Source of the DNA: Escherichia coli
Lineage (GTDB): Bacteria; Pseudomonadota; Gammaproteobacteria; Enterobacterales; Enterobacteriaceae
Direction: 5' to 3' (one strand)
NCBI RefSeq assembly: GCF_044647545.1
Contig: NZ_CP172818.1
Length of the DNA stretch: 64,000 nt
In this document: positions 1-64,000 of the stretch, one piece after another
Position numbering within the stretch: the stretch's first letter is position 1
Layout: each line of letters begins with the position of its first letter
Made by a program: the position numbers and the translations under genes
The notes under the pieces: model-generated
What the model saw: the letters and a program-made list of their open reading frames with translations, nothing else
What the model was told of the DNA's origin: nothing
Database searches by the model: none

Positions 1-1320
1 GGATGCCAGAATGCGCGAACATCGATAGTACGATAGTCGCCTTTATCTTCCAGGGTAAAACACAGTCGTCCCAGCCCCGGCGCTTTCATGCCAAATAACA
101 GCGTAAGTTGTTTTTCCGGTTCAACGACAATCACTTTCCAGCTATCCACCGCATCGCCGGTCTGCAAATATTCACGCTCCGGGCGGCCTTTCGCCAGCTT
201 ATGACCGATCGCGCGGTCCATCAACGCCCGGGTTTGCCACAAAATGTTGCCAAAGAAATAACGCTCTTTACCGCCGATTTGATTCACCACCTGCCATAAA
301 GCCGCAAGACTGGCGGACGTTTTAACGGTAAACCCCGCCTGTTTGGCGAAATAACCGTACTCCGGTCGCCAGCGGGCAAAGGCCTGAGCGTCGTAGCCCC
401 AGTCGCTGGAGTTGACCAGCTTTTCTTCTTCTTTCAGGGTGCGACGTACCGCGTCATCGAAAGCAATCAGCCGTTGTGGGATGAGTGCACGTAACGCGGT
501 GTCATCTGCCAGCAGATCGTGTTTCAGCCCCTGAATCAACGCTTTGGCGGTGGTGGGCGGTACGGAAGTAATCACATTGAGAAACCACACCGAAATCCAG
601 CGGGTCGGAAAGGGGATGGGGATCAACCAGCGGCGCTTACCGCTCACCGCCATAAAATGTTCAAACTGTTGCTGATAACTGAGCACTTCTGGTCCGGCGG
701 CTTCGAAGATGCGATGTTCGCTGGCCGGATGATCTAACAGCGCCACCAGATAGTGCAGCAAGTTTTCCAGCGCGATGGGCGTGGTGCGTGAACGAACCCA
801 GCGTGGCGGCGTTAACACTGGCAGGTTGTAGACCATATCGCGCATGACTTCGAACGCCGCTGAACCTGCACCAACGATTATTCCGGCACGCAATTCGGTC
901 ACCGGGACACCCGCTTCACGAAGAATATCCGCCGTAGCCTGACGGGCGCGCAGATGGTCAGACTGCTCATGTGCCGGGGCCTGCAACGAACTGAGAAAGA
1001 TTAATTGCTTAACTGGGACTTCACGTAGCGCATCGCGGACGTTGAGAGCCACCTGGCGCTCCTGAGCGATAAAATCGCCGCCTTCGCCCATGCTGTGCAC
1101 CAGAAAATAGACCGTATCGATATCCTGCAACAGGGCCGGAAGGTTATCCGGCCAGCTGAGATCGACTTTATGGCAACTGACGTTTGCCAGTTGCAGCTTT
1201 GCAAGCCTGTCGACATGACGTGCCGCCGCCAGGATCTGATGCCCTTGCTGGCTGAGTGTGTGCACCAGATGCTGACCAATATAGCCACTGGCACCGAGAA
1301 CTAAAATGCGTTGCGGCACG
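1..1320 (-). CDS. ybjT: NAD(P)-dependent epimerase/dehydratase-family protein YbjT, 5' portion (3' end lies beyond window start)
   Basis: Stop-free minus-strand frame from window edge to GTG at 1320-1318, preceded by GGAGG; N-terminus [16 protein letters not shown] is a Rossmann GxxGxxG motif; not in ORF track because of GTG start. Confidence 0.8.
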
Positions 1321-1329
1321 TCTCCCTCC

Positions 1330-2331
1330 TTAACGCGCCAGGAATGCGCGCCAGTGGGCGGCGACTTCCGCCAGCTGAGCGCGCGAGACGTCAAGATGCG
1401 TCACCAGGCGGACAATCGGCGAGGCGTTAATCAGCACGTTTCTCGCTTTCATGTATTCGCCTAACGCGGCAGCATTTTCTTCCCCGACGCGAACAAACAG
1501 CATATTGGTGTCCTGACGCATCACATCCGCGCCTGCTTCACGCAGCTGCTCCGCCATCCAGGCAGCGTTGTCGTGGTCTTCCTGCAAGCGCGCAACGTTA
1601 TTTTTCAGGGCATATATTCCGGCGGCAGCCAGAATGCCGGACTGGCGCATCCCACCGCCGGTCATTTTCCGCCAGCGAATGGCACGTTTAATGTAATCAC
1701 GATTACCGACGAGTAATGAACCGACTGGCGTCCCAAGACCTTTCGACAGGCAAATGGTGAACGAATCACAATATTGTGTGATCTCTTTCAGTTCGCAGCC
1801 GTAAGCCACCACAGCATTAAAGATGCGCGCACCGTCCACATGCAGCGCCAGATTGCGCTCGCGGGTAAATTCCCATGCTTCTTTGAGGTATTCACGCGGC
1901 AGCACTTTGCCGTTGTGAGTGTTTTCCAGACTGAGTAATTTGGTGCGGGCGAAATGGATATCGTCGGGTTTGATTTTCATCGCCACTTTATCCAGCGGTA
2001 GCGTGCCGTCGGCAGCCGCGTCGATGGGTTGCGGTTGAATACTGCCCAGCACCGCCGCGCCACCGGCTTCAAACAGATAGTTATGCGCGGCCTGACCGAC
2101 AATATACTCTTCGCCGCGTTCACAGTGACTGAGCAGAGCGACCAGGTTGGCCTGAGTGCCGGTAGGCAGAAAAATGGCGGCTTCTTTACCGGAAAGCTCT
2201 GCTGCATAGTCCTGCAGAGCATTAACGGTAGGGTCGTCTCCGTAAACGTCGTCCCCAACCGGGGCGGCCATCATCGCTTCGAGCATGGCGCGGCTCGGTC
2301 GGGTAACGGTATCACTGCGTAAATCAATCAT
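1330..2331 (-). CDS. ltaE: low-specificity L-threonine aldolase (PLP-dependent)
   Basis: 333-aa ORF; N-terminus [12 protein letters not shown] and overall sequence recognised as threonine aldolase family. Confidence 0.92.
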
Positions 2332-2367
2332 GGCATGTCCTTATTATGACGGGAAATGCCACCCTTT

Positions 2368-4086
2368 TTACCTTAGCCAGTTCGTTTTCGCCAGTTCGAT
2401 CACTTCATCACCGCGTCCGCTGATGATTGCGCGCAACATATACAAGCTAAATCCTTTGGCCTGTTCAAGTTTGATCTGCGGTGGAATGGCTAACTCTTCT
2501 TTGGCTACTACCACATCCACCAACACCGGACCGTCGATGGAAAAGGCGCGTTGCAGGGCTTCATCGACTTCAGAGGCTTTTTCCACGCGAATACCCGTAA
2601 TTCCGCACGCTTCGGCAATGCGGGCAAAGTTGGTGTCGTGCAGCTCAGTACCGTCTGTCAGGTAGCCTCCGGCTTTCATCTCCATCGCCACAAAGCCCAG
2701 CACGCTGTTATTAAAGACGATAATTTTCACTGGCAATTTCATCTGCATTACTGAGAGGAAATCGCCCATCAACATACTGAAACCGCCATCGCCGCACATG
2801 GCGACCACCTGACGTTCCGGCTCGGTTGCCTGCGCACCCAGCGCCTGCGGCATGGCGTTAGCCATCGAACCGTGGTTAAACGAACCTAACAGACGACGCT
2901 TGCCGTTCATTTTCAGATAACGCGCTGCCCATACTGTCGGCGTACCAACGTCACAGGTGAAAATAGCGTCATCGGCGGCAAAATGACTAATTTGCTGCGC
3001 CAGATATTGCGGGTGAATGGCTTTCTCGCTCGGTTTAGCTAAATCGTCCAGCCCTTTGCGGGCATCGCGGTAATCTTCCAGCGCTTTATCCAGAAACTTG
3101 CGATCGGTTTTTTCTTCCACCAATGGCAGCAATGCACGCAGAGTCGACTTGATATCGCCGACCAGTGCCATATCTACCTTGCTGTGCGCACCAATGCTAG
3201 CTGGATTAATATCAATCTGAATAATTTTTGCATCGGTCGGGTAGAAAGCACGGTAGGGAAATTGCGTGCCGAGCAGCACTAACGTGTCGGCGTTCATCAT
3301 GGTATGGAAACCTGACGAGAAGCCGATTAATCCCGTCATTCCGACATCATACGGATTATCGTATTCGACATGTTCTTTACCGCGCAGGGCATGAACAATA
3401 GGCGCTTTAATTTTCCCGGCAAACTCAACTAACTCTTTATGCGCCCCCGCGCAGCCGCTGCCACACATCAGGGCGATATTGCTGGAATAACGCAGCAGTT
3501 GCGCCAGTTTGCGTAACTCTTCTTCTTCCGGCGTCACGACTGGTTGTGGCGCATGATACCAGTGCGTGGTTGCCCCTTCTGGCGCAGGTTTTAACGCCAC
3601 GTCGCCCGGTAACACGACAACGGAAACGCCACGGTTTAGCACCGCTTTGCGCATGGCAATCGCCAGCACTTGTGGGATTTGCTCCGGGCTGGAAACCAGC
3701 TCGCAATAGTGACTACATTCGCGGAATAACTCTTGTGGGTGGGTTTCCTGGAAATAGCCGCTGCCAATTTCGCTGGAGGGAATATGAGCGGCAATCGCCA
3801 GTACCGGAACGTGATTGCGGTGGCAATCGAACAGGCCGTTGATTAAGTGCAGGTTACCGGGACCGCACGATCCGGCACAGACCGCCAGTTCTCCGCTAAG
3901 TTGTGCTTCAGCGCCAGCGGCAAACGCCGCCACTTCTTCATGCCGGGTGGACATCCACTCGATGGTGCCCATGCGATTAAGACTGTCACTAAGACCGTTC
4001 AGAGAGTCGCCCGTGACTCCCCAGATGCGTTTCACTCCTGCCGATTCGAGTGTTTTGGCGATATAAGCTGCAACCGTTTGTTTCAT
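2368..4086 (-). CDS. poxB: pyruvate oxidase (ubiquinone), thiamine-diphosphate/FAD enzyme
   Basis: 572-aa ORF; TPP-enzyme architecture with GDGG motif ([10 protein letters not shown]); recognised sequence. Confidence 0.95.
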
Positions 4087-4218
4087 GGTTCTCCATCTCC
4101 TGAATGTGATAACGGTAACAAGTTTAGTTCATCTGACGGAGGGGGAAGGGATGGGAGAAAAAGGAGGCACTAACGGTTAAATAGCCCGATGAAAGGAATA
4201 TCATCGGGCATAAGGCGA

Positions 4219-5187
4219 TTATGCGAGAACCAAATCCCCCTGCGGATGGCAGGAGCAGGCCAGTACGTAACCTTCAGCGATTTCGGCGTCGGTCAGCGTC
4301 ATTGTGCTGCTCACCGTATATTCACCGGAAACCACTTTCGTCTTACAGCAGCCGCAAACACCTGCGCGGCAGGCGGCGACAACCGGAACGTTATTGCTTT
4401 CCAGCGCCTCCAGTAGCGTGGTGCCAACCGGGGCGTAAAATTCTCGTGCCGGTTGCAGTTTGGTGAATTTCAGACCGCTGGTCGCCGCTTCCGCTACTGG
4501 GGTGAAGAATTTCTCTTTAAAGAAACGCGTCACGCCGAGCGCTTTCACTTCCTGCTCTACCCAATCCATATATGGAGCAGGGCCACAGGTCATCACGGTA
4601 CGTGAGGCTAAATCAGGGACACCTGCCAGCAGTTCGCGAGTGAGACGACCAGCGATAAAGCCTTCGGTAACGTTATTTTCCGCCACCAGCGTTACCGGAT
4701 AGTTACGCCACTCATCGGCGAAAATCACATCCTGCGGCGTACGCACGTTGTAGATCACCTGCACATCGGCCTGTGGACGGTTCTTCGCCAGCCAGCGACG
4801 CATCGACATAATCGGCGTAACGCCGCAGCCTGCCGCCAGCAACAGGAATTTATCTTCTGCTTTATCGTCGCAGGTAAATTCCCCCATCGCGTCCGAAAGC
4901 CAGAGATAATCACCGCGTTTTACATCGCGCGTCAGCCACCGGGAGCCGACACCGTCATCAATCCGCCGCACAGTCAGGGTGATGTATTCACTCACGCCTG
5001 GCGTGGAGGAAATGGTGTAAGCACGCAGCGTTTCCGCTGAGTTACGCACGCTGACCAGTGCATATTGCCCGGCGCGATATGGGTAGTAATCGTGGCAAAT
5101 CAGGGAAATCGTCCACACATCCGGCGTTTCTTGCGTAATGTGATGAACCTGCATCCGCCACGGGCATTGATTCGTTGGCATCGTCAT
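4219..5187 (-). CDS. hcr: NADH oxidoreductase for hybrid-cluster protein (FAD/NAD-binding plus C-terminal 2Fe-2S ferredoxin domain)
   Basis: ORF 4219-5193; start taken at internal Met (MTMPTNQ) for 322 aa; C-terminal Cys cluster CRAGVCGCC...C; 11 bp downstream of hcp. Confidence 0.88.
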   Translation of the reverse strand: MTMPTNQCPWRMQVHHITQETPDVWTISLICHDYYPYRAGQYALVSVRNSAETLRAYTISSTPGVSEYITLTVRRIDDGVGSRWLTRDVKRGDYLWLSDAMGEFTCDDKAEDKFLLLAAGCGVTPIMSMRRWLAKNRPQADVQVIYNVRTPQDVIFADEWRNYPVTLVAENNVTEGFIAGRLTRELLAGVPDLASRTVMTCGPAPYMDWVEQEVKALGVTRFFKEKFFTPVAEAATSGLKFTKLQPAREFYAPVGTTLLEALESNNVPVVAACRAGVCGCCKTKVVSGEYTVSSTMTLTDAEIAEGYVLACSCHPQGDLVLA

Positions 5188-5198
5188 CGACAAACTCC

Positions 5199-6851
5199 TT
5201 ACGCGCTCAACAGTTGCTTCATGTCTTCTTCAACAGTGGTGATAGAACGCAGGCCGAATTTCTCGTTCAGCACCGCCAGCAGGTCTGGTGTCAGGAAACC
5301 AGGTGCAGTCGGGCCGGTGACGATATTTTTCACACCCAGAGAAAGCAGCGTCAGCAGAATGACAATCGCTTTCTGTTCAAACCAGGAGAGCACCAGCGAC
5401 AGCGGCAGATCGTTGACTCCGCAGCCCAGTTTCTCTGCCAGCGTTACCGCCAGAATAATTGCTGAGTAAGCATCGTTACACTGACCAGCATCTACCAGAC
5501 GCGGCAGACCTTCGATATCGCCAAACTCAAGTTTATTAAAGCGATATTTACCGCAAGCGAGGGTCAGGATCAGGCAGTCATCCGGCACGCTGGTGGCGAA
5601 ATCGGTGAAGTAGTGACGCTCGCCGCGTGCGCCGTCACAGCCGCCAAGCAGGAAGATATGACGCAGTTTTTCACGGCTCACCAGATCAATCAGCGTATCG
5701 GCTGCGCCAAGCAGTGTCTGGCGACCAAAGCCCACGGTGATCAGGTGCGGAATTTCGCTGTACGGGAAGCCCGCCATCTGTTGCGCCTGGGCGATGACCG
5801 CAGAGAAATCTTCGCCATCCAGATGACGCACACCCGGCCAGCCAACGATGCTGCGGGTCCAGATACGATCGTCATAAGCGCCTACGGTTGGGTCGATGAT
5901 GCAGTTCGAGGTCATCACGATGGGGCCAGGGAAACGAGCGAACTCCACTTGCTGATTCTGCCAGCCGCTGCCGTAGTTACCGACCAGATGCTTGAATTTA
6001 CGCAGCTCCGGGTAGCCATGCGCAGGCAGCATTTCACCGTGGGTGTAGACATTAACGCCCGTGCCTTCGGTCTGTTCCAGCAGGTTGTAGAGATCTTTGA
6101 GATCGTGACCGGAAATCAGAATGCATTTACCTGCCGTCGCTTTGACGTTGACCTGGGTTGGCGTCGGGTGACCGTATTTACTGGTTTCGCCTGCATCCAG
6201 AATGCTCATCACTTTGAAGTTCATCTGGCCGATTTCCATTGAACACTCAAGAAGCGCGTTCATATCGGCAGGCCAGGTCCCCAGCCACGCCATGATTTTA
6301 TGGTACTGGGCATAAATATCGTTGTCGTATTGACCGAGAACATGCGCGTGTTCCATATAGGCCGCCGCACCTTTCAGGCCATACAGGCACAGCAGACGCA
6401 GGCCGAGAATGTTTTCGCCAATCGCCGCTTTATCTTTGTTAGGGGTAAATTCTGCTGCCTGACGTTGCAGCTCGCCGAGATCGTCGCTCACCAGTTGCAG
6501 GTCAGCCATCGGGTTATCGACGTGCGCGTTGGCATCTACAGCCAGGCATTGTGCTTTCAGCGCCTCGCGCAGGACAATCGCTTCACGAGCGTAGCCGACA
6601 ATTCGCGGAGAATCGAAGTTAACGTTGGTCAGGGTTGAGAAAAAGGCACGTGGCGCAAAGCTGTCTACATCGTGGTTGATGATGCCGTATTCACGTGCTT
6701 TCACTGCCCAGGCCGAAAGCCCTTGCAGCGTCGCGATGAGTAAATCCTGAAGGTCAGAGGTTTCCGCCGTTTTACCACACATCCCCTGCGCGTATGAGCA
6801 GCCGTTTCCTGCCGGAGTACGGATAGTTTGTTCACATTGCACACAAAACAT
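5199..6851 (-). CDS. hcp: hybrid-cluster protein (hydroxylamine reductase)
   Basis: ORF 5199-6884; start taken at MFCVQCEQT (N-terminal Cys cluster) for 550 aa; recognised sequence. Confidence 0.92.
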
Positions 6852-6993
6852 GATCACACCTTTAAAGTTATATTTAATATGCATGTTTAAGGTTAAGACG
6901 CTTAACGCGGGGATAAAAGGGATTTTTCATGCAACTTTAAGGGAGATTGATTTAGCGCAATTTTGGCGGCAGGGATCTACCGCCAGAGAGGTA

Positions 6994-7893
6994 TTATGCA
7001 GAGAAAAAGGCGATGAGAATCGGCACTAACAGACTAAGAATAAAACCGTGAACAATCGCCGCCGGGACCATATCCAGCCCGCCAGTACGTTGAAGAACGG
7101 GCAGGGTGAAATCCATCGATGTGGCACCGCATAAGCCCAGTGCAGTAGAGCGGCTGCGGCGAATCAGCCCAGGGATCAACATAATAGCAATCAGCTCACG
7201 GGCCAGATCATTAAAAAACGCCGCGCTCCCGATTACCGGACCAAAAGATTCGGTCAATAAAATACCGGAAAGAGAATACCAGCCGAAACCGGAGGCCATT
7301 GCCAGCGCGGTATTGATGGGAAGATCAAGAATAAAGGCGTTAATTAAACCACCAATTAATGAACTGGCAACCACCACCACGGCGACAATCATTCCCCGGC
7401 GATTAAGGACAATCTGCTTTAAGGTCATGCCATTATTGCGCAACTGAATACCGACGAGGAAAAGTAGCAGAATTAAGGTGTATTCACTGGCTTCGGTCGC
7501 GTGTTGTAAGAAAGCCAGTCCACTCAGGCCAATGGCAAAACCAATCACTACTACGCCGCACAGTTTTAGCGACTCCAGCGCCATCGCAATACGCGATGGG
7601 AGTTTTTCTTGCTGGTGGTAGTTGCGCCACGGCAGACCGCGCTCCAGCCACATCAGGGCGGCAATATTACACAGTAAAATAACGGTAATACTGACAGCAG
7701 AATAATGCAGAATCGCCAACAGGTTACTGGCGAGGTTATCGAGAAACGCCAGACTGATACCCATAAAAAAGAGAATGAGGTAAACCATCCAACTTAATAG
7801 CTGATTAATAACTTTTAATGCAGCTTTTTGGCGAAGCGGAATGAGGTAACCCAAAATCAGGGGAACCAGAATGATTAACAGCCCAGAAAACAT
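6994..7893 (-). CDS. lysO: inner-membrane lysine exporter LysO/YbjE
   Basis: ORF 6994-7941, highly hydrophobic; start placed at MFSGLLIILVPL (299 aa) from recalled length, upstream in-frame Met possible. Confidence 0.8.
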   Translation of the reverse strand: MFSGLLIILVPLILGYLIPLRQKAALKVINQLLSWMVYLILFFMGISLAFLDNLASNLLAILHYSAVSITVILLCNIAALMWLERGLPWRNYHQQEKLPSRIAMALESLKLCGVVVIGFAIGLSGLAFLQHATEASEYTLILLLFLVGIQLRNNGMTLKQIVLNRRGMIVAVVVVASSLIGGLINAFILDLPINTALAMASGFGWYSLSGILLTESFGPVIGSAAFFNDLARELIAIMLIPGLIRRSRSTALGLCGATSMDFTLPVLQRTGGLDMVPAAIVHGFILSLLVPILIAFFSA

Positions 7894-8297
7894 GAAAACC
7901 CAGTCCTTGCAAAGATGAAGTCGAAATGCGCGATGACACACTACTGAAAGCGGAAGGACGAGTAAAGTTGCAATTAAAAGGAAATGTTATGCATCAGGAG
8001 CAGGGGATTTTTATTATGTTGCATTGTTGTGGTCTCTTCCATGTGCATTAAGCCACTGGCGAGGAGCGCAAATCGCCGATCGTTTCCTGTAGGCCGGGGC
8101 AGCCCACATAATGTGGGCTGAGGGCGCGTTTTACAGGGATCAAACTTACCGGTCGCGCGAGAAGTCCAACTTCAGCCCGAGGTTCATGTGGCTTCCTGGC
8201 CTTCGGGAACCGCTTCAGCGTATTGACGCCACCAAGACCCGTGGTTCGGTAACGTCGAAGATAAAACAACCAGGGCAGATAAAGTGCCAATGCTTAA

Positions 8298-8993
8298 TTA
8301 ATTACGTTTTTCCAGTAGAGTCCGGTAAATCAGACCACCGATAATACCGCCGACAATTGGCACCACCCAGAAGAACCACAATTGTTCTAACGCCCAGCCG
8401 CCCTGGAAGATAGCAACCGCGGTGCTGCGCGCCGGGTTAACAGAAGTGTTAGTCACCGGAATACTGATTAAGTGAATCAGGGTTAAGGCCAGACCAATAG
8501 CGATCGGCGCAAAACCTGCCGGAGCGAATTTGTCGGTTGCGCCGTGGATCACCAGCAGGAAACCTGCACTCAATACCAGTTCAACTACCAGCGCGGAAAG
8601 CATGGAATAACCGCCTGGCGAATGCTCGCCATAACCGTTAGAAGCAAAACCGCTGGCTGCCGCGTCAAAACCTGTTTTACCACTGGCAATTAAATACAGC
8701 AGCGCCGCCGCAACAATACCGCCGACAACCTGGGCAATTACGTAGCCAACGACTTCTTTTGCCGGAAAACGTCCGCCAGCCCATAAACCAATAGTGACCG
8801 CCGGGTTAAAATGACCACCAGAAATATGACCAACAGCGAAGGCCATCGTCAGAACGGTCAGACCGAATGCCAGCGCCACGCCGGCAAAACCAATGCCTAA
8901 TTCCGGGAAGCCTGCGGCCAGTACGGCACTACCACAGCCACCAAAAACAAGCCAGAAAGTACCAAAACATTCAGCTGCTAATTTTCTGAACAT
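8298..8993 (-). CDS. aqpZ: aquaporin Z water channel
   Basis: ORF 8298-8999; two NPA motifs ([14 protein letters not shown]); start at MFRKLAAE for 231 aa. Confidence 0.93.
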
Positions 8994-9339
8994 ATCCACC
9001 TCAATTAAAAATTGACCCTGTGAAAAATATGGTCGTTTTATAGGGTCGTCGTAAAAAAGTGACGACGGAAATAATGCGCGGCTATTTTAAAAACGAAGGC
9101 GAGTCATTCACCAGATAAATAAATCCAGTAAATTTGATTTAGGGCAACAGCGGGTTGCCCCATATAGTCATTTGTCTGATTGACAGTGTAGTGCAAGCAA
9201 AAGATTTAATCCTTTAGGCGTAATAAAAAATAATTTATCATGCTAATTATTTGATTTTGTTGTTTTTGCAGGCTTATCAGCAAGAGGGAGTATAACGCGA
9301 TTATTCGCTCATTTTTCAGACATTTGCCATGCTTAAATG

Positions 9340-9352
9340 TGATGTCATCACG
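9340..9352. promoter_or_regulatory. 13-bp palindrome GTGATG-T-CATCAC about 70 bp upstream of ybjD start; candidate operator
   Basis: Perfect 6-bp inverted arms around a central T, read directly from sequence; function not established. Confidence 0.3.
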
Positions 9353-9418
9353 TATTAGCAAGGCCTTTCCCGTTATACTGCCAGCGTAAAGGATAAGTCA
9401 CATATTTCTGGAGGGGAT

Positions 9419-11077
9419 ATGATTCTTGAGCGCGTTGAAATTGTGGGTTTTCGCGGTATCAACCGTTTGTCGTTGATGCTGGAACAAAACAACGTCCTGA
9501 TTGGGGAGAACGCGTGGGGTAAATCCAGCTTGCTGGACGCCTTAACCCTGCTGCTATCGCCAGAATCAGATCTCTACCATTTTGAGCGCGACGATTTCTG
9601 GTTCCCGCCGGGAGATATCAACGGGCGAGAACATCATCTGCATATTATTTTGACCTTCCGCGAATCGCTGCCAGGCCGACATCGGGTTCGCCGCTATCGA
9701 CCGCTGGAAGCGTGCTGGACGCCATGCACCGATGGCTATCACCGTATTTTTTATCGTCTGGAAGGGGAGAGTGCGGAAGACGGCAGCGTGATGACACTCC
9801 GCAGTTTTCTCGATAAAGACGGACATCCGATTGATGTCGAGGATATTAACGATCAGGCACGCCATCTGGTGCGTTTAATGCCGGTGCTGCGCTTGCGTGA
9901 TGCCCGTTTTATGCGCCGTATTCGTAACGGCACGGTGCCAAATGTCCCTAATGTGGAAGTCACCGCGCGCCAGCTCGATTTCCTCGCCCGTGAGTTATCC
10001 TCACATCCGCAAAATCTCTCTGATGGGCAGATTCGTCAGGGACTTTCCGCAATGGTACAGCTGCTTGAGCATTATTTCTCTGAGCAGGGGGCCGGACAGG
10101 CGCGATATCGTTTAATGCGGCGGCGAGCCAGCAATGAGCAACGAAGTTGGCGCTATCTGGATATCATCAACCGGATGATTGACCGACCTGGAGGGCGCTC
10201 GTATCGGGTTATTTTGCTCGGCCTGTTTGCTACTTTGTTGCAGGCAAAAGGCACATTGCGACTGGATAAAGACGCCCGTCCATTGTTGCTGATCGAAGAT
10301 CCAGAAACCCGTTTACACCCCATTATGCTTTCAGTTGCCTGGCATCTGTTGAATCTTCTGCCATTGCAGCGCATTGCCACCACCAACTCTGGCGAGCTGC
10401 TTTCGTTAACGCCGGTAGAGCATGTTTGCCGACTGGTACGTGAGTCCTCGCGCGTTGCCGCCTGGCGTCTGGGGCCGAGTGGTTTGAGTACCGAAGATAG
10501 CCGACGCATATCCTTTCACATTCGTTTTAACCGTCCGTCATCGCTGTTTGCACGCTGCTGGCTGCTGGTGGAAGGGGAAACGGAAACCTGGGTTATCAAT
10601 GAACTGGCGCGTCAGTGCGGACATCATTTTGATGCTGAAGGGATCAAGGTCATTGAGTTTGCCCAGTCCGGGCTAAAGCCACTGGTTAAATTTGCCCGGC
10701 GAATGGGGATTGAATGGCATGTACTGGTCGATGGCGATGAAGCAGGGAAGAAATATGCCGCTACGGTACGCAGCCTGTTGAATAACGATCGGGAAGCCGA
10801 ACGAGAACATTTAACGGCGTTACCGGCGCTGGATATGGAACATTTTATGTATCGCCAGGGATTTTCCGATGTGTTCCACCGCGTGGCGCAAATCCCGGAA
10901 AATGTACCGATGAATCTGCGCAAAATTATCTCGAAAGCGATCCATCGCTCTTCCAAACCCGATCTTGCCATTGAAGTGGCAATGGAGGCCGGACGTCGTG
11001 GTGTGGACTCCGTACCGACGCTGCTGAAAAAAATGTTCTCACGCGTGCTGTGGCTGGCGCGCGGTCGCGCGGATTAA
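9419..11077 (+). CDS. ybjD: OLD-family ATP-dependent endonuclease-like protein (N-terminal ABC/AAA ATPase, C-terminal Toprim-like region)
   Basis: 552-aa ORF; Walker A GENAWGKSS near N-terminus; acidic Toprim-like motifs LLVEGETE and LVDGDEAGK in C-terminal third. Confidence 0.85.
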   Translation: MILERVEIVGFRGINRLSLMLEQNNVLIGENAWGKSSLLDALTLLLSPESDLYHFERDDFWFPPGDINGREHHLHIILTFRESLPGRHRVRRYRPLEACWTPCTDGYHRIFYRLEGESAEDGSVMTLRSFLDKDGHPIDVEDINDQARHLVRLMPVLRLRDARFMRRIRNGTVPNVPNVEVTARQLDFLARELSSHPQNLSDGQIRQGLSAMVQLLEHYFSEQGAGQARYRLMRRRASNEQRSWRYLDIINRMIDRPGGRSYRVILLGLFATLLQAKGTLRLDKDARPLLLIEDPETRLHPIMLSVAWHLLNLLPLQRIATTNSGELLSLTPVEHVCRLVRESSRVAAWRLGPSGLSTEDSRRISFHIRFNRPSSLFARCWLLVEGETETWVINELARQCGHHFDAEGIKVIEFAQSGLKPLVKFARRMGIEWHVLVDGDEAGKKYAATVRSLLNNDREAEREHLTALPALDMEHFMYRQGFSDVFHRVAQIPENVPMNLRKIISKAIHRSSKPDLAIEVAMEAGRRGVDSVPTLLKKMFSRVLWLARGRAD

Positions 11078-12066
11078 CCGCGAAACATCGTGGCCATTTG
11101 TGGCTGAATAGCGTCGAGCATCTCATAGCGCCGACGGTATTCAGCCCGTTTTTTACTGGCGATTTCGGCAATCTCTTTTCGTGCTATCTGTGCTGGAAGG
11201 CGGTAATGGCGTTCAGCATCACATACGCCGCCAACCGACTCCCAGAACGCGTTGTAATCGGCATGGATCTTGCCTTCTTTATCACGATAACGCAGGCTGC
11301 GGTAAATATGCGTTTCATTGCTGACGGCAATAATCTGCTCTACCTGCAAACGTTGGGCAAACAGACAGGCCGCTTCCATCACGAGGCGTTTGGGAAATAG
11401 CCCGTGGCAGGCTTTCGTCGCATTCTGGATTTCCTGGTGTGGAATTTCCCATTTTGCGCCTTGCAGTCCGCCAATAAACATCGTCCTTTTCCCCTGATAT
11501 TCACACAGGGTAAACGTGAGCTCTGCCAGAGGAATACCTTCGCTGTTGCGGAACAGGATGGTGCTGTCACCTTCTTTATCCATTGAGATCATCATGGTCA
11601 GCTCAAGCGTGAACTGCTCGCCGTTTTTGCCTTCCAGCTTCGCCAGTTGCAGCCCGGGGGTATTCAAATATAAGCTGAATTCTTCCGCCGACATACACCC
11701 GCGGAGTAACGCATAATGGTAACGTAACGCCTCCAGCAATTGCTTACGGCTAAGATTCGCCGCAAGGTAAGGGCGATGTAGACGTACAGGCAGTCGCGGC
11801 TGGCGCGTTAACAACACATTGAGATTAGGCCAGTGGGAAAGTTCGTTCATCCACTCAACGCTTAAACGCGGCATAATCAACGAGCGCAGCAAAAATTTCT
11901 GGCGAAAACTACGGCGATGCCAGAATTTACCCGGCCGACACTGTCCACGTGCCAGACTAAGAAAAAGTGACAGGCTGCTGAGAGATTCAGATGGCGTAAA
12001 GGTCCGTTCAGTTAGCTGCGACATATTCATGAAATCAATGATTATACATGACGTCGATTTCACCAT
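11074..12066 (-). CDS. ybjX: VirK/YbjX-family protein (DUF535)
   Basis: 330-aa ORF; stop codon overlaps ybjD stop by 4 bp (convergent); identity from recalled sequence and position. Confidence 0.75.
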   Translation of the reverse strand: MVKSTSCIIIDFMNMSQLTERTFTPSESLSSLSLFLSLARGQCRPGKFWHRRSFRQKFLLRSLIMPRLSVEWMNELSHWPNLNVLLTRQPRLPVRLHRPYLAANLSRKQLLEALRYHYALLRGCMSAEEFSLYLNTPGLQLAKLEGKNGEQFTLELTMMISMDKEGDSTILFRNSEGIPLAELTFTLCEYQGKRTMFIGGLQGAKWEIPHQEIQNATKACHGLFPKRLVMEAACLFAQRLQVEQIIAVSNETHIYRSLRYRDKEGKIHADYNAFWESVGGVCDAERHYRLPAQIARKEIAEIASKKRAEYRRRYEMLDAIQPQMATMFRG

Positions 12067-12180
12067 TGCGTATCTTAACCAAACATCAATAGTGTGATTA
12101 CTAACGTAAATTTTAGGGTTTTGTTGATATTTCGTTGAAGTTAATGACCCGGATTGGCATATGGAGTATTCAGAATATTT

Positions 12181-13296
12181 ATGAAAAAGCGGAAAACCGT
12201 GAAGAAGCGTTACGTTATTGCGCTGGTGATAGTCATCGCCGGACTGATTACGTTATGGAGAATTCTTAACGCACCCGTTCCGACTTATCAGACGCTGATT
12301 GTGCGCCCCGGTGATTTACAGCAAAGCGTGCTGGCGACCGGAAAGCTGGACGCGCTGCGTAAGGTTGACGTGGGCGCGCAGGTCAGCGGTCAGTTGAAAA
12401 CGCTGTCGGTGGCGATTGGCGATAAAGTAAAAAAAGACCAGCTTTTAGGGGTTATTGATCCTGAACAGGCTGAAAACCAGATCAAGGAGGTGGAAGCAAC
12501 GCTGATGGAGCTACGCGCGCAGCGGCAGCAGGCGGAAGCGGAGCTGAAACTGGCGCGGGTGACGTATTCCCGTCAGCAACGTCTTGCACAAACGCAAGCG
12601 GTTTCACAGCAGGATCTCGATACCGCCGCGACGGAGATGGCTGTGAAACAGGCGCAAATTGGCACCATTGACGCGCAAATCAAGCGCAATCAGGCCTCAC
12701 TCGATACGGCTAAAACCAATCTCGATTACACCCGCATCGTTGCCCCGATGGCCGGGGAAGTCACGCAAATCACCACTCTGCAAGGCCAGACGGTGATTGC
12801 CGCACAACAAGCACCGAACATTCTGACGCTGGCAGATATGAGCACCATGCTGGTAAAAGCGCAGGTTTCTGAAGCGGATGTAATCCACCTGAAGCCGGGG
12901 CAAAAAGCCTGGTTTACGGTGCTTGGCGATCCGCTGACGCGCTATGAGGGGCAAATCAAGGATGTGCTACCGACGCCGGAAAAGGTTAACGACGCTATTT
13001 TCTATTACGCCCGTTTTGAAGTCCCCAACCCCAATGGTTTGCTGCGGCTGGATATGACCGCGCAAGTGCATATTCAGCTCACCGATGTGAAAAATGTGCT
13101 GACGATCCCTCTGTCGGCGTTAGGCGATCCGGTTGGCGATAATCGTTATAAAGTCAAATTGTTGCGTAATGGTGAAACACGCGAGCGTGAAGTGACGATT
13201 GGCGCACGTAACGATACCGATGTTGAGATTGTCAAAGGGCTGGAAGCTGGCGATGAAGTGGTGATTGGTGAGGCCAAACCAGGAGCTGCGCAATGA
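12181..13296 (+). CDS. macA: macrolide efflux periplasmic adaptor (membrane fusion protein)
   Basis: ORF 12154-13296; start at [16 protein letters not shown] (371 aa); coiled-coil-rich MFP sequence; stop overlaps macB start. Confidence 0.88.
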
Positions 13297-15239
13297 CACC
13301 CTTGCTCGAATTAAAGGATATTCGTCGCAGCTATCCTGCCGGTGATGAGCAGGTTGAGGTGCTGAAGGGCATCAGCCTCGATATTTATGCCGGTGAGATG
13401 GTGGCGATTGTCGGCGCTTCAGGTTCCGGTAAATCGACCCTGATGAATATTCTCGGCTGCCTGGATAAGGCCACCAGCGGCACCTATCGCGTCGCCGGTC
13501 AGGATGTTGCCACGCTGGACGCCGATGCGCTGGCGCAACTACGCCGCGAGCATTTCGGCTTTATTTTCCAGCGTTACCATTTGCTTTCGCATTTAACCGC
13601 CGAGCAGAACGTTGAAGTACCCGCCGTCTATGCTGGTCTTGAGCGGAAACAGCGGCTGCTTCGCGCCCAGGAGTTGCTGCAACGACTGGGGCTGGAAGAC
13701 CGTACAGAGTATTATCCGGCACAGCTTTCGGGTGGTCAGCAACAGCGTGTCAGCATCGCGCGGGCATTGATGAACGGCGGTCAGGTAATTCTTGCCGATG
13801 AACCAACCGGCGCACTGGACAGCCATTCTGGCGAAGAGGTGATGGCGATCCTGCATCAGCTGCGCGATCGCGGGCATACGGTGATTATCGTTACCCACGA
13901 TCCGCAGGTCGCTGCTCAGGCCGAGCGGGTGATCGAAATTCGCGACGGCGAAATTGTGAGCAATCCTCCCGCCATTGAAAAAGTGAATGTTGCTGGCGGG
14001 ACGGAACCTGTTGTCAACACGGCGTCTGGCTGGCGGCAGTTTGCCAGCGGTTTTAACGAGGCGCTGACGATGGCATGGCGGGCGCTGGCAGCGAATAAAA
14101 TGCGTACTTTACTGACCATGCTGGGGATTATTATCGGTATTGCGTCGGTGGTTTCAATTGTCGTGGTGGGCGACGCCGCCAAACAAATGGTGCTGGCGGA
14201 TATTCGTTCTATTGGTACGAATACTATTGATGTCTATCCCGGAAAAGATTTTGGCGATGACGATCCGCAATATCAGCAGGCGCTGAAGTACGACGACTTA
14301 ATCGCCATCCAAAAACAACCGTGGGTCGCCTCAGCCACACCTGCCGTCTCGCAAAACCTGCGCCTGCGTTATAACAATGTTGATGTGGCTGCCAGTGCCA
14401 ATGGCGTGAGCGGCGATTATTTTAATGTCTATGGCATGACCTTCAGTGAAGGGAACACCTTTAATCAGGAGCAGCTGAACGGTCGTGCGCAGGTCGTAGT
14501 TCTCGACAGTAATACTCGCCGCCAGCTTTTCCCCCATAAAGCCGATGTGGTTGGCGAGGTGATTCTGGTCGGCAATATGCCCGCCAGAGTCATTGGTGTG
14601 GCGGAAGAAAAACAGTCGATGTTTGGTAGCAGTAAAGTGCTGCGTGTCTGGCTACCTTACAGCACGATGTCCGGGCGAGTTATGGGCCAGTCGTGGCTCA
14701 ACTCCATTACTGTCAGGGTGAAAGAAGGATTTGACAGCGCCGAGGCGGAACAGCAACTCACGCGTTTACTTTCACTGCGCCACGGTAAGAAGGATTTCTT
14801 TACCTGGAACATGGACGGCGTCTTGAAAACCGTTGAAAAGACCACACGTACTTTACAACTGTTTCTGACGCTGGTGGCGGTGATTTCGCTAGTGGTGGGC
14901 GGTATTGGTGTAATGAATATTATGCTGGTGTCAGTGACCGAGCGGACGCGGGAAATTGGCATTCGCATGGCTGTAGGTGCGCGAGCAAGCGATGTTTTGC
15001 AACAGTTCCTGATCGAAGCCGTACTGGTTTGCCTGGTCGGTGGCGCGTTGGGAATAACACTGTCACTGTTAATTGCTTTCACCTTGCAGCTTTTCTTACC
15101 TGGCTGGGAGATTGGTTTTTCACCGTTGGCGCTGCTGCTGGCGTTTCTCTGCTCGACGGTCACCGGGATTTTATTTGGCTGGTTACCCGCACGAAATGCG
15201 GCACGACTGGATCCAGTAGATGCTCTGGCACGAGAGTAA
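13293..15239 (+). CDS. macB: macrolide efflux ABC transporter, fused ATPase-permease
   Basis: 648-aa ORF; Walker [13 protein letters not shown] signature LSGGQQQR, C-terminal FtsX-like permease. Confidence 0.93.
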
Positions 15240-15311
15240 TTTTTGAGATAAAAATGCCAGCCGATCGGGCTGGCATTTTGCCTTTAGGATGTACACAATG
15301 AGACAGAAGAG

Positions 15312-15536
15312 CTATGCGACTGCCGCTTCTACTTCGACGGGCACAATAACACTGGCGTGATTGCCTTTTGGCCCCTGGTGGACATCAAACTGAACGGATT
15401 GTCCAGCTTTTAGCGTTCTGTAACCATCCATCTGAATGGTGGAATAATGAGCGAAAATATCTTCGCCGCCGCCTTCAGGGCAGATGAAACCAAACCCTTT
15501 GGCATTGTTGAACCACTTAACAGTACCCTTTTCCAT
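15312..15536 (-). CDS. cspD: cold-shock-domain protein CspD (stationary-phase replication inhibitor)
   Basis: ORF 15312-15566; start at MEKGTVKWFNNAKGFGFI (74 aa); RNP1-like KGFGFI motif. Confidence 0.9.
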   Translation of the reverse strand: MEKGTVKWFNNAKGFGFICPEGGGEDIFAHYSTIQMDGYRTLKAGQSVQFDVHQGPKGNHASVIVPVEVEAAVA

Positions 15537-15858
15537 GCTTCGACATCCTTCGCAAATCTTATACAAGTAAGATGGAATAAACCGGGGTCAGAGAGGGGGC
15601 TGTTCAAAACCTCGCCAACTCTAGAAATACAATTTAGAGAATTAGGGCGAGCCGTCAAGCATTTGACAGGGGCCAGGGGGCAGGTATGAATCAAAAATTT
15701 GAAGCAGTTAACGCTATTGACAGGAATGTGACAGATGTCGCTGATGCCAACGATAGATGATAGTTATCTATCATGTGGAGTAGATTGGTCAGGCAAATAA
15801 GCTCTTGTCAGCGGCAGGGCGTTCTGCCGATAACCGTAACCGAAGATGATAACTGACA

Positions 15859-16179
15859 ATGGGTAAAACGAACGACTGGCTGGACTTTGATCAACTGGCG
15901 GAAGAAAAAGTTCGCGACGCGCTAAAACCGCCATCTATGTATAAAGTGATATTAGTCAATGATGATTACACTCCGATGGAGTTTGTTATTGACGTGTTAC
16001 AAAAATTCTTTTCTTATGATGTAGAACGTGCAACGCAATTGATGCTCGCTGTTCACTACCAGGGGAAGGCCATTTGCGGAGTCTTTACCGCCGAGGTTGC
16101 AGAAACCAAAGTGGCGATGGTGAACAAGTACGCGAGGGAGAATGAGCATCCATTGCTGTGTACGCTAGAAAAAGCCTGA
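15859..16179 (+). CDS. clpS: ClpS adaptor for ClpAP (N-degron recognition)
   Basis: 106-aa ORF immediately upstream of clpA; recognised sequence. Confidence 0.92.
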
Positions 16180-16209
16180 ATGCAGGCATAAAAATTGGGG
16201 GAGGTGCCT

Positions 16210-18486
16210 ATGCTCAATCAAGAACTGGAACTCAGTTTAAATATGGCTTTCGCCAGAGCGCGCGAGCACCGTCATGAGTTTATGACCGTCGAGCACTTGT
16301 TACTGGCGCTGCTCAGTAACCCATCTGCCCGGGAGGCGCTGGAAGCGTGTTCTGTGGATTTGGTTGCGCTCCGTCAGGAACTGGAAGCCTTTATTGAACA
16401 AACCACACCCGTTCTGCCTGCCAGTGAAGAGGAGCGCGACACACAGCCGACGCTGAGTTTTCAGCGTGTACTGCAACGTGCGGTCTTCCATGTCCAGTCC
16501 TCCGGTCGCAATGAGGTTACCGGTGCAAACGTTCTGGTCGCTATCTTTAGCGAACAGGAGTCGCAGGCGGCATATCTGTTGCGTAAACATGAAGTCAGCC
16601 GTCTCGATGTGGTGAACTTTATCTCTCATGGCACGCGTAAAGACGAGCCGACACAGTCTTCTGATCCTGGCAGCCAGCCAAACAGCGAAGAACAAGCTGG
16701 TGGGGAGGAACGTATGGAGAATTTCACGACGAACCTGAATCAGCTTGCGCGCGTGGGCGGAATCGACCCACTGATTGGTCGTGAGAAGGAGCTGGAACGT
16801 GCTATTCAGGTTCTCTGCCGTCGCCGTAAAAACAACCCGCTGCTGGTGGGGGAATCTGGTGTCGGTAAAACCGCGATTGCGGAAGGTCTTGCCTGGCGAA
16901 TTGTTCAGGGCGATGTGCCGGAAGTGATGGCTGACTGTACGATTTACTCTCTCGATATCGGTTCTCTGTTAGCGGGCACAAAATATCGCGGCGACTTTGA
17001 AAAACGTTTTAAAGCGTTGCTCAAGCAGCTGGAGCAGGACACTAACAGCATCCTGTTTATTGATGAGATCCACACCATTATCGGTGCGGGGGCAGCGTCT
17101 GGTGGTCAGGTTGATGCGGCTAACCTAATCAAACCGTTGCTCTCCAGCGGTAAAATTCGCGTAATTGGTTCGACAACCTATCAGGAGTTCAGCAACATTT
17201 TCGAGAAAGACCGTGCTCTGGCGCGTCGCTTCCAGAAAATTGATATTACTGAACCTTCGATCGAAGAAACTGTTCAAATCATCAATGGCCTGAAACCGAA
17301 GTACGAAGCGCACCATGACGTGCGTTATACCGCAAAAGCGGTGCGTGCAGCGGTAGAGCTGGCGGTGAAATACATTAACGATCGTCATCTGCCGGATAAA
17401 GCCATTGACGTTATCGACGAAGCGGGCGCTCGCGCACGCCTGATGCCGGTAAGCAAACGCAAGAAAACCGTTAATGTGGCGGATATTGAGTCTGTGGTGG
17501 CCCGTATTGCGCGCATTCCAGAGAAGAGTGTTTCGCAGAGTGACCGCGATACCCTGAAAAACCTCGGCGATCGCCTGAAAATGCTGGTCTTCGGTCAGGA
17601 TAAAGCCATTGAGGCGCTGACTGAAGCCATTAAGATGGCGCGTGCAGGTTTAGGTCACGAACATAAACCGGTCGGTTCGTTCCTGTTTGCCGGTCCTACC
17701 GGGGTCGGGAAAACAGAGGTGACGGTACAGCTTTCGAAAGCTTTGGGCATTGAGCTTCTGCGCTTTGATATGTCCGAGTATATGGAACGCCATACCGTCA
17801 GCCGTCTGATTGGTGCGCCTCCGGGATACGTTGGTTTTGATCAGGGGGGGCTGCTGACCGATGCGGTAATCAAGCATCCGCACGCGGTACTGCTGCTGGA
17901 CGAAATCGAGAAAGCGCATCCGGACGTGTTCAATATTCTGTTGCAGGTGATGGACAACGGTACGCTGACCGATAACAACGGACGCAAAGCGGACTTCCGT
18001 AACGTGGTATTGGTGATGACCACCAACGCCGGGGTACGAGAAACTGAGCGTAAATCGATTGGTCTTATCCACCAGGATAACAGCACCGATGCGATGGAAG
18101 AGATCAAGAAGATCTTTACACCGGAATTCCGTAACCGTCTCGACAACATTATCTGGTTTGATCATCTGTCAACCGACGTGATCCATCAGGTGGTGGATAA
18201 ATTCATCGTCGAGTTGCAGGTTCAGCTGGATCAGAAAGGTGTTTCTCTGGAAGTGAGCCAGGAAGCGCGTAACTGGCTGGCCGAGAAAGGTTACGACCGG
18301 GCAATGGGCGCTCGTCCGATGGCGCGTGTCATCCAGGACAACCTGAAAAAACCGCTCGCCAACGAACTGCTGTTTGGTTCGCTGGTGGACGGCGGTCAGG
18401 TCACCGTCGCGCTGGATAAAGAGAAAAATGAGCTGACTTACGGATTCCAGAGTGCACAAAAGCACAAGGCGGAAGCAGCGCATTAA
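16210..18486 (+). CDS. clpA: ATP-dependent Clp protease ATP-binding subunit ClpA
   Basis: ORF 16195-18486; two AAA+ modules with Walker A GESGVGKT and GPTGVGKT; start at [10 protein letters not shown] (758 aa). Confidence 0.95.
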
Positions 18487-18510
18487 TCTGATTGTCAGGT
18501 AGGTTGGTCA

Positions 18511-18549
18511 AGTCCGTAATCTCGAAAGAGGTTGCGGACTTTTTATTTA
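18511..18549 (+). terminator. putative intrinsic terminator downstream of clpA
   Basis: Imperfect hairpin AGTCCG...CGGACT followed by TTTTATTT. Confidence 0.55.
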
Positions 18550-18738
18550 TGGGGTGGAACGGTGAAAACCCTATTTTTGGAGGTGAAGGTAAGTTGTTGA
18601 TAATTAGTGCTGCTGGAAAAGGTAAGGATAAAAAAGGGTGACAGCAGGAAAATGAGATGGTTTTGCTTTATTAACAACGGACTAAACGTGTAGTATTTGA
18701 TTCACTCCGACAATAAAAGAAAATCAAAGTTGAAATGG

Positions 18739-18826
18739 GTTCACTGCCGTACAGGCAGCTTAGAAATTCACTGGTAACATACTCCACCCGCCCACCATGT
18801 TCACTGCCGTACAGGCAGATAAAATG
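18739..18826. CRISPR. orphan CRISPR remnant: two 28-bp type I-F-like repeats flanking one 32-bp spacer, no cas genes in window
   Basis: Repeat 1 GTTCACTGCCGTACAGGCAGCTTAGAAA (18739-18766); spacer 18767-18798; repeat 2 GTTCACTGCCGTACAGGCAGATAAAATG (18799-18826), degenerate at 3' end. Confidence 0.7.
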
Positions 18827-18828
18827 CG

Positions 18829-18858
18829 AAAAAAAAAGCTCGCACTTTCGTACGAGCT
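18829..18858 (-). terminator. intrinsic terminator of serW
   Basis: Minus-strand hairpin AGCTCG...CGAGCT followed by a 9-nt U run (plus-strand A run 18829-18837). Confidence 0.65.
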
Positions 18859-18870
18859 CTTCTTTAAATA

Positions 18871-18958
18871 TGGCGGTGAGGGGGGGATTCGAACCCCCGA
18901 TACGTTGCCGTATACACACTTTCCAGGCGTGCTCCTTCAGCCACTCGGACACCTCACC
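18871..18958 (-). tRNA. serW: tRNA-Ser (anticodon GGA), class II with long variable arm
   Basis: Reverse complement reads GGTGAGGTGTCCGAGTGGCTGAAGGAGCACGCCTGGAAAGTG...GGTTCGAATCC...CTCACCGCCA; anticodon loop CTGGAAA; 3' CCA encoded. Confidence 0.9.
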
Positions 18959-19143
18959 AAATTGTTTTGCTACCAAACCTCATGGGTGGCAACGGGGCGC
19001 TACTATAGGGAGTTGGAGTAAAACGGTCAAGAAGAATTTTAATGATAATTATTGTTTGCTCATACTGTAAACAAGTTGTGCAGTATATCTACATCGAGAC
19101 AAGTTATGGACTTATACTTCCAAAGTACTTCATACATATCACA

Positions 19144-19170
19144 AAATAAAAAGGCCGGTTAAACCGACCT
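19144..19170 (-). terminator. intrinsic terminator downstream of infA
   Basis: Hairpin AGGCCGGTT/AACCGACCT (one mismatch) followed on minus strand by a U-rich run (plus-strand A run 19144-19151). Confidence 0.6.
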
Positions 19171-19211
19171 TTTACTCGTTCTTTCTCTTCGCCCATCAGG
19201 CGGTAAAACAA

Positions 19212-19433
<222 letters not shown>

Positions 19434-19714
19434 ATCCTCTGGGGTATCACTACCGTAATTTGAACCGGCAAGATAATGCCGAAGTTCTGTAAATAAGTAA
19501 AGATTTGCGCGCTAAATCGCAACAAACAGGTTCGGCACATTACTCCGAAAACACACGGCTAAGCCGCACCAAAAGCGCAACGTATAAGGGAGCGGTGAGA
19601 TAAACGATGGGCGTTACCTGACGCGAAAAATTCCTTATCGGCAGCGGGGTAATGAGCGTAACCAACTCTGCGACCGCAATTATAACACTCTGGGGAGAAA
19701 TGTGCCGAAAACAT

Positions 19715-20419
19715 TCATTCTTGTGGTGAAAACAAGCACCGTGGTACCCAGAATTTATTCGGCAATCGTCCGAGGCGCATTTGATTGAGATAATTGAGGT
19801 AATCCCGGCGGGGAATTTCGCAGGCACCAAGCGACGCTGTGTGATCGTTAAGGACCTGGCAGTCGATAAGTTTACCGCCATGACCGATAAATTCCTCACA
19901 GAATACCAGAAGCGCCGTTTTAGACGCATTTTCCATCCGGCTGAACATGGACTCGCCACAAAATAGTGTTCCCTGGGCCACACCGTACATACCGCCAACA
20001 AGCTCATCTTCACACCAGACTTCGATGGAGTGGGCATGACCGAGTTCGTGAAGACGATGGTAGGCTTCGACCACGCCACGCGTGATCCAGGTTCCTTCTT
20101 CGCGATCGCTGGCACAGCCTTCAATGACCTGACCAAAGGCGTAATTCATCGTGACACGATAGGGCGAGCGTTTATGAAATCGTTTCATACTACGGCTGAT
20201 ATGCAATGATTCAGGCCATAGTACCGCGCGAGGATCGGGCGACCACCAGAGGATGGGGTCGCCTGGAGAAAACCACGGGAAAATACCACGCTGATAAGCC
20301 ATTAACAGGCGCGCAGGGCTAAGATCGCCCCCCAGTGCCAGCAGGCCGTTAGGCTCACGTAATGCGCCTTCCGGGGAAGGGAAGGCTATTGAATGGCGAG
20401 AAAGCTGAACCAGGCGCAT
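19715..20419 (-). CDS. aat: leucyl/phenylalanyl-tRNA--protein transferase
   Basis: 234-aa ORF; recognised sequence; position upstream of cydCD-trxB. Confidence 0.92.
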
Positions 20420-20460
20420 GACCGCAAAACTCCACGCAAGTCGGATCGTTCAATAATAGC

Positions 20461-22182
20461 TTACAAACCCTGCTTAAACTGGTAATAACGCCCCTGTCTG
20501 GCAAGCAGTTCTGCGTGAGTACCTTGCTCAATAATTTGCCCGTTGTCCATCACTATTATTTGTTGGAAACGAGAGAGTCCGCGAAGTCGATGGGTGACCA
20601 TTAACACCGTTTTCTCGCACATCATTTCTGCAAGCAATTCAAGGATCTGACTTTCGGTTGTGGCATCTAAGCCTTCTGTAGGTTCATCCAGCAATACCAG
20701 CGGCGCATCATGTAACAGCGCACGGGCGATAGCCAGACGGCGCAGTTCACCACCGGAGAGCTGGCGTCCGCCTTCACCTAACCAACTGTTGAGACCTGCA
20801 TCCTCGAGCAGCTTCTCCAGACCAACGCGACGTAAGATCTCCGCCAGAGCCTCATCACTACTGCCAGGTGAGGCGAGTAACAGATTATCACGCAGCGTGG
20901 CGCTAAACAGATGCACTCGCTGTGGCACAACGCTGATGGTCTGTCGTAGAGTCGCTTCATTCAGGCTGGCTATGGGGCTATCGTTAAGCAAAATCTCGCC
21001 CTGTTGCGGGTCCCATGCGCGGGTCAGCAGTTGTAACAATGTTGATTTGCCGCATCCGGTTCGCCCGAGAATCGCTATATGTTCTCCGGCGTTTACCTGA
21101 AGAGAAATCCCTTTAAGTGCCTGTTGGGATTGCTCCGGATAAGTGAACTGAACATCCCGTAACGTCAGCGAAACGCGATCGGCAACACGAGTTTGGGTAT
21201 CAGGGAAAGTGACCTCCGGTTTTTGATCCGTTAAGTCAGTGATCCGTACGGCAGAGGCAATGACTTGCCCCAGATGCTGAAATGCACCCGTTACTGGTGC
21301 CAGTGCTTCAAACGCGGCTAACGCGCAGAAGACAAACAGGGCAATTAACGCGCCGGGTTGAGCATTGCCGCCAACGCCGCCAGACGCCATCCACAGCATC
21401 AGGATCACCGCTAACGCGCCAATGAGCAGCATTATCGCTTGTGACAATGCGGTGAGTTCAGATTGACGACGTTGCGCTTCCAGCCACTGAATTTCGGTAT
21501 TCTCTAACTGCGTGCGATAACGATCGCTGGCACCAAAAATGGTCAGCTCAGCTTGCCCTTGCAGCCAGGCCGTCAGTTGTTGGCGATACTGCCCGCGAAG
21601 ATGAGTCAGATTTTGCCCGGTGCTTTTTCCCGCACGATAAAACAGTGGTGGCATAAGGAAAAGCGTCAGTAACATAATGCCGCCCAGCGTAAAGGCGAGG
21701 GTGAAATCAAGGAAACTTAACCCGATTGTCACCACCATAATCACCACAAAAGCGCCTACCAGCGGTGAGATAACGCGCAGGTAAAGATGATCGAGCGTAT
21801 CAACATCCGCCACCACGCGGTTGAGTAATTCGCCCTGACGATAGCGCGCCAGTCCGGCAGGGGAGAGGGGCAGTAATTTGCTGAAGGTGTAAATGCGCAG
21901 ATGCTGCAACACGCGGAAAGTCGCGTCGTGACTTACCAGACGTTCAAAATAGCGCCCGGCAGTACGGGTGATTGCTGCGCCACGCACGCCCGCAGCGGGT
22001 AGCATATAGTTGAAGCTGTACAGTCCGGCAACCCCCGCTACCGCTGAGGCGGAGAGGAACCAGCCGGAAAGTGTCAACAGACCGATACTGGCGAGCAGCG
22101 TGACAATTGCCAGCACAATACCAAGACTTAACATCCATTTATGACGTTTATACAGTGCCAGATAGGGTAGCAAAGCGCGCAT
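20461..22182 (-). CDS. cydC: glutathione/cysteine ABC exporter subunit CydC
   Basis: 573-aa ORF; N-terminal transmembrane domain plus ABC ATPase with Walker A GRTGCGKST and LSGGELRR. Confidence 0.93.
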   Translation of the reverse strand: MRALLPYLALYKRHKWMLSLGIVLAIVTLLASIGLLTLSGWFLSASAVAGVAGLYSFNYMLPAAGVRGAAITRTAGRYFERLVSHDATFRVLQHLRIYTFSKLLPLSPAGLARYRQGELLNRVVADVDTLDHLYLRVISPLVGAFVVIMVVTIGLSFLDFTLAFTLGGIMLLTLFLMPPLFYRAGKSTGQNLTHLRGQYRQQLTAWLQGQAELTIFGASDRYRTQLENTEIQWLEAQRRQSELTALSQAIMLLIGALAVILMLWMASGGVGGNAQPGALIALFVFCALAAFEALAPVTGAFQHLGQVIASAVRITDLTDQKPEVTFPDTQTRVADRVSLTLRDVQFTYPEQSQQALKGISLQVNAGEHIAILGRTGCGKSTLLQLLTRAWDPQQGEILLNDSPIASLNEATLRQTISVVPQRVHLFSATLRDNLLLASPGSSDEALAEILRRVGLEKLLEDAGLNSWLGEGGRQLSGGELRRLAIARALLHDAPLVLLDEPTEGLDATTESQILELLAEMMCEKTVLMVTHRLRGLSRFQQIIVMDNGQIIEQGTHAELLARQGRYYQFKQGL

Positions 22183-23949
22183 TTAAATCTCCTCCTGACG
22201 ATGGGCCAGCAATGTGGCGAAAGGACCACCAGCCACGCTTAATTCCGCGTAACGTCCTTGCTCAATAATCTGACCATCCTGCATTACCCAAATGACATCC
22301 CAGTCAGCAAGATCTTCTAACTGGTGGGTGACCATTAACGTTGTCTGGCGCAGAGAGGCGGCATTAAGCGCCTCCATTACGCGCTGTTCACTGTGAGCAT
22401 CAAGGCTGGCAGCGGGTTCATCCAACAGTAATAGCGAACAGGGATTTAGTAATGCTCGGGCCACCGCCACGCGCTGTGCCTGCCCCACGGAAAGACGGGC
22501 AGCCTGGTCACCAACAGGCGTATCAATGCCTTGCGGCAGGAGCGGTAGAAACTCACTGACCCAGGCGTTATCCAGCGCTGTTTGTAACTCTTGTTCGCTG
22601 GCATCAGGTCGCGCCAGTAGTACGTTATCCCGTAATGTTGCTGCCGGTAATTGTGGGTTTTGCCCAACCCAGGAGAGATGTTTACGCCATGATTCCGGTG
22701 ATAAATCGCGTAATTCTATCCCGTTGATTCGTAGCGATCCCTGATATGAGAGAAAACCAGAAAGCGCGTTCAGCAGTGAGCTTTTACCTGAACCGCTGCG
22801 ACCAACCAACACTGCACGTTGGCCTGCTGGCAAAGTAAAGTTCAGCGGTCCAGCCAGCGTTTTACCTTCTGGTGATGTAATAAACAGATCCTCGGCTTCA
22901 ATGGTCACCGGATCGGTTGATGCTAATTCCGCCTCACCACGTTGCGGATGGGCGAGCGGGGTTTCCATAAACGTTTTCAGACTGTCAGCTGCGCCAACAG
23001 CCTGGGCTTTAGCATGATAAAACGTACCGAGATCGCGTAATGGCTGGAAAAACTCCGGCGCAAGGATCAGGGCCAGAAAACCCGCAGCCAGCGTCACGCC
23101 AGTATCGTAGTGACCAAAATCCAGCTCGCCGAGATAGGAAAAACCAAAGTAGACCGCCACCAGCGCAATTGACAGCGAGGTAAAAAATTCGAGAATGCCG
23201 GAGGATAAAAACGCCAGCCGTAGTACTTCCATTGTCCGTTGGCGGAAATCTTCCGAAGCAGAACGAATACTTTCAATTTCAGCTTCACCACGACCAAAAA
23301 TACGCAGTGTTTCCATGCCGCGCAGGCGATCGAGGAAATGCCCACTTAAGCGAGCAAGAGCGAGAAAGTTACGTCGGTTAGCATCGGCAGCCCCCATTCC
23401 AACCAGCGCCATAAACAACGGAATTAACGGTGCTGTGCCCAGCAGAATGAGCGCCGCAGCCCAGTTAGAGGGGAAGATCGCCACCACAATCAGCAACGGC
23501 ACCGACACTGCCAGCGCCATTTGCGGCAGGTAGCGTGCATAGTAATCATGCATATCGTCAATTTGCTCGAGTACCAGCGTCGCCCAGCTCCCCGCCGGTT
23601 TACCCTGAATCCACGCTGGCCCTGCTTGTTGCAGACGGTCGAGAACCTGACGGCGGATGGCAAAGCGGATATGCTGCCCGGCGTGATAACCCACCCGTTC
23701 GCGTAACCAGACCACCCATGCGCGCAGTACAAAGGTCAGAACCAGTAACGTAAAGGGAAGCAGCAGGGCTTCACGGGGAATATTCTCCATAATCATATGT
23801 TGCAGAATTCGCGCCATGAACCAGGCCTGGGCAATGATCAATATGCCGCTCACAAAGCCCAGCAGACGAGAAATATTCAGCCAACGTTGGGAGATGACGC
23901 TTTGCTGTTTTAACCAGCGGGTTAACTCTTTTTGACGGGATTTATTCAT
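22183..23949 (-). CDS. cydD: glutathione/cysteine ABC exporter subunit CydD
   Basis: 588-aa ORF; Walker [10 protein letters not shown], signature LSVGQAQR; directly abuts cydC. Confidence 0.93.
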   Translation of the reverse strand: MNKSRQKELTRWLKQQSVISQRWLNISRLLGFVSGILIIAQAWFMARILQHMIMENIPREALLLPFTLLVLTFVLRAWVVWLRERVGYHAGQHIRFAIRRQVLDRLQQAGPAWIQGKPAGSWATLVLEQIDDMHDYYARYLPQMALAVSVPLLIVVAIFPSNWAAALILLGTAPLIPLFMALVGMGAADANRRNFLALARLSGHFLDRLRGMETLRIFGRGEAEIESIRSASEDFRQRTMEVLRLAFLSSGILEFFTSLSIALVAVYFGFSYLGELDFGHYDTGVTLAAGFLALILAPEFFQPLRDLGTFYHAKAQAVGAADSLKTFMETPLAHPQRGEAELASTDPVTIEAEDLFITSPEGKTLAGPLNFTLPAGQRAVLVGRSGSGKSSLLNALSGFLSYQGSLRINGIELRDLSPESWRKHLSWVGQNPQLPAATLRDNVLLARPDASEQELQTALDNAWVSEFLPLLPQGIDTPVGDQAARLSVGQAQRVAVARALLNPCSLLLLDEPAASLDAHSEQRVMEALNAASLRQTTLMVTHQLEDLADWDVIWVMQDGQIIEQGRYAELSVAGGPFATLLAHRQEEI

Positions 23950-24004
23950 TGCACGCTTAGCAGGTGAGTTATCAGAATTATTTGCAGAGCAATGTTACAA
24001 CGAG

Positions 24005-24044
24005 GAAAAAATAAAGGCGACCCATAGTCGCATGGTGTCGCCTT
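24005..24044 (-). terminator. putative intrinsic terminator downstream of trxB
   Basis: Minus-strand stem GGCGAC/GTCGCC with a large loop, followed by UUUAUUUUUU. Confidence 0.45.
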
Positions 24045-24071
24045 CTTTACTTTTGTTACTGATTTGTAAAA

Positions 24072-25154
<1,083 letters not shown>

Positions 25155-25580
25155 TCAAATTCTCCCGTCATTATCACCTCTGCTACTTAAATTTCCCGCT
25201 TTATAAGCCGATTAAATGATGAATAAACGCCCCTGTTAATGAATATCTGGCATGTTGTACTAAAAATCGATGTTTTGCTTTGACAATCCCCTGGTGTTTT
25301 GCGAAAACATTCGAGGAAGAAAAAAACAGTATTCTTATATGCGCATAACCATGCATGTAAATACCATGTTTACCGTGCTAGTGAAATCTACGTATGGCGT
25401 GGACAGACGCCATTCGTGATGTCGATAGCTGCCACAAGGCAACGGTCTTCTCACCGTAGACCCAGGCATTGCGCGCCGTGAATCTTCATGATTTCGGTCT
25501 ATCGTGACGGGTAGCGACTCTGAACAGTGATGTTTCAGGGTCAGACAGGAGTAGGGAAGGAATACAGAGAGACAATAATA

Positions 25581-26075
25581 ATGGTAGATAGCAAGAAGCG
25601 CCCTGGCAAAGATCTCGACCGTATCGATCGTAACATTCTTAATGAGTTGCAAAAGGATGGGCGTATTTCTAACGTCGAGCTTTCTAAACGTGTGGGACTT
25701 TCCCCAACGCCGTGCCTTGAGCGTGTGCGTCGGCTGGAAAGACAAGGGTTTATTCAGGGCTATACGGCGCTGCTGAACCCCCATTATCTGGATGCATCAC
25801 TTCTGGTATTCGTTGAGATTACTCTGAATCGTGGCGCACCGGATGTGTTTGAACAATTCAATACCGCTGTACAAAAACTTGAAGAAATTCAGGAGTGTCA
25901 TTTAGTATCCGGTGATTTCGACTACCTGTTGAAAACACGCGTGCCGGATATGTCAGCTTACCGTAAGTTGTTGGGGGAAACCCTGCTGCGTCTGCCTGGC
26001 GTCAATGACACACGGACATACGTTGTTATGGAAGAAGTCAAGCAGAGTAATCGTCTGGTTATTAAGACGCGCTAA
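25581..26075 (+). CDS. lrp: leucine-responsive regulatory protein (AsnC/Lrp family)
   Basis: ORF 25527-26075; start at MVDSKKRPGKDLDRIDR (164 aa); HTH plus RAM domain recognised. Confidence 0.93.
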   Translation: MVDSKKRPGKDLDRIDRNILNELQKDGRISNVELSKRVGLSPTPCLERVRRLERQGFIQGYTALLNPHYLDASLLVFVEITLNRGAPDVFEQFNTAVQKLEEIQECHLVSGDFDYLLKTRVPDMSAYRKLLGETLLRLPGVNDTRTYVVMEEVKQSNRLVIKTR

Positions 26076-26115
26076 CACGGAACAGGTGCAAAATCGGCGT
26101 ATTTTGATTACACTC

Positions 26116-26131
26116 CTGTTAATCCATACAG
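26116..26131 (+). promoter_or_regulatory. LexA (SOS) box CTGTTAATCCATACAG upstream of ftsK
   Basis: CTG-N10-CAG with AT-rich centre, 79 bp upstream of ftsK start; ftsK is known to carry an SOS-inducible promoter (dinH). Confidence 0.6.
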
Positions 26132-26209
26132 CAACAGTACTGGGGTAACCTGGTACTGTTGTCCGTTTTAGCATCGGGCAGGAAAAGCCTGTAACCTGGA
26201 GAGCCTTTC

Positions 26210-29200
26210 TTGAGCCAGGAATACACTGAAGACAAAGAAGTCACATTGACAAAGTTAAGTAGCGGCCGCCGCCTTCTGGAGGCGTTGCTGATCCTTATTG
26301 TCCTGTTTGCCGTCTGGTTGATGGCTGCCTTACTAAGCTTTAACCCTTCGGACCCCAGCTGGTCGCAAACGGCCTGGCATGAACCTATCCATAATTTAGG
26401 TGGGATGCCCGGTGCATGGCTGGCAGATACGCTGTTCTTTATTTTTGGCGTGATGGCTTACACCATTCCCGTCATTATTGTCGGCGGTTGTTGGTTTGCC
26501 TGGCGTCATCAGTCCAGCGACGAATACATTGATTATTTTGCCGTTTCGCTACGCATCATTGGCGTTTTGGCGCTCATCCTTACCTCCTGTGGTCTGGCGG
26601 CAATCAACGCTGACGATATCTGGTATTTTGCCTCCGGTGGCGTCATTGGCAGCTTACTGAGCACTACGCTACAACCACTGCTACACAGTAGCGGGGGAAC
26701 TATTGCACTGCTCTGCGTTTGGGCAGCGGGCCTGACGCTGTTCACCGGTTGGTCATGGGTGACCATTGCTGAAAAACTCGGCGGCTGGATTTTAAATATT
26801 CTTACCTTCGCCAGTAATCGTACCCGTCGCGATGATACCTGGGTCGATGAAGATGAGTATGAAGACGACGAAGAATATGAAGAAGATGAAAGTCACGGCA
26901 AACAGCATGAATCACGCCGTGCCCGTATTCTTCGCGGCGCGCTAGCGCGTCGTAAACGGTTGGCGGAAAAATTCATTAATCCGATGGGGCGGCAAACAGA
27001 CGCTGCGTTGTTCTCCGGTAAGCGGATGGATGATGACGAAGAGATTACCTACACTGCACGCGGTGTGGCTGCCGACCCTGACGACGTCCTCTTTTCGGGC
27101 AATCGTGCAACGCAGCCAGAATATGACGAGTACGATCCATTATTAAACGGTGCGCCAATTACCGAACCTGTTGCTGTAGCAGCTGCTGCTACCACGGCGA
27201 CACAAAGCTGGGCTGCACCGGTTGAACCTGTGACTCAGACGCCGCCAGTTGCCTCTGTTGATGTTCCACCTACGCAACCTACAGTAGCCTGGCAGCCTGT
27301 ACCGGGGCCGCAAACAGGAGAACCGGTTATTGCACCTGCACCGGAAGGTTACCCACAGCAGTCACAATATGCGCAGCCTGCAGTGCAATATAATGAGCCG
27401 CTGCAACAACCTGTACAGCCACAGCAGCCGTATTATGCGCCTGCAGCGGAACAGCCTGTGCAACAACCTTACTACGCTCCTGCGCCGGAACAGTCTGCGC
27501 AACAGCCGTATTACGCCCCTGCGCCAGAACAATCGGTGGCAGGTAACGCCTGGCAAGCCGAAGAGCAGCAATCCACTTTTGCTCCACAGTCTACATACCA
27601 GACTGAGCAAACTTATCAGCAGCCAGCCGCTCAGGAGCCGTTGTACCAACAGCCGCAACCCGTTGAACAGCAGCCTGTTGTGGAGCCTGAACCCGTTGTA
27701 GAAGAGACAAAACCCGCGCGTCCGCCGCTTTACTATTTTGAAGAAGTGGAAGAGAAGCGTGCCCGTGAACGTGAACAACTTGCGGCCTGGTATCAACCGA
27801 TTCCTGAACCGGTTAAAGAACCAGAACCGATCAAATCTTCGCTGAAAGCACCTTCTGTTGCAGCAGTACCTCCAGTGGAAGCCGCTGCCGCTGTTTCCCC
27901 TCTGGCATCTGGCGTGAAAAAAGCGACACTGGCGACGGGGGCTGCCGCAACCGTTGCCGCGCCAGTCTTCAGTCTGGCAAATAGCGCTGGACCGCGTCCG
28001 CAGGTCAAAGAGGGGATTGGCCCGCAGTTGCCACGACCGAAACGCATCCGCGTGCCAACTCGTCGTGAACTGGCGTCTTACGGTATTAAGCTGCCCTCAC
28101 AGCGTGCGGCAGAAGAAAAAGCCCGTGAAGCTCAGCGCAATCAGTACGATTCCGGCGATCAGTATAACGATGATGAAATCGATGCGATGCAGCAGGATGA
28201 ACTGGCACGTCAGTTCGCCCAGACACAGCAGCAACGCTATGGCGAACAGTATCAACATGATGTGCCCGTGAACGCAGAAGATGCAGATGCTGCGGCAGAG
28301 GCTGAACTGGCTCGTCAGTTTGCTCAAACTCAACAACAACGTTATTCCGGCGAACAACCTGCTGGGGCGAATCCGTTCACTCTGGATGATTTTGAATTTT
28401 CGCCAATGAAAGCGTTGCTGGATGATGGTCCACACGAACCGCTGTTTACGCCAATTGTTGAACCTGTACAGCAGCCGCAACAACCGAAAGTTGCACCGCA
28501 GCAGCAATATCAGCAGCCGCAACAGCCGGTTGCACCACAGCCGCAATATCAGCAGCCGCAACAGCCGGTTGCGCCGCAGCCGCAGTATCAGCAGCCACAA
28601 CAACCGGTTGCGCCGCAGCCGCAATATCAGCAGCCACAACAGCCAGTTGCGCCGCAGCCGCAGTATCAGCAGCCACAACAGCCAGTTGCGCCACAGCCGC
28701 AGGATACCCTGCTTCATCCGCTGTTGATGCGTAATGGCGACAGCCGTCCGTTGCATAAACCGACGACGCCGCTGCCTTCTCTGGATTTGTTGACGCCGCC
28801 GCCGAGCGAAGTGGAGCCGGTAGATACCTTTGCTCTTGAACAAATGGCGCGTCTGGTGGAAGCGCGTCTGGCTGATTTCCGTATTAAAGCCGATGTCGTC
28901 AATTATTCTCCGGGGCCGGTTATCACTCGCTTTGAATTGAACCTGGCACCGGGCGTAAAAGCGGCGCGTATTTCTAACTTGTCACGTGACCTTGCCCGTT
29001 CACTTTCGACGGTGGCGGTGCGTGTCGTTGAAGTTATTCCTGGCAAACCCTATGTAGGTCTGGAGTTACCGAATAAAAAACGACAAACCGTTTATCTGCG
29101 TGAAGTTTTGGATAACGCCAAATTCCGCGATAATCCGTCGCCATTAACCGTGGTGCTGGGTAAAGATATCGCCGGTGAGCCGGTGGTTGCCGATCTGGCG

Positions 29201-30244
29201 AAAATGCCGCACTTGTTGGTTGCGGGGACTACCGGTTCCGGTAAGTCTGTCGGTGTGAACGCGATGATCCTGAGCATGCTTTATAAAGCACAGCCAGAAG
29301 ATGTTCGTTTCATCATGATCGACCCGAAAATGCTGGAGCTTTCGGTTTATGAAGGCATTCCACACCTGTTAACGGAAGTCGTTACTGATATGAAAGATGC
29401 CGCCAACGCGCTGCGCTGGTGTGTTAACGAGATGGAGCGTCGTTATAAACTGATGTCTGCGCTGGGTGTGCGTAATCTGGCGGGTTATAACGAAAAAATT
29501 GCTGAAGCCGATAGGATGATGCGTCCGATTCCAGACCCGTACTGGAAGCCGGGTGACAGTATGGATGCCCAGCATCCGGTGCTGAAAAAAGAACCGTACA
29601 TTGTGGTGTTGGTGGACGAATTTGCCGACCTGATGATGACGGTAGGTAAAAAAGTGGAAGAGCTGATAGCACGTCTGGCGCAAAAAGCCCGTGCCGCGGG
29701 TATCCACCTCGTACTGGCAACGCAGCGTCCATCGGTTGATGTTATTACTGGTCTGATTAAAGCGAATATTCCGACCCGTATCGCCTTTACCGTATCCAGT
29801 AAGATTGACTCACGTACCATTCTTGATCAGGCTGGCGCGGAATCACTGCTGGGTATGGGGGATATGCTTTACTCTGGGCCGAACTCCACGTTGCCGGTAC
29901 GTGTTCATGGTGCTTTTGTTCGCGATCAGGAAGTTCATGCCGTGGTGCAGGACTGGAAAGCGCGTGGCCGCCCACAGTATGTTGATGGCATCACCTCCGA
30001 CAGTGAAAGCGAAGGTGGCGCGGGCGGTTTCGATGGCGCTGAAGAACTGGATCCGTTGTTCGATCAGGCGGTACAGTTTGTCACTGAAAAACGCAAAGCA
30101 TCAATTTCTGGCGTACAGCGTCAGTTCCGCATTGGTTATAACCGTGCAGCGCGTATTATCGAACAGATGGAAGCGCAGGGGATTGTCAGCGAACAGGGGC
30201 ACAACGGTAATCGTGAAGTGCTGGCCCCACCGCCGTTTGACTAA
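26210..30244 (+). CDS. ftsK: DNA translocase FtsK (N-terminal membrane domain, long Pro/Gln-rich linker, C-terminal motor and gamma domain)
   Basis: 1344-codon ORF starting at TTG ([11 protein letters not shown]); Walker A GTTGSGKS; C-terminal winged-helix gamma region; repetitive PQ linker. Confidence 0.93.
28479..28705 (+). repeat. in-frame 39-bp tandem repeats (about 5.5 copies) encoding [13 protein letters not shown] units in the FtsK linker
   Basis: CAGCAGCCGCAACAGCCGGTTGCACCACAGCCGCAATAT repeated head-to-tail with a few substitutions; a second shorter repeat family ([13 protein letters not shown], 3 copies) lies at about 27400-27540. Confidence 0.85.
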
Positions 30245-30256
30245 TTAATGCATCGT

Positions 30257-30294
30257 ATGCCGGAAAAGGCGCGGTAGCGTCGCATCCGGCACTC
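30257..30294 (-). repeat. REP (repetitive extragenic palindromic) element between ftsK and lolA
   Basis: Minus strand reads GCCGGATGCGACGCTACCGCGCCTTTTCCGGCATAC, close to the REP consensus GCCGGATGCGGCG...CCGGCCTAC. Confidence 0.65.
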
Positions 30295-30402
30295 TATCAA
30301 CTGAAAATTCAGTATTTTCTTCTTTCCTCAAGCTGATTATTAGCCTGGAATAGAGAGTAGAGGGAGCTCCCGGTCGGGAGTGACGTAATTTGAGGAATAA
30401 TG

Positions 30403-31014
30403 ATGAAAAAAATTGCTATCACCTGTGCATTACTCTCAAGCTTAGTAGCAAGCAGCGTTTGGGCTGATGCCGCAAGCGATCTGAAAAGCCGCCTGGATAA
30501 AGTCAGCAGCTTCCACGCCAGCTTCACACAAAAAGTGACTGACGGTAGCGGCGCGGCGGTGCAGGAAGGTCAGGGCGATCTGTGGGTCAAACGTCCAAAC
30601 TTATTCAACTGGCATATGACTCAACCTGACGAAAGCATTCTGGTTTCTGACGGTAAAACACTGTGGTTCTATAACCCGTTCGTTGAGCAAGCTACGGCAA
30701 CCTGGCTGAAAGATGCCACCGGTAATACGCCGTTTATGCTGATTGCCCGCAACCAGTCCAGCGACTGGCAGCAGTACAATATCAAACAGAATGGCGATGA
30801 CTTTGTCCTGACGCCGAAAGCCAGCAATGGCAATCTGAAGCAGTTCACCATTAACGTGGGACGTGATGGCACAATCCATCAGTTTAGCGCGGTGGAGCAG
30901 GACGATCAGCGCAGCAGTTATCAGCTGAAATCCCAGCAAAATGGGGCTGTGGATGCAGCGAAATTTACCTTCACCCCGCCGCAAGGCGTCACGGTAGATG
31001 ATCAACGTAAGTAG
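30403..31014 (+). CDS. lolA: outer-membrane lipoprotein carrier protein LolA
   Basis: ORF 30400-31014; signal peptide [21 protein letters not shown]; 203 aa from second Met. Confidence 0.92.
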
Positions 31015-31024
31015 AGGCACCTGA

Positions 31025-32368
31025 GTGAGCAATCTGTCGCTCGATTTTTCGGATAATACTTTTCAACCTCTGGCCGCGCGTATGCGGCCAGAAAATTTAG
31101 CACAGTATATCGGCCAGCAACATTTGCTGGCTGCGGGGAAGCCGTTGCCGCGCGCTATCGAAGCCGGGCATTTGCATTCTATGATCCTCTGGGGGCCACC
31201 GGGTACCGGCAAAACAACCCTCGCTGAAGTGATTGCCCGCTATGCGAACGCTGATGTGGAACGTATTTCTGCTGTCACCTCTGGCGTGAAAGAGATTCGC
31301 GAGGCGATTGAGCGCGCTCGGCAAAACCGCAATGCAGGTCGCCGCACTATTCTTTTTGTTGACGAAGTTCACCGTTTCAACAAAAGCCAGCAGGATGCGT
31401 TTCTGCCACATATTGAAGACGGCACCATCACTTTTATTGGTGCAACCACTGAAAACCCGTCATTTGAGCTTAATTCGGCACTGCTTTCCCGTGCCCGTGT
31501 CTATCTGCTGAAATCCCTCAGTACAAAGGATATTGAGCAAGTACTGACTCAGGCGATGGAAGACAAAACTCGTGGCTATGGTGGTCAGGATATAGTTCTG
31601 CCAGATGAAACACGACGCGCCATTGCTGAACTGGTGAATGGCGACGCGCGCCGGGCGTTAAATACGCTGGAAATGATGGCGGATATGGCCGAAGTCGATG
31701 ATAGCGGTAAGCGGGTCCTGAAGCCTGAATTACTGACCGAAATCGCCGGTGAACGTAGCGCCCGCTTTGATAACAAAGGCGATCGCTTTTACGATCTCAT
31801 TTCCGCACTGCATAAGTCGGTACGTGGTAGCGCACCCGATGCGGCGCTGTACTGGTATGCGCGAATTATTACTGCCGGAGGCGATCCGTTATATGTCGCG
31901 CGTCGCTGTCTGGCGATTGCGTCTGAAGATGTGGGTAATGCTGATCCACGAGCGATGCAGGTGGCAATTGCGGCCTGGGATTGCTTTACTCGCGTTGGCC
32001 CGGCGGAAGGTGAACGCGCCATTGCTCAGGCGATTGTTTACCTCGCCTGCGCGCCAAAAAGCAACGCTGTCTACACCGCGTTTAAAGCCGCGCTGGCCGA
32101 TGCTCGCGAACGTCCCGATTATGACGTGCCGGTTCATTTGCGTAATGCGCCGACGAAATTAATGAAGGAAATGGGCTACGGGCAGGAATATCGTTACGCT
32201 CATGATGAAGCAAACGCTTATGCTGCCGGTGAGGTTTATTTCCCGCCGGAAATAGCACAAACACGCTATTATTTCCCGACAAACAGGGGCCTTGAAGGCA
32301 AGATTGGCGAAAAGCTCGCCTGGCTGGCTGAACAGGATCAAAATAGCCCCATAAAACGCTACCGTTAA
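31025..32368 (+). CDS. rarA: replication-associated recombination protein A (AAA+ ATPase, MgsA/WRNIP1 family)
   Basis: 447-codon ORF with GTG start; Walker [10 protein letters not shown]. Confidence 0.92.
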
Positions 32369-32437
32369 TGTTATCGTTGCGGTAATGTTGTTACTGTATC
32401 CCTGTGGTCGCAGGCTGTGGCCACATCTCCCATTTAA

Positions 32438-33751
<1,314 letters not shown>

Positions 33752-33770
33752 TACCCAATTTTTCTGAATC

Positions 33771-33797
33771 TAAAAAGCGCCTGCGGGCGCTTTTTTT
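33771..33797 (+). terminator. intrinsic terminator of serS
   Basis: AAAAAGCGCC-TGCG-GGCGCTTTTTTT: GC stem plus 7-nt T run. Confidence 0.75.
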
Positions 33798-33805
33798 GTC
33801 TCCCT

Positions 33806-33819
33806 TTGATACCGAACAA
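33806..33819 (+). promoter_or_regulatory. FNR-type site TTGATACCGAACAA upstream of dmsA
   Basis: TTGAT-N4-AACAA matches FNR consensus TTGAT-N4-ATCAA in 8 of 10 half-site positions; dmsABC is an anaerobically induced operon. Confidence 0.5.
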
Positions 33820-33989
33820 TAATTACGCCTCACTTACACGTAATACTACTTTCGAGTGAAAATCTACCTATCTCTTTGATTTTCAAATTATTCGATATAT
33901 ATAAGCCTATATAGCGACCTGCTATAGAAATAATTACACAATACGGTTTGTTACTGGAATCAATCGTGAGCAAGCTTGAGTGAGCCATT

Positions 33990-36434
33990 ATGAAAACGAA
34001 AATCCCTGATGCGGTATTGGCTGCTGAGGTGAGTCGCCGTGGTTTGGTAAAAACGACAGCGATCGGCGGCCTGGCAATGGCCAGCAGCGCATTAACATTA
34101 CCTTTTAGTCGGATTGCGCACGCTGTTGATAGTGCCCTTCCAGCAAAGTCAGACGAAAAGGTAATCTGGAGCGCCTGTACAGTTAACTGTGGTAGCCGCT
34201 GCCCGCTACGTATGCACGTTGTGGACGGTGAAATTAAATATGTTGAAACGGATAATACCGGCGATGACAACTATGACGGCCTGCACCAGGTGCGCGCCTG
34301 TCTGCGTGGGCGTTCCATGCGTCGCCGTGTCTACAATCCGGACCGCCTGAAATATCCGATGAAACGAGTCGGGGCGCGCGGTGAAGGCAAATTCGAGCGC
34401 ATTAGCTGGGAAGAAGCCTACGACATCATCGCGACCAATATGCAGCGCCTGATCAAAGAGTACGGCAACGAGTCTATCTATCTGAACTATGGTACCGGTA
34501 CGCTGGGCGGCACCATGACCCGCTCCTGGCCGCCGGGAAATACCCTGGTCGCTCGCCTGATGAACTGCTGCGGCGGTTATCTGAACCATTACGGTGACTA
34601 CTCTTCCGCGCAAATTGCGGAAGGTTTGAACTATACCTACGGCGGCTGGGCAGATGGTAACAGCCCGTCGGATATCGAAAACAGTAAACTGGTAGTGCTG
34701 TTTGGTAATAACCCTGGCGAAACGCGAATGAGTGGCGGTGGGGTGACTTACTATCTTGAACAGGCGCGTCAGAAATCTAATGCTCGCATGATCATCATCG
34801 ATCCGCGCTATACCGACACCGGAGCCGGGCGCGAAGATGAGTGGATCCCCATTCGTCCGGGAACAGATGCCGCACTGGTTAACGGTCTGGCGTATGTCAT
34901 GATCACCGAAAACCTGGTGGATCAGGCATTCCTCGATAAATATTGCGTTGGCTACGACGAGAAAACACTGCCAGCCAGTGCGCCGAAAAATGGTCACTAT
35001 AAAGCTTATATTCTGGGTGACGGGCCAGATGGCGTGGCTAAAACGCCGGAATGGGCCTCGCAAATCACTGGTGTTCCGGCAGACAAAATCATCAAATTGG
35101 CCCGTGAAATCGGTAGTACCAAACCGGCGTTTATCAGCCAGGGATGGGGCCCGCAGCGTCACGCTAACGGTGAAATCGCAACCCGTGCTATCTCGATGCT
35201 GGCGATTCTGACCGGTAACGTTGGTATTAACGGAGGCAACAGTGGCGCGCGTGAAGGTTCATACAGCTTACCGTTTGTCCGTATGCCGACCCTCGAAAAC
35301 CCGATCCAGACCAGCATTTCGATGTTTATGTGGACCGATGCCATTGAACGTGGCCCGGAAATGACAGCGCTGCGTGATGGTGTGCGCGGGAAAGATAAGC
35401 TGGATGTGCCGATCAAAATGATCTGGAACTATGCCGGTAACTGCCTGATTAATCAGCATTCTGAAATCAACCGTACCCATGAAATCCTTCAGGATGATAA
35501 GAAGTGCGAGCTGATTGTGGTTATCGACTGCCACATGACCTCATCGGCGAAATACGCTGACATCCTGCTGCCTGACTGCACCGCTTCAGAACAGATGGAC
35601 TTTGCACTGGATGCATCCTGCGGGAATATGTCTTACGTGATTTTCAACGATCAGGTGATTAAACCGCGCTTTGAATGTAAGACCATCTATGAAATGACCA
35701 GCGAACTGGCAAAACGTCTTGGCGTTGAGCAACAGTTTACTGAGGGCCGTACCCAGGAAGAGTGGATGCGGCATCTGTATGCCCAGTCGCGGGAAGCGAT
35801 TCCTGAACTGCCAACGTTTGAAGAGTTCCGTAAGCAGGGGATCTTTAAAAAGCGCGACCCACAAGGGCATCACGTTGCTTATAAAGCTTTCCGTGAAGAT
35901 CCGCAGGCAAATCCACTGACCACGCCATCGGGGAAAATTGAGATTTATTCGCAGGCGCTGGTTGACATTGCCGCTACCTGGGAATTGTCAGAAGGTGATG
36001 TGATCGATCCACTGCCGATCTACACGCCGGGCTTTGAAAGTTATCAGGATCCGCTGAACAAACAGTATCCGCTGCAGCTTACGGGTTTCCACTATAAATC
36101 TCGCGTTCACTCAACTTACGGCAACGTTGATGTGCTGAAAGCAGCTTGCCGTCAGGAAATGTGGATCAACCCGCTTGATGCGCAAAAACGCGGTATCAAC
36201 AACGGCGATAAAGTCAGGATCTTTAACGATCGTGGTGAGGTTCATATTGAGGCGAAAGTGACGCCACGAATGATGCCGGGTGTGGTCGCACTGGGTGAAG
36301 GTGCCTGGTATGACCCGGATACAAAACGTGTCGATAAGGGCGGTTGTATTAACGTACTGACCACTCAACGTCCGTCTCCTCTCGCTAAGGGGAATCCGTC
36401 ACATACAAACCTTGTTCAGGTTGAAAAGGTGTAA
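33990..36434 (+). CDS. dmsA: DMSO reductase catalytic subunit A (molybdopterin, Tat-exported)
   Basis: 814-aa ORF; twin-arginine signal SRRGLVKTTAIGGLAMA; N-terminal Cys cluster CTVNCGSRCP. Confidence 0.95.
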   Translation: MKTKIPDAVLAAEVSRRGLVKTTAIGGLAMASSALTLPFSRIAHAVDSALPAKSDEKVIWSACTVNCGSRCPLRMHVVDGEIKYVETDNTGDDNYDGLHQVRACLRGRSMRRRVYNPDRLKYPMKRVGARGEGKFERISWEEAYDIIATNMQRLIKEYGNESIYLNYGTGTLGGTMTRSWPPGNTLVARLMNCCGGYLNHYGDYSSAQIAEGLNYTYGGWADGNSPSDIENSKLVVLFGNNPGETRMSGGGVTYYLEQARQKSNARMIIIDPRYTDTGAGREDEWIPIRPGTDAALVNGLAYVMITENLVDQAFLDKYCVGYDEKTLPASAPKNGHYKAYILGDGPDGVAKTPEWASQITGVPADKIIKLAREIGSTKPAFISQGWGPQRHANGEIATRAISMLAILTGNVGINGGNSGAREGSYSLPFVRMPTLENPIQTSISMFMWTDAIERGPEMTALRDGVRGKDKLDVPIKMIWNYAGNCLINQHSEINRTHEILQDDKKCELIVVIDCHMTSSAKYADILLPDCTASEQMDFALDASCGNMSYVIFNDQVIKPRFECKTIYEMTSELAKRLGVEQQFTEGRTQEEWMRHLYAQSREAIPELPTFEEFRKQGIFKKRDPQGHHVAYKAFREDPQANPLTTPSGKIEIYSQALVDIAATWELSEGDVIDPLPIYTPGFESYQDPLNKQYPLQLTGFHYKSRVHSTYGNVDVLKAACRQEMWINPLDAQKRGINNGDKVRIFNDRGEVHIEAKVTPRMMPGVVALGEGAWYDPDTKRVDKGGCINVLTTQRPSPLAKGNPSHTNLVQVEKV

Positions 36435-36444
36435 GGAGTAACCG

Positions 36445-37062
36445 ATGACAACCCAGTATGGATTTTTTATTGATTCCAGCCGTTGCACCGGTTGCAAAAC
36501 CTGCGAGCTGGCCTGTAAAGACTACAAAGATTTGACACCAGAAGTCAGTTTCCGCCGCATTTATGAATATGCTGGCGGCGACTGGCAGGAAGATAACGGT
36601 GTCTGGCACCAGAACGTGTTTGCCTACTATCTGTCGATTTCATGTAACCACTGCGAAGATCCGGCTTGTACTAAAGTCTGCCCGAGCGGTGCGATGCATA
36701 AACGTGAAGATGGTTTTGTTGTGGTCGATGAAGATGTGTGCATTGGCTGCCGCTACTGCCATATGGCTTGCCCGTATGGCGCACCGCAATATAACGAAAC
36801 GAAAGGCCATATGACCAAATGCGATGGTTGTTATGACCGTGTTGCGGAGGGGAAAAAGCCGATCTGTGTTGAATCTTGCCCGCTGCGGGCGCTGGATTTC
36901 GGCCCTATCGACGAGCTGCGTAAAAAACATGGCGATCTGGCGGCCGTTGCGCCGTTGCCGCGAGCTCACTTTACCAAACCGAATATTGTGATCAAACCCA
37001 ATGCCAACAGCCGCCCGACCGGGGATACCACTGGCTATCTGGCAAACCCGAAGGAGGTGTGA
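36445..37062 (+). CDS. dmsB: DMSO reductase iron-sulfur subunit B
   Basis: 205-aa ORF with four ferredoxin-type Cys clusters (CTGCKTCELAC, CNHCEDPAC, CIGCRYCHMAC, CDGC...C). Confidence 0.95.
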   Translation: MTTQYGFFIDSSRCTGCKTCELACKDYKDLTPEVSFRRIYEYAGGDWQEDNGVWHQNVFAYYLSISCNHCEDPACTKVCPSGAMHKREDGFVVVDEDVCIGCRYCHMACPYGAPQYNETKGHMTKCDGCYDRVAEGKKPICVESCPLRALDFGPIDELRKKHGDLAAVAPLPRAHFTKPNIVIKPNANSRPTGDTTGYLANPKEV

Positions 37063-37063
37063 G

Positions 37064-37927
37064 ATGGGAAGTGGATGGCATGAATGGCCGCTGATGATCT
37101 TCACGGTCTTCGGGCAATGTGTAGCGGGTGGTTTTATCGTTCTGGCTTTGGCGCTGCTCAAAGGCGACCTGCGAGCAGAAGCCCAGCAGCGTGTTATTGC
37201 CTGCATGTTTGGTTTATGGGTGCTGATGGGCATTGGCTTTATCGCCTCTATGCTTCATCTTGGTTCACCGATGCGCGCCTTTAACTCGCTCAACCGGGTA
37301 GGGGCTTCAGCACTCAGTAACGAAATCGCCAGCGGTTCGATCTTTTTTGCTGTTGGTGGCATCGGCTGGTTACTGGCAATGCTGAAAAAGCTGTCACCGG
37401 CATTGCGTACGCTGTGGCTGGTGGTGACGATGGTTCTTGGCGTCATCTTTGTCTGGATGATGGTGCGTGTGTATAACAGCATTGATACCGTTCCGACCTG
37501 GTACAGCATCTGGACGCCGATGGGCTTCTTCCTGACGATGTTTATGGGCGGCCCGTTACTGGGTTACCTGTTGTTGAGTCTGGCTGGCGTCGATGGCTGG
37601 GCGATGCGTCTGCTGCCAGCAATTTCTGTACTGGCACTGGTAGTGAGTGGCGTGATGTCAGTGATGCAGGGCGCAGAGCTGGCGACTATTCATAGTTCTG
37701 TGCAGCAGGCCGCAGCGCTGGTGCCGGACTATGGTGCGCTGATGTCCTGGCGGATCGTGCTTTTGGCTGTTGCCCTGTGCTTGTGGATTGCACCACAGCT
37801 AAAAGGTTATCAGCCTGCGGTTCCGCTACTTTCCGTATCATTCATTCTGCTTCTGGCAGGGGAATTAATCGGTCGTGGCGTATTCTATGGTTTGCATATG
37901 ACCGTGGGGATGGCCGTCGCAAGCTAA
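37064..37927 (+). CDS. dmsC: DMSO reductase membrane anchor subunit C
   Basis: ORF 37001-37927; start at MGSGWHEWPLMIF (287 aa), 2 bp after dmsB stop; polytopic hydrophobic. Confidence 0.9.
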   Translation: MGSGWHEWPLMIFTVFGQCVAGGFIVLALALLKGDLRAEAQQRVIACMFGLWVLMGIGFIASMLHLGSPMRAFNSLNRVGASALSNEIASGSIFFAVGGIGWLLAMLKKLSPALRTLWLVVTMVLGVIFVWMMVRVYNSIDTVPTWYSIWTPMGFFLTMFMGGPLLGYLLLSLAGVDGWAMRLLPAISVLALVVSGVMSVMQGAELATIHSSVQQAAALVPDYGALMSWRIVLLAVALCLWIAPQLKGYQPAVPLLSVSFILLLAGELIGRGVFYGLHMTVGMAVAS

Positions 37928-37934
37928 TCATAAC

Positions 37935-37968
37935 AACCGGGGTTTCGGCCCCGGTTCTCTTTTATTTC
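37935..37968 (+). terminator. intrinsic terminator after dmsC (overlaps 3' end of convergent ycaC)
   Basis: AACCGGGG-TTTCGG-CCCCGGTT perfect 8-bp stem followed by CTCTTTTATTT. Confidence 0.65.
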
Positions 37969-38588
37969 TGCTTCGTTAACGTGTCATAACTGGTCATCAA
38001 ATTACGATAATCAGGAATATGGTTAGAGAACAACGTCGCCAGTCCTTCAATATCATTACGCCAGTCGCGATGCAGCTCGCACGCCACGCCGAACCATGTC
38101 ATCAATTGCGCACCAGCTTGCGACATGCGATCCCACGCCGAATGCCGGGTAATTTCATTAAAGGTCCCTGACGCGTCAGTCACGACAAAGACGTCAAACC
38201 CTTCTTCAATGGCTGAAAGCGCCGGGAATGCCACGCAAACTTCGGTTACCACACCGGCAATAATTAACTGTTTTTTACCTGTCGCTTTGACAGCTTTTAC
38301 AAAATCTTCGTTATCCCAGGCGTTAATATTTCCCGGGCGAGCAATGTAAGGTGCATCGGGAAACTGTGCTTTCAGTTCTGGAACTAATGGGCCGTTAGGA
38401 CCGGTTTCAAAACTGGTGGTAAGAATAGTAGGTAAGTTGAAATACTTAGCCAGGTCACCCAGCGCCAGCACGTTATTTTTAAACTTATCGGGTTCGATAT
38501 CCCGTACAAGGGAAAGTAAACCAGCCTGGTGATCAACAAGCAAAACGGCAGCATCATTTTTATCAAGACGAACATACGGTTTGGTCAT
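37962..38588 (-). CDS. ycaC: isochorismatase-family hydrolase YcaC
   Basis: 208-aa ORF; cysteine hydrolase family sequence recognised. Confidence 0.85.
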   Translation of the reverse strand: MTKPYVRLDKNDAAVLLVDHQAGLLSLVRDIEPDKFKNNVLALGDLAKYFNLPTILTTSFETGPNGPLVPELKAQFPDAPYIARPGNINAWDNEDFVKAVKATGKKQLIIAGVVTEVCVAFPALSAIEEGFDVFVVTDASGTFNEITRHSAWDRMSQAGAQLMTWFGVACELHRDWRNDIEGLATLFSNHIPDYRNLMTSYDTLTKQK

Positions 38589-38902
38589 CCTCTTCTCCTT
38601 TCGAGAGTCAGTGGTACGTCTGAAATCGGTCAGACGCGATGCATTGCTCTGAAAGCATAGACGGGAAATATGAGTTTGCTGTGACCATGAAATTTTTCGA
38701 CTGAACGAAGCGTATGAAATTTGTGTTAGATCAATAAAAACAATCAGATGAGATTAATCGTCTCTCCAGCATTAGCGTTATGAATGAGTAATATAAATCG
38801 ATAATACCTCCGCTGCGATATGCGCGTATTTTCACCCATTGACAATGTTTTTGGCGGTGGCATGATGCGCATGAAATTTGAACTTCCTCACGGTTTTAAT
38901 TC

Positions 38903-40051
38903 ATGTCCACGTATACCCGGCCTGTCATGCTTTTGCTGTCTGGCCTGCTTTTGTTGACTCTGGCGATCGCAGTGTTAAATACACTCGTGCCGCTTTGGCT
39001 CGCCCAGGAACACATGTCCACATGGCAGGTAGGCGTTGTCAGCTCATCCTATTTTACCGGCAACCTGGTCGGTACATTGCTGACAGGGTATGTCATTAAG
39101 CGCATTGGCTTTAACCGCAGCTATTATCTGGCCTCCTTCATTTTTGCCGCTGGCTGTGCCGGCCTTGGCCTGATGATTGGATTCTGGAGCTGGTTGGCTT
39201 GGCGTTTTGTCGCCGGCGTCGGCTGTGCCATGATTTGGGTGGTTGTTGAGAGCGCGCTGATGTGCAGTGGGACGTCACGTAACCGTGGGCGTTTGCTTGC
39301 TGCGTATATGATGGTTTATTACGTGGGAACGTTTTTAGGCCAGTTACTGGTCAGCAAAGTCTCAACCGAGTTGATGAGTGTATTGCCGTGGGTTACAGGT
39401 TTGACGTTGGCAGGAATCTTACCGCTGTTGTTTACGCGTGTCCTGAATCAGCAGACTGAAAACCATGATTCGACGTCAATTACGTCAATGCTAAAACTCC
39501 GTCAGGCGCGGCTTGGCGTGAATGGCTGCATTATCTCAGGAATCGTTCTGGGATCTCTATATGGCCTGATGCCGCTGTACCTCAATCACAAAGGGGTGAG
39601 CAATGCCAGCATTGGTTTCTGGATGGCGGTACTGGTCAGTGCGGGTATCCTTGGACAATGGCCGATTGGACGTCTGGCGGATAAGTTTGGTCGACTGCTG
39701 GTGTTGCGTGTTCAGGTCTTTGTCGTCATTCTCGGCAGTATCGCGATGCTTAGCCAGGCGGCGATGGCCCCAGCGTTATTCATCCTCGGTGCCGCTGGCT
39801 TTACGCTATATCCGGTGGCGATGGCATGGGCTTGCGAGAAAGTTGAACATCATCAACTGGTGGCGATGAACCAGGCCTTACTGTTGAGCTATACTGTGGG
39901 AAGTCTGCTTGGCCCGTCATTTACTGCCATGCTAATGCAGAATTTCTCCGATAATTTATTGTTTATCATGATCGCCAGCGTATCGTTTATCTATTTGCTG
40001 ATGCTGCTTCGCAACGCCGGTCATACGCCGAAACCCGTTGCTCACGTGTAA
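38903..40051 (+). CDS. ycaD: MFS transporter YcaD
   Basis: 382-aa ORF, 12-TMS-like hydrophobic profile. Confidence 0.85.
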
Positions 40052-40260
40052 ATGAATTCAAGCAGAGTGTGAACTTACTGTTTCACACTCTGCTTTTTTG
40101 TTTCTTCTATCTGACTTGCTTTATTCCAAATTTTATTCGTTTAAAAATAAAATGTGCAGCAGGTTATAATTTTGCATTTCGCTATTTCCGCACTTCTTAT
40201 TTGCCGCGCATAATCCCTCGTTTTACAGATGCCCCTTTAATTTTGGCGAAGGATTTGTCT

Positions 40261-41691
40261 ATGGCTGGGAATGTTCAGGAAAAACAGCTGCGATGGTACA
40301 ACATTGCGCTGATGTCTTTTATCACTGTCTGGGGTTTTGGCAACGTTGTTAATAACTATGCCAACCAGGGGCTGGTGGTTGTTTTTTCATGGGTGTTTAT
40401 CTTTGCGCTCTATTTCACACCTTATGCGCTAATTGTTGGTCAGTTAGGTTCGACCTTCAAAGATGGGAAGGGCGGGGTCAGTACCTGGATTAAACACACG
40501 ATGGGACCCGGACTGGCTTACCTCGCCGCGTGGACCTACTGGGTGGTGCATATTCCCTATCTGGCACAAAAACCCCAGGCAATACTGATTGCGCTCGGTT
40601 GGGCGATGAAAGGCGACGGTTCGCTAATCAAAGAATATTCAGTCGTAGCGTTACAGGGGTTAACGCTGGTGCTGTTTATCTTCTTTATGTGGGTTGCTTC
40701 ACGCGGTATGAAATCGCTGAAAATCGTCGGTTCTGTGGCAGGGATTGCGATGTTTGTTATGTCGCTCCTGTATGTGGCGATGGCGGTAACCGCGCCTGCG
40801 ATTACTGAAGTGCATATTGCGACCACAAACATTACCTGGGAAACGTTCATTCCTCATATCGACTTTACCTACATCACCACTATTTCAATGCTGGTTTTCG
40901 CGGTTGGCGGAGCAGAGAAGATTTCTCCTTACGTTAATCAAACGCGCAACCCAGGAAAAGAATTTCCAAAAGGGATGTTATGCCTGGCGGTGATGGTTGC
41001 GGTTTGTGCCATTCTGGGCTCGCTGGCGATGGGGATGATGTTTGATTCGCGTAATATCCCGGATGACTTAATGACTAACGGTCAGTATTACGCCTTTCAG
41101 AAACTGGGCGAGTATTACAACATGGGTAATACTTTAATGGTGATTTACGCCATTGCGAATACCCTGGGACAAGTAGCTGCGCTGGTATTCTCGATTGATG
41201 CCCCGCTTAAAGTGCTATTAGGTGATGCTGACAGCAAATATATTCCAGCCAGTCTATGTCGTACCAACGCTTCTGGTACGCCCGTTAATGGCTATTTTCT
41301 GACCCTGGTGCTGGTGGCAATTCTGATTATGCTGCCGACTCTCGGCATCGGTGATATGAACAATCTCTATAAATGGCTGTTGAATCTTAACTCGGTAGTG
41401 ATGCCGCTGCGTTATTTATGGGTATTTGTTGCATTTATTGCAGTCATTCGCCTGGCGCAGAAATATAAGCCGGAATATGTCTTTATTCGTAATAAGTCTC
41501 TGGCAATGACCGTCGGGATTTGGTGTTTTGCCTTTACCGCTTTTGCCTGCCTGACGGGGATTTTCCCGAAAATGGAAGCCTTCACCGCAGAGTGGACCTT
41601 CCAGTTGGCGCTGAATGTTGCAACGCCGTTTGTGCTGGTTGGATTAGGACTGATATTCCCGCTGCTGGCGCGTAAAGCGAATAGTAAATAA
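40261..41691 (+). CDS. ycaM: APC-superfamily amino-acid transporter YcaM
   Basis: ORF 40069-41691; start placed at MAGNVQEKQLRWYNIALMSF (476 aa) because the upstream in-frame stretch is AT-rich and promoter-like. Confidence 0.8.
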   Translation: MAGNVQEKQLRWYNIALMSFITVWGFGNVVNNYANQGLVVVFSWVFIFALYFTPYALIVGQLGSTFKDGKGGVSTWIKHTMGPGLAYLAAWTYWVVHIPYLAQKPQAILIALGWAMKGDGSLIKEYSVVALQGLTLVLFIFFMWVASRGMKSLKIVGSVAGIAMFVMSLLYVAMAVTAPAITEVHIATTNITWETFIPHIDFTYITTISMLVFAVGGAEKISPYVNQTRNPGKEFPKGMLCLAVMVAVCAILGSLAMGMMFDSRNIPDDLMTNGQYYAFQKLGEYYNMGNTLMVIYAIANTLGQVAALVFSIDAPLKVLLGDADSKYIPASLCRTNASGTPVNGYFLTLVLVAILIMLPTLGIGDMNNLYKWLLNLNSVVMPLRYLWVFVAFIAVIRLAQKYKPEYVFIRNKSLAMTVGIWCFAFTAFACLTGIFPKMEAFTAEWTFQLALNVATPFVLVGLGLIFPLLARKANSK

Positions 41692-42600
41692 TTATTGTGG
41701 TCGGTGACGCTGACTCTGGCAGATCTGACCCGTTTTTACATAATCGAGAAATGCGCGCAAGCCGCAGGACATATACTGGCGGTTTGGATAATAGATCTGG
41801 AAGCCTGGACGCTCTGTGATCCAGTCTTCCAGTACACATTCTAAACGACCGGTATCAAGGTACTCCTTGATCTGTTCATAGAGCAAATACCCGATACCAG
41901 CACCCATCAAAACGGCATCCAGTTCAGCATCAACATCATCCAGAATGATATTTCCTGCGACAGCAATTTCCAGCTCCTTTGCAAATTGCCAGTGGAAAGG
42001 TTTGCCGCTGGGATAACGAAAAACGACACATTGATGATTAAGCAGATCATGAGGATGGCGGGGTTTGCCATATCTTGCAAAGTACTCTGGCGTTGCTGCT
42101 ACACATAATTTCACTGGTGGGCCGATCGCCACGCTGATCATATCTTTTTCGACGATGCCACTAAGTCGAACGCCAGCGTCAAAGCCCTGCTGGACGATAT
42201 CAACAAGAGAGTCGTCAGTTGTGAGCTCGACTTTAATATCAGGATATTCACGTGTGAAACCAACCAGTAAAGGCATTAAAAATATACGTGCAGCTACCCG
42301 GGCGGCATTGATTTTGAGCGTACCTGTCGGTGTCAGACGAAAATCATTCATCTCATCTAACATGATCTGAATTTCGTCGAAAGCTGGGCGCAATCGTTCA
42401 TAGAGATTAGAACCCGCTTCCGTTAACGATACGCTTCGGGTTGTCCGATTGAATAAGCGAATTTTAAGACGTTGTTCCAGTGTTTTAATACTATGGCTAA
42501 TGGCGGACGAGGATAAGCCTAACTCATCGCCCGCTGCACGAAAGCTTTGATTACGGGCCACAGCAAAGAAAGTGGCAAAGTCAGACATATTCATCCGCAT
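41692..42600 (-). CDS. ycaN: LysR-family transcriptional regulator YcaN
   Basis: 302-aa ORF; N-terminal HTH plus LysR substrate-binding domain; divergent from ycaK. Confidence 0.85.
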   Translation of the reverse strand: MRMNMSDFATFFAVARNQSFRAAGDELGLSSSAISHSIKTLEQRLKIRLFNRTTRSVSLTEAGSNLYERLRPAFDEIQIMLDEMNDFRLTPTGTLKINAARVAARIFLMPLLVGFTREYPDIKVELTTDDSLVDIVQQGFDAGVRLSGIVEKDMISVAIGPPVKLCVAATPEYFARYGKPRHPHDLLNHQCVVFRYPSGKPFHWQFAKELEIAVAGNIILDDVDAELDAVLMGAGIGYLLYEQIKEYLDTGRLECVLEDWITERPGFQIYYPNRQYMSCGLRAFLDYVKTGQICQSQRHRPQ

Positions 42601-42699
42601 TAGTGAAAATCCTTCATTAACTCATCCTGAATCATCACGTTTACAGGATGATGCCGCCTGCGTAAAGTGCGCTCCAGAACTTAACGTGGAGGTAAAATT

Positions 42700-43290
42700 A
42701 TGCAGTCTGAACGTATTTATTTGGTATGGGCCCATCCTCGTCATGATTCATTGACCGCACATATTGCTGATGCGATCCATCAGCGGGCAATGGAGCGGAA
42801 AATACAGGTGACGGAACTCGATTTATATCGGCGTAATTTCAACCCGGTGATGACGCCGGAAGATGAACCAGACTGGAAGAATATGGATAAACGTTATTCT
42901 CCAGAGGTTCATCAGCTTTATTCAGAGCTGCTTGAACATGACACGTTAGTGGTGGTTTTTCCTCTCTGGTGGTACAGCTTCCCGGCAATGCTAAAAGGAT
43001 ATATTGACAGAGTATGGAATAATGGTCTGGCTTATGGAGAGGGGCATAAATTACCATTCAATAAAGTTCGTTGGGTGGCGTTGGTAGGGGGAGACAAAGA
43101 GTCATTTGTCCAGATGGGCTGGGGAAAAAATATAAGCGATTATTTGAAAAATATGTGCAGTTATCTTGGTATTGAAGATGCCGATGTCACTTTCTTGTGT
43201 AATACAGTGGTATTCGATGGGGAAGAACTTCACGCGAGCTATTATCAGTCGTTATTATCTCAGGTACGGGATATGGTAGATGCACTATAA
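42700..43290 (+). CDS. ycaK: flavodoxin-like NAD(P)H oxidoreductase YcaK
   Basis: 196-aa ORF; flavodoxin-2 fold sequence recognised. Confidence 0.85.
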   Translation: MQSERIYLVWAHPRHDSLTAHIADAIHQRAMERKIQVTELDLYRRNFNPVMTPEDEPDWKNMDKRYSPEVHQLYSELLEHDTLVVVFPLWWYSFPAMLKGYIDRVWNNGLAYGEGHKLPFNKVRWVALVGGDKESFVQMGWGKNISDYLKNMCSYLGIEDADVTFLCNTVVFDGEELHASYYQSLLSQVRDMVDAL

Positions 43291-43332
43291 GATGTATTAA
43301 AAACGCTGTAGCAGAATGAAGCGCGGAATAAC

Positions 43333-43362
43333 AAAGCGGCAACTCAATAAAGTTGCCGCTTT
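43333..43362. terminator. bidirectional intrinsic terminator between convergent ycaK and pflA
   Basis: AAAGCGGCAACT-CAATAA-AGTTGCCGCTTT: perfect 9-bp stem flanked by A run and T run. Confidence 0.7.
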
Positions 43363-43371
43363 ACGGGGAAA

Positions 43372-44112
43372 TTAGAACATTACCTTATGACCGTACTGCT
43401 CAAGAATGCCTTTCACGCGTTCCATGGTCTCTTTCTTCGGTGGTTTAACACCATCAAGTTTGTATTCTTCACCCATCGCCACCCATTTGTGTTTGCCCAG
43501 CTCGTGGTAGGGGAGAAGCTCGATTTTCTCAACGTTGCCCATATCACGGGTAAATTCACCGAGGCGATGCGCTGAATCGTCATCGTCAGACCAGCCTGGG
43601 ACAACAACGTAGCGGATCCACACCTTCACATTTTTATTCGCCAGATATTTAGCAAACTCCAGCGTGCGGTGGTTGGAAACTCCAACCAGATTTTGGTGGA
43701 TCTCGTCGTTCATCTGTTTGAGATCGAGCATTACCAGGTCGGTTACTTCCAGCAGTTCATCAATCACCGGATCGTAACGACGAACAAAACCGTTGGTGTC
43801 CAGACAGGTATGAATGCCTTCTTTTTTGCAGGCGCGGAACCAGTCACGAACAAACTCAGCTTGTAGGATTGCCTCACCGCCGGATGCGGTAACGCCGCCG
43901 CCGGAAGCGTTCATAAAGTGGCGATAGGTCACCACTTCCTTCATCAAATCTTCAACGGTAACTTCTTTACCGCCATGCGTATCCCAGGTGTCGCGGTTAT
44001 GACAATACAGGCAGCGCATCAGGCAGCCCTGGAAAAAGGTGATAAAGCGAATACCCGGGCCGTCTACGGTTCCACAGGATTCAAAGGAGTGAATGCGACC
44101 AATAACTGACAT
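43372..44112 (-). CDS. pflA: pyruvate formate-lyase activating enzyme (radical SAM)
   Basis: ORF 43372-44139; start at [15 protein letters not shown] (246 aa); radical-SAM CxxxCxxC in [10 protein letters not shown]. Confidence 0.93.
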
Positions 44113-44234
44113 TGCGGTGTTTCTCCAGATGTGGCCCATCTGAGGCCGTGTTGGTGCGCAGCTCGAAGGCTACGTCGAGTCTGTTTTGGCAGTCACCTTA
44201 AAGTATAGATAGCTGACAAAAAAGGCTCTCGTGC

Positions 44235-44260
44235 TAAAAAAGGCCCCACTTTCGTGGAGC
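44235..44260 (-). terminator. intrinsic terminator of pflB
   Basis: Minus-strand hairpin GGCUCCAC-GAAA-GUGGGGCC (one G-U pair) followed by UUUUUU. Confidence 0.7.
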
Positions 44261-44303
44261 CTTTATTGTACGCTTTTTACTGTACGATTTCAGTCAAAAC
44301 TAA

Positions 44304-46586
44304 TTACATAGATTGAGTGAAGGTACGAGTAATAACGTCCTGCTGCTGTTCTTTAGTCAGCGAGTTGAAACGTACTGCGTAGCCAGATACACGGATGGTC
44401 AGCTGCGGATATTTTTCCGGGTTTTCCATCGCGTCGAGCAGCATTTCACGGTTCATCACGTTAACGTTCAGGTGCTGACCACCTTCGATGGATGCTTCGT
44501 GGTGGAAGTAACCATCCATCAGACCAGCCAGGTTGGTCTTACGAACTTCGTCGTCTTTACCCAGTGCGTTCGGAACGATAGAGAAGGTGTAGGAGATACC
44601 ATCTTTAGCGTAAGCAAACGGCAGTTTAGCAACGGAAGTCAGAGAGGCTACAGCACCTTTCTGGTCACGACCGTGCATCGGGTTAGCACCCGGTCCGAAC
44701 GGCGCGCCAGCACGACGACCGTCTGGGGTGTTACCAGTTTTCTTACCATACACAACGTTAGAAGTGATGGTCAGAACAGACTGAGTCGGGATTGCGTCAC
44801 GGTAGGTGTGCAGTTTCTGAATTTTCTTCATGAAACGTTCTACCAGGTCAACAGCCAGGTCATCTACACGCGGATCGTTGTTACCAAACTGCGGGTATTC
44901 GCCTTCGATTTCGAAGTCGATAGCCAGACCGTCTTCGTCACGAATCGGTTTAACTTTCGCATATTTGATTGCAGACAGGGAGTCTGCAGCAACGGACAGA
45001 CCAGCGATACCACACGCCATGGTGCGGATAACGTCACGGTCGTGCAGCGCCATCAGAGAGGCTTCGTAGCTGTACTTGTCGTGCATGTAGTGGATGATGT
45101 TCAGTGCAGTGATGTACTGTTTAGCCAGCCAGTCCATGAAGTGATCCATGCGCTCCATCACTTCATCGTAGTTCAGGAGATCGCCTTTGATCGGTTCAGA
45201 CTTCGGACCAACCTGCATTTTCAGTTTTTCGTCAACGCCGCCGTTGATTGCGTACAGCATGGTTTTCGCCAGGTTTGCACGCGCACCGAAGAACTGCATT
45301 TGTTTACCAACGATCATCGGGCTTACGCAGCAAGCAATAGCGTAGTCATCGTTGTTGAAGTCCGGACGCATCAGGTCATCGTTCTCATACTGCAGAGAAG
45401 AGGTGTCGATGGACACTTTAGCGGCGAATTTCTTGAAGTTCAGCGGCAGTTTTTCAGACCACAGAATGGTCATGTTCGGTTCCGGAGACGGACCCATGGT
45501 GTACAGGGTGTTCAGGAAACGGAAGCTGTTTTTGGTAACCAGGGTACGACCGTCGAGGCCCATACCACCGATAGATTCGGTTGCCCAGATCGGGTCGCCA
45601 GAGAACAGTTCATCGTATTCCGGAGTACGCAGGAAGCGAACCATACGCAGTTTCATGACCAGGTGGTCAACCATTTCCTGCGCTTCTTGTTCGGTGATCT
45701 TGCCAGCTTTCAGGTCACGTTCGATGTACACATCCAGGAAGGTGGAGGTACGACCGAAGGACATTGCAGCACCGTTCTGAGACTTAACAGCAGCCAGGTA
45801 GCCGAAGTAAGTCCACTGGATAGCTTCCTGAGCGTTGGTAGCCGGACCAGAGATGTCGTAGCCGTATTTCGCAGCCATTTCTTTCATCTGACCCAGAGCG
45901 CGGTGCTGTTCAGCGATTTCTTCGCGCAGACGGATAGTCTGTTCCAGGTTTACGCCGTTTTCCAGATCAGCCTGCAGAGAAGTGAACTGTGCCAGTTTGT
46001 CTTTCATCAGGTAGTCGATACCGTACAGCGCAACGCGACGGTAGTCACCGATGATACGACCACGGCCATATGCATCTGGCAGACCGGTCAGAACACCAGA
46101 TTTACGGCAACGCAGGATGTCCGGAGTGTAAACGTCGAACACGCCCTGGTTGTGAGTTTTACGGTATTCAGTGAAGATTTTTTTGATCATCGGATCCAGT
46201 TCGCGGTTGTACGCTTTGCAGGAACCTTCGATCATTTTGATACCACCGAACGGGATAAGAGCACGTTTCAGCGGAGCTTCAGTCTGCAGACCAACGATTT
46301 TCTCAAGCTGCTTGTTGATGTAGCCAGCGTCGTGAGAGGTGATGGTGGAAGCAACAGCGGTGTCAAAGTCAACTGGCGCGTGAGTGCGGTTTTCCAGTTT
46401 AACGCCTTCCATTACTTTGTCCCACAGGGTGGTGGTCGCTTCAGTAGCGCCAGCCAGGAAGGACTCGTCACCCTCGTACGGAGTGTAGTTTTTCTGAATG
46501 AAGTCACGGACGTTTACTTCATTCTGCCAGTCACCTTTGGTAAAACCTTCCCAGGCTGTGGCTAACTTTTCATTAAGCTCGGACAT
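44304..46586 (-). CDS. pflB: pyruvate formate-lyase (glycyl radical enzyme)
   Basis: 760-aa ORF; C-terminal glycyl-radical motif RVSGYAVRF; recognised sequence. Confidence 0.97.
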
Positions 46587-46640
46587 GTAACACCTACCTT
46601 CTTAAGTGGATTTTTTATTTACTGCGTACTTCGACAACCA

Positions 46641-47498
46641 TTAATGGTGGTCGTTTTCACGCAGGTAAATGACCCAGTATGTCAACCCAACCAACAAACC
46701 ACCACCGATAATGTTGCCGATCGTAACCGGAATCAGGTTATCAGTGATGAAATTCATCACGGTCAGGTGAGAAAAATTTTCCGGTGCTGAACCGACTGCG
46801 GTCCAAAATTCCGGGGATGCGAAGTCGCGGATTACAATACCCATCGGGATCATAAACATGTTTGCGATACTGTGCTCAAAACCGCTGGCAACAAACATCG
46901 CGACCGGCAACACCATAATGAACGCTTTATCCATCAGGCTGCGGCCAGAATAACTCATCCATACTGCCAGACATACCATCAGGTTTGCCAGGATACCAAG
47001 GCAGACGGCCTCAATAAAAGTATGGTGCACTTTGTGGTCGGCGGTTTGTAGGACGTTTAGTCCCCATTGACCATTCGCGGTCATATACTCGCCGGAAAGC
47101 CACATTAAAAGTACAAACAGCAGTGCGCCGACCAGGTTGCCAAAATAGACATTTAGCCAGTTTTTCGCCAACTGACCCCAGGTGATGCGCCCACTCGCCT
47201 TAGCAACAACAATCAACACTGTGGAAGTAAAGAGATCGGCTCCGCAGACAACACAAAGAATCAGCCCCAGAGAGAAGCAAATGCCGCCAACCAGTTTTGC
47301 CATGCCGAAGGGCATTGTTCCTGTGCCAGTGGTTGCTGTGATATAGAAGACGAATGCGATTGAGATGAAAACACCGGCGGTAATCGCCAGATAGAAAGTC
47401 TTAAGCGGATGTTTCGTTGCTTTATAGACACCTGCCTCTTCGGCCACTTTGGCCATTGCTGCAGGAAGTAAAAGATCAAAAGGGTTGTCAGCTTTCAC
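46641..47498 (-). CDS. focA: formate channel FocA (FNT family)
   Basis: ORF 46641-47837; start placed at GTG (VKADNPFDLLLPAAMAK) for 285 aa. Confidence 0.85.
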   Translation of the reverse strand: MKADNPFDLLLPAAMAKVAEEAGVYKATKHPLKTFYLAITAGVFISIAFVFYITATTGTGTMPFGMAKLVGGICFSLGLILCVVCGADLFTSTVLIVVAKASGRITWGQLAKNWLNVYFGNLVGALLFVLLMWLSGEYMTANGQWGLNVLQTADHKVHHTFIEAVCLGILANLMVCLAVWMSYSGRSLMDKAFIMVLPVAMFVASGFEHSIANMFMIPMGIVIRDFASPEFWTAVGSAPENFSHLTVMNFITDNLIPVTIGNIIGGGLLVGLTYWVIYLRENDHH

Positions 47499-47558
47499 AC
47501 TAACTCTCTCTTTATTAAGTCGGCGACGAGATACTAACAAAGCATTATAGATGAGAAA

Positions 47559-47572
47559 TTGATATAGATCAT
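47559..47572. promoter_or_regulatory. FNR-like palindrome TTGATATAGATCAT in the focA-pflB promoter region
   Basis: TTGAT-N4-ATCAT, 9 of 10 match to FNR consensus; about 60 bp upstream of focA start in a 400-bp AT-rich leader. Confidence 0.5.
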
Positions 47573-47903
47573 ATCTCGCCTGGCTTATAGGCCCGTAACT
47601 CGCATGGTTTTTATGCAAATACGGAGTAAATGTTTGATTATCCAAATAAAAATAAATTTTAAAAATTAACAAATGAGTTGAATTTTTTCCGCATCCTCCG
47701 CTAAAACAGTTAATTAAAAGGGAGCACCAGGCGAATAAAGTAACAATATCGATCGTATTTATTAAATATAAATTACCGATATTTAACTTTATAATTACAA
47801 TTATTTTGTTAATGCAAATATATGTAAAGCGGGGCATTAAAAAAACGCCCCGTAATATAACTCAGACGAATCATTAAGCCTACATTGCGTAGGCTATTTG
47901 ATT

Positions 47904-49664
47904 TTATTTTGCCCAGAATGCTGCTTTGGCGCGCTGCAGCTTTTCGTAGGCCTTCAACAACGACTGATGTGCAGCAAACGCGTGCAGATCGCTATCTACT
48001 GGTTGCAAGCCATAAAACGCCGCTTCGCCGCTCATTGCCGCACTGGCGGCTTCCACGGCATCTGCGCCGTACATGCGAACAAACGCATTCAGATATTGCA
48101 GCGGCTGGCGATCTTCTTCCTGCGCCAGTAATAACAACGTTTGCAGGCAGCGATAATAGTTGGCGCGTTCCGGACTAAATACTGATGAGTTAAACTCCAT
48201 CGTCCATTCGGTCCAGACCAGAGCCTGTTCCAGATCGCCACCAGCCAGCGCCAGCATGGCTTTTAATTCTCCGATACGCAGGGTGTACCAACCGTTATCC
48301 GACCCGGTCGCCAGACCCAACAGCTCACGCACGCGAGTAAAGTCATCAAAACCTTCTTCATCCAGTTGCTCGATAAGGTTCAGGTAATCTTCTTTTTCCC
48401 ACTCGCTGCCTGGTAACGAAAGAATCGTTTCACGTAAATGGCTGCCCATACTGTTATTCGCCAGCCACAGATCTTCAGCCGGATAAATATCGGACATGCC
48501 AGGCACGATAATTCGGCAAGCATAAACGCCCAGATGCTCGTAATCGGCAATATAAACTTCTTTATCTTCTTTGTTGAAGATAGCCATCAGCGTAGCAAAC
48601 TCTTCTTCCGTAGTGCCGGAGAAATTCCAGTCCACAAACGGATAATCGGCATCCTGCTTGAACAGGTCCCAGGAGATTAAACCGCTGGAATCGATAAAGT
48701 GCGTTTCGAGGTTGGTATGTTCAGCAACTTCTTCATCATCGAAGGTTGGCGGAGTAAACACATCCAAATCTTTCAGGCCACGACCTTGCAGCAGCTCGGT
48801 CACGGTACGTTCCAGTGCTACGCCAAAATCAGGATGCGCACCGAAAGAGGCAAAGCAGGTGCCGTTAGCAGGATTAAACAGAACCACGCAAATCACCGGA
48901 TACTGGCCGCCAAGCGAACCATCATAAGCAAAGATTGGGAAACCTTCTGCTTCCAGTGTTTCGATCGCTTCAACCACCGCTGGGTAACGCGCCAGCACGT
49001 CTGCCGGGATTTCCGGCAAGCTGATGCTTTCAGCAATAATGCGGTTTTTCACGTAGCGTTCGAAAACTTCGGACAATCCCTGAACGCGTGCTTCGTTACG
49101 GGTATTGCCAGCAGACATACCGTTAGAAACGTACAAGTTACCAATGATATTCATCGGAATATAAATGGTCTGGTTGTCGGACTGGCGCGTAAACGGTAGA
49201 CCGCAAATACCACGATCTTCGTTACCGGATTGCAGGTCAATCAGCATACTACCGGTCAGTTCATTCTCCGGATCGTAAAATGCGCGCAGACGGTCATCGA
49301 GCAGCCCTTCTGGTACATCGTCATTTTCGGTCAGTGGGAACCATTTTTCGTTGGGATAATGCACGAATGGGCCGTTGGCGATGGTTTCGCCCAGCCAGAA
49401 GTCCGCAAAAAAGTAGTTGGTTGAGAGACGCTCGAAATATTCACCGAGGGCAGAAGCCAGCGCCGCTTTTTTGGTTGCGCCTTTACCGTTGGTAAAACAC
49501 AGTGCGCACTCTTTGTCGCGAATATGTACAGACCAGACATTAGGCACGGGATTCAGCCAGGAGGCCTCTTCAATCTGAAAACCGAGGTCTGAAAGTTTTT
49601 GCTGGAAGCGTGCGATGGAATCTTCCAGAGCGGCATCTTTGCCGGGGATAAATGTTTGCGTCAT
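47904..49664 (-). CDS. ycaO: YcaO-domain protein (ATP-dependent amide activation family)
   Basis: ORF 47904-49697; start at MTQTFIPGKDAALED (586 aa); recognised YcaO sequence. Confidence 0.9.
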   Translation of the reverse strand: MTQTFIPGKDAALEDSIARFQQKLSDLGFQIEEASWLNPVPNVWSVHIRDKECALCFTNGKGATKKAALASALGEYFERLSTNYFFADFWLGETIANGPFVHYPNEKWFPLTENDDVPEGLLDDRLRAFYDPENELTGSMLIDLQSGNEDRGICGLPFTRQSDNQTIYIPMNIIGNLYVSNGMSAGNTRNEARVQGLSEVFERYVKNRIIAESISLPEIPADVLARYPAVVEAIETLEAEGFPIFAYDGSLGGQYPVICVVLFNPANGTCFASFGAHPDFGVALERTVTELLQGRGLKDLDVFTPPTFDDEEVAEHTNLETHFIDSSGLISWDLFKQDADYPFVDWNFSGTTEEEFATLMAIFNKEDKEVYIADYEHLGVYACRIIVPGMSDIYPAEDLWLANNSMGSHLRETILSLPGSEWEKEDYLNLIEQLDEEGFDDFTRVRELLGLATGSDNGWYTLRIGELKAMLALAGGDLEQALVWTEWTMEFNSSVFSPERANYYRCLQTLLLLAQEEDRQPLQYLNAFVRMYGADAVEAASAAMSGEAAFYGLQPVDSDLHAFAAHQSLLKAYEKLQRAKAAFWAK

Positions 49665-49793
49665 GAAAATCACTTTAGTCGTACGGAAAGCGCGCAATAA
49701 TACGGGTTTTATCTCAAAGGCGCTATCACCGCCGCCATGCCGATGAACTGTTGGCTATGCTTTTAGCGGATAAACCACGATAAGAGCATAAAA

Positions 49794-50486
49794 ATGAAGG
49801 CGTTCGATCTCCACCGTATGGCATTTGATAAAGTGCCTTTTGATTTCCTTGGCGAAGTGGCACTACGTAGTCTTTATACCTTTGTACTGGTTTTTTTGTT
49901 CCTCAAAATGACCGGAAGACGCGGTGTGCGGCAGATGTCGCTGTTTGAAGTGTTAATCATTCTGACGCTGGGTTCAGCGGCGGGAGATGTGGCGTTTTAT
50001 GATGATGTGCCGATGGTCCCGGTACTTATCGTCTTTATTACTCTGGCGTTGTTATACCGCCTGGTAATGTGGTTGATGGCGCACAGTGAAAAACTGGAAG
50101 ATCTACTGGAAGGTAAGCCGGTTGTCATTATTGAAGATGGCGAGCTGGCCTGGTCGAAACTCAATAACTCCAACATGACGGAATTTGAGTTCTTTATGGA
50201 GCTACGATTGCGCGGTGTGGAACAGCTGGGGCAGGTACGTCTGGCGATTCTCGAAACCAACGGGCAAATCAGTGTCTATTTCTTTGAAGATGACAAGGTG
50301 AAACCGGGGTTACTTATTTTACCCAGTGACTGTACTCAGCGTTACAAAGTGGTGCCGGAGTCGGCGGACTATGCCTGCATTCGTTGCAGTGAAATCATTC
50401 ATTTGAACGCGGGGGAAAAACAATTATGTCCGCGCTGTGCAAATCCAGAATGGACGAAGGCAAGTCGGGCAAAACGGGTGACCTGA
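49794..50486 (+). CDS. ycaP: DUF421-family inner-membrane protein YcaP
   Basis: 230-aa ORF with N-terminal TM segments; divergent from ycaO. Confidence 0.8.
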   Translation: MKAFDLHRMAFDKVPFDFLGEVALRSLYTFVLVFLFLKMTGRRGVRQMSLFEVLIILTLGSAAGDVAFYDDVPMVPVLIVFITLALLYRLVMWLMAHSEKLEDLLEGKPVVIIEDGELAWSKLNNSNMTEFEFFMELRLRGVEQLGQVRLAILETNGQISVYFFEDDKVKPGLLILPSDCTQRYKVVPESADYACIRCSEIIHLNAGEKQLCPRCANPEWTKASRAKRVT

Positions 50487-50684
50487 CAGTAAAAACATCG
50501 GCTTTTTGCTAATAATCCGAGAGATTCTTTTGTGTGATGCAAGCCACATGTTTGCCCTCAACGGTTTTACTCATTGCGATGTGTGTCACTGAATGATAAA
50601 ACCGATAGCCACAGGAATAATGTATTACCTGTGGTCGCAATCGATTGACCGCGGGTTAATAGCAACGCAACGTGGTGAGGGGAA

Positions 50685-51773
50685 ATGGCTCAAATCTTCA
50701 ATTTTAGTTCTGGTCCGGCAATGCTACCGGCAGAGGTGCTTAAACAGGCTCAACAGGAACTGCGTGACTGGAACGGTCTTGGTACGTCGGTGATGGAAGT
50801 GAGTCACCGGGGCAAAGAGTTCATTCAGGTTGCAGAGGAAGCCGAGAAGGATTTTCGCGATCTTCTTAACATCCCCTCCAACTACAAAGTATTGTTCTGC
50901 CATGGCGGCGGTCGCGGTCAGTTTGCTGCTGTTCCGCTGAATATTCTCGGTGATAAAACCACCGCAGATTATGTTGATGCCGGTTACTGGGCGGCAAGTG
51001 CCATTAAAGAAGCGAAAAAATATTGCACGCCTAATGTCTTCGACGCCAAAGTGACTGTTGATGGTCTGCGCGCGGTTAAGCCAATGCGCGAATGGCAACT
51101 CTCTGATAATGCTGCTTATATGCATTACTGCCCGAATGAAACCATCGACGGTATCGCTATCGACGAAACGCCAGACTTCGGCAAAGATGTGGTGGTCGCC
51201 GCCGACTTCTCTTCAACCATTCTTTCCCGTCCGATTGACGTCAGCCGTTATGGTGTAATTTACGCTGGCGCGCAGAAAAATATCGGCCCGGCTGGCCTGA
51301 CAATCGTCATCGTTCGTGAAGATTTGCTGGGCAAAGCGAATATCGCGTGTCCGTCGATTCTGGATTATTCCATTCTCAACGATAACGATTCCATGTTCAA
51401 CACGCCGCCGACATTTGCCTGGTACTTATCTGGCCTGGTCTTCAAATGGCTGAAAGCGAACGGCGGTGTGGTTGCAATGGATAAAATCAATCAGCAAAAA
51501 GCAGAACTGCTATATGGGGTGATTGATAACAGCGATTTCTACCGCAATGACGTGGCGAAAGCTAACCGTTCGCGGATGAACGTGCCGTTCCAGTTGGCGG
51601 ACAGTGCGCTTGACAAATTGTTCCTTGAAGAGTCTTTTGCTGCAGGCCTTCATGCACTGAAAGGTCACCGTGTGGTCGGCGGAATGCGTGCGTCTATTTA
51701 TAACGCCATGCCACTGGAAGGCGTTAAAGCGCTGACAGACTTCATGGTTGAGTTCGAACGCCGTCACGGCTAA
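50685..51773 (+). CDS. serC: phosphoserine aminotransferase
   Basis: 362-aa [18 protein letters not shown]; PLP aminotransferase class V recognised. Confidence 0.95.
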
Positions 51774-51792
51774 TGTCGAAATTTTGCATAAT

Positions 51793-51820
51793 CCCCACAG
51801 CCAGCCTGTGGGGTTTTTAT
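51793..51820 (+). terminator. intrinsic terminator/attenuator between serC and aroA
   Basis: CCCCACAG-CCAGC-CTGTGGGG perfect 8-bp stem followed by TTTTTATTT. Confidence 0.7.
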
Positions 51821-51843
51821 TTCTGTTGTAGAGAGTTGAGTTC

Positions 51844-53127
51844 ATGGAATCCCTAACGTTACAACCCATCGCTCGTGTCGATGGCACTATTAATCTGCCC
51901 GGTTCCAAGAGCGTTTCTAACCGCGCTTTATTGCTGGCGGCATTAGCACACGGCAAAACAGTATTAACCAATCTGCTGGATAGCGATGACGTGCGCCATA
52001 TGCTGAATGCATTAACAGCGTTAGGGGTAAACTATACGCTTTCAGCCGATCGTACGCGTTGCGAAATTATCGGTAACGGTGGGCCATTACACGCAGAAAG
52101 TGCCCGGGAGTTGTTCCTCGGTAACGCCGGAACGGCAATGCGTCCGCTGGCGGCAGCACTTTGCCTGGGTAGCAATGATATTGTACTGACCGGTGAACCG
52201 CGAATGAAAGAACGCCCGATTGGTCATCTGGTGGATGCGCTGCGCCAGGGCGGGGCGAAGATCACTTACCTGGAACAAGAAAATTATCCGCCATTGCGTT
52301 TACAGGGCGGCTTTACTGGCGGCAACGTTGATGTTGATGGCTCCGTTTCAAGCCAGTTCCTCACCGCACTGTTAATGACTGCACCTCTTGCGCCGGAAGA
52401 TACGGTGATTCGTATTAAAGGCGATCTGGTTTCTAAACCTTATATCGACATCACCCTCAATCTGATGAAGACGTTTGGTGTTGAAATTGAAAATCAGCAC
52501 TATCAACAATTTGTCGTAAAAGGGGGGCAGTCTTATCAGTCTCCGGGTACTTATTTGGTCGAAGGCGATGCATCCTCGGCTTCTTATTTCCTGGCAGCAG
52601 CAGCAATCAGAGGCGGCACTGTAAAAGTGACCGGCATTGGACGCAACAGTATGCAGGGTGATATTCGCTTTGCTGATGTGCTGGAAAAAATGGGTGCGAC
52701 CATTTGCTGGGGCGATGATTATATTTCCTGCACGCGTGGTGAACTGAACGCCATTGATATGGATATGAACCATATTCCTGATGCGGCGATGACCATTGCC
52801 ACGGCGGCGTTATTTGCAAAAGGCACCACCACGCTGCGCAATATCTATAACTGGCGTGTTAAAGAGACCGATCGCCTGTTTGCGATGGCAACAGAACTGC
52901 GTAAAGTTGGTGCGGAAGTCGAAGAGGGGCACGATTACATTCGTATCACTCCTCCGGAAAAACTGAACTTTGCCGAGATCGCCACTTATAATGATCACCG
53001 GATGGCGATGTGTTTCTCGCTAGTGGCGTTGTCAGATACACCAGTGACGATTCTTGATCCCAAATGCACGGCCAAAACATTTCCGGATTATTTCGAGCAG
53101 CTGGCGCGGATTAGCCAGGCAGCCTGA
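51844..53127 (+). CDS. aroA: 3-phosphoshikimate 1-carboxyvinyltransferase (EPSP synthase)
   Basis: 427-aa ORF; N-terminal [17 protein letters not shown] motif. Confidence 0.95.
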
Positions 53128-53166
53128 ATGAACAACGGGCAATAAATAGCCAAATCTTTCTTTATC

Positions 53167-53198
53167 AAAACGTCGGCACATTGTCGGCGTTTTTTTTC
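53167..53198 (+). terminator. putative intrinsic terminator after aroA
   Basis: CGUCGGC-ACAUU-GUCGGCG stem (two G-U pairs) followed by an 8-nt T run. Confidence 0.55.
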
Positions 53199-53295
53199 GG
53201 ACCTTGTGAGTCATTTTGATTAATGGTAGCGTCGCTTGTCAATGTAAGTTGTTGATACATAATATTTATATATGATTAATCAACGGATGATTCAC

Positions 53296-54060
53296 ATGAA
53301 GAATACTAAATTACTGCTGGCGATTGCGGCCTCTGCAGCATTACTGACAGGGTGTCAAAATACCCACGGTATTGATACCAATATGGCTATCAGCTCAGGT
53401 TTAAATGCCTATAAAGCAGCAACGTTAAGCGATGCTGATGCAAAAGCGATTGCCAATCAGGGCTGTGCCGAAATGGACAGCGGCAATCAAGTCGCAAGTA
53501 AATCCAGCAAGTACGGTAAACGTCTGGCAAAAATCGCCAAAGCATTGGGTAACAATATTAATGGCACGCCGGTCAACTATAAGGTTTATATGACCAGCGA
53601 CGTCAACGCATGGGCGATGGCGAACGGCTGTGTTCGTGTCTACAGTGGCCTGATGGACATGATGAACGACAACGAAATTGAAGGCGTTCTGGGCCATGAA
53701 CTGGGCCACGTCGCGTTGGGTCACTCGCTGGCTGAAATGAAAGCTTCTTATGCGATCGTTGCCGCACGTGATGCGATTTCCGCTACCAGCGGTGTGGCTT
53801 CCCAGCTTTCTCGCTCACAATTAGGTGATATCGCAGAAGGCGCGATCAATGCTAAATACTCCCGCGATAAAGAGTCCGAAGCAGATGATTTCTCCTTTGA
53901 TCTGTTGAAGAAACGTGGCATCAGCACCCAGGGGCTGGTTGGCAGCTTTGAAAAATTGGCCAGCCTGGATGGCGGTCGTACCCAGTCCATGTTTGACTCT
54001 CACCCACCATCAACAGAGCGTGCGCAACACATCCGTGATCGTATCGCCTCTGGTAAGTAA
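53296..54060 (+). CDS. ycaL: M48-family metallopeptidase lipoprotein YcaL
   Basis: ORF 53272-54060; start at MKNTKLLLAIAASAALLTGCQN (lipobox LTGC); zinc motif HELGHVALGH. Confidence 0.85.
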   Translation: MKNTKLLLAIAASAALLTGCQNTHGIDTNMAISSGLNAYKAATLSDADAKAIANQGCAEMDSGNQVASKSSKYGKRLAKIAKALGNNINGTPVNYKVYMTSDVNAWAMANGCVRVYSGLMDMMNDNEIEGVLGHELGHVALGHSLAEMKASYAIVAARDAISATSGVASQLSRSQLGDIAEGAINAKYSRDKESEADDFSFDLLKKRGISTQGLVGSFEKLASLDGGRTQSMFDSHPPSTERAQHIRDRIASGK

Positions 54061-54182
54061 ATCATTGTCATCTTTCGGGCTGGTCTTCTGCCAGCCCGCT
54101 ATAATTGCGCAATAAATCCCCATCTGAATACAGACAAAACTGGTTTTTGCACACAACGTTAACGATTTGTGGCGTCGGCGCG

Positions 54183-54188
54183 TATAAT
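54183..54188 (+). promoter_or_regulatory. candidate -10 hexamer TATAAT upstream of cmk
   Basis: Perfect TATAAT about 45 bp before cmk start; no good -35 at 17 bp spacing. Confidence 0.3.
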
Positions 54189-54232
54189 GCGCGCGGTTAT
54201 GTTAACGGTACGCCTGTTTTAAGGAGATAAAG

Positions 54233-54916
54233 ATGACGGCAATTGCCCCGGTTATTACCATTGATGGCCCAAGCGGTGCAGGGAAAGGCACCTTGTGTAA
54301 GGCTATGGCGGAAGCGTTGCAATGGCATCTGCTGGATTCGGGTGCAATTTATCGCGTACTGGCACTGGCGGCATTACATCACCATGTTGATGTTGCTTCG
54401 GAAGATGCGCTGGTGCCGCTGGCATCCCATCTGGATGTACGTTTTGTGTCGACCAATGGCAATCTGGAAGTGATCCTCGAAGGGGAAGATGTCAGCGGCG
54501 AAATTCGTACTCAGGAAGTGGCGAATGCTGCTTCACAAGTCGCGGCATTCCCACGCGTTCGTGAAGCATTATTGCGTCGCCAACGCGCGTTTCGCGAATT
54601 ACCAGGCCTGATTGCCGATGGCCGCGACATGGGAACGGTGGTATTCCCTGATGCGCCAGTGAAAATTTTCCTTGACGCCTCCTCGGAAGAACGTGCGCAT
54701 CGCCGCATGCTACAGTTGCAGGAGAAGGGCTTTAGTGTTAACTTTGAGCGCCTTTTGGCCGAGATCAAAGAACGCGACGACCGCGATCGTAACCGAGCGG
54801 TAGCGCCACTGGTTCCGGCAGCCGATGCTTTAGTGTTGGATTCCACCACCTTAAGCATTGAGCAAGTGATTGAAAAAGCGCTACAATACGCGCGCCAGAA
54901 ATTGGCTCTCGCATAA
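54233..54916 (+). CDS. cmk: cytidylate kinase
   Basis: 227-aa ORF; P-loop GPSGAGKGT. Confidence 0.93.
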
Positions 54917-55026
54917 GCGACCGAATTTGCAGTACCCCCGTTGCAATGGAATGACAGCGGGTATGTTAAACAACCCCATCCGGCATGGAGCCAGGTGGAC
55001 GTTAAATATAAACCTGAAGATTAAAC

Positions 55027-56700
55027 ATGACTGAATCTTTTGCTCAACTCTTTGAAGAGTCCTTAAAAGAAATCGAAACCCGCCCGGGTTCTATCGTTCG
55101 TGGCGTTGTTGTTGCTATCGACAAAGACGTAGTACTGGTTGACGCTGGTCTGAAATCTGAGTCCGCCATCCCGGCTGAGCAGTTCAAAAACGCCCAGGGC
55201 GAGCTGGAAATCCAGGTAGGTGACGAAGTTGACGTTGCTCTGGACGCAGTAGAAGACGGCTTCGGTGAAACTCTGCTGTCCCGTGAGAAAGCTAAACGTC
55301 ACGAAGCTTGGATCACGCTGGAAAAAGCTTACGAAGATGCTGAAACTGTTACCGGTGTTATCAACGGCAAAGTTAAGGGCGGCTTCACTGTTGAGCTGAA
55401 CGGTATTCGTGCGTTCCTGCCAGGTTCTCTGGTAGACGTTCGTCCGGTGCGTGACACTCTGCACCTGGAAGGAAAAGAGCTTGAATTCAAAGTAATCAAG
55501 CTGGATCAGAAGCGCAACAACGTTGTTGTTTCTCGTCGTGCCGTTATCGAATCCGAAAACAGCGCAGAGCGCGATCAGCTGCTGGAAAACCTGCAGGAAG
55601 GCATGGAAGTTAAAGGTATCGTTAAGAACCTCACTGACTACGGTGCATTCGTTGATCTGGGCGGCGTTGACGGCCTGCTGCACATCACTGATATGGCCTG
55701 GAAACGCGTTAAGCATCCGAGCGAAATCGTCAACGTGGGCGACGAAATCACTGTTAAAGTGCTGAAGTTCGACCGCGAACGTACCCGTGTATCCCTGGGC
55801 CTGAAACAGCTGGGTGAAGATCCGTGGGTAGCTATCGCTAAACGTTATCCGGAAGGTACCAAACTGACTGGTCGCGTGACCAACCTGACCGACTACGGCT
55901 GCTTCGTTGAAATCGAAGAAGGCGTTGAAGGCCTGGTACACGTTTCCGAAATGGATTGGACCAACAAAAACATCCACCCGTCCAAAGTTGTTAACGTTGG
56001 CGATGTAGTGGAAGTTATGGTTCTGGATATCGACGAAGAACGTCGTCGTATCTCCCTGGGTCTGAAACAGTGCAAAGCTAACCCGTGGCAGCAGTTCGCG
56101 GAAACCCACAACAAGGGTGACCGTGTTGAAGGTAAAATCAAGTCTATCACTGACTTCGGTATCTTCATCGGCCTGGACGGCGGCATCGACGGCCTGGTTC
56201 ACCTGTCTGACATCTCCTGGAACGTTGCAGGCGAAGAAGCAGTTCGTGAATACAAAAAAGGCGACGAAATCGCTGCAGTTGTTCTGCAGGTTGACGCAGA
56301 ACGTGAACGTATCTCCCTGGGCGTTAAACAGCTCGCAGAAGATCCGTTCAACAACTGGGTTGCTCTGAACAAGAAAGGCGCTATCGTAACCGGTAAAGTA
56401 ACTGCAGTTGACGCTAAAGGCGCAACCGTAGAACTGGCTGACGGCGTTGAAGGTTACCTGCGTGCTTCTGAAGCATCCCGTGACCGCGTTGAAGACGCTA
56501 CCCTGGTTCTGAGCGTTGGCGACGAAGTTGAAGCTAAATTCACCGGCGTTGATCGTAAAAACCGCGCAATCAGCCTGTCTGTTCGTGCGAAAGACGAAGC
56601 TGACGAGAAAGATGCAATCGCAACTGTTAACAAACAGGAAGATGCAAACTTCTCCAACAACGCAATGGCTGAAGCTTTCAAAGCAGCTAAAGGCGAGTAA
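55027..56700 (+). CDS. rpsA: 30S ribosomal protein S1
   Basis: 557-aa ORF with six S1 repeats; recognised sequence. Confidence 0.97.
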
Positions 56701-56784
56701 TTCTCTGACTCTTCGGGATTTTTATTCCGAAGTTTGTTGAGTTTACTTGACAGATTGCAGGTTTCGTCCTGTAATCAAGCACTA

Positions 56785-56804
56785 AGGGCGGCTACGGCCG
56801 CCCT
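56785..56804 (+). terminator. stem-loop between rpsA and ihfB (partial terminator or processing site)
   Basis: AGGGCGGC-TACG-GCCGCCCT perfect 8-bp GC stem without a following T run. Confidence 0.4.
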
Positions 56805-56859
56805 TAATCAATGCAGCAACAGCAGCCGCTTAATTTGCCTTTAAGGAACCGGAGGAATC

Positions 56860-57144
56860 ATGACCAAGTCAGAATTGATAGAAAGACTTGCCACCCAGCA
56901 ATCGCACATTCCCGCCAAGACGGTTGAAGATGCAGTAAAAGAGATGCTGGAGCATATGGCCTCGACTCTTGCGCAGGGCGAGCGTATTGAAATCCGCGGT
57001 TTCGGCAGTTTCTCTTTGCACTACCGCGCACCACGTACCGGACGTAATCCGAAGACTGGCGATAAAGTAGAACTGGAAGGAAAATACGTTCCTCACTTTA
57101 AACCAGGTAAAGAACTGCGCGATCGCGCCAATATTTACGGTTAA
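56860..57144 (+). CDS. ihfB: integration host factor beta subunit
   Basis: 94-aa [14 protein letters not shown]; HU/IHF family recognised. Confidence 0.95.
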
Positions 57145-57171
57145 GTTTTTACTCAAACTTGAACGCGAGAA

Positions 57172-57195
57172 AAGCACCTGTCGGGTGCTTTTTTC
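57172..57195 (+). terminator. intrinsic terminator of ihfB
   Basis: AAAAGCACC-TGTCG-GGTGCTTTTTT. Confidence 0.7.
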
Positions 57196-57349
57196 ATTTC
57201 TCTAATCTGGAACTGGAAGCTGCCTCGCAGAGTTTTGAGCAGTTTTCACCCTATCGTTAAATTCTTCTGAACGTGCCTCGGGGAACGCAAAACACCCACC
57301 AGACAACCGTTCAACAAAGTTGCACACTTTCTATAAACAGGGAGGGTGC

Positions 57350-59614
57350 ATGAAAATAACGACAGTCGGCGTATGCATAATTTGCGGAATTTTTCCGTTG
57401 CTGATTTTGCCCCAATTGCCAGGGACAGTAACCCTTGCGTTTCTGACTCTCTTCGCCTGTGTACTGGCATTTATCCCTGTTAAAACCGTCCGTTATATCG
57501 CGCTGACGTTGCTGTTTTTTCTTTGGGGCATATCAGCGGCAAAGCAAATTTTGTGGGCAGGAGAAACCTTAACTGGCGCGACGCAGGATGCAATAGTTGA
57601 GATCACTGCTACTGACGGCATGACCACTCATTACGGTCAAATCACTCATCTACAAAGTCGACGTATATTCCCTGCGCCAGGCCTCGTACTGTATGGCGAA
57701 TATCTTCCGCAAGCGGTTTGTGCCGGACAAGTATGGTCAATGAAACTCAAAGTTCGTGCAGTTCATGGCCAACTTAATGATGGCGGCTTTGATAGCCAGC
57801 GTTATGCCATTGCCCAGCATCAGCCGCTGACCGGCCGCTTTCTGCAGGCAAGTGTCATTGAACCGAATTGTAGCCTGCGTGCACAGTATCTGGCGTCATT
57901 ACAAACAACGCTGCAACCCTATCCGTGGAATGCGGTTATTCTTGGTTTAGGTATGGGGGAACGGTTATCCGTTCCCAAAGAAATCAAAAATATCATGCGC
58001 GATACTGGAACGGCGCATTTAATGGCGATATCGGGATTGCATATCGCTTTTGCGGCGTTGCTGGCTGCCGGACTCATTCGCAGTGGACAAATTTTTCTGC
58101 CTGGGCGCTGGATCCACTGGCAAATGCCATTAATTGGCGGAATCTGCTGTGCTGCTTTTTATGCCTGGCTGACTGGGATGCAACCTCCTGCATTGCGTAC
58201 CGTGGTGGCGCTTGCCATGTGGGGAATGCTTAAGTTAAGTGGGCGACAGTGGAGTGGCTGGGATGTATGGATATGTTGTCTGGCGGCAATTTTGCTGATG
58301 GATCCTGTTGCCATTCTTTCGCAAAGTTTATGGCTCTCTGCCGCTGCGGTCGCGGCGCTGATTTTTTGGTATCAGTGGTTTCCCTGTCCGGAGTGGCAAC
58401 TGCCGCCAGTATTGCGCGCGGTTGTTGCCCTCATCCATCTACAACTGGGAATCACGCTCCTGCTAATGCCTGTGCAAATCGTCGTATTTCATGGCATTAG
58501 TCTGACCTCGTTTATTGCAAACCTATTTGCAATTCCCCTGGTGACATTTATCACGGTTCCGTTGATCCTCGCCGCGATGGTTATGCATTTAAGCGGGCCG
58601 TTAATCGTGGAGCAAGGAGTATGGTTTCTTGCCGACCGGTCTTTGGCTTTGCTTTTCTGGGGGTTAAAGAGTTTGCCAGAAGGGTGGATCAACATTGCTG
58701 AACGTTGGCAATGGCTATCATTTTCCCCATGGTTCTTACTGGTGGTATGGCGATTAAACGCCTGGCGAACGTTGCCAGCAATGTGTGTGGCTGGAGGCTT
58801 GCTGATGTGCTGGCCGCTGTGGCAAAAACCTCGACCTGACGAGTGGCAAGTGTACATGCTTGATGTCGGGCAAGGGCTGGCAATGGTGATAGCCAGAAAC
58901 GGCAAAGCGATTCTCTATGACACGGGACTGGCCTGGCCTGAAGGGGATAGTGGGCAACAACTGATTATCCCCTGGCTCCACTGGCATAATCTTGAACCGG
59001 AAGGCGTTATTCTGAGTCATGAACATCTGGATCACCGGGGAGGGCTGGACTCAATATTGCATACATGGCCGATGTTATGGATCAGAAGTCCGTTAAACTG
59101 GGAACACCATCAGCCCTGTGTGCGTGGCGAAGCGTGGCAATGGCAAGGATTGCGTTTCAGCGCGCACTGGCCTTTACAAGGTAGCAACGATAAAGGAAAT
59201 AACCATTCCTGTGTGGTTAAGGTTGATGACGGGACGAATAGCATTCTTCTAACCGGTGATATTGAAGCCCCTGCTGAACAAAAGATGCTAAGCCGTTACT
59301 GGCAGCAAATGCAGGCAACATTACTTCAGGTACCTCACCATGGCAGTAATACCTCATCATCGTTGCCATTAATTCAGCGAGTGAATGGAAAAGTGGCACT
59401 CGCATCGGCATCGCGCTATAACGCATGGCGACTGCCCTCAAGCAAAGTTAAACATCGCTATCAACAACAGGGTTATAAGTGGCTTGATACTCCACATCAG
59501 GGTCAAATAACGGTCAATTTTTCAGCGCAAGGCTGGCGGATTAGCAGCCTCAGAGAGCAAATTTTACCTCGTTGGTATCATCAGTGGTTTGGCGTGCCAG
59601 TGGATAACGGGTAG
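57350..59614 (+). CDS. ycaI: ComEC/Rec2-family inner-membrane protein with C-terminal metallo-beta-lactamase-like domain
   Basis: ORF 57320-59614; start at MKITTVGVCIICGIF (754 aa); polytopic N-terminal half; HxHxDH motif (SHEHLDHRGG). Confidence 0.85.
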   Translation: MKITTVGVCIICGIFPLLILPQLPGTVTLAFLTLFACVLAFIPVKTVRYIALTLLFFLWGISAAKQILWAGETLTGATQDAIVEITATDGMTTHYGQITHLQSRRIFPAPGLVLYGEYLPQAVCAGQVWSMKLKVRAVHGQLNDGGFDSQRYAIAQHQPLTGRFLQASVIEPNCSLRAQYLASLQTTLQPYPWNAVILGLGMGERLSVPKEIKNIMRDTGTAHLMAISGLHIAFAALLAAGLIRSGQIFLPGRWIHWQMPLIGGICCAAFYAWLTGMQPPALRTVVALAMWGMLKLSGRQWSGWDVWICCLAAILLMDPVAILSQSLWLSAAAVAALIFWYQWFPCPEWQLPPVLRAVVALIHLQLGITLLLMPVQIVVFHGISLTSFIANLFAIPLVTFITVPLILAAMVMHLSGPLIVEQGVWFLADRSLALLFWGLKSLPEGWINIAERWQWLSFSPWFLLVVWRLNAWRTLPAMCVAGGLLMCWPLWQKPRPDEWQVYMLDVGQGLAMVIARNGKAILYDTGLAWPEGDSGQQLIIPWLHWHNLEPEGVILSHEHLDHRGGLDSILHTWPMLWIRSPLNWEHHQPCVRGEAWQWQGLRFSAHWPLQGSNDKGNNHSCVVKVDDGTNSILLTGDIEAPAEQKMLSRYWQQMQATLLQVPHHGSNTSSSLPLIQRVNGKVALASASRYNAWRLPSSKVKHRYQQQGYKWLDTPHQGQITVNFSAQGWRISSLREQILPRWYHQWFGVPVDNG

Positions 59615-59650
59615 AATATGCGGCTATTTCAACAAATGCTGGTTTTTTGA

Positions 59651-61399
59651 ATGCATAACGACAAAGATCTCTCTACGTGGCAGACATTCCGCCGACTGTG
59701 GCCAACCATTGCGCCTTTTAAAGCGGGTCTGATCGTGGCGGGCGTAGCGTTAATCCTCAACGCAGCCAGCGATACCTTCATGTTATCGCTCCTTAAGCCA
59801 CTTCTTGATGATGGCTTTGGTAAAACAGATCGCTCCGTGCTGGTGTGGATGCCGCTGGTGGTGATCGGGCTGATGATTTTGCGTGGTATCACCAGCTATG
59901 TCTCCAGCTACTGTATCTCCTGGGTATCAGGAAAGGTGGTAATGACCATGCGTCGCCGCCTGTTTGGTCACATGATGGGAATGCCGGTTTCATTCTTTGA
60001 CAAACAGTCAACGGGTACGCTGTTGTCACGTATCACCTACGATTCCGAACAGGTTGCTTCTTCCTCTTCCGGCGCACTGATTACTGTTGTGCGTGAAGGT
60101 GCGTCGATCATCGGCCTGTTCATCATGATGTTCTATTACAGTTGGCAACTGTCGATCATTTTGATTGTGCTGGCACCGATTGTTTCGATTGCGATTCGCG
60201 TTGTATCGAAGCGTTTTCGCAATATCAGTAAAAACATGCAGAACACCATGGGGCAGGTGACCACCAGCGCCGAACAAATGCTGAAAGGCCATAAAGAAGT
60301 ATTGATTTTCGGTGGTCAGGAAGTGGAAACGAAACGCTTCGATAAAGTCAGCAACCGAATGCGTCTTCAGGGGATGAAAATGGTTTCAGCCTCTTCTATC
60401 TCTGATCCGATCATTCAGCTGATCGCCTCTTTGGCGCTGGCGTTTGTTCTGTATGCGGCAAGCTTCCCAAGTGTCATGGATAGCCTGACTGCCGGTACGA
60501 TTACCGTTGTTTTCTCTTCAATGATTGCACTTATGCGTCCGCTGAAATCGCTGACCAACGTTAACGCCCAGTTCCAGCGCGGTATGGCGGCTTGTCAGAC
60601 GCTGTTTACCATTCTGGACAGTGAGCAGGAGAAAGACGAAGGTAAGCGCGTGATCGAGCGTGCGACTGGCGACGTGGAATTCCGCAATGTCACCTTTACT
60701 TATCCGGGACGTGACGTACCCGCATTGCGTAACATCAACCTGAAAATTCCGGCAGGGAAGACGGTTGCTCTGGTTGGACGCTCTGGTTCAGGTAAATCAA
60801 CCATCGCCAGCCTGATCACGCGTTTTTACGATATTGATGAAGGCGAAATCCTGATGGATGGTCACGATCTGCGCGAGTATACCCTGGCGTCGTTACGTAA
60901 CCAGGTTGCTCTGGTGTCGCAGAATGTCCATCTGTTTAACGATACGGTTGCCAACAACATTGCTTACGCAAGGACTGAACAGTACAGCCGTGAGCAAATT
61001 GAAGAAGCGGCGCGTATGGCCTACGCTATGGACTTCATCAATAAGATGGATAACGGTCTCGATACAGTGATTGGTGAAAACGGCGTGCTGCTCTCTGGCG
61101 GTCAGCGTCAGCGTATTGCTATCGCTCGAGCCTTGTTGCGTGATAGCCCGATTCTGATTCTGGACGAAGCTACCTCGGCTCTGGATACCGAATCCGAACG
61201 TGCGATTCAGGCGGCACTGGATGAGTTGCAGAAAAACCGTACCTCTCTGGTGATTGCCCACCGCTTGTCTACCATTGAAAAGGCAGACGAAATCGTGGTC
61301 GTCGAGGATGGTGTCATTGTGGAACGCGGTACGCATAACGATTTGCTTGAGCACCGTGGCGTTTACGCGCAACTTCACAAAATGCAGTTTGGCCAATGA
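59651..61399 (+). CDS. msbA: lipid A flippase MsbA (ABC exporter)
   Basis: 582-aa ORF; Walker [10 protein letters not shown], signature LSGGQRQR. Confidence 0.95.
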
Positions 61400-62382
61400 T
61401 CGAAAAAATCTGGTCTGGTGAATCCCCTTTGTGGCGGCTATTGCTGCCACTCTCCTGGTTGTATGGCCTGGTGAGTGGCGCGATCCGTCTTTGCTATAAA
61501 CTAAAACTGAAGCGCGCCTGGCGTGCCCCCGTACCGGTTGTCGTGGTTGGTAATCTCACCGCAGGCGGCAACGGAAAAACCCCGGTCGTTGTCTGGCTGG
61601 TGGAACAGTTGCAACAGCGCGGTATTCGCGTGGGGGTCGTATCGCGGGGATATGGTGGTAAGGCTGAATCTTATCCGCTGTTATTGTCGGCAGATACCAC
61701 CACAGCACAGGCGGGTGATGAACCTGTGTTGATTTATCAACGCACTGATGCGCCTGTTGCGGTTTCTCCCGTGCGTTCTGATGCGATAAAAGCCATTCTG
61801 GCGCAACACCCTGATGTGCAGATCATCGTAACCGACGACGGTTTACAGCATTACCGTCTGGCGCGTGATGTGGAAATTGTCGTTATTGATGGTGTGCGTC
61901 GCTTTGGCAATGGCTGGTGGTTGCCGGCGGGGCCAATGCGTGAGCGAGCGGGGCGCTTAAAGTCGGTTGATGCGGTAATCGTCAACGGTGGTGTCCCCCG
62001 CAGCGGTGAAATCCCCATGCATCTGCTGCCGGGTCAGGCGGTGAATTTACGTACCGGTACGCGTTGTGACGTTACTCAGCTTGAACATGTAGTGGCGATG
62101 GCGGGGATTGGACATCCGCCGCGCTTTTTTGCCACGCTGAAGATGTGCGGCGTACAACCGGAAAAATGTGTACCGCTGGCCGATCATCAGTCTTTGAACC
62201 ATGCGGATGTCAGCGCGTTGGTAAACGCCGGGCAAACGCTGGTAATGACTGAAAAGGATGCGGTTAAATGCCGGGCCTTTGCAGAAGAAAATTGGTGGTA
62301 TTTGCCTGTAGACGCACAGCTTTCAGGTGATGAACCAGCGAAACTGCTTGCGCAACTAACCTCGCTGGCTTCTGGCAACTAG
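61396..62382 (+). CDS. lpxK: tetraacyldisaccharide 4'-kinase
   Basis: 328-aa ORF overlapping msbA stop by 4 bp; P-loop-like [12 protein letters not shown]. Confidence 0.93.
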
Positions 62383-62418
62383 TTACGCCGCGGCAGCGTT
62401 CGATTGATGGAGTCATGA

Positions 62419-63651
62419 ATGTCGCTGCCGCACCTCTCTCTTGCTGATGCGCGTAATCTTCACCTCGCCGCGCAAGGCCTGTTAAACAAACCCCGCCGTC
62501 GAGCGTCGTTGGAGGATATTCCGGCAACGATCTCCCGCATGTCCTTGCTGCAAATCGATACCATCAATATTGTTGCCCGTAGCCCATATCTGGTGCTTTT
62601 CAGTCGTCTGGGAAATTATCCTGCCCAGTGGCTGGATGAGTCTCTGGCGCGTGGCGAATTAATGGAATACTGGGCGCATGAAGCCTGCTTTATGCCGCGT
62701 AGCGATTTTCGTCTTATTCGCCACCGCATGCTGGCACCTGAAAAAATGGGCTGGAAATACAAAGACGCCTGGATGCAGGAACATGCGGCGGAAATTGCAC
62801 TGTTAATTCAGCATATTCATGATAAGGGGCCAGTACGTTCAGCCGATTTTGAGCATCCTCGTAAAGGGGCGAGCGGCTGGTGGGAGTGGAAGCCGCATAA
62901 ACGACATCTGGAAGGTTTATTTACTGCCGGAAAGGTGATGGTGATTGAACGGCGCAACTTCCAGCGCGTTTATGATTTAACTCACCGTGTCATGCCTGAC
63001 TGGGATGATGAGCGCGATCTCGTTTCGCAAGCAGAAGCAGAAATCATCATGCTGGATAACAGTGCGCGTAGCCTGGGAATATTTCGCGAACAGTGGCTGG
63101 CAGATTACTACCGGCTAAAACGTCCGGCACTGGCGGCGTGGCGTGAAGCGAGGGCTGAACAGCAGCAAATCATTGCTGTGCATGTTGAAAAATTGGGCAA
63201 TCTTTGGCTGCATGCTGATTTGCTGCCGCTACTCGAGCGTGCGCTGGCCGGAAAGCTCACTGCAACGCACAGCGCGGTACTTTCGCCTTTTGATCCTGTT
63301 GTCTGGGATCGCAAACGCGCAGAGCAGCTTTTTGATTTTAGCTACCGGCTGGAGTGCTATACCCCAGCGCCGAAACGCCAGTATGGCTATTTTGTTCTGC
63401 CGTTATTACATCGTGGGCAATTAGTTGGGCGAATGGATGCCAAAATGCATCGCCAGACAGGCATCCTTGAAGTTATCTCTCTGTGGTTACAGGAAGGCAT
63501 TAAACCAACGACAACGCTGCAAAAAGGGTTACGTCAGGCGATTACTGATTTCGCTAACTGGCAGCAGGCAACGCGGGTGACATTAGGACGCTGCCCGCAA
63601 GGCCTCTTTACTGATTGCCGCACCGGCTGGGAAATAGACCCCGTCGCATAA
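62419..63651 (+). CDS. ycaQ: winged-helix DNA-binding protein YcaQ (AlkZ-like HTH_42 family, DNA glycosylase family)
   Basis: 410-aa ORF; recognised YcaQ sequence; contains QID segment (LLQIDTINIVAR) near N-terminus. Confidence 0.85.
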   Translation: MSLPHLSLADARNLHLAAQGLLNKPRRRASLEDIPATISRMSLLQIDTINIVARSPYLVLFSRLGNYPAQWLDESLARGELMEYWAHEACFMPRSDFRLIRHRMLAPEKMGWKYKDAWMQEHAAEIALLIQHIHDKGPVRSADFEHPRKGASGWWEWKPHKRHLEGLFTAGKVMVIERRNFQRVYDLTHRVMPDWDDERDLVSQAEAEIIMLDNSARSLGIFREQWLADYYRLKRPALAAWREARAEQQQIIAVHVEKLGNLWLHADLLPLLERALAGKLTATHSAVLSPFDPVVWDRKRAEQLFDFSYRLECYTPAPKRQYGYFVLPLLHRGQLVGRMDAKMHRQTGILEVISLWLQEGIKPTTTLQKGLRQAITDFANWQQATRVTLGRCPQGLFTDCRTGWEIDPVA

Positions 63652-63702
63652 ATGATTATGATAAGATTTATGCATTCATAACCCGATCCATCTGGAGGAA
63701 CT

Positions 63703-64000
<298 letters not shown>

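Follow-up and report, generated by a model that had tools for sequence, protein, structure and literature searches.

The linker of FtsK has been described as unstructured, as varying in length between species, and as required for full function (PMC5357621, PMC3870252, PMC2680272). In E. coli, this region (FtsKL) comprises ~650 aa and is rich in proline and glutamine, and both normal division and the full resolution of dimers depend on it (Bigot et al., 2004 and Dubarry et al., 2010, as cited in PMC5357621). Contacts with FtsQ, FtsL, FtsI, and FtsZ have been reported for parts of the linker, and mutants of the linker form filaments (reviewed in PMC5357621). The FtsKL literature treats the linker as one domain, while its within-species repeat polymorphism is to be found in the typing literature instead; PMC6113214 makes no mention of the FtsK linker.

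Two of the loci used in strain typing, ms06 and ms07, belong to the Shigella/E. coli MLVA panel of Gorge et al. (2008, J Clin Microbiol 46:1026, as cited in PMC8215070 and PMC4644529). The latter two papers provide the primer sequences and offset sizes for both loci, as well as the alias CVN001 for ms07, and a scheme for S. flexneri lists ms07 as SF12 and ms06 as SF33 (PMC2806262). Alleles published from gel-based PCR typing are 2, 3, and 4 for ms06, and 1, 3, 6, 7, 8, 10, and 12 for ms07. The typing papers examined for these loci neither name ftsK nor discuss a protein. In Salmonella, the MLVA marker STTR7/SENTR2 is a 39-bp in-frame repeat of the ftsK linker that is present in 9.3 copies in S. 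Enteritidis (PMC2430564). An indel of two of the nine ftsK repeats (residues 757–784) separates two S. Enteritidis isolates, and swapping the alleles that differ by these two repeats left survival in egg white unchanged (PMC6137255).

Here we describe two repeat arrays, A and B, that form part of the E. coli linker and correspond to ms06 and ms07, respectively. Their polymorphism is thus already known and ordinary. It has been used to type Shigella, E. coli, and Salmonella strains since about 2007–2008 and carries little weight as a discovery. The arrays are very probably slowly evolving, in-frame 39-bp (13-residue) minisatellites in a disordered Pro/Gln tether, where changes in length would be near-neutral.

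The ftsK gene

The window analysed is a 64-kb stretch of E. coli DNA (NCBI RefSeq assembly GCF_044647545.1, contig NZ_CP172818.1), in which the gene carrying the arrays is ftsK.

26210–30244, + strand: ftsK coding sequence, TTG start, 1344 codons plus stop (ORF list, Pfam, and RefSeq homologues sharing that start)

The length of 1344 codons agrees with the preliminary description of this DNA, and the TTG start matches the RefSeq annotation of ftsK in the closest genome. Four Pfam domains were found above their curated cut-offs: FtsK_4TM (aa 20–191, 5e-42), FtsK_alpha (aa 855–955, 1e-29), the FtsK_SpoIIIE motor (aa 963–1176, 9e-88), and FtsK_gamma (aa 1279–1339, 2.5e-28). The 4TM membrane domain is followed by the Pro/Gln-rich linker and then by the alpha, RecA-like motor, and gamma (KOPS/XerD) domains, which is the composition expected of the FtsK/SpoIIIE family. 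Orthology with ftsK is further indicated by the gene order lrp-ftsK-lolA-rarA, which was read from the ORF list and recurs in the RefSeq context of homologues. The gene is 95–99.5% identical to annotated ftsK in 5,425 of 5,426 complete E. coli genomes.

Two arrays of 39-bp units in the linker

Two families of in-frame repeats had been noticed in the linker, and the sequence, Tandem Repeats Finder, and a repeat search all agree on them. No other tandem repeat in the window scores ≥60. Both arrays are real, although their extents have been refined; array B in particular had been described as ~5.5 copies at 28479–28705.

27422–27535, + strand: array A (ms06, SF33), three in-frame units of 39, 39, and 36 nt with a 13-residue unit peptide, written out as 26 residues for the first two units and 12 for the third; allele 3
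28469–28702, + strand: array B (ms07, CVN001, SF12), six in-frame units of 42, 39, 39, 39, 39, and 36 nt (234 nt in total) with a 13-residue unit peptide
28487–28489, + strand: AAA (Lys) codon inserted in the first unit of array B (unit map, unit 1 compared with unit 7)

Tandem Repeats Finder placed array A at 27428–27531 (period 39, 2.7 copies, 80% matches, score 124) and array B at 28469–28701 (period 39, 5.9 copies, 91% matches, score 341). The suggestion that the repeats are nearly identical at the DNA level holds for array B, the units of which are 87–97% identical and share exact repeats, the longest being 30 nt at an offset of 39 and 35 nt at an offset of 78. It does not hold for array A, where units are just 74–79% identical and the longest exact repeats span 8–11 nt. 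The unit peptide of array B is QQPQQP(K)VAPQ[Q/P]QY. There is a single tyrosine in each unit of array B, and there are two in each unit of array A. When the two arrays were compared by eye, approximately half of the bases and the QQP at the start of the unit were found to be in common, a likeness too limited to establish homology between them.

Array B is 3 nt off the 39-bp ladder because of the AAA codon; once this codon is removed, the opening unit of the array matches that of K-12 exactly in the unit map. The length class of this AAA-bearing array was found in none of the E. coli genomes in our flank-anchored samples. A direct search with the 42-nt unit also returned no match, a result to which the low-complexity filter may have contributed, as the search was run without a control.

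Array B adjoins the start of the motor module, which opens with a 12-residue segment, and lies in a hypervariable Pro/Gln cassette bounded by two conserved blocks. The blocks were identified in an alignment of 13 Enterobacterales linker ends, and their coordinates are approximate.

28397–28453 (approximate), + strand: conserved block of 19 residues on the N-terminal side of the cassette
from 28703 (approximate), + strand: conserved block of 16 residues on the C-terminal side of the cassette

An AlphaFold2 prediction for the array B region, based on a 13-sequence alignment, gave pLDDT values of 41–48 and no DSSP elements over the array. Array B is accordingly predicted to lack stable structure, as would be expected of a disordered Pro/Gln linker.

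Identity with the typing loci ms06 and ms07

The published MLVA primers, as reproduced in later papers (PMC8215070, PMC4644529) on which their identities rest, have sites that bracket both arrays in the window.

27312–27651: ms06 PCR amplicon, 340 bp; forward site 27312–27331 (2 mismatches), reverse site 27632–27651 (exact)
28209–28798: ms07/CVN001 PCR amplicon, 590 bp; forward site 28209–28228 (exact), reverse site 28779–28798 (2 mismatches)

In both cases, the primers lie at the expected offset and enclose a variable 39-bp unit; array A is therefore ms06, and array B is ms07/CVN001. The ms06 amplicon corresponds to (340 − 223)/39 = 3.0 units, and the ms07 amplicon to (590 − 353)/39 = 6.08, or allele 6. 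The extra AAA codon makes the ms07 amplicon 590 bp rather than 587 bp, and there is otherwise no essential difference from the published locus. The published ms06 alleles equal the unit counts that we measured for array A across E. coli, and the published ms07 range of 1–12 covers that measured for array B.

Copy number across E. coli

Copy number was determined in an evenly spaced sample of ~60 of the 5,426 complete E. coli genomes, which falls short of a full census. Megablast alignments with the array or the whole gene were split or shifted by the repeats, and units were therefore counted from unique flanks. Array A inserts measured 112 bp (20 genomes), 151 bp (17), and 190 bp (23), corresponding to two, three, and four units. 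Array B inserts fell into seven length classes, mostly in 39-bp steps: 147 bp (1 genome), 201 bp (1), 240 bp (20), 255 bp (3), 279 bp (28), 318 bp (4), and 357 bp (2; n = 59 genomes). The preliminary description had anticipated that linker length would vary between isolates and had proposed unit counting across many E. coli genomes as the check; copy number indeed differs among the sampled genomes, and the notion of a static ancient repeat was rejected. Differences in ftsK length between strains are normal and should not be taken for errors.

All 11 ftsK alleles inspected (3975–4185 bp) are in frame and free of internal stops, encoding FtsK proteins of 1324–1394 aa. Proteins of up to at least 1421 aa were found in a whole-protein database search, which returned E. 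coli FtsK variants only and hence gave no view across genera. Unit maps of array B display gains and losses of whole units as well as tandem duplications of two units (78 bp). The latter have left footprints in HH45, with a map of 7 8 9 [33 34 33 34] 11 12 compared with 7 8 9 10 11 12 in K-12, and in AST20, where the array opens with [36 37 36 37]. A difference of a single whole unit separates the arrays of FDAARGOS_497 and strain 142.

Array alleles are lineage-specific, and copy number changes slowly and is stable within a lineage. Among the 60 genomes whose flanks are most similar to those of the window, 59 have a seven-unit array B allele, and in the samples all K-12-derived entries share one allele, as do all O157:H7 entries.

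Unit divergence and constraint on the peptide

The 30 distinct 39-nt units of array B encode only seven distinct peptides. Its pN/pS is 0.078 and that of array A is 0.137, compared with 0.05–0.09 for the non-repeat linker and 0.019 for the motor, with values pooling paralogous and orthologous units that are not independent. Between units, pS is 0.39, approximately 5–10 times the 0.035–0.07 seen between strains. Since the units differ mainly at synonymous sites, the arrays can be regarded as old, without rapid homogenisation, and purifying selection acts on the unit peptide, which is constrained like the rest of the linker. This constraint at the peptide level lends interest to a possible phenotypic effect of linker copy number.

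Arrays at the same position in other genera

The position of the Salmonella indel is equivalent to that of array B, and the repeat in both is a 39-bp in-frame linker repeat; the Salmonella marker comes from another genus, has a higher copy number, and is likened to array B from its published description. Our own scan of genome contigs across genera retained 80 loci, with no Salmonella among them. The corresponding position of the linker, flanked by the same conserved blocks, is occupied by arrays of other periods in Superficieibacter (45 bp × 6.8), an Enterobacter (42 bp × 7.4), Leclercia (36 bp × 5.6), and Xenorhabdus (9 bp × 21). Although their units differ in length, a residue that is aromatic or His, in most cases Tyr, keeps returning in these arrays. 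In E. albertii, poly-Ala takes the place of most of array B, and many Enterobacterales in the scan have no array at this position.

Evolution and possible roles of the arrays

In the explanation that we favour, the linker is the tether between the DNA-translocase motor and the membrane domain anchored at the divisome, and each allele merely lengthens or shortens that tether. Copy number shifts by whole units, and at times by pairs of units or partial units. The likely cause, which we infer from the structure of the alleles, would be slippage of the units during replication or unequal homologous exchange among them. The preliminary description had also proposed expansion and contraction by slippage or recombination; the whole-unit and two-unit changes are compatible with slippage as well as with unequal exchange, which would be RecA-dependent. 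With a period divisible by three, no allele disturbs the reading frame, and the tether tolerates changes in length, as the range of natural FtsK proteins (1324 to at least 1421 aa) indicates. The polymorphism would then be near-neutral variation that follows lineage, which could explain why it works as a typing marker.

Some observations sit less comfortably with a near-neutral minisatellite. With its diverged units and short exact repeats, array A is a poor substrate for either mechanism, yet it has three alleles. Near-neutrality is argued from the breadth of natural alleles together with one phenotype assayed in a different genus. The unit peptide is also under strong purifying selection, which makes its sequence no arbitrary spacer, and copy number might therefore matter.

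Copy number could instead be an adaptive tuning knob, in which Tyr-punctuated Pro/Gln units are functional through motor reach, multivalent self-association, or divisome contacts, and their number is selected in each lineage. We consider this unlikely. It would account for the constrained unit peptide, the recurrence of Tyr in each unit and of mostly Tyr in the arrays of other genera, the reported contacts of the linker with divisome proteins and the filamentation of linker mutants, and the lineage-specific alleles, but slow neutral change predicts lineage specificity equally well. It is harder to reconcile with the wide range of copy numbers in healthy natural isolates (147–357 bp inserts in our sample and published ms07 alleles 1–12), the poly-Ala of E. 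albertii, the absence of an array in many Enterobacterales, and the Salmonella allele swap, which had no phenotype in the one assay. Also unlikely is the specific proposal that the Pro/Gln units with Tyr are selected modules, acting as aromatic “stickers” for multivalent weak septal interactions or setting the reach of the motor. If it were true, ms06/ms07 copy number would act as a quantitative control on how division is coupled to chromosome segregation. A similar pattern of aromatic residues in a Pro/Gln context, built from units of other lengths, lies at the same position in several genera.

It is very improbable that the arrays form a hypermutable contingency locus with high-frequency heterogeneity within populations, akin to the phase-variable simple-sequence repeats of pathogens. 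The ftsK arrays resemble such loci in being coding-region tandem repeats that change copy number, and the near-identical units of array B, with their long exact repeats, and the species-wide polymorphism would suit this class. However, a unit of 39 bp is 13 codons and leaves every inspected allele in frame, which makes on/off switching impossible, and the closest relatives nearly all share one allele, so change within lineages is rare rather than frequent. The synonymous divergence between units, well above that between strains, also points to old units without rapid turnover, and the class was rejected for the ftsK arrays.

It is likewise very improbable that the repetitive region was misassembled and that the apparent differences in length are not real alleles. 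In draft assemblies of other species, several contigs do end inside the ftsK linker (L013, L016, L018, L021, L058, and L080), a sign that the region can disturb short-read assembly, but the E. coli set consists of complete-genome assemblies only, its length classes are mostly discrete 39-bp steps with every inspected allele in frame, unit maps are coherent among relatives, and independent gel-based PCR typing gives the same allele series.

A third repeat and spurious ORFs in the linker

The linker contains a third in-frame repeat that had escaped the preliminary description. Its two copies, found by repeat search, are 105 nt apart, are 81% identical in DNA sequence, and encode (D/A) followed by 14 residues.

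28194–28240 and 28299–28345, + strand: two copies of the third in-frame repeat

The motif is present in one to three copies in nearly all sampled Enterobacterales FtsK proteins, and both copies in the window are predicted to be helical in the AlphaFold2 model. It is a conserved linker motif and no VNTR in E. coli.

The repeats had also been credited with long spurious ORFs, in alternative frames and antisense to ftsK, and four are present in the ORF list.

28097–28843, − strand: spurious antisense ORF of 248 aa with a low-complexity, repetitive translation
27330–27701, + strand: similar spurious ORF
27362–27796, − strand: similar spurious ORF
28422–28727, + strand: similar spurious ORF

The antisense ORF at 28097–28843 arises because the CAG/CCG repeat is free of stops. 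Linker repeats of this kind can break short-read assemblies as well as generate spurious ORF calls.

Tandem arrays in the ftsK linker

The ftsK gene in the window lies downstream of lrp and upstream of lolA and rarA. Its product matches FtsK_4TM, FtsK_alpha, FtsK_SpoIIIE, and FtsK_gamma, all above the curated Pfam cut-offs, and the gene shares 95–99.5% identity with the annotated ftsK in 5,425 of 5,426 complete E. coli genomes. Two in-frame repeat families had been described in the Pro/Gln-rich linker, and both are present with a 39-bp period, as demonstrated by Tandem Repeats Finder and by unit maps. We also detected a third in-frame repeat, two copies of (A/D)ELARQFAxxQQQRY 105 nt apart, which the preliminary description had missed.

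26210–30244 (+), ftsK, one ORF of 1344 codons in the window ORF list, TTG start
27422–27535 (+), array A, three units in codon register
28194–28240 and 28299–28345, the two (A/D)ELARQFAxxQQQRY copies
28469–28702 (+), array B, six units in codon register, each ending [P/Q]QY

Tandem Repeats Finder placed array A at 27428–27531 (period 39 bp, 2.7 copies, 80% matches) and array B at 28469–28701 (period 39 bp, 5.9 copies, 91% matches, score 341), and no other tandem repeat in the 64 kb reaches a score of 60. The units had been called near-identical in DNA, which is true of array B (87–97% mutual identity, exact repeats of 30–35 nt) but not of array A (74–79%, exact repeats of at most 11 nt). The long ORFs described in the remaining reading frames and on the complementary strand exist, and their translations are repetitive and of low complexity.

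Both arrays are already known as the VNTR strain-typing (MLVA) loci ms06 and ms07/CVN001. The published primers (Table 1 of PMC8215070 and Table 1 of PMC4644529) each match the window once. Those of ms06 flank array A with an amplicon of 340 bp [(340 − 223)/39 = 3.0], and those of ms07 flank array B with an amplicon of 590 bp [(590 − 353)/39 = 6.08]. The published repeat size is 39 bp for each locus, and the published alleles (2, 3, and 4 for ms06; 1, 3, 6, 7, 8, 10, and 12 for ms07) agree with the copy numbers measured here (PMC8215070; PMC4644529). The MLVA panel containing both is credited to Gorge et al. 2008 (PMC8215070; PMC4644529); ms07 is also named CVN001 (PMC4644529), and the pair appears as SF12 and SF33 in a Shigella flexneri scheme (PMC2806262). 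Their Salmonella counterpart is the MLVA locus SENTR2/STTR7, likewise a 39-bp ftsK repeat (PMC2430564). A difference of 2 of 9 linker repeats at residues 757–784 separates two S. Enteritidis isolates, and swapping their ftsK alleles left egg-white survival unchanged (PMC6137255).

Length polymorphism and unit turnover in E. coli

Because direct alignments through the repeats were ambiguous, we used 600-nt queries comprising 300 nt of unique flank on either side of each array, and measured the inter-flank distance in genomes drawn at even spacing from the 5,426 complete ones.

Inter-flank insert lengths in sampled complete E. coli genomes
Array A (window 151 bp): 112 bp, 20 genomes; 151 bp, 17; 190 bp, 23 (2, 3, and 4 units)
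Array B (window 243 bp): 147 bp, 1 genome; 201 bp, 1; 240 bp, 20, including K-12; 255 bp, 3; 279 bp, 28, including O157:H7; 318 bp, 4; 357 bp, 2

With three insert lengths for array A and seven for array B, copy number is not identical across genomes, and the predicted variation in linker length between isolates therefore holds; the earlier reading is supported and its observation confirmed. All 11 fully read alleles (the window and ten E. coli genomes) are in frame and encode FtsK of 1324–1394 aa; protein database entries for E. coli FtsK run up to 1421 aa. The first array B unit in the window is the K-12 first unit plus an AAA (Lys) codon at 28487–28489, which leaves this allele 3 nt out of step with the usual 39-bp ladder. 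This length class was found in none of the 119 sampled E. coli genomes, a direct search for the variant was also empty, and the closest ftsK (strain 142, 99.5% identical) does not carry the extra codon. In the E. coli genome searches, a few linker matches also fell on plasmid-labelled records; the flank queries gave 8 such places and the repeat-containing queries 27–28.

Coding each distinct array B DNA unit across the 11 alleles gave unit maps in which gains and losses of units have left classic footprints. K-12 reads 7 8 9 10 11 12 and HH45 reads 7 8 9 [33 34 33 34] 11 12, AST20 begins [36 37 36 37], and FDAARGOS_497 (13 35 2 31 4 5 6) and strain 142 (13 35 2 31 4 6) are exactly one unit apart. 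Partial-unit events include a 15-nt QQPQY unit (strain 08-00022) and a 60-nt hybrid unit (LCP30S3_I5). Replication slippage or unequal exchange could account for such changes; the pattern is consistent with both, and a choice between them could only be inferred.

Among the 60 genomes with flanks closest to the window (99.8% identical; one is a strain named ST648), seven units occur in 59, and only strain 142 has six. One allele is common to the sampled K-12-derived genomes and one to those of O157:H7. Synonymous divergence between units (pS 0.39 in array B, 0.51 in array A) far exceeds that between orthologues from different strains elsewhere in ftsK (only 0.035–0.07), so the units long predate the strains and are not quickly homogenised. 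By these comparisons the repeats behave as a slow minisatellite rather than a hypermutable contingency locus, and a 13-codon unit cannot switch expression on and off.

The 30 distinct 39-nt units of array B encode only 7 peptides (pN/pS 0.078) and the 13 units of array A encode 8 (pN/pS 0.137), values that pool non-independent units and allow a qualitative reading only. Across the 11 alleles, orthologous pN/pS is 0.05–0.09 in the non-repeat linker, 0.019 in the motor, and 0.023 in the membrane domain. By this comparison the repeated peptide is as constrained as the rest of the linker. Overall, the polymorphism is a slow, in-frame, and probably near-neutral variation in the length of a disordered tether. 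Some phenotypic effect of copy number is improbable, the small chance we allow it coming from the constraint on the peptide and from the aromatic residues, mostly Tyr, that recur.

The linker across genera

An alignment of 13 linker ends placed array B in a Pro/Gln cassette that is hypervariable and bounded by two conserved blocks, FSPMKxLVDDGPxEPLFTP and (D/E)(S/T)L(I/L)HPxLMRN. The FtsK linker is described as unstructured, species-variable in length, and required for normal division and full dimer resolution (PMC5357621; PMC3870252; PMC2680272). The AlphaFold2 model of this segment, which has pLDDT 41–48 and no secondary structure over array B, agrees with this account. In a one-genome-per-species scan listing 80 ftsK loci, in-frame arrays of differing periods occupy the array B position in several Enterobacteriaceae.

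Arrays at the array B position in other species
Citrobacter sp. FP75: 39 bp × 2.7
Enterobacter cloacae: 33 bp × 2.5
Leclercia adecarboxylata: 36 bp × 5.6
Enterobacter sp. Bisph1: 42 bp × 7.4
Superficieibacter electus: 45 bp × 6.8 (and 39 bp × 4.0 at the array A position)
Serratia bockelmannii: 24 bp × 4.3
Xenorhabdus ehlersii (L026): ftsK nt 1658–1845, perfect (QQP)n, 9 bp × 20.9, 100% identity
Photorhabdus cinerea (L068): ftsK nt 1746–1850, perfect (QQP)n, 9 bp × 11.7, 100% identity

The 9-bp units of the last two, in the pre-motor linker, are of the CAACAGCCG type, and these arrays should be far more slippage-prone than those of E. coli. E. albertii keeps array A and has mostly poly-Ala in place of array B. 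In most sampled Vibrio, Shewanella, and Aeromonas the linker is short and lacks a comparable array there; Photobacterium piscicola departs from this, carrying a 48 bp × 9.2 array further upstream within the linker. Contigs of several draft genomes (L013, L016, L018, L021, L058, and L080) stop within the linker just before the motor, which suggests that short-read assemblies break at the repeat region.

Nearly every Enterobacterales FtsK sampled (L011–L074) has 1–3 copies of the motif (A/D)ELARQFAxxQQQRY in its linker, and the motif forms a 105-bp × 3 tandem array in Pantoea sp. 1.19 and a 93-bp × 2.7 array in Serratia bockelmannii. It was not found in the sampled FtsK of Vibrio, Shewanella, Aeromonas, or Orbales, and no Pfam family spans it. 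Both E. coli copies are predicted by AlphaFold2 to be helical (pLDDT up to about 81).

Other features of the window

In the lrp–ftsK intergenic region, CTGTTAATCCATACAG at 26116–26131 has the LexA-box form CTGT-N8-ACAG and lies about 80 nt upstream of the ftsK TTG; it presumably belongs to the known SOS-inducible (dinH) ftsK promoter. A minimal CRISPR remnant at 18739–18826 adjoins tRNA-Ser(GGA) at 18871–18958 and consists of an Rfam CRISPR-DR4 match (18739–18766), a single 32-nt spacer, and a degenerate second repeat (18799–18826). It resembles the type I-F-associated array site known from E. coli near serW/infA. The stretch 33765–33899 (−) matches the Rfam model of STnc130, an enterobacterial sRNA, over its full length, with 136.6 bits against a gathering score of 55.

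Follow-up and report, generated by a model that had tools for sequence, protein, structure and literature searches.

The 750-codon open frame opposite pflB in Escherichia coli is almost certainly a shadow of codon bias and not a second gene

The plus strand opposite pflB, the gene for pyruvate formate-lyase, carries an open reading frame of 750 codons in a 64,000-nt segment of the E. coli chromosome (the window, which ends at ybjT on one side and at kdsB on the other), and comparison of sequences indicates that this frame is almost certainly a passive shadow of the codon bias of pflB and not a second gene. The gene is among the most codon-biased in E. coli; selection for codons preferred in translation has stripped it of nearly all rare codons, TTA, CTA and TCA included, so that the opposite strand meets no stop between the end of pflB and the lone TTA at Leu8. 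The shadow effect in frame -1 is already known, and pflB is an ordinary example of it.

Positions 43300-47900 match several complete E. coli genomes at 100% identity, and there the annotation reads pflA-pflB-focA, and for PflB homologues the families PF02901 and PF01228 are on record (Pfam). The first-pass annotation had reported a 750-codon plus-strand frame opposite pflB with codons that are exact reverse complements of pflB codons, and had stated that an antisense stop in this register needs TTA, CTA or TCA in the sense strand; all of this is borne out here. Our ORF scan returned the same frame (Table 1), which extends over 753 codons from stop to stop (44304..46565). The offset of the ORF from the end of pflB (44313-44304) is 9 nt, so that the two are codon-aligned (register 0) and every antisense codon is the reverse complement of one pflB codon. 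A stop can arise in this register only where the sense strand has TTA, CTA or TCA, because these are the codons needed for TAA, TAG and TGA, and pflB, with 63 Leu and 36 Ser, contains one TTA (codon 8), no CTA and no TCA among its 760 codons. Since the three codons are nearly absent from pflB, the opposite strand stays open. The closing TAA sits opposite the Leu8 codon, which is kept as TTA in 56 of 76 full-length pflB orthologues. Only frame -1 is open in this way; the remaining four alternative frames over pflB contain 29-51 stops each.

Table 1. Coordinates of pflB, of the frame opposite to it and of other antisense frames in the window
Feature	Position	Strand	Codons	Remarks
pflB, pyruvate formate-lyase CDS (real gene)	44304..46586	-	760	annotated in an E. 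coli record of 100% identity
Shadow ORF opposite pflB, frame -1	44313..46565	+	750	starts with TTG; ORF listing, translation 750 aa
TAA opening the frame opposite pflB	44301..44303	+		in the pflB-pflA spacer, adjoins the pflB stop codon
TAA closing the frame opposite pflB	46563..46565	+		reverse complement of pflB Leu8 TTA
Frame -1 shadow opposite rpsA	55063..56202	-	379	552 codons stop-to-stop (55063..56721)
Frame -1 shadow opposite dmsA	34206..35162	-	318	350 codons stop-to-stop
Frame -1 shadow opposite hcp	5613..6242	+	209
Frame -1 shadow opposite clpA	17650..18165	-	171
Frame -1 shadow opposite ycaO	48699..49199	+	166
Frame -1 shadow opposite ftsK	28097..28843	-	248	missing from the first-pass annotation

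Whether the frame is longer than chance would allow depends on the null, because the choice between window-average and highly expressed codon usage decides the answer. The reference for the latter was built from 37 genes of E. coli K-12 with high expression, namely those for ribosomal proteins together with tufA/B, fusA and rpoA/B/C. TTA, CTA and TCA together occur at 24.5 per 1000 codons in the 47 genes of the window, at 3.3 in the reference, at 1.3 in pflB and at 1.8 in rpsA, in which a lone TTA is found at codon 13. With the window-average synonymous usage of Leu and Ser as the null, 14.7 such codons are expected in pflB and the probability of at most one is 2e-6, whereas with the highly expressed reference 2.6-2.9 are expected and the same probability is 0.2-0.26. 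pflB is itself more codon-biased than the 37-gene reference, the ratio of observed to expected codons being 0.38 for the codons that yield antisense stops and 0.55 for other rare codons; TTG, AGT, ATA, AGA, CGA, CGG, CCC and GGG, none of which yields an antisense stop, are at zero. After scaling by 0.55, 1.43 antisense-stop codons are expected and one is observed (P of at most one, 0.58), and there is in pflB no avoidance specific to TTA, CTA and TCA beyond the general depletion of rare codons. The effect also produces stop-free frame -1 runs elsewhere in E. coli, of 991 codons in rpoB, 844 in rpoC and 528 in fusA, while tufA and tufB are open over their full 394 codons; the pflB run is surpassed by those of rpoB and rpoC.

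The same relation between bias and open antisense frames is seen across the window. The codon adaptation index (CAI), calculated against the 37-gene reference, is 0.82 for pflB, the highest of the 47 genes, and 0.81 for rpsA, the next value being 0.59. The first-pass annotation had described the hosts of the long antisense frames as highly expressed, which is supported for pflB and rpsA but not clearly for dmsA, hcp, clpA and ycaO, with CAI values of 0.49-0.55. When the index was recomputed without Leu and Ser codons, to avoid circularity, it was negatively correlated with the fraction of TTA, CTA and TCA among Leu and Ser codons in the 47 genes (Spearman rho -0.62, p 4e-6) and positively with the share of the gene length that the longest run takes up (rho +0.61).

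The lengths and the register that had been given for the antisense ORFs opposite rpsA, dmsA, hcp, clpA and ycaO were reproduced (Table 1). Besides the ORF opposite ftsK, those opposite dmsB (197 codons) and msbA (185) had likewise been overlooked. The window has 27 antisense ORFs that are 120 aa or longer, and 18 of them are in register 0, one third being expected. In a permutation test on 42 genes, in which synonymous codons were shuffled within each gene among Leu positions and among Ser positions, the longest run had P values of 0.02 in dmsA (uncorrected over the 42 genes), 0.29 in hcp, 0.81 in clpA, 0.26 in ycaO and 0.20 in ftsK; the runs of dmsA, hcp, clpA and ycaO are thus roughly what their own counts of TTA, CTA and TCA lead one to expect. 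The values for pflB (0.03) and rpsA (0.04) were rejected as a sign of avoidance, as they reflect only the position of a single TTA near the 5' end, and P was below 0.05 in four of the 42 genes, which is no excess.

Signals for expression of the antisense frame are poor. None of the 753 codons of the frame is ATG, because all 14 His codons of pflB are CAC and never CAT. There are 17 in-frame GTG or TTG candidates; the TTG at 44313 has an anti-Shine-Dalgarno pairing energy of +1.5 kcal/mol, i.e., no Shine-Dalgarno pairing, and the best candidate, a GTG, reaches -3.7 kcal/mol compared with a median of -5.9 for the annotated genes of the window. A consensus scan of the plus strand found no sigma-70-like site between 43300 and 46900, and no match to TATAAT in five of six positions was present on this strand from 44200 to 46560. 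The antisense translation had no Pfam match above the cut-off, and no Rfam family was found for the frame. The composition of the translation (V 15.3%, F 10.8%, T 9.3%, M 0%, K 0.8%, P 0.9%, W 0.4%) is unlike that of a protein and is the mirror image of the preferred codons.

A comparison of pflB and its flanks among 80 species of Enterobacterales (89-100% protein identity) revealed that the antisense frame breaks where codon bias is weaker. A homology search with PflB gave only relatives of at least 90% identity and hence no orthologue of low GC, and the contig scan gave Enterobacterales only. Of the 80 species, 19 to 21 have the whole frame open and about three quarters have it broken. There are four antisense stops in Klebsiella indica, three in Salmonella enterica arizonae, a stop at codon 338 in Citrobacter youngae, and 20 each in Pantoea conspicua and in Xenorhabdus ehlersii, in which the longest run is 97 codons and the locus has a GC content of 41%, making it the most AT-rich pflB in the sample. 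Antisense stops occur in at least one species at 85 distinct Leu or Ser positions. Among 79 pflB orthologues the number of stops falls with the CAI free of Leu and Ser (rho -0.71, p 3e-13) and rises with the number of other non-preferred Leu and Ser codons (rho +0.69). The E. coli paralogue tdcE (79% amino acid identity), which is weakly biased and of low expression, has eight antisense stops and no run longer than 267 codons.

Within E. coli the frame is open in five of six alleles sampled, strain 14EC047 having an extra stop opposite codon 100, and about 26 nucleotide differences result in three changes in PflB versus 21 in the antisense translation. In 75 comparisons between orthologues (Nei-Gojobori), the median Ka/Ks is 0.074 for the sense frame and 2.06 for the antisense frame, with an antisense minimum of 1.40. 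Antisense values above 1 throughout are the signature that would be expected where a gene under constraint faces an unselected frame -1, and such a signature has been discussed for frame -1 by Moshensky and Alexeevski (10.1101/724807).

The antisense translation of pflB matched 26 clusters among 5.8 billion predicted proteins; one is from Cronobacter sakazakii ('hypothetical protein ESA_02442', 783 aa), another from Salmonella Typhi ('Uncharacterised protein', 507 aa) and a third, also called hypothetical, from Enterobacter cloacae. Three of the more remote matches are on metagenome contigs, and the strand opposite each of them encodes a PflB 60-69% identical to that of E. coli. The pflB genes of these contigs have a GC3 of 0.62-0.93 and not one TTA, CTA or TCA, and the genes flanking them have 6-7 of these codons per 1000. 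On all three, gene calling had picked the shadow instead of pflB, which on one of them is split by frameshifts. These matches are mis-calls of the kind collected in AntiFam and provide no evidence for a conserved protein. A fourth match, which had the look of a distant open shadow, was discarded because its contig was assembled from C-to-T converted reads (66 C in 15.6 kb). When the antisense translations of pflB and rpsA were looked up as exact sequences in a collection of 15 billion proteins, nothing matched; this negative carries little weight, since gene callers may place the start elsewhere and the first residue may be written L instead of M, and the homology search is the more informative of the two.

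The first-pass annotation had attributed these frames to avoidance of TTA, CTA and TCA and not to overlapping genes, and every sequence-based test that we ran is in agreement. A genuine antisense gene would mean that a functional protein is made from a transcript of the frame, whether of all of it or of a long stretch beginning at an internal GTG, and that selection on this protein adds to the absence of the three codons from pflB. The unusual length of the frame might be taken to suggest this, as might the annotation of an equivalent ORF in C. sakazakii, S. Typhi and E. cloacae, but these entries are unreviewed 'hypothetical' calls and the metagenome gene caller replaced pflB by the shadow. 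Most of the sampled E. coli alleles keep the frame open, but one of the six and about three quarters of the species do not, antisense Ka/Ks exceeds 1 in 75 of 75 comparisons, and there is no avoidance beyond the general codon bias that such selection could account for. Initiation independent of a Shine-Dalgarno sequence exists, the real gene rpsA scoring just -1.0 kcal/mol; nevertheless the frame has no ATG, no good Shine-Dalgarno sequence, no promoter-like site in the regions scanned and no domain, and its composition is not that of a protein. Antisense overlapping genes have also been claimed in E. coli, e.g., pop opposite ompA (as described in PMC7103648), but neither pflB nor its locus tags Z1248, ECs0986 and b0903 were found in the 18 supplementary text files of Zehentner et al. 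on candidate overlapping genes of EHEC. A functional overlapping gene is very unlikely because the start signals are poor, the frame decays with relaxed bias and Ka/Ks exceeds 1 in every comparison, and we consider this reading, with its added selection, scarcely credible; the frame probably yields no functional protein.

Transcription alone is another matter. Raghavan, Sloan and Ochman (2012; PMC3419515, Table 2) reported an antisense RNA (asRNA) opposite pflB with a start site common to E. coli and Salmonella, pflB being one of 17 such genes, with a read depth of 79 in E. coli and 214 in Salmonella; therefore some plus-strand RNA exists in the gene, which counts against the shadow reading, although the same authors argued that most such transcripts are non-functional. 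This RNA might be spurious and sometimes translated in frame -1, giving unstable, unselected polypeptides and possibly a proto-gene, with the sequence not shaped by it. A stop-free frame would let any ribosome that initiates travel far, and many bacterial antisense ORFs have a ribosome-profiling signal (Ardern et al., review), but the initiation signals are poor, the read depth in E. coli is modest and the heavy transcription of pflB in the sense direction should hamper antisense RNA, so that we regard such pervasive translation as highly improbable. There is a similarly slight chance that the asRNA is translated in frame -1 from a GTG or TTG lacking a Shine-Dalgarno sequence into a young, lineage-restricted polypeptide, either a proto-gene or a product that regulates pflB expression, which the codon bias of pflB would have enabled but not selected. 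If the frame were translated, few of the antisense overlapping genes known from bacteria would be as long, but all the sequence evidence opposes this. The codon-bias shadow as the preferred reading carries a caution for annotation: a 2.25-kb stop-free frame is extreme under a genome-average model (P about 2e-6) and unremarkable under the bias of the host gene, and codon-bias shadows are still being mis-called as proteins, as the 26 clusters and the three metagenome contigs with the shadow in place of pflB illustrate.

The known systems nearest to the pflB shadow are the frame -1 ORFs of genes with high expression. According to Mir et al. (2012; PMC3454372), the codon usage of the top ~5% of expressed E. 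coli genes leads to long ORFs in frame -1 in particular, and the effect in highly expressed genes had been described by Merino (1994) and Silke (1997), as cited in PMC3454372. Register, cause and class of host gene are all alike in those ORFs and in the pflB shadow, and there is no material difference between them; pflB is long and very biased, hence the long run. Moshensky and Alexeevski (10.1101/724807) used the same formula based on Leu and Ser codons and described frame -1 ORFs without purifying selection opposite dnaK, rpoB and similar genes. The dnaK antisense ORF, like the pflB shadow, is longer than 1800 bp, lies in frame -1 of a host gene that is conserved and highly expressed, has a Ka/Ks without purifying selection and was occasionally mis-annotated as a protein. 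It differs in having once borne the name 'NAD-specific glutamate dehydrogenase' and in having a Pfam family (PF10712), whereas the pflB shadow is known only as 'hypothetical' or 'uncharacterised' and has no Pfam match above the cut-off. AntiFam (Eberhardt et al. 2012; PMC3308159) assembles spurious ORFs opposite true genes that spread through the databases; shadow ORFs of this type owe their protein-like conservation solely to that of the true gene, and the 26 matches to the pflB shadow fit this description. In pop/ompA of EHEC and in adm/dmdR1 of Streptomyces, as in the pflB case, an annotated gene contains an ORF on its opposite strand. Those two cases are backed by transcript, ribosome-profiling, protein or phenotype evidence, whereas the pflB frame fails the tests of start signals, conservation and constraint; adm, moreover, is given as a frame -2 ORF in 10.1101/724807, in contrast to the frame -1 of the pflB shadow.

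Among the genes of the window, pflB and rpsA are the two with the strongest codon bias, and each contains a single TTA codon, located close to its 5' end (see the table). In the permutation test, in which synonymous codons were shuffled among Leu and among Ser positions and the longest stop-free antisense run was compared for each gene, both genes returned P ~0.03-0.04, because it is the 5'-proximal position of this one TTA that leaves such a long run uninterrupted. Of 76 full-length pflB orthologues from Enterobacterales, 67 have Leu at the position of Leu8, and 56 have kept the TTA codon there. Rare, AT-rich codons are known to be favored close to start codons, and the location of the TTA in both genes fits this preference. 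The stop-free run opposite dmsA is also longer than the permutations usually gave (P = 0.02, uncorrected for the 42 genes tested); dmsA shows only a moderate codon adaptation index (CAI; 0.50), and the unusual length of its run is probably due to chance.

Positions of the features discussed
Feature	Sequence	Position	Strand	Remark
Sole TTA of pflB	window	46563-46565		codon 8 (Leu8), near 5' end of gene
Sole TTA of rpsA	window	55063-55065		codon 13, near 5' end of gene
Stop-free run opposite dmsA	window	34206-35258	-	350 codons
pflB-pflA spacer	window	44113-44303		
pflB shadow/pflB locus	L092	3748-6042		metagenome contig
pflB shadow/pflB locus	L093	1248-3410		metagenome contig
pflB shadow/pflB locus	L094	10001-11518		metagenome contig

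The His codons of pflB (44304-46586) are exclusively CAC (14/14; no CAT), and consequently the 753-codon antisense frame, when searched for ATG, contained none; this combination is common to all six E. coli alleles checked. Translations of the frame opposite pflB (the shadow ORF) make up 26 clusters in public protein collections (P0121-P0146), including named entries such as ESA_02442 of Cronobacter sakazakii, an 'Uncharacterised protein' of Salmonella Typhi and QTN38_006170 of Enterobacter cloacae, and the gene calls of three metagenome contigs list the shadow instead of pflB. A further contig, L095 (Logan SRR18107614), is syntenic with the pflB-to-rpsA region of E. coli, but just 66 C remain in its 15.6 kb, and its pflB shows 535 C-to-T differences; it looks like an assembly of bisulfite-type converted reads. 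The proteins predicted from it, P0130 among them, were rejected as artefacts.

Compared with the otherwise identical strain FDAARGOS_497, the offset to the window changes from +111 to +58, +36 and then 0 bases along the first 30 kb, the changes falling in ftsK (26210-30244) and in intergenic stretches before 30400. The ftsK gene measures 4035 nt in the window vs. 4071 nt in FDAARGOS_497, an in-frame difference of 36 nt.

On the plus strand, no consensus promoter was found around pflB (43300-46900), nor any 5-of-6 match to TATAAT over the gene (44200-46560); the only promoter-like match of the consensus scan in this region lies on the minus strand, upstream of pflA (44293-44265). Raghavan et al. 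(2012; PMC3419515, Table 2) described a plus-strand antisense RNA opposite pflB whose start site occupies the same position in E. coli and in Salmonella. The pflB transcript is reported to be stabilized by a site of RNase III cleavage in the spacer between pflB and pflA, near the pflA promoter (PMC5371410).

Follow-up and report, generated by a model that had tools for sequence, protein, structure and literature searches.

The ycaO locus

The window, that is, the whole 64,000-nucleotide stretch of Escherichia coli DNA that was analysed, carries ycaO on the minus strand at 47904..49664 (586 amino acids plus the stop codon). A minus-strand open reading frame at 47904..49697 encloses the RefSeq coding sequence, which occupies exactly 47904–49664 (6505–8265 of locus L001). 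Translation starts with the ATG at 49664 and gives MTQTF..., the same N-terminus as that of the crystallized protein. The gene was assigned from the RefSeq coding sequence, the Pfam and NCBIfam matches, the match to PDB entries and the predicted pI of its product. The aligned parts of positions 8172–64000 of the window were 99.7–100% identical to NZ_CP033850.1, and positions 1–8171 had no alignment among the matches listed. The 2.5 kb ycaO region was found in 5425 of 5426 complete E. coli genomes, in 82 of them at an identity of at least 99% and in several at 100%.

Downstream of ycaO and on the same strand, a spacer of 405 bp is followed by focA (46641–47498, minus strand, GTG start), pflB and pflA. 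Upstream, ycaP (49794–50486, plus strand, DUF421) diverges from ycaO across a spacer of 129 bp. This arrangement agrees with the preliminary description of the window, in which a region of about 400 bp and focA were placed downstream and a divergent ycaP upstream. The divergent spacer (49665..49793) presumably holds the ycaO promoter and 5' UTR; no ORF of 12 or more amino acids lies wholly inside it, and a scan with consensus sigma-70 elements gave no match there, the matches in the region being no commoner than in shuffled sequence. An Rfam scan of 46500–50600 at E values of up to 1 returned no structured RNA.

Two stable hairpins were predicted 3' of the ycaO stop codon (47830..47895, minus strand), one at 47877–47895 and the other at about 47830–47852, with a U-rich tract after the second. 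The RNA fold of 47810–47915 (minus strand) had an energy of −33.4 kcal/mol (z = −4.3) and was equalled by none of 200 shuffled sequences; the hairpin at 47877–47895 was also detected in a separate scan of the region. On this predicted folding, the hairpins are probably the transcription terminator(s) of ycaO, which would then end before the focA promoters. The remainder of the spacer (47499..47829, minus strand) was assigned to the upstream regulatory region of focA-pflB, a neighbour apart from the function of ycaO. It contains a promoter-like site at 47828–47800 and an FNR-box-like site at 47559–47572 (TTGATATAGATCAT) with one mismatch to TTGAT-N4-ATCAA.

Domain composition and ATP-binding site

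The catalytic YcaO domain (ATP/Mg2+-binding) was located with Pfam PF02624 at residues 59–391 (48492..49490, minus strand; 253 bits against a cut-off of 25.7, E = 4.9e-75, profile positions 1–325 of 325), and the C-terminal helical (TPR-like) domain YcaO_C with PF18381 at residues 407–581 (47922..48446, minus strand; 220 bits, E = 2.5e-65). A score of 574 bits on TIGR00702 (cut-off 75.65) places the product in the YcaO superfamily. The NCBIfam equivalog NF040716 ('YcaO_for_S12') was matched with 916 bits (cut-off 700) over profile positions 1–570 of 571. The PF02624 and NF040716 matches bear out the initial identification of a YcaO-domain gene at 47904–49664.

The window protein is identical in 585 of 586 residues to the protein of PDB entries 4Q84, 4Q85 and 4Q86. 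Compared with this protein (EcYcaO; UniProt P75838) it has equal length, domains, ATP-site residues, pI and genomic locus, and the sole difference, the conservative substitution V167I, is a strain polymorphism. Its predicted pI is 4.38, with 92 Asp and Glu residues against 42 Lys and Arg. The gene in the window is an intact, ordinary E. coli ycaO and shows no departure from the characterized enzyme.

The ATP-site residues S71, E75, E78, R79, E199, E202, R203, R286 and E290, a list which we take to be that of Dunbar et al. (2014), are all present in the window protein. Their conservation was followed in 30 homologues of 35–66% identity; this diverse set was obtained from a 50%-identity cluster search, the first homologue search having given only relatives that were at least 84% identical. 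E202 was kept in 30 of the 30 sequences and E290 in 26, and each of the remaining listed residues in at least 27. The lack of ATP-binding residues, which the preliminary description had named as grounds for abandoning its reading, was looked for and was not seen: the residues are in place and are conserved in the homologues. The YcaO ATP-binding site was defined by the 4Q84–4Q86 structures, with 4Q85 among them as a nucleotide-bound form, and thioamidation is impaired in the E202A variant and other ATP-site variants of EcYcaO (Rice et al., Biochemistry, March 2026; PMC13063428). The window protein keeps every EcYcaO residue that was probed by Rice et al., namely L55, F57, R79, D88, R295, T317, E320, D325, L329, R444, R463, F491 and E202.

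Search for partner genes and precursor peptides

About 55 genes are annotated in the 64 kb window (as taken from a near-identical reference record), and none of them is named as TfuA, an E1/ThiF-like protein, a SagB-type dehydrogenase, an RRE protein or a precursor peptide. The annotated run includes ybjT, ltaE and poxB, then clpA, cydDC, trxB, ftsK, serS, dmsABC, pflAB, focA and ycaO, and beyond ycaO it continues with ycaP, serC, aroA, cmk, rpsA, ihfB, msbA, lpxK and kdsB.

Most characterized YcaO enzymes are RiPP enzymes, and YcaO might be a cyclodehydratase or thioamidase of the RiPP type whose substrate is an unrecognized small precursor peptide encoded nearby. All ORFs of at least 20 and then of at least 12 amino acids were collected from both spacers (47499–47903 and 49665–49793 in the window) in E. 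coli, Klebsiella, Serratia and Mixta and were inspected for conserved sequences rich in Cys, Ser and Thr. Small ORFs of 12–45 amino acids exist mechanically in both E. coli spacers. None of the small spacer ORFs is rich in these residues (Cys/Ser/Thr fraction of at most 0.27), and the six E. coli ORFs that overlap the spacers have no Pfam match. Only one ORF in the spacers was shared across the four enterobacterial genera; it encodes 12 amino acids (MIYINFSSIMLC) and overlaps the FNR-box-like site in the focA promoter region. It was rejected as a precursor peptide because its conservation is that of regulatory DNA and not of a peptide.

The profile scores point the same way. On TIGR03604 (TOMM SagD family) the window protein scored 43.7 bits against a cut-off of 219.25, which leaves it outside the RiPP azoline cyclodehydratases, and on TIGR03266 it scored 38.2 bits against a cut-off of 365, which, with no tfuA annotated in the window, leaves it outside the TfuA-associated thioamide-forming group as well. 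E. coli encodes no TfuA, none is found near any uL16-type YcaO, and a RiPP role was also rejected by Rice et al. (PMC13063428). With gene neighbourhoods that differ wholly between lineages (see below), action on a nearby precursor is exceedingly improbable. The view that ycaO stands alone, without RiPP partner or precursor, is therefore upheld by the window annotation, by the spacer ORFs and by the eight lineages compared; a conserved precursor-like peptide nearby, which would have changed the interpretation, was not found in the spacers of the four enterobacterial genera.

Gene neighbourhood across lineages

The neighbourhoods of ycaO were compared across Enterobacteriaceae and beyond in eight lineages: E. 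coli, Klebsiella, Serratia, Mixta, Actinobacillus, a Bacteriovoracaceae-like genome and two others. The order ycaO-focA-pflB-pflA is kept in E. coli, Klebsiella, Serratia and Mixta. In Actinobacillus ycaO sits between a gene of the RNase E/G family and a restriction-enzyme gene, and in the Bacteriovoracaceae-like genome and the two other lineages its neighbours are unrelated. No neighbour of ycaO was common to all eight lineages. A conserved neighbour as a candidate sulfur donor was rejected on this ground.

The position of ycaO next to the focA-pflB operon had been singled out in the preliminary description, and the adjacency itself is confirmed. Functional coupling to this anaerobic formate/pyruvate operon, for example through modification of PflB or a response to anaerobiosis or sulfide, would be in keeping with the gene order, which is conserved in the four genera and, according to Watson et al. 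(2020; PMC7550191), across Gammaproteobacteria, and with the FNR-box-like site inside the spacer. Against it, two strong hairpins lie between the ycaO stop codon and the focA promoter region, and Actinobacillus and three further sampled lineages lack the adjacency. In the parts of the literature that bear on this point, focA-pfl is reported to be transcribed independently of ycaO, and thioamidated ribosomes were obtained from aerobic cultures (Watson et al., 2020, PMC7550191, citing Sawers, 2005). When 4,403 E. coli proteins were screened proteome-wide against EcYcaO with AlphaFold3, confidence was high only for uL16, uL29 and YcaO itself, and not for PflB or FocA (PMC13063428). Coupling to focA-pflB-pflA is thus very unlikely. 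The adjacency is a lineage-specific synteny, confined to Enterobacterales in the sample, a view that Watson et al. (2020; PMC7550191) share.

The S12 methylthiolation annotation

RefSeq and NCBIfam still name YcaO as an S12 methylthiotransferase accessory factor, and the preliminary description had likewise stated that the protein supports RimO-dependent methylthiolation of ribosomal protein S12. The name derives from the study of Strader et al. (2011), in which, as recounted by Rice et al. (PMC13063428), YcaO co-purified with tagged uS12 and methylthiolation of uS12 fell from 99% to 84% in a ycaO deletion. YcaO could on these grounds be primarily an accessory factor for the RimO-dependent beta-methylthiolation of uS12 Asp88, and the current annotation is in its favour. 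The effect is small, however; in the same account an S12 peptide is modified in vitro by RimO without further factors, and the modification is lost entirely when rimO is deleted (PMC13063428). The AlphaFold3 ipTM values with YcaO are 0.31 for uS12 and 0.16 for RimO, compared with 0.8–0.87 for uL16 (PMC13063428). An indirect effect, by way of ribosome association or of altered ribosomes, suffices to account for the data.

A direct accessory role of YcaO in S12 methylthiolation is unlikely, and we would give a function centred on uS12 only a small chance. Of that statement, the annotated name is still in use, while the contribution to the modification is minor, RimO being sufficient in vitro. 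As a database entry, 'S12 methylthiotransferase accessory factor' misleads and has not kept up with the literature.

Thioamidation of uL16

A thioamide between Met82 and Gly83 of uL16 was found in a 2 Å cryo-EM map and by mass spectrometry, and YcaO was put forward as the prime candidate for its formation (Watson et al., 2020; PMC7550191). Rice et al. (PMC13063428) then showed that EcYcaO directly thioamidates Met82 of uL16, using deletion, co-expression and in vitro reconstitution. Ribosomes of the ycaO deletion lacked the thioamide mass shift of about 16 Da, and HR-MS/MS gave an error of 0.1 p.p.m. for replacement of oxygen by sulfur against 11.2 p.p.m. for the oxygen alternative. Co-expression of EcYcaO led to complete thioamidation of uL16, which was not obtained with ATP-site mutants, and purified MBP-EcYcaO modified full-length uL16 only in the presence of Na2S, MgCl2 and ATP (PMC13063428). 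Neither GluC fragments nor 11- and 21-residue peptides served as substrates; the substrate is folded uL16, which is bound with a Kd of 9.8 nM (PMC13063428). Single Ala substitutions on either partner hardly alter binding, which indicates a broad electrostatic interface between proteins of pI 4.4 and 11.2, and in the AlphaFold3 models only uL16 puts its loop, with Met82, into the active site of EcYcaO (PMC13063428). The orthologues from Klebsiella (KpYcaO) and Pseudomonas (PaYcaO) modify their own uL16 (PMC13063428).

An acidic pI (4.4 for EcYcaO) was described as a hallmark of the uL16-type YcaOs (PMC13063428). The pI of 4.38 of the window protein agrees with this description, and most full-length homologues in the 50%-identity clusters have a pI of about 4.3–5.9. 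The features of the uL16-thioamidating group are all found at the locus: the NF040716 match, the acidic pI, the YcaO_C domain and the absence of an adjacent TfuA, E1-like, RRE or precursor gene. The protein for which the function was demonstrated is that of K-12/BW25113, 585/586 identical to the window protein; the evidence for the function is that of a paper from one laboratory and of one structural paper (PMC13063428, PMC7550191).

On comparison of the sequences, the window ycaO very probably encodes an ATP-dependent backbone thioamidase for Met82 of uL16, acting on a folded ribosomal protein encoded elsewhere and not on a nearby precursor. The function is assigned to the window protein because 585 of its 586 residues are identical to those of the characterized enzyme, because the catalytic residues, the domains and the pI are intact and because the gene has no genomic partner; the sequence holds no contrary sign. 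The preliminary remark that it is not well defined which chemistry the protein performs alone was reasonable until recently and has been superseded by the thioamidation of uL16 Met82 (PMC13063428). The annotation of ycaO in the window is clean and its function is already published. The gene is the namesake of the superfamily and was for decades without a known substrate, a question that is now answered.

The reaction may be pictured as follows. EcYcaO, a standalone and very acidic (pI 4.4) homodimer, binds the very basic uL16 (pI 11.2) through a broad, electrostatically complementary surface, and the long uL16 loop (residues about 70–93) is predicted by AlphaFold3 to enter the ATP/Mg2+ site. 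The backbone carbonyl of Met82 would be attacked by a sulfide equivalent; by analogy with other YcaOs, ATP would phosphorylate the resulting oxyanion and phosphate would be eliminated. The product is the Met82-Gly83 thioamide beside the peptidyl-transferase centre. To our knowledge, the uL16 thioamide is only the second protein thioamide known.

A neighbouring residue of uL16, Arg81, is hydroxylated by RoxA. Deletion of ycaO causes no growth defect in LB or M9, and the sole phenotype reported by Rice et al. is an epistasis with deletion of roxA, whose growth defect in M9 is rescued when ycaO is deleted as well (PMC13063428).

Comparison with other YcaO systems

The methanogen YcaO that thioamidates a glycine of McrA (TIGR03266; for example MJ1094, PDB entry 6PE3) resembles EcYcaO in that it is ATP-dependent, forms a thioamide in a protein backbone and is not a RiPP enzyme. 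The ATP-binding core is shared and residues 175–306 align; the two proteins are nevertheless very distant (E = 6.6e-4 to 6PE3, with the TIGR03266 score far below its cut-off as given above). The methanogen enzyme accepts short McrA peptides and is usually paired with TfuA, whereas EcYcaO needs folded full-length uL16 and has no TfuA in E. coli (PMC13063428). EcYcaO also has the extra TPR-like YcaO_C domain. With the RiPP azoline cyclodehydratases (TOMM enzymes of the SagD/McbD/LynD type) EcYcaO has the YcaO fold and the logic of amide O-phosphorylation in common. These enzymes depend on an E1-like or RRE partner and on a precursor peptide encoded nearby, and often on a dehydrogenase too, in contrast to the ycaO locus, and they use side-chain nucleophiles, whereas EcYcaO uses an external sulfide equivalent and a folded protein substrate.

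The OsmC/YcaO fusions (TIGR03549; Halobacteriovorax/Bacteriovoracaceae) are closer. In the YcaO and YcaO_C parts they share 53% identity with EcYcaO, whose score against the YcaO portion of TIGR03549 is 681 bits, and a representative fusion is likewise acidic (pI 4.7) and has no partner gene in its context. At their N-terminus the fusions have an OsmC-like domain of about 147 amino acids, which the E. coli protein lacks.

Conserved cysteines and a possible sulfur relay

Thioamidation in vitro was obtained at a non-physiological sulfide concentration (PMC13063428). Sulfur might reach uL16, without TfuA or ThiS, by a cysteine-based persulfide or thiol relay, but judged from the sequences this is a long shot. 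A bearing of the OsmC fusion or of Cys53/56 on sulfur delivery or redox control is likewise speculation, to which only slight odds can be given. If the OsmC domain or Cys53 did carry or deliver sulfur, the missing partner in E. coli could be a thiol protein, OsmC-like or otherwise, whose gene lies elsewhere. Neither the conserved Cys53/56 nor the OsmC fusions are discussed by Rice et al. (2026; PMC13063428).

A Cys at position 53 or 56 of EcYcaO is kept in 27 of the 30 diverse homologues. At a distance of two to four residues from this Cys are L55 and F57, possible residues of the uL16 interface according to Rice et al. (PMC13063428). The E. coli protein has C53-x-x-C56; most homologues have Leu, Ile or Val at position 56, and a conserved CxxC was rejected since only a single Cys is conserved.

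The third-best match to EcYcaO among the 50%-identity cluster representatives (P0123, 53% identity, pI 4.7) is a fusion of the OsmC-YcaO-YcaO_C type. The lineage of Halobacteriovorax and Bacteriovoracaceae stands outside Pseudomonadota. The three-domain architecture recurs in at least 119 relatives of this fusion among the matches listed, of which the named ones come from this lineage. In the OsmC part, Cys50, Cys59 and Cys112 are invariant in 120 of the 120 relatives listed, and the two canonical (redox) cysteines of OsmC/Ohr line up with Cys50 and Cys112.

Domain fusions of YcaO

In close relatives of EcYcaO, the 586-residue ycaO product, from Halobacteriovorax and Bacteriovoracaceae, an OsmC domain is fused N-terminally to YcaO (TIGR03549), as seen in P0123 (gene at locus L004, 10001–12190) and the 119 relatives listed with it (P0307–P0425). 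The fusion is acidic and is 53% identical to EcYcaO. Its OsmC part contains three cysteines that are without variation in P0123 and the 119 listed relatives (120/120), and two of the three align with the canonical catalytic cysteines of OsmC/Ohr. The OsmC fusions are not mentioned by Rice et al. (2026; PMC13063428), who described EcYcaO as the uL16-Met82 backbone thioamidase. These fusions may be a clue to a sulfur or redox partner of the uL16-type YcaOs.

The domain partners found in three distant YcaO homologues (P0205, P0211 and P0264) differ and give three architectures: a 1472-residue protein with a fused methyltransferase domain, a 1189-residue protein with an unannotated N-terminal region of ∼640 residues, and a 1105-residue protein carrying PDZ, S41 peptidase and peptidoglycan-binding domains. 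To our knowledge, none of these three fusion types has a characterized member.

Cysteines 53 and 56 of EcYcaO

The C53-A-L-C56 motif of E. coli YcaO (codons at 49497–49508 of the window) lies a short way ahead of the invariant NGKG. A cysteine is present at position 53 or 56 in 27 of the 30 diverse homologues aligned (35–66% identity to EcYcaO); the CxxC pair as such is not conserved across this set. The motif adjoins Leu55 and Phe57, which are possible uL16-interface residues in Rice et al. (PMC13063428).

Genes and open reading frames around ycaO

In E. coli and Klebsiella, ycaP (DUF421; window 49794–50486) lies between ycaO and serC. At the Serratia and Mixta ycaO loci (L009 and L010) ycaP is missing, and ycaO and serC are divergently oriented immediate neighbours. 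ycaP thus does not count as a conserved ycaO partner.

The mechanical ORF list gave focA as 398 residues (46641–47837, minus strand). The true GTG start is at 47498, the frame being open for a further 339 nt upstream, and this extension, which crosses the AT-rich promoter region, was rejected as an artefact. An FNR-box-like site, TTGATATAGATCAT, with one mismatch to TTGAT-N4-ATCAA, precedes the GTG of focA by 61–74 bp (47559–47572, minus strand). It is overlapped by a 12-residue ORF, MIYINFSSIMLC (47534–47572, minus strand), which is kept in Klebsiella and in part in Mixta; this is most simply accounted for by conservation of the regulatory DNA.

A stop-free ORF of 750 residues (44313–46565, plus strand) runs antisense to pflB (44304–46586, minus strand) in the codon-aligned frame and spans nearly all of it. 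The codons TTA, CTA and TCA become stops when the opposite strand is read. Since they are nearly absent from pflB (one, none and none, respectively, in 761 codons), reflecting the extreme codon bias of a highly expressed gene, the antisense frame stays open, and it was rejected as a gene and regarded as a by-product of this bias.

Distribution of the region in E. coli

Window positions 47400–49900 were compared with 5426 E. coli genomes, of which a single one lacked a match. Most matched at 95–99% identity and only 82 at ≥99%; the 100% matches include ST648-labelled strains or strains from varied hosts. On these grounds the window appears to belong to a minority E. coli lineage. A few genomes had as many as 20 partial places, and five places were on plasmids.

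Follow-up and report, generated by a model that had tools for sequence, protein, structure and literature searches.

The ycaQ gene of E. coli raises the question of why a DNA-repair enzyme is encoded among the essential genes of LPS synthesis. In the window analyzed here, a 64-kb (64,000-nucleotide) stretch of E. coli DNA, ycaQ occupies positions 62419 to 63651 on the + strand. It runs from an ATG to a TAA codon and encodes a 410-residue interstrand-crosslink/N7-alkylguanine DNA glycosylase of the HTH_42 group, within the YcaQ-like clade. The initial annotation of this DNA placed the gene 36 nt after lpxK and 51 nt before ycaR-kdsB with all of these genes on the + strand, which is exact, and read the arrangement as an unusual operon logic that couples genome protection to the envelope. 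We arrive at a different explanation, to which we assign a probability of about 0.9: the open reading frame (ORF) is ycaQ of E. coli, the gene closes a ycaI-msbA-lpxK-ycaQ unit as its last cistron and owes its place there to history, and ycaR-kdsB is served by its own promoter.

The ORF is a genuine conserved gene, and a chance ORF is excluded by the ORF listing, the Pfam match, and the RefSeq annotation of an identical chromosome stretch. The DNA of the region is 100% identical to sequenced E. coli chromosomes, on one of which RefSeq names the product "crosslink repair DNA glycosylase YcaQ", and the ycaQ region was found in 5425 of 5426 complete E. coli genomes with a median of one place per genome. 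The gene corresponds to K-12 b0916 (PMC7367128) in identity and in chromosomal position, with both flanking gaps identical and the QID motif intact. The K-12 product shares 405 of 410 residues with the protein studied here, and none of the five substitutions that separate the two alleles (E123A, Q129L, T205A, D266A, and C391R, K-12 residue first) falls at a residue of known importance. The composition of ycaQ (GC 0.526, GC3 0.521) is like that of its neighbors, and comparison of these two values with the neighboring genes gave no compositional sign of recent transfer. The gene is a single-copy housekeeping gene in ordinary core chromosome that extends over the 64 kb from ybjT to kdsB, and the RefSeq annotation, used without a dedicated cluster-finding program, shows no biosynthetic cluster in the window. 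No NCBIfam model matches YcaQ, and an Rfam search of positions 56000 to 64000 returned nothing credible.

The membership of YcaQ in the HTH_42/AlkZ-like family, which had been claimed from the sequence, is borne out by Pfam, by the RefSeq annotation, and by Foldseek. The match to the AlkZ-like family PF06224 (E = 3.7e-79; 267.2 bits against a gathering score of 25.9) extends from residue 38 to residue 381 and covers profile positions 1 to 329 of 329. The AF2 model of YcaQ (pLDDT 94.9, pTM 0.93) predicts the architecture of AlkZ (5uuj), with winged-helix modules in tandem and a beta subdomain at the C-terminus. The best Foldseek match was the AlkX/YcaQ-DNA structure 9zd6 (E = 2.4e-29, TM 0.81/0.85); AlkZ (5uuj) was matched with E = 3.2e-11 and TM 0.60/0.65, and the Lhr C-terminal domain ranked next. 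Within the PDB sequence set, AlkZ 5uuj was reached neither with phmmer (E up to 10) nor with a 110-sequence YcaQ-like profile. The alignment with AlkZ that the initial annotation had proposed therefore failed by the direct sequence route and was replaced by structure comparison with 5uuj and by alignment with the solved orthologue in 9zd6.

The catalytic Q-hydrophobic-D motif, Q45-I46-D47, is encoded at positions 62551 to 62559 (+ strand) and was located from the sequence, the conservation among homologues, and the 9zd6 alignment; the segment LLQIDTINIVAR, quoted in the initial annotation for this motif, comprises residues 43 to 54. Across 110 diverse homologues, each at most 53% identical to the query, only three alignment columns are invariant, those of Q45, D47, and E83. 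These representatives were taken from a 50%-representative search, the top 120 ordinary homologue matches being near-identical E. coli sequences only. [quoted passage not shown] (2020; PMC7367128) determined that crosslink unhooking by E. coli YcaQ is lost in the Q45A and D47A mutants. Invariance, position, and mutant phenotype together confirm the catalytic role that had been suggested for QID. The YcaQ-like clade is characterized by Q-aliphatic-D and the AlkZ-like clade by (Q/H)-aliphatic-Q (PMC9040887), and Q45-I46-D47 has the form found in the YcaQ-like clade. The alignment also placed the other residues of this clade on the + strand. A89 (codon 62683 to 62685) corresponds to TfuAlkX A102 and AbaAlkX A83, the residue in the WH1 wing that supports the QxD motif; W112 (62752 to 62754) corresponds to TfuAlkX W124, a putative crosslink sensor in the major groove; and Y314 (63358 to 63360), the tip tyrosine of the DNA-binding loop, is conserved in at least 90% of the 110 homologues and corresponds to TfuAlkX Y326, whose role has been described along with those of the other residues (PMC13303869).

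The enzymology and the toxicity discussed here are taken from published papers, and the identity, family, fold, and motif conservation come from the present analysis. On this evidence YcaQ is a monofunctional DNA glycosylase from the YcaQ-like clade of the HTH_42 superfamily, with a concave DNA-binding surface built from three winged-helix modules together with a beta domain at the C-terminus. It cuts the N-glycosidic bond of cationic N7-alkylguanines without base flipping, and in interstrand crosslinks formed by nitrogen mustard or azinomycin it does so on both sides. Catalysis requires Q45 and D47, the loop tipped by Y314 enters the minor groove, and the abasic sites left behind pass to base excision repair (Endo IV). 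For the K-12 protein, published assays (PMC7367128) show glycosylase activity toward monoadducts of N7-alkylguanine as well as nitrogen-mustard interstrand crosslinks, so the crosslink-unhooking function named in the initial annotation is established for the E. coli enzyme. The protein studied here is 99% identical and presumably has the same activity, as judged from this work with K-12-type strains. Additionally, over-expression of YcaQ was toxic unless the D47A mutation was present (PMC7367128).

The closest structurally characterized relative is TfuAlkX from Thermobifida fusca (9zd6), which is 34% identical to YcaQ, belongs to the same clade, and shares with it the QxD motif, the WH1 alanine, the tryptophan sensor, and the loop tyrosine. 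AlkX from A. baumannii is also a member of this clade (PMC13303869, PMC11228520), but alkX is monocistronic and induced by mechlorethamine, whereas E. coli ycaQ is constitutive and lies at the end of an essential-gene operon (PMC11228520). AlkZ from Streptomyces sahachiroi (5uuj), which provides self-resistance to azinomycin, has in common with YcaQ the HTH_42 fold, PF06224, and crosslink unhooking. The two proteins are only 15% identical, and AlkZ carries QxQ in place of QxD, is specific for azinomycin B adducts, and is encoded inside a biosynthetic gene cluster, while YcaQ lies outside such clusters. The C-terminal domain of the Lhr helicase (7lhl) contains AlkZ-type tandem winged-helix modules (Foldseek E about 6e-6), but Lhr is a tetramer in which this domain is fused to a helicase core, is 13-14% identical to YcaQ, and acts on a different substrate; uracil-DNA glycosylase activity is reported for E. 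coli Lhr (PMC10953399).

The genes upstream of ycaQ are all on the + strand. [quoted passage not shown] By Pfam (ABC_membrane and ABC_tran) and annotation, msbA (59651 to 61399) encodes the ABC transporter that is the lipid A/LPS flippase. It overlaps by 4 nt with lpxK (61396 to 62382; Pfam LpxK, E = 7e-116, and annotation), which encodes the tetraacyldisaccharide 4'-kinase and ends in TAG. The 36-nt gap that follows (62383 to 62418) is the same as in K-12 and contains the ycaQ Shine-Dalgarno sequence, GGAG, at 62409 to 62412. A consensus scan of this gap found no promoter-like or terminator-like site, and the hairpin located there is without a U-tract after it. [quoted passage not shown] Co-transcription of lpxK and ycaQ is supported by the short gap, the lack of a terminator-like site, and the 11-fold decrease, the polarity having been determined in a K-12-type strain. 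The polarity fades with distance in the msbA knock-down, and some ycaQ transcripts may start inside msbA or lpxK. We conclude that ycaQ is the last cistron of a constitutive unit and is probably transcribed mainly by read-through from lpxK.

Downstream of ycaQ, a 51-nt gap precedes ycaR (63703 to 63885, + strand), the first gene of the ycaR-kdsB unit, which encodes a Trm112p-like small protein (Pfam Trm112p; NCBIfam YcaR equivalog, E = 2.4e-46). The annotated CMP-Kdo synthetase gene kdsB overlaps ycaR by 4 nt, and its 5' part fills positions 63882 to 64000 (+ strand) and runs past the end of the window. A conserved extended -10 element for ycaR-kdsB, TGATAAGAT, lies on the + strand at 63659 to 63667, 8 nt past the ycaQ stop, and a promoter-like match in the consensus scan overlaps it. 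Of 45 Enterobacterales loci, 44 have the motif TGnTAnnnT at 26 to 39 nt before the ycaR ATG (shuffled sequences: mean 3.7, maximum 10), and around it the ycaQ-ycaR gap varies in sequence and in length, from 31 to 113 nt. A start site for ycaR-kdsB is catalogued at 969865 in old K-12 coordinates (PMC5954155, Suppl. Data 1), which converts to about 63672, 31 nt upstream of ycaR, and a study using Northern blots treated ycaR-kdsB as a simple transcription unit (bioRxiv 2021.11.18.469045). The pair thus has its own extended -10 promoter just beyond the ycaQ stop. Scanning and folding found no terminator between ycaQ and ycaR, so some read-through into ycaR is likely. An AT-rich 8-bp inverted repeat at 63646 to 63673, which takes in the ycaQ stop and the promoter, was considered as a terminator and rejected; it has no U-tract and is absent in the Citrobacter and Enterobacter gaps. 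The element TGATAAGAT lies outside the ycaQ coding sequence, and an altered form would be, for example, TGACCAGAC.

These results divide the claim that ycaQ is co-transcribed with both lipid A and KDO genes: the link from lpxK to ycaQ stands on the 36-nt gap and the CRISPRi data, and the dependence of ycaR-kdsB does not, as this pair has its own promoter. The initial annotation had named a promoter and a terminator isolating ycaQ as evidence that would count against it, and the independent ycaR promoter was found and the terminator was not.

The position of ycaQ in other genomes was examined in a scan seeded with a 9-sequence alignment, the 110-sequence alignment being too diverse as a seed. 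The best 80 of at least 594 loci were compared; Salmonella, Klebsiella, Vibrio, and Pseudomonas fell outside this sample. Among these loci, the order ihfB-ycaI-msbA-lpxK-ycaQ-ycaR-kdsB was colinear in Enterobacteriaceae and Erwiniaceae. Unrelated extra genes, some on the opposite strand, occupy the slot between lpxK and ycaR in Serratia, Rahnella, and Hafnia: those in Serratia and Hafnia are opposite-strand interruptions, and Rahnella has extra same-strand cold-shock genes. The homologues of Budvicia, Aeromonas, and about 25 Betaproteobacteria (51-59% identity) lie in neighborhoods that lack lpxK, ycaR, and kdsB and that are unrelated to one another. The synteny that the initial annotation had proposed to check is therefore kept in Enterobacteriaceae and Erwiniaceae and absent in Budvicia, Aeromonas, and the Betaproteobacteria, and among the loci sampled the linkage of ycaQ to LPS genes is confined to Enterobacterales. 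PA2980 of P. aeruginosa is a protein that we take to be YcaR-like. A single gene separates lpxK (PA2981) and kdsB (PA2979) in this organism, and an ancestral order lpxK-ycaR-kdsB is suggested by the PA2979/PA2981 numbering in one paper and the presumed YcaR-like nature of PA2980. We read the placement of ycaQ as most likely historical, the gene having been inserted at a permissive lpxK/ycaR junction in an ancestor shared by most Enterobacterales. In this position ycaQ would be expressed constitutively and at a low level. Over-production of its enzyme is harmful, and low expression is presumably of benefit.

A second feature that could bear on expression is a perfect 9-bp inverted repeat at 62390 to 62431 (+ strand), which was found by repeat search and has the arms GCGGCAGCG (62390 to 62398) and CGCTGCCGC (62423 to 62431). 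As RNA, the repeat encloses the Shine-Dalgarno sequence and AUG of ycaQ, with an MFE z of -1.8 for 81 nt and -2.7 for 65 nt. The hairpin is strong in Escherichia and Citrobacter loci, and the changes within this group are G-U wobbles without double compensatory changes. Across 37 Enterobacterales loci the median z was -0.48, with 10 of the 37 below -1.5; it was rejected as a conserved Enterobacterales element and kept as a weak, clade-limited lead. The GC-rich hairpin would sequester the translation start of ycaQ until opened by ribosomes finishing translation at the lpxK stop codon (UAG), which lies 8 nt before the 5' arm. We tentatively suggest that the hairpin may damp ycaQ translation or couple it to that of lpxK. 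The combined proposal, that the lpxK/ycaR junction is a lineage-variable slot that captured ycaQ and that the Escherichia-Citrobacter hairpin sets YcaQ dosage post-transcriptionally, is rather unlikely as a whole. If true, it would mean that the essential lipid A kinase and the potentially toxic glycosylase are made in a stoichiometric relation, with synthesis of the latter tied to translation of the former.

Other explanations of the locus differ in what they say of the protein and of its transcript. An older annotation makes YcaQ a winged-helix DNA-binding regulator and no enzyme, as its three winged-helix modules would allow, and "winged helix-turn-helix domain-containing protein" persists as an older name on some copies. 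This has next to no probability: the glycosylase activity of purified E. coli YcaQ is abolished by Q45A and D47A (PMC7367128), and the equivalents of these family-wide invariant residues are at the lesion in the DNA-bound, 34%-identical orthologue. It is also improbable that msbA-lpxK-ycaQ-ycaR-kdsB form a single transcript, with Kdo activation dependent on transcription through ycaQ. The common strand, the short gaps, and the likely read-through where no terminator-like site separates ycaQ from ycaR agree with such a transcript, but the catalogued start upstream of ycaR, the -10 motif held at a fixed distance from ycaR despite variable gaps, and the handling of ycaR-kdsB as a simple unit in the Northern study argue against it, as do the 4.4 kb of opposite-strand genes between ycaQ and ycaR in Hafnia.

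A deliberate co-regulation of crosslink repair with the synthesis of lipid A and Kdo is, in our view, very improbable. Under such a scheme, sigma-70 and sigma-32 promoters could, for example, adjust the amount of YcaQ to growth or to envelope stress, or the protein could work on incoming DNA together with the ComEC-like YcaI. Bradley et al. (2020; PMC7367128) described a putative sigma-32 promoter and an increase of ycaQ in heat and cold shock, and a 2022 mBio paper (PMC9040887) noted competence-related genes near YcaQ-like genes in Streptomyces and E. coli. Moreover, the order ycaI-msbA-lpxK-ycaQ-ycaR-kdsB occurs in every sampled Enterobacteriaceae and Erwiniaceae locus, down to 56% YcaQ identity, a stability for which selection to keep ycaQ co-expressed with the envelope genes is another possible cause. 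However, the similarly diverged homologues of Budvicia, Aeromonas, and Betaproteobacteria lie away from lpxK, msbA, ycaR, kdsB, and ycaI and have no common neighbor, and the slot is broken in Serratia and Hafnia and extended in Rahnella. Alone and damage-inducible, A. baumannii alkX (PMC11228520) also argues against such co-regulation, and no envelope phenotype of ycaQ was found in the literature surveyed. The best reading remains that of a historical placement, in which the location of ycaQ does not indicate functional coupling of crosslink repair to LPS synthesis. The operon placement had already been discussed by Bradley et al. (2020; PMC7367128) and Kunkle (2024), so the unusual operon logic proposed for this locus is not new, and the comparative data argue against the functional LPS coupling that it implies.

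The function, motif, and operon placement of ycaQ have all been published before, as have the role of YcaQ/AlkX as a nuclease-independent bacterial route of interstrand-crosslink repair and that of AlkX in A. baumannii virulence. The additions made here are modest and leave the understanding of the YcaQ system unchanged. One is the strongly conserved extended -10 promoter of ycaR-kdsB right after the ycaQ stop; another, possible addition is the clade-limited hairpin, which may damp ycaQ translation. The linkage of ycaQ to LPS genes lies in a variable slot and is confined to Enterobacterales, and a functional coupling between genome protection and envelope synthesis should not be concluded from it.

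The ycaQ gene (62419..63651, +) runs from ATG to TAA and encodes 410 aa. It lies 36 nt downstream of the TAG stop of lpxK (61396..62382, +) and 51 nt upstream of ycaR (63703..63885, +), which overlaps kdsB (from 63882 on the plus strand, past the window end) by 4 nt. The initial annotation had these ycaQ coordinates and spacings exactly. Upstream, msbA (59651..61399, +) also overlaps lpxK by 4 nt, and the ycaI-msbA gap is exactly 36 nt, the same length as the lpxK-ycaQ gap. The RefSeq start of ycaI is the ATG at 57350 (754 aa); its ORF stays open further back, to a TTG at 57320 (764 aa). By annotation the whole window, ybjT to kdsB, is ordinary E. coli core chromosome. Several E. coli chromosomes match the 1.5 kb around ycaQ at 100% identity; among 5426 complete E. 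coli genomes, 5425 have the region, nearly always as a single copy. For the lpxK-ycaQ-ycaR stretch (62300-63800), four of 5432 matching places sit on plasmid-labelled E. coli records. RefSeq names the ORF, flanked by lpxK and ycaR, "crosslink repair DNA glycosylase YcaQ"; the protein is identical to K-12 YcaQ (b0916) at 405 of 410 residues, and both flanking intergenic gaps are the same as in K-12.

YcaQ covers the entire Pfam profile PF06224 (AlkZ-like, formerly HTH_42) with E=3.7e-79, and no NCBIfam model matches it. An exhaustive search of 1.84 billion cluster representatives yielded 6591 homologues, and in an alignment of 110 full-length representatives, each with at most 53% identity to YcaQ, only Q45, D47, and E83 are invariant. 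The segment that had been quoted as carrying the catalytic motif, LLQIDTINIVAR, corresponds to residues 43-54, with the Q45-I46-D47 codons at 62551-62559 (+). The closest solved structure by sequence (9zd6, E=3e-50) is Thermobifida fusca AlkX (TfuAlkX), an orthologue, with abasic-site DNA. In a pairwise alignment (34% identity) Q45/D47 align to TfuAlkX Q56/D58, the catalytic QxD pair at the lesion, A89 to A102, the WH1 alanine bracing QxD, W112 to W124, a putative crosslink sensor, and Y314 to Y326, the tip of a DNA-binding loop (PMC13303869). In E. coli YcaQ, Q45A and D47A abolish the unhooking of nitrogen-mustard crosslinks (PMC7367128), and the QxD motif distinguishes the YcaQ-like clade from the AlkZ-like clade with (Q/H)xQ (PMC9040887). 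E83 (codon 62665-62667), the third invariant residue, lies in the segment EYWAHEA; its TfuAlkX equivalent would be about E96, and "E96" is absent from the text of PMC13303869, in which E101 (YcaQ E88) was tested and found dispensable.

Streptomyces sahachiroi AlkZ (5uuj) was out of reach by sequence search from YcaQ, the family profile included, and the structure of YcaQ was therefore predicted (pLDDT 94.9, pTM 0.93) and the folds compared. The predicted model matches AlkX (9zd6) with E=2.4e-29 and TM 0.81/0.85, and AlkZ with E=3.2e-11, TM 0.60/0.65, and 15% identity; the next match is the Lhr C-terminal domain. The sequence and fold comparisons thus bear out both the HTH_42/AlkZ-like assignment and the Q-hydrophobic-D motif that had been proposed at the outset. 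YcaQ shows all of the defining features that were open to testing in this analysis.

It had also been proposed that ycaQ is co-transcribed with the lipid A and Kdo genes. A consensus scan of the 36-nt lpxK-ycaQ gap found no promoter-like or terminator-like site. [quoted passage not shown] These reductions indicate that read-through supplies most ycaQ mRNA, in agreement with the catalogued unit ycaI-msbA-lpxK-ycaQ; since the effect fades with distance, a few transcripts may start internally. A sigma-70 promoter precedes the operon, as does a putative sigma-32 promoter; ycaQ is reported not to be induced by damage, its protein to be scarce, and its over-expression to be toxic (PMC7367128).

The start of ycaQ is spanned by a perfect 9-bp GC-rich inverted repeat (62390-62398 / 62423-62431, +) in the gap and the first ycaQ codons, the loop of which contains the Shine-Dalgarno GGAG and the AUG. 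The 5' arm begins 8 nt past the lpxK stop, so a ribosome terminating at lpxK could open the hairpin. Translational coupling or damping of ycaQ, limited to one clade, is therefore a weak possibility, one in keeping with the scarcity of YcaQ and its toxicity when over-expressed. The folding z-score is -1.8 in an 81-nt window and -2.7 in a 65-nt window. In Citrobacter the 5' arm is kept despite a different flanking gap sequence, and three of five loci fold even more strongly (z -4 to -6); 37 Enterobacterales loci together have a median z of -0.48, and the substitutions seen are wobble-compatible, not compensatory. The gap continues the lpxK reading frame and closes with a TGA abutting the ycaQ ATG (TCATGAATG; 62380-62418), so ribosomes reading through the amber codon would pass the hairpin and arrive at the start of ycaQ. 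The ATG is likewise preceded immediately by a stop in E. albertii and several Citrobacter loci, though not in every locus. Only seven essential E. coli genes end in TAG (PMC3001078); lpxK and, in the same window, lolA (30403-31014) are two of them.

For the other side of ycaQ, the proposal of one transcript joining it to both lipid A and Kdo genes is only partly borne out. The consensus scan found no terminator-like site 3' of ycaQ. A CRISPRi study lists a well-defined "kdsB,ycaR" promoter position at 969865 in old K-12 coordinates (PMC5954155), which converts via NC_000913.3 to 31 nt upstream of the ycaR ATG, or ~63672 in the window, 21 nt past the ycaQ stop, and a Northern-blot study handled ycaR-kdsB as a simple transcription unit (bioRxiv 2021.11.18.469045). 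The ycaQ-ycaR gap varies in sequence and in length (31-113 nt) among 45 Enterobacterales loci, and TGnTAnnnT, an extended -10 motif, is present 26-39 nt before the ycaR start codon in 44 of them, compared to 3.7 loci on average and 10 at most after shuffling; in the window it is TGATAAGAT (63659-63667, +). Taken together, the catalogued position, the treatment as a simple unit, and the motif indicate that the Kdo gene pair has its own conserved promoter and does not depend on ycaQ transcription. The link to lpxK is supported by the short gap and the 11-fold CRISPRi drop; the sole part of the initial interpretation that fails is its implication that ycaR-kdsB depends on transcription of ycaQ. 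A perfect inverted repeat, GCATAAAT/ATTTATGC (63646-63673), spans the ycaQ stop and the -10 region; it is not conserved in Citrobacter or Enterobacter gaps. Another, GATCCAT/ATGGATC (63685-63709), encloses the ycaR Shine-Dalgarno and AUG.

Synteny was examined with one genome per species in the best 80 of at least 594 loci (YcaQ homologues of 51-90% identity), classed by tblastn with the E. coli neighbour genes. The order ihfB-ycaI-msbA-lpxK-ycaQ-ycaR-kdsB(-ycbJ) is colinear in all Enterobacteriaceae/Erwiniaceae loci sampled, where the locus sequence extends that far. In Serratia, lpxK and ycaQ lie ~2.7 kb further apart, the additional DNA including an opposite-strand 2-oxoadipate dioxygenase/decarboxylase (HGLS) gene (L049:5261-6673), and in Rahnella two cold-shock-domain genes stand between lpxK and ycaQ (L051:7168-7905). 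Hafnia carries opposite-strand xanthine-dehydrogenase-like molybdenum-hydroxylase genes (a molybdenum hydroxylase plus a 2Fe-2S subunit) between ycaQ and ycaR (L071:9509-13201). The lpxK/ycaR junction, with its lineage-specific cargo, looks like a recurrent insertion slot. In Budvicia, six Aeromonas, and all Betaproteobacteria loci in the scan (Vogesella, Aquitalea, Paraburkholderia, Trinickia, Burkholderia, Undibacterium, and others), no lpxK, ycaR, kdsB, or ycaI lies within 8 kb of the ycaQ homologue. The neighbours in seven of these loci examined are mutually unrelated (AMP-binding enzyme and TetR, ABC transporter, chemoreceptor and GNAT, oxidoreductase and LysE, tRNA synthetase and IspH). 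Acinetobacter baumannii alkX is reportedly monocistronic and mechlorethamine-inducible (PMC11228520), whereas E. coli ycaQ is constitutive and in an operon. In Budvicia aquatica DSM 5075 (L067:8001-9975) the YcaQ homologue, away from LPS genes, has as its same-strand neighbour 47 bp downstream a gene for a 217-aa HhH-GPD base-excision glycosylase (9322-9975), and the pair may form a two-glycosylase repair cassette.

In P. aeruginosa a single gene, which we take to be YcaR-like, lies between lpxK (PA2981) and kdsB (PA2979). The simplest reading is that ycaQ was inserted into an ancestral lpxK-ycaR-kdsB cluster, which would have occurred in an early Enterobacterales lineage, and that other cargo may also have entered the lpxK/ycaR junction in some lineages. 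In base composition ycaQ does not stand out, consistent with an old event.

Each element of the ycaQ finding is already in the literature, and the finding is correct but ordinary. Bradley 2020 (PMC7367128) covers the enzyme, its substrates, the Q45/D47 motif, the operon placement, and the constitutive expression; Bradley 2022 (PMC9040887) defines the clade; Kunkle 2024 (PMC11228520) provides the contrast of a free-standing, inducible orthologue; and the DNA-bound orthologue structure was published in 2026 (PMC13303869). The pairing of ycaQ with LPS genes had been described as an unusual operon logic. The comparative results argue that it arose by chance, through an insertion particular to one lineage, and that the low constitutive expression it provides happens to be suitable.
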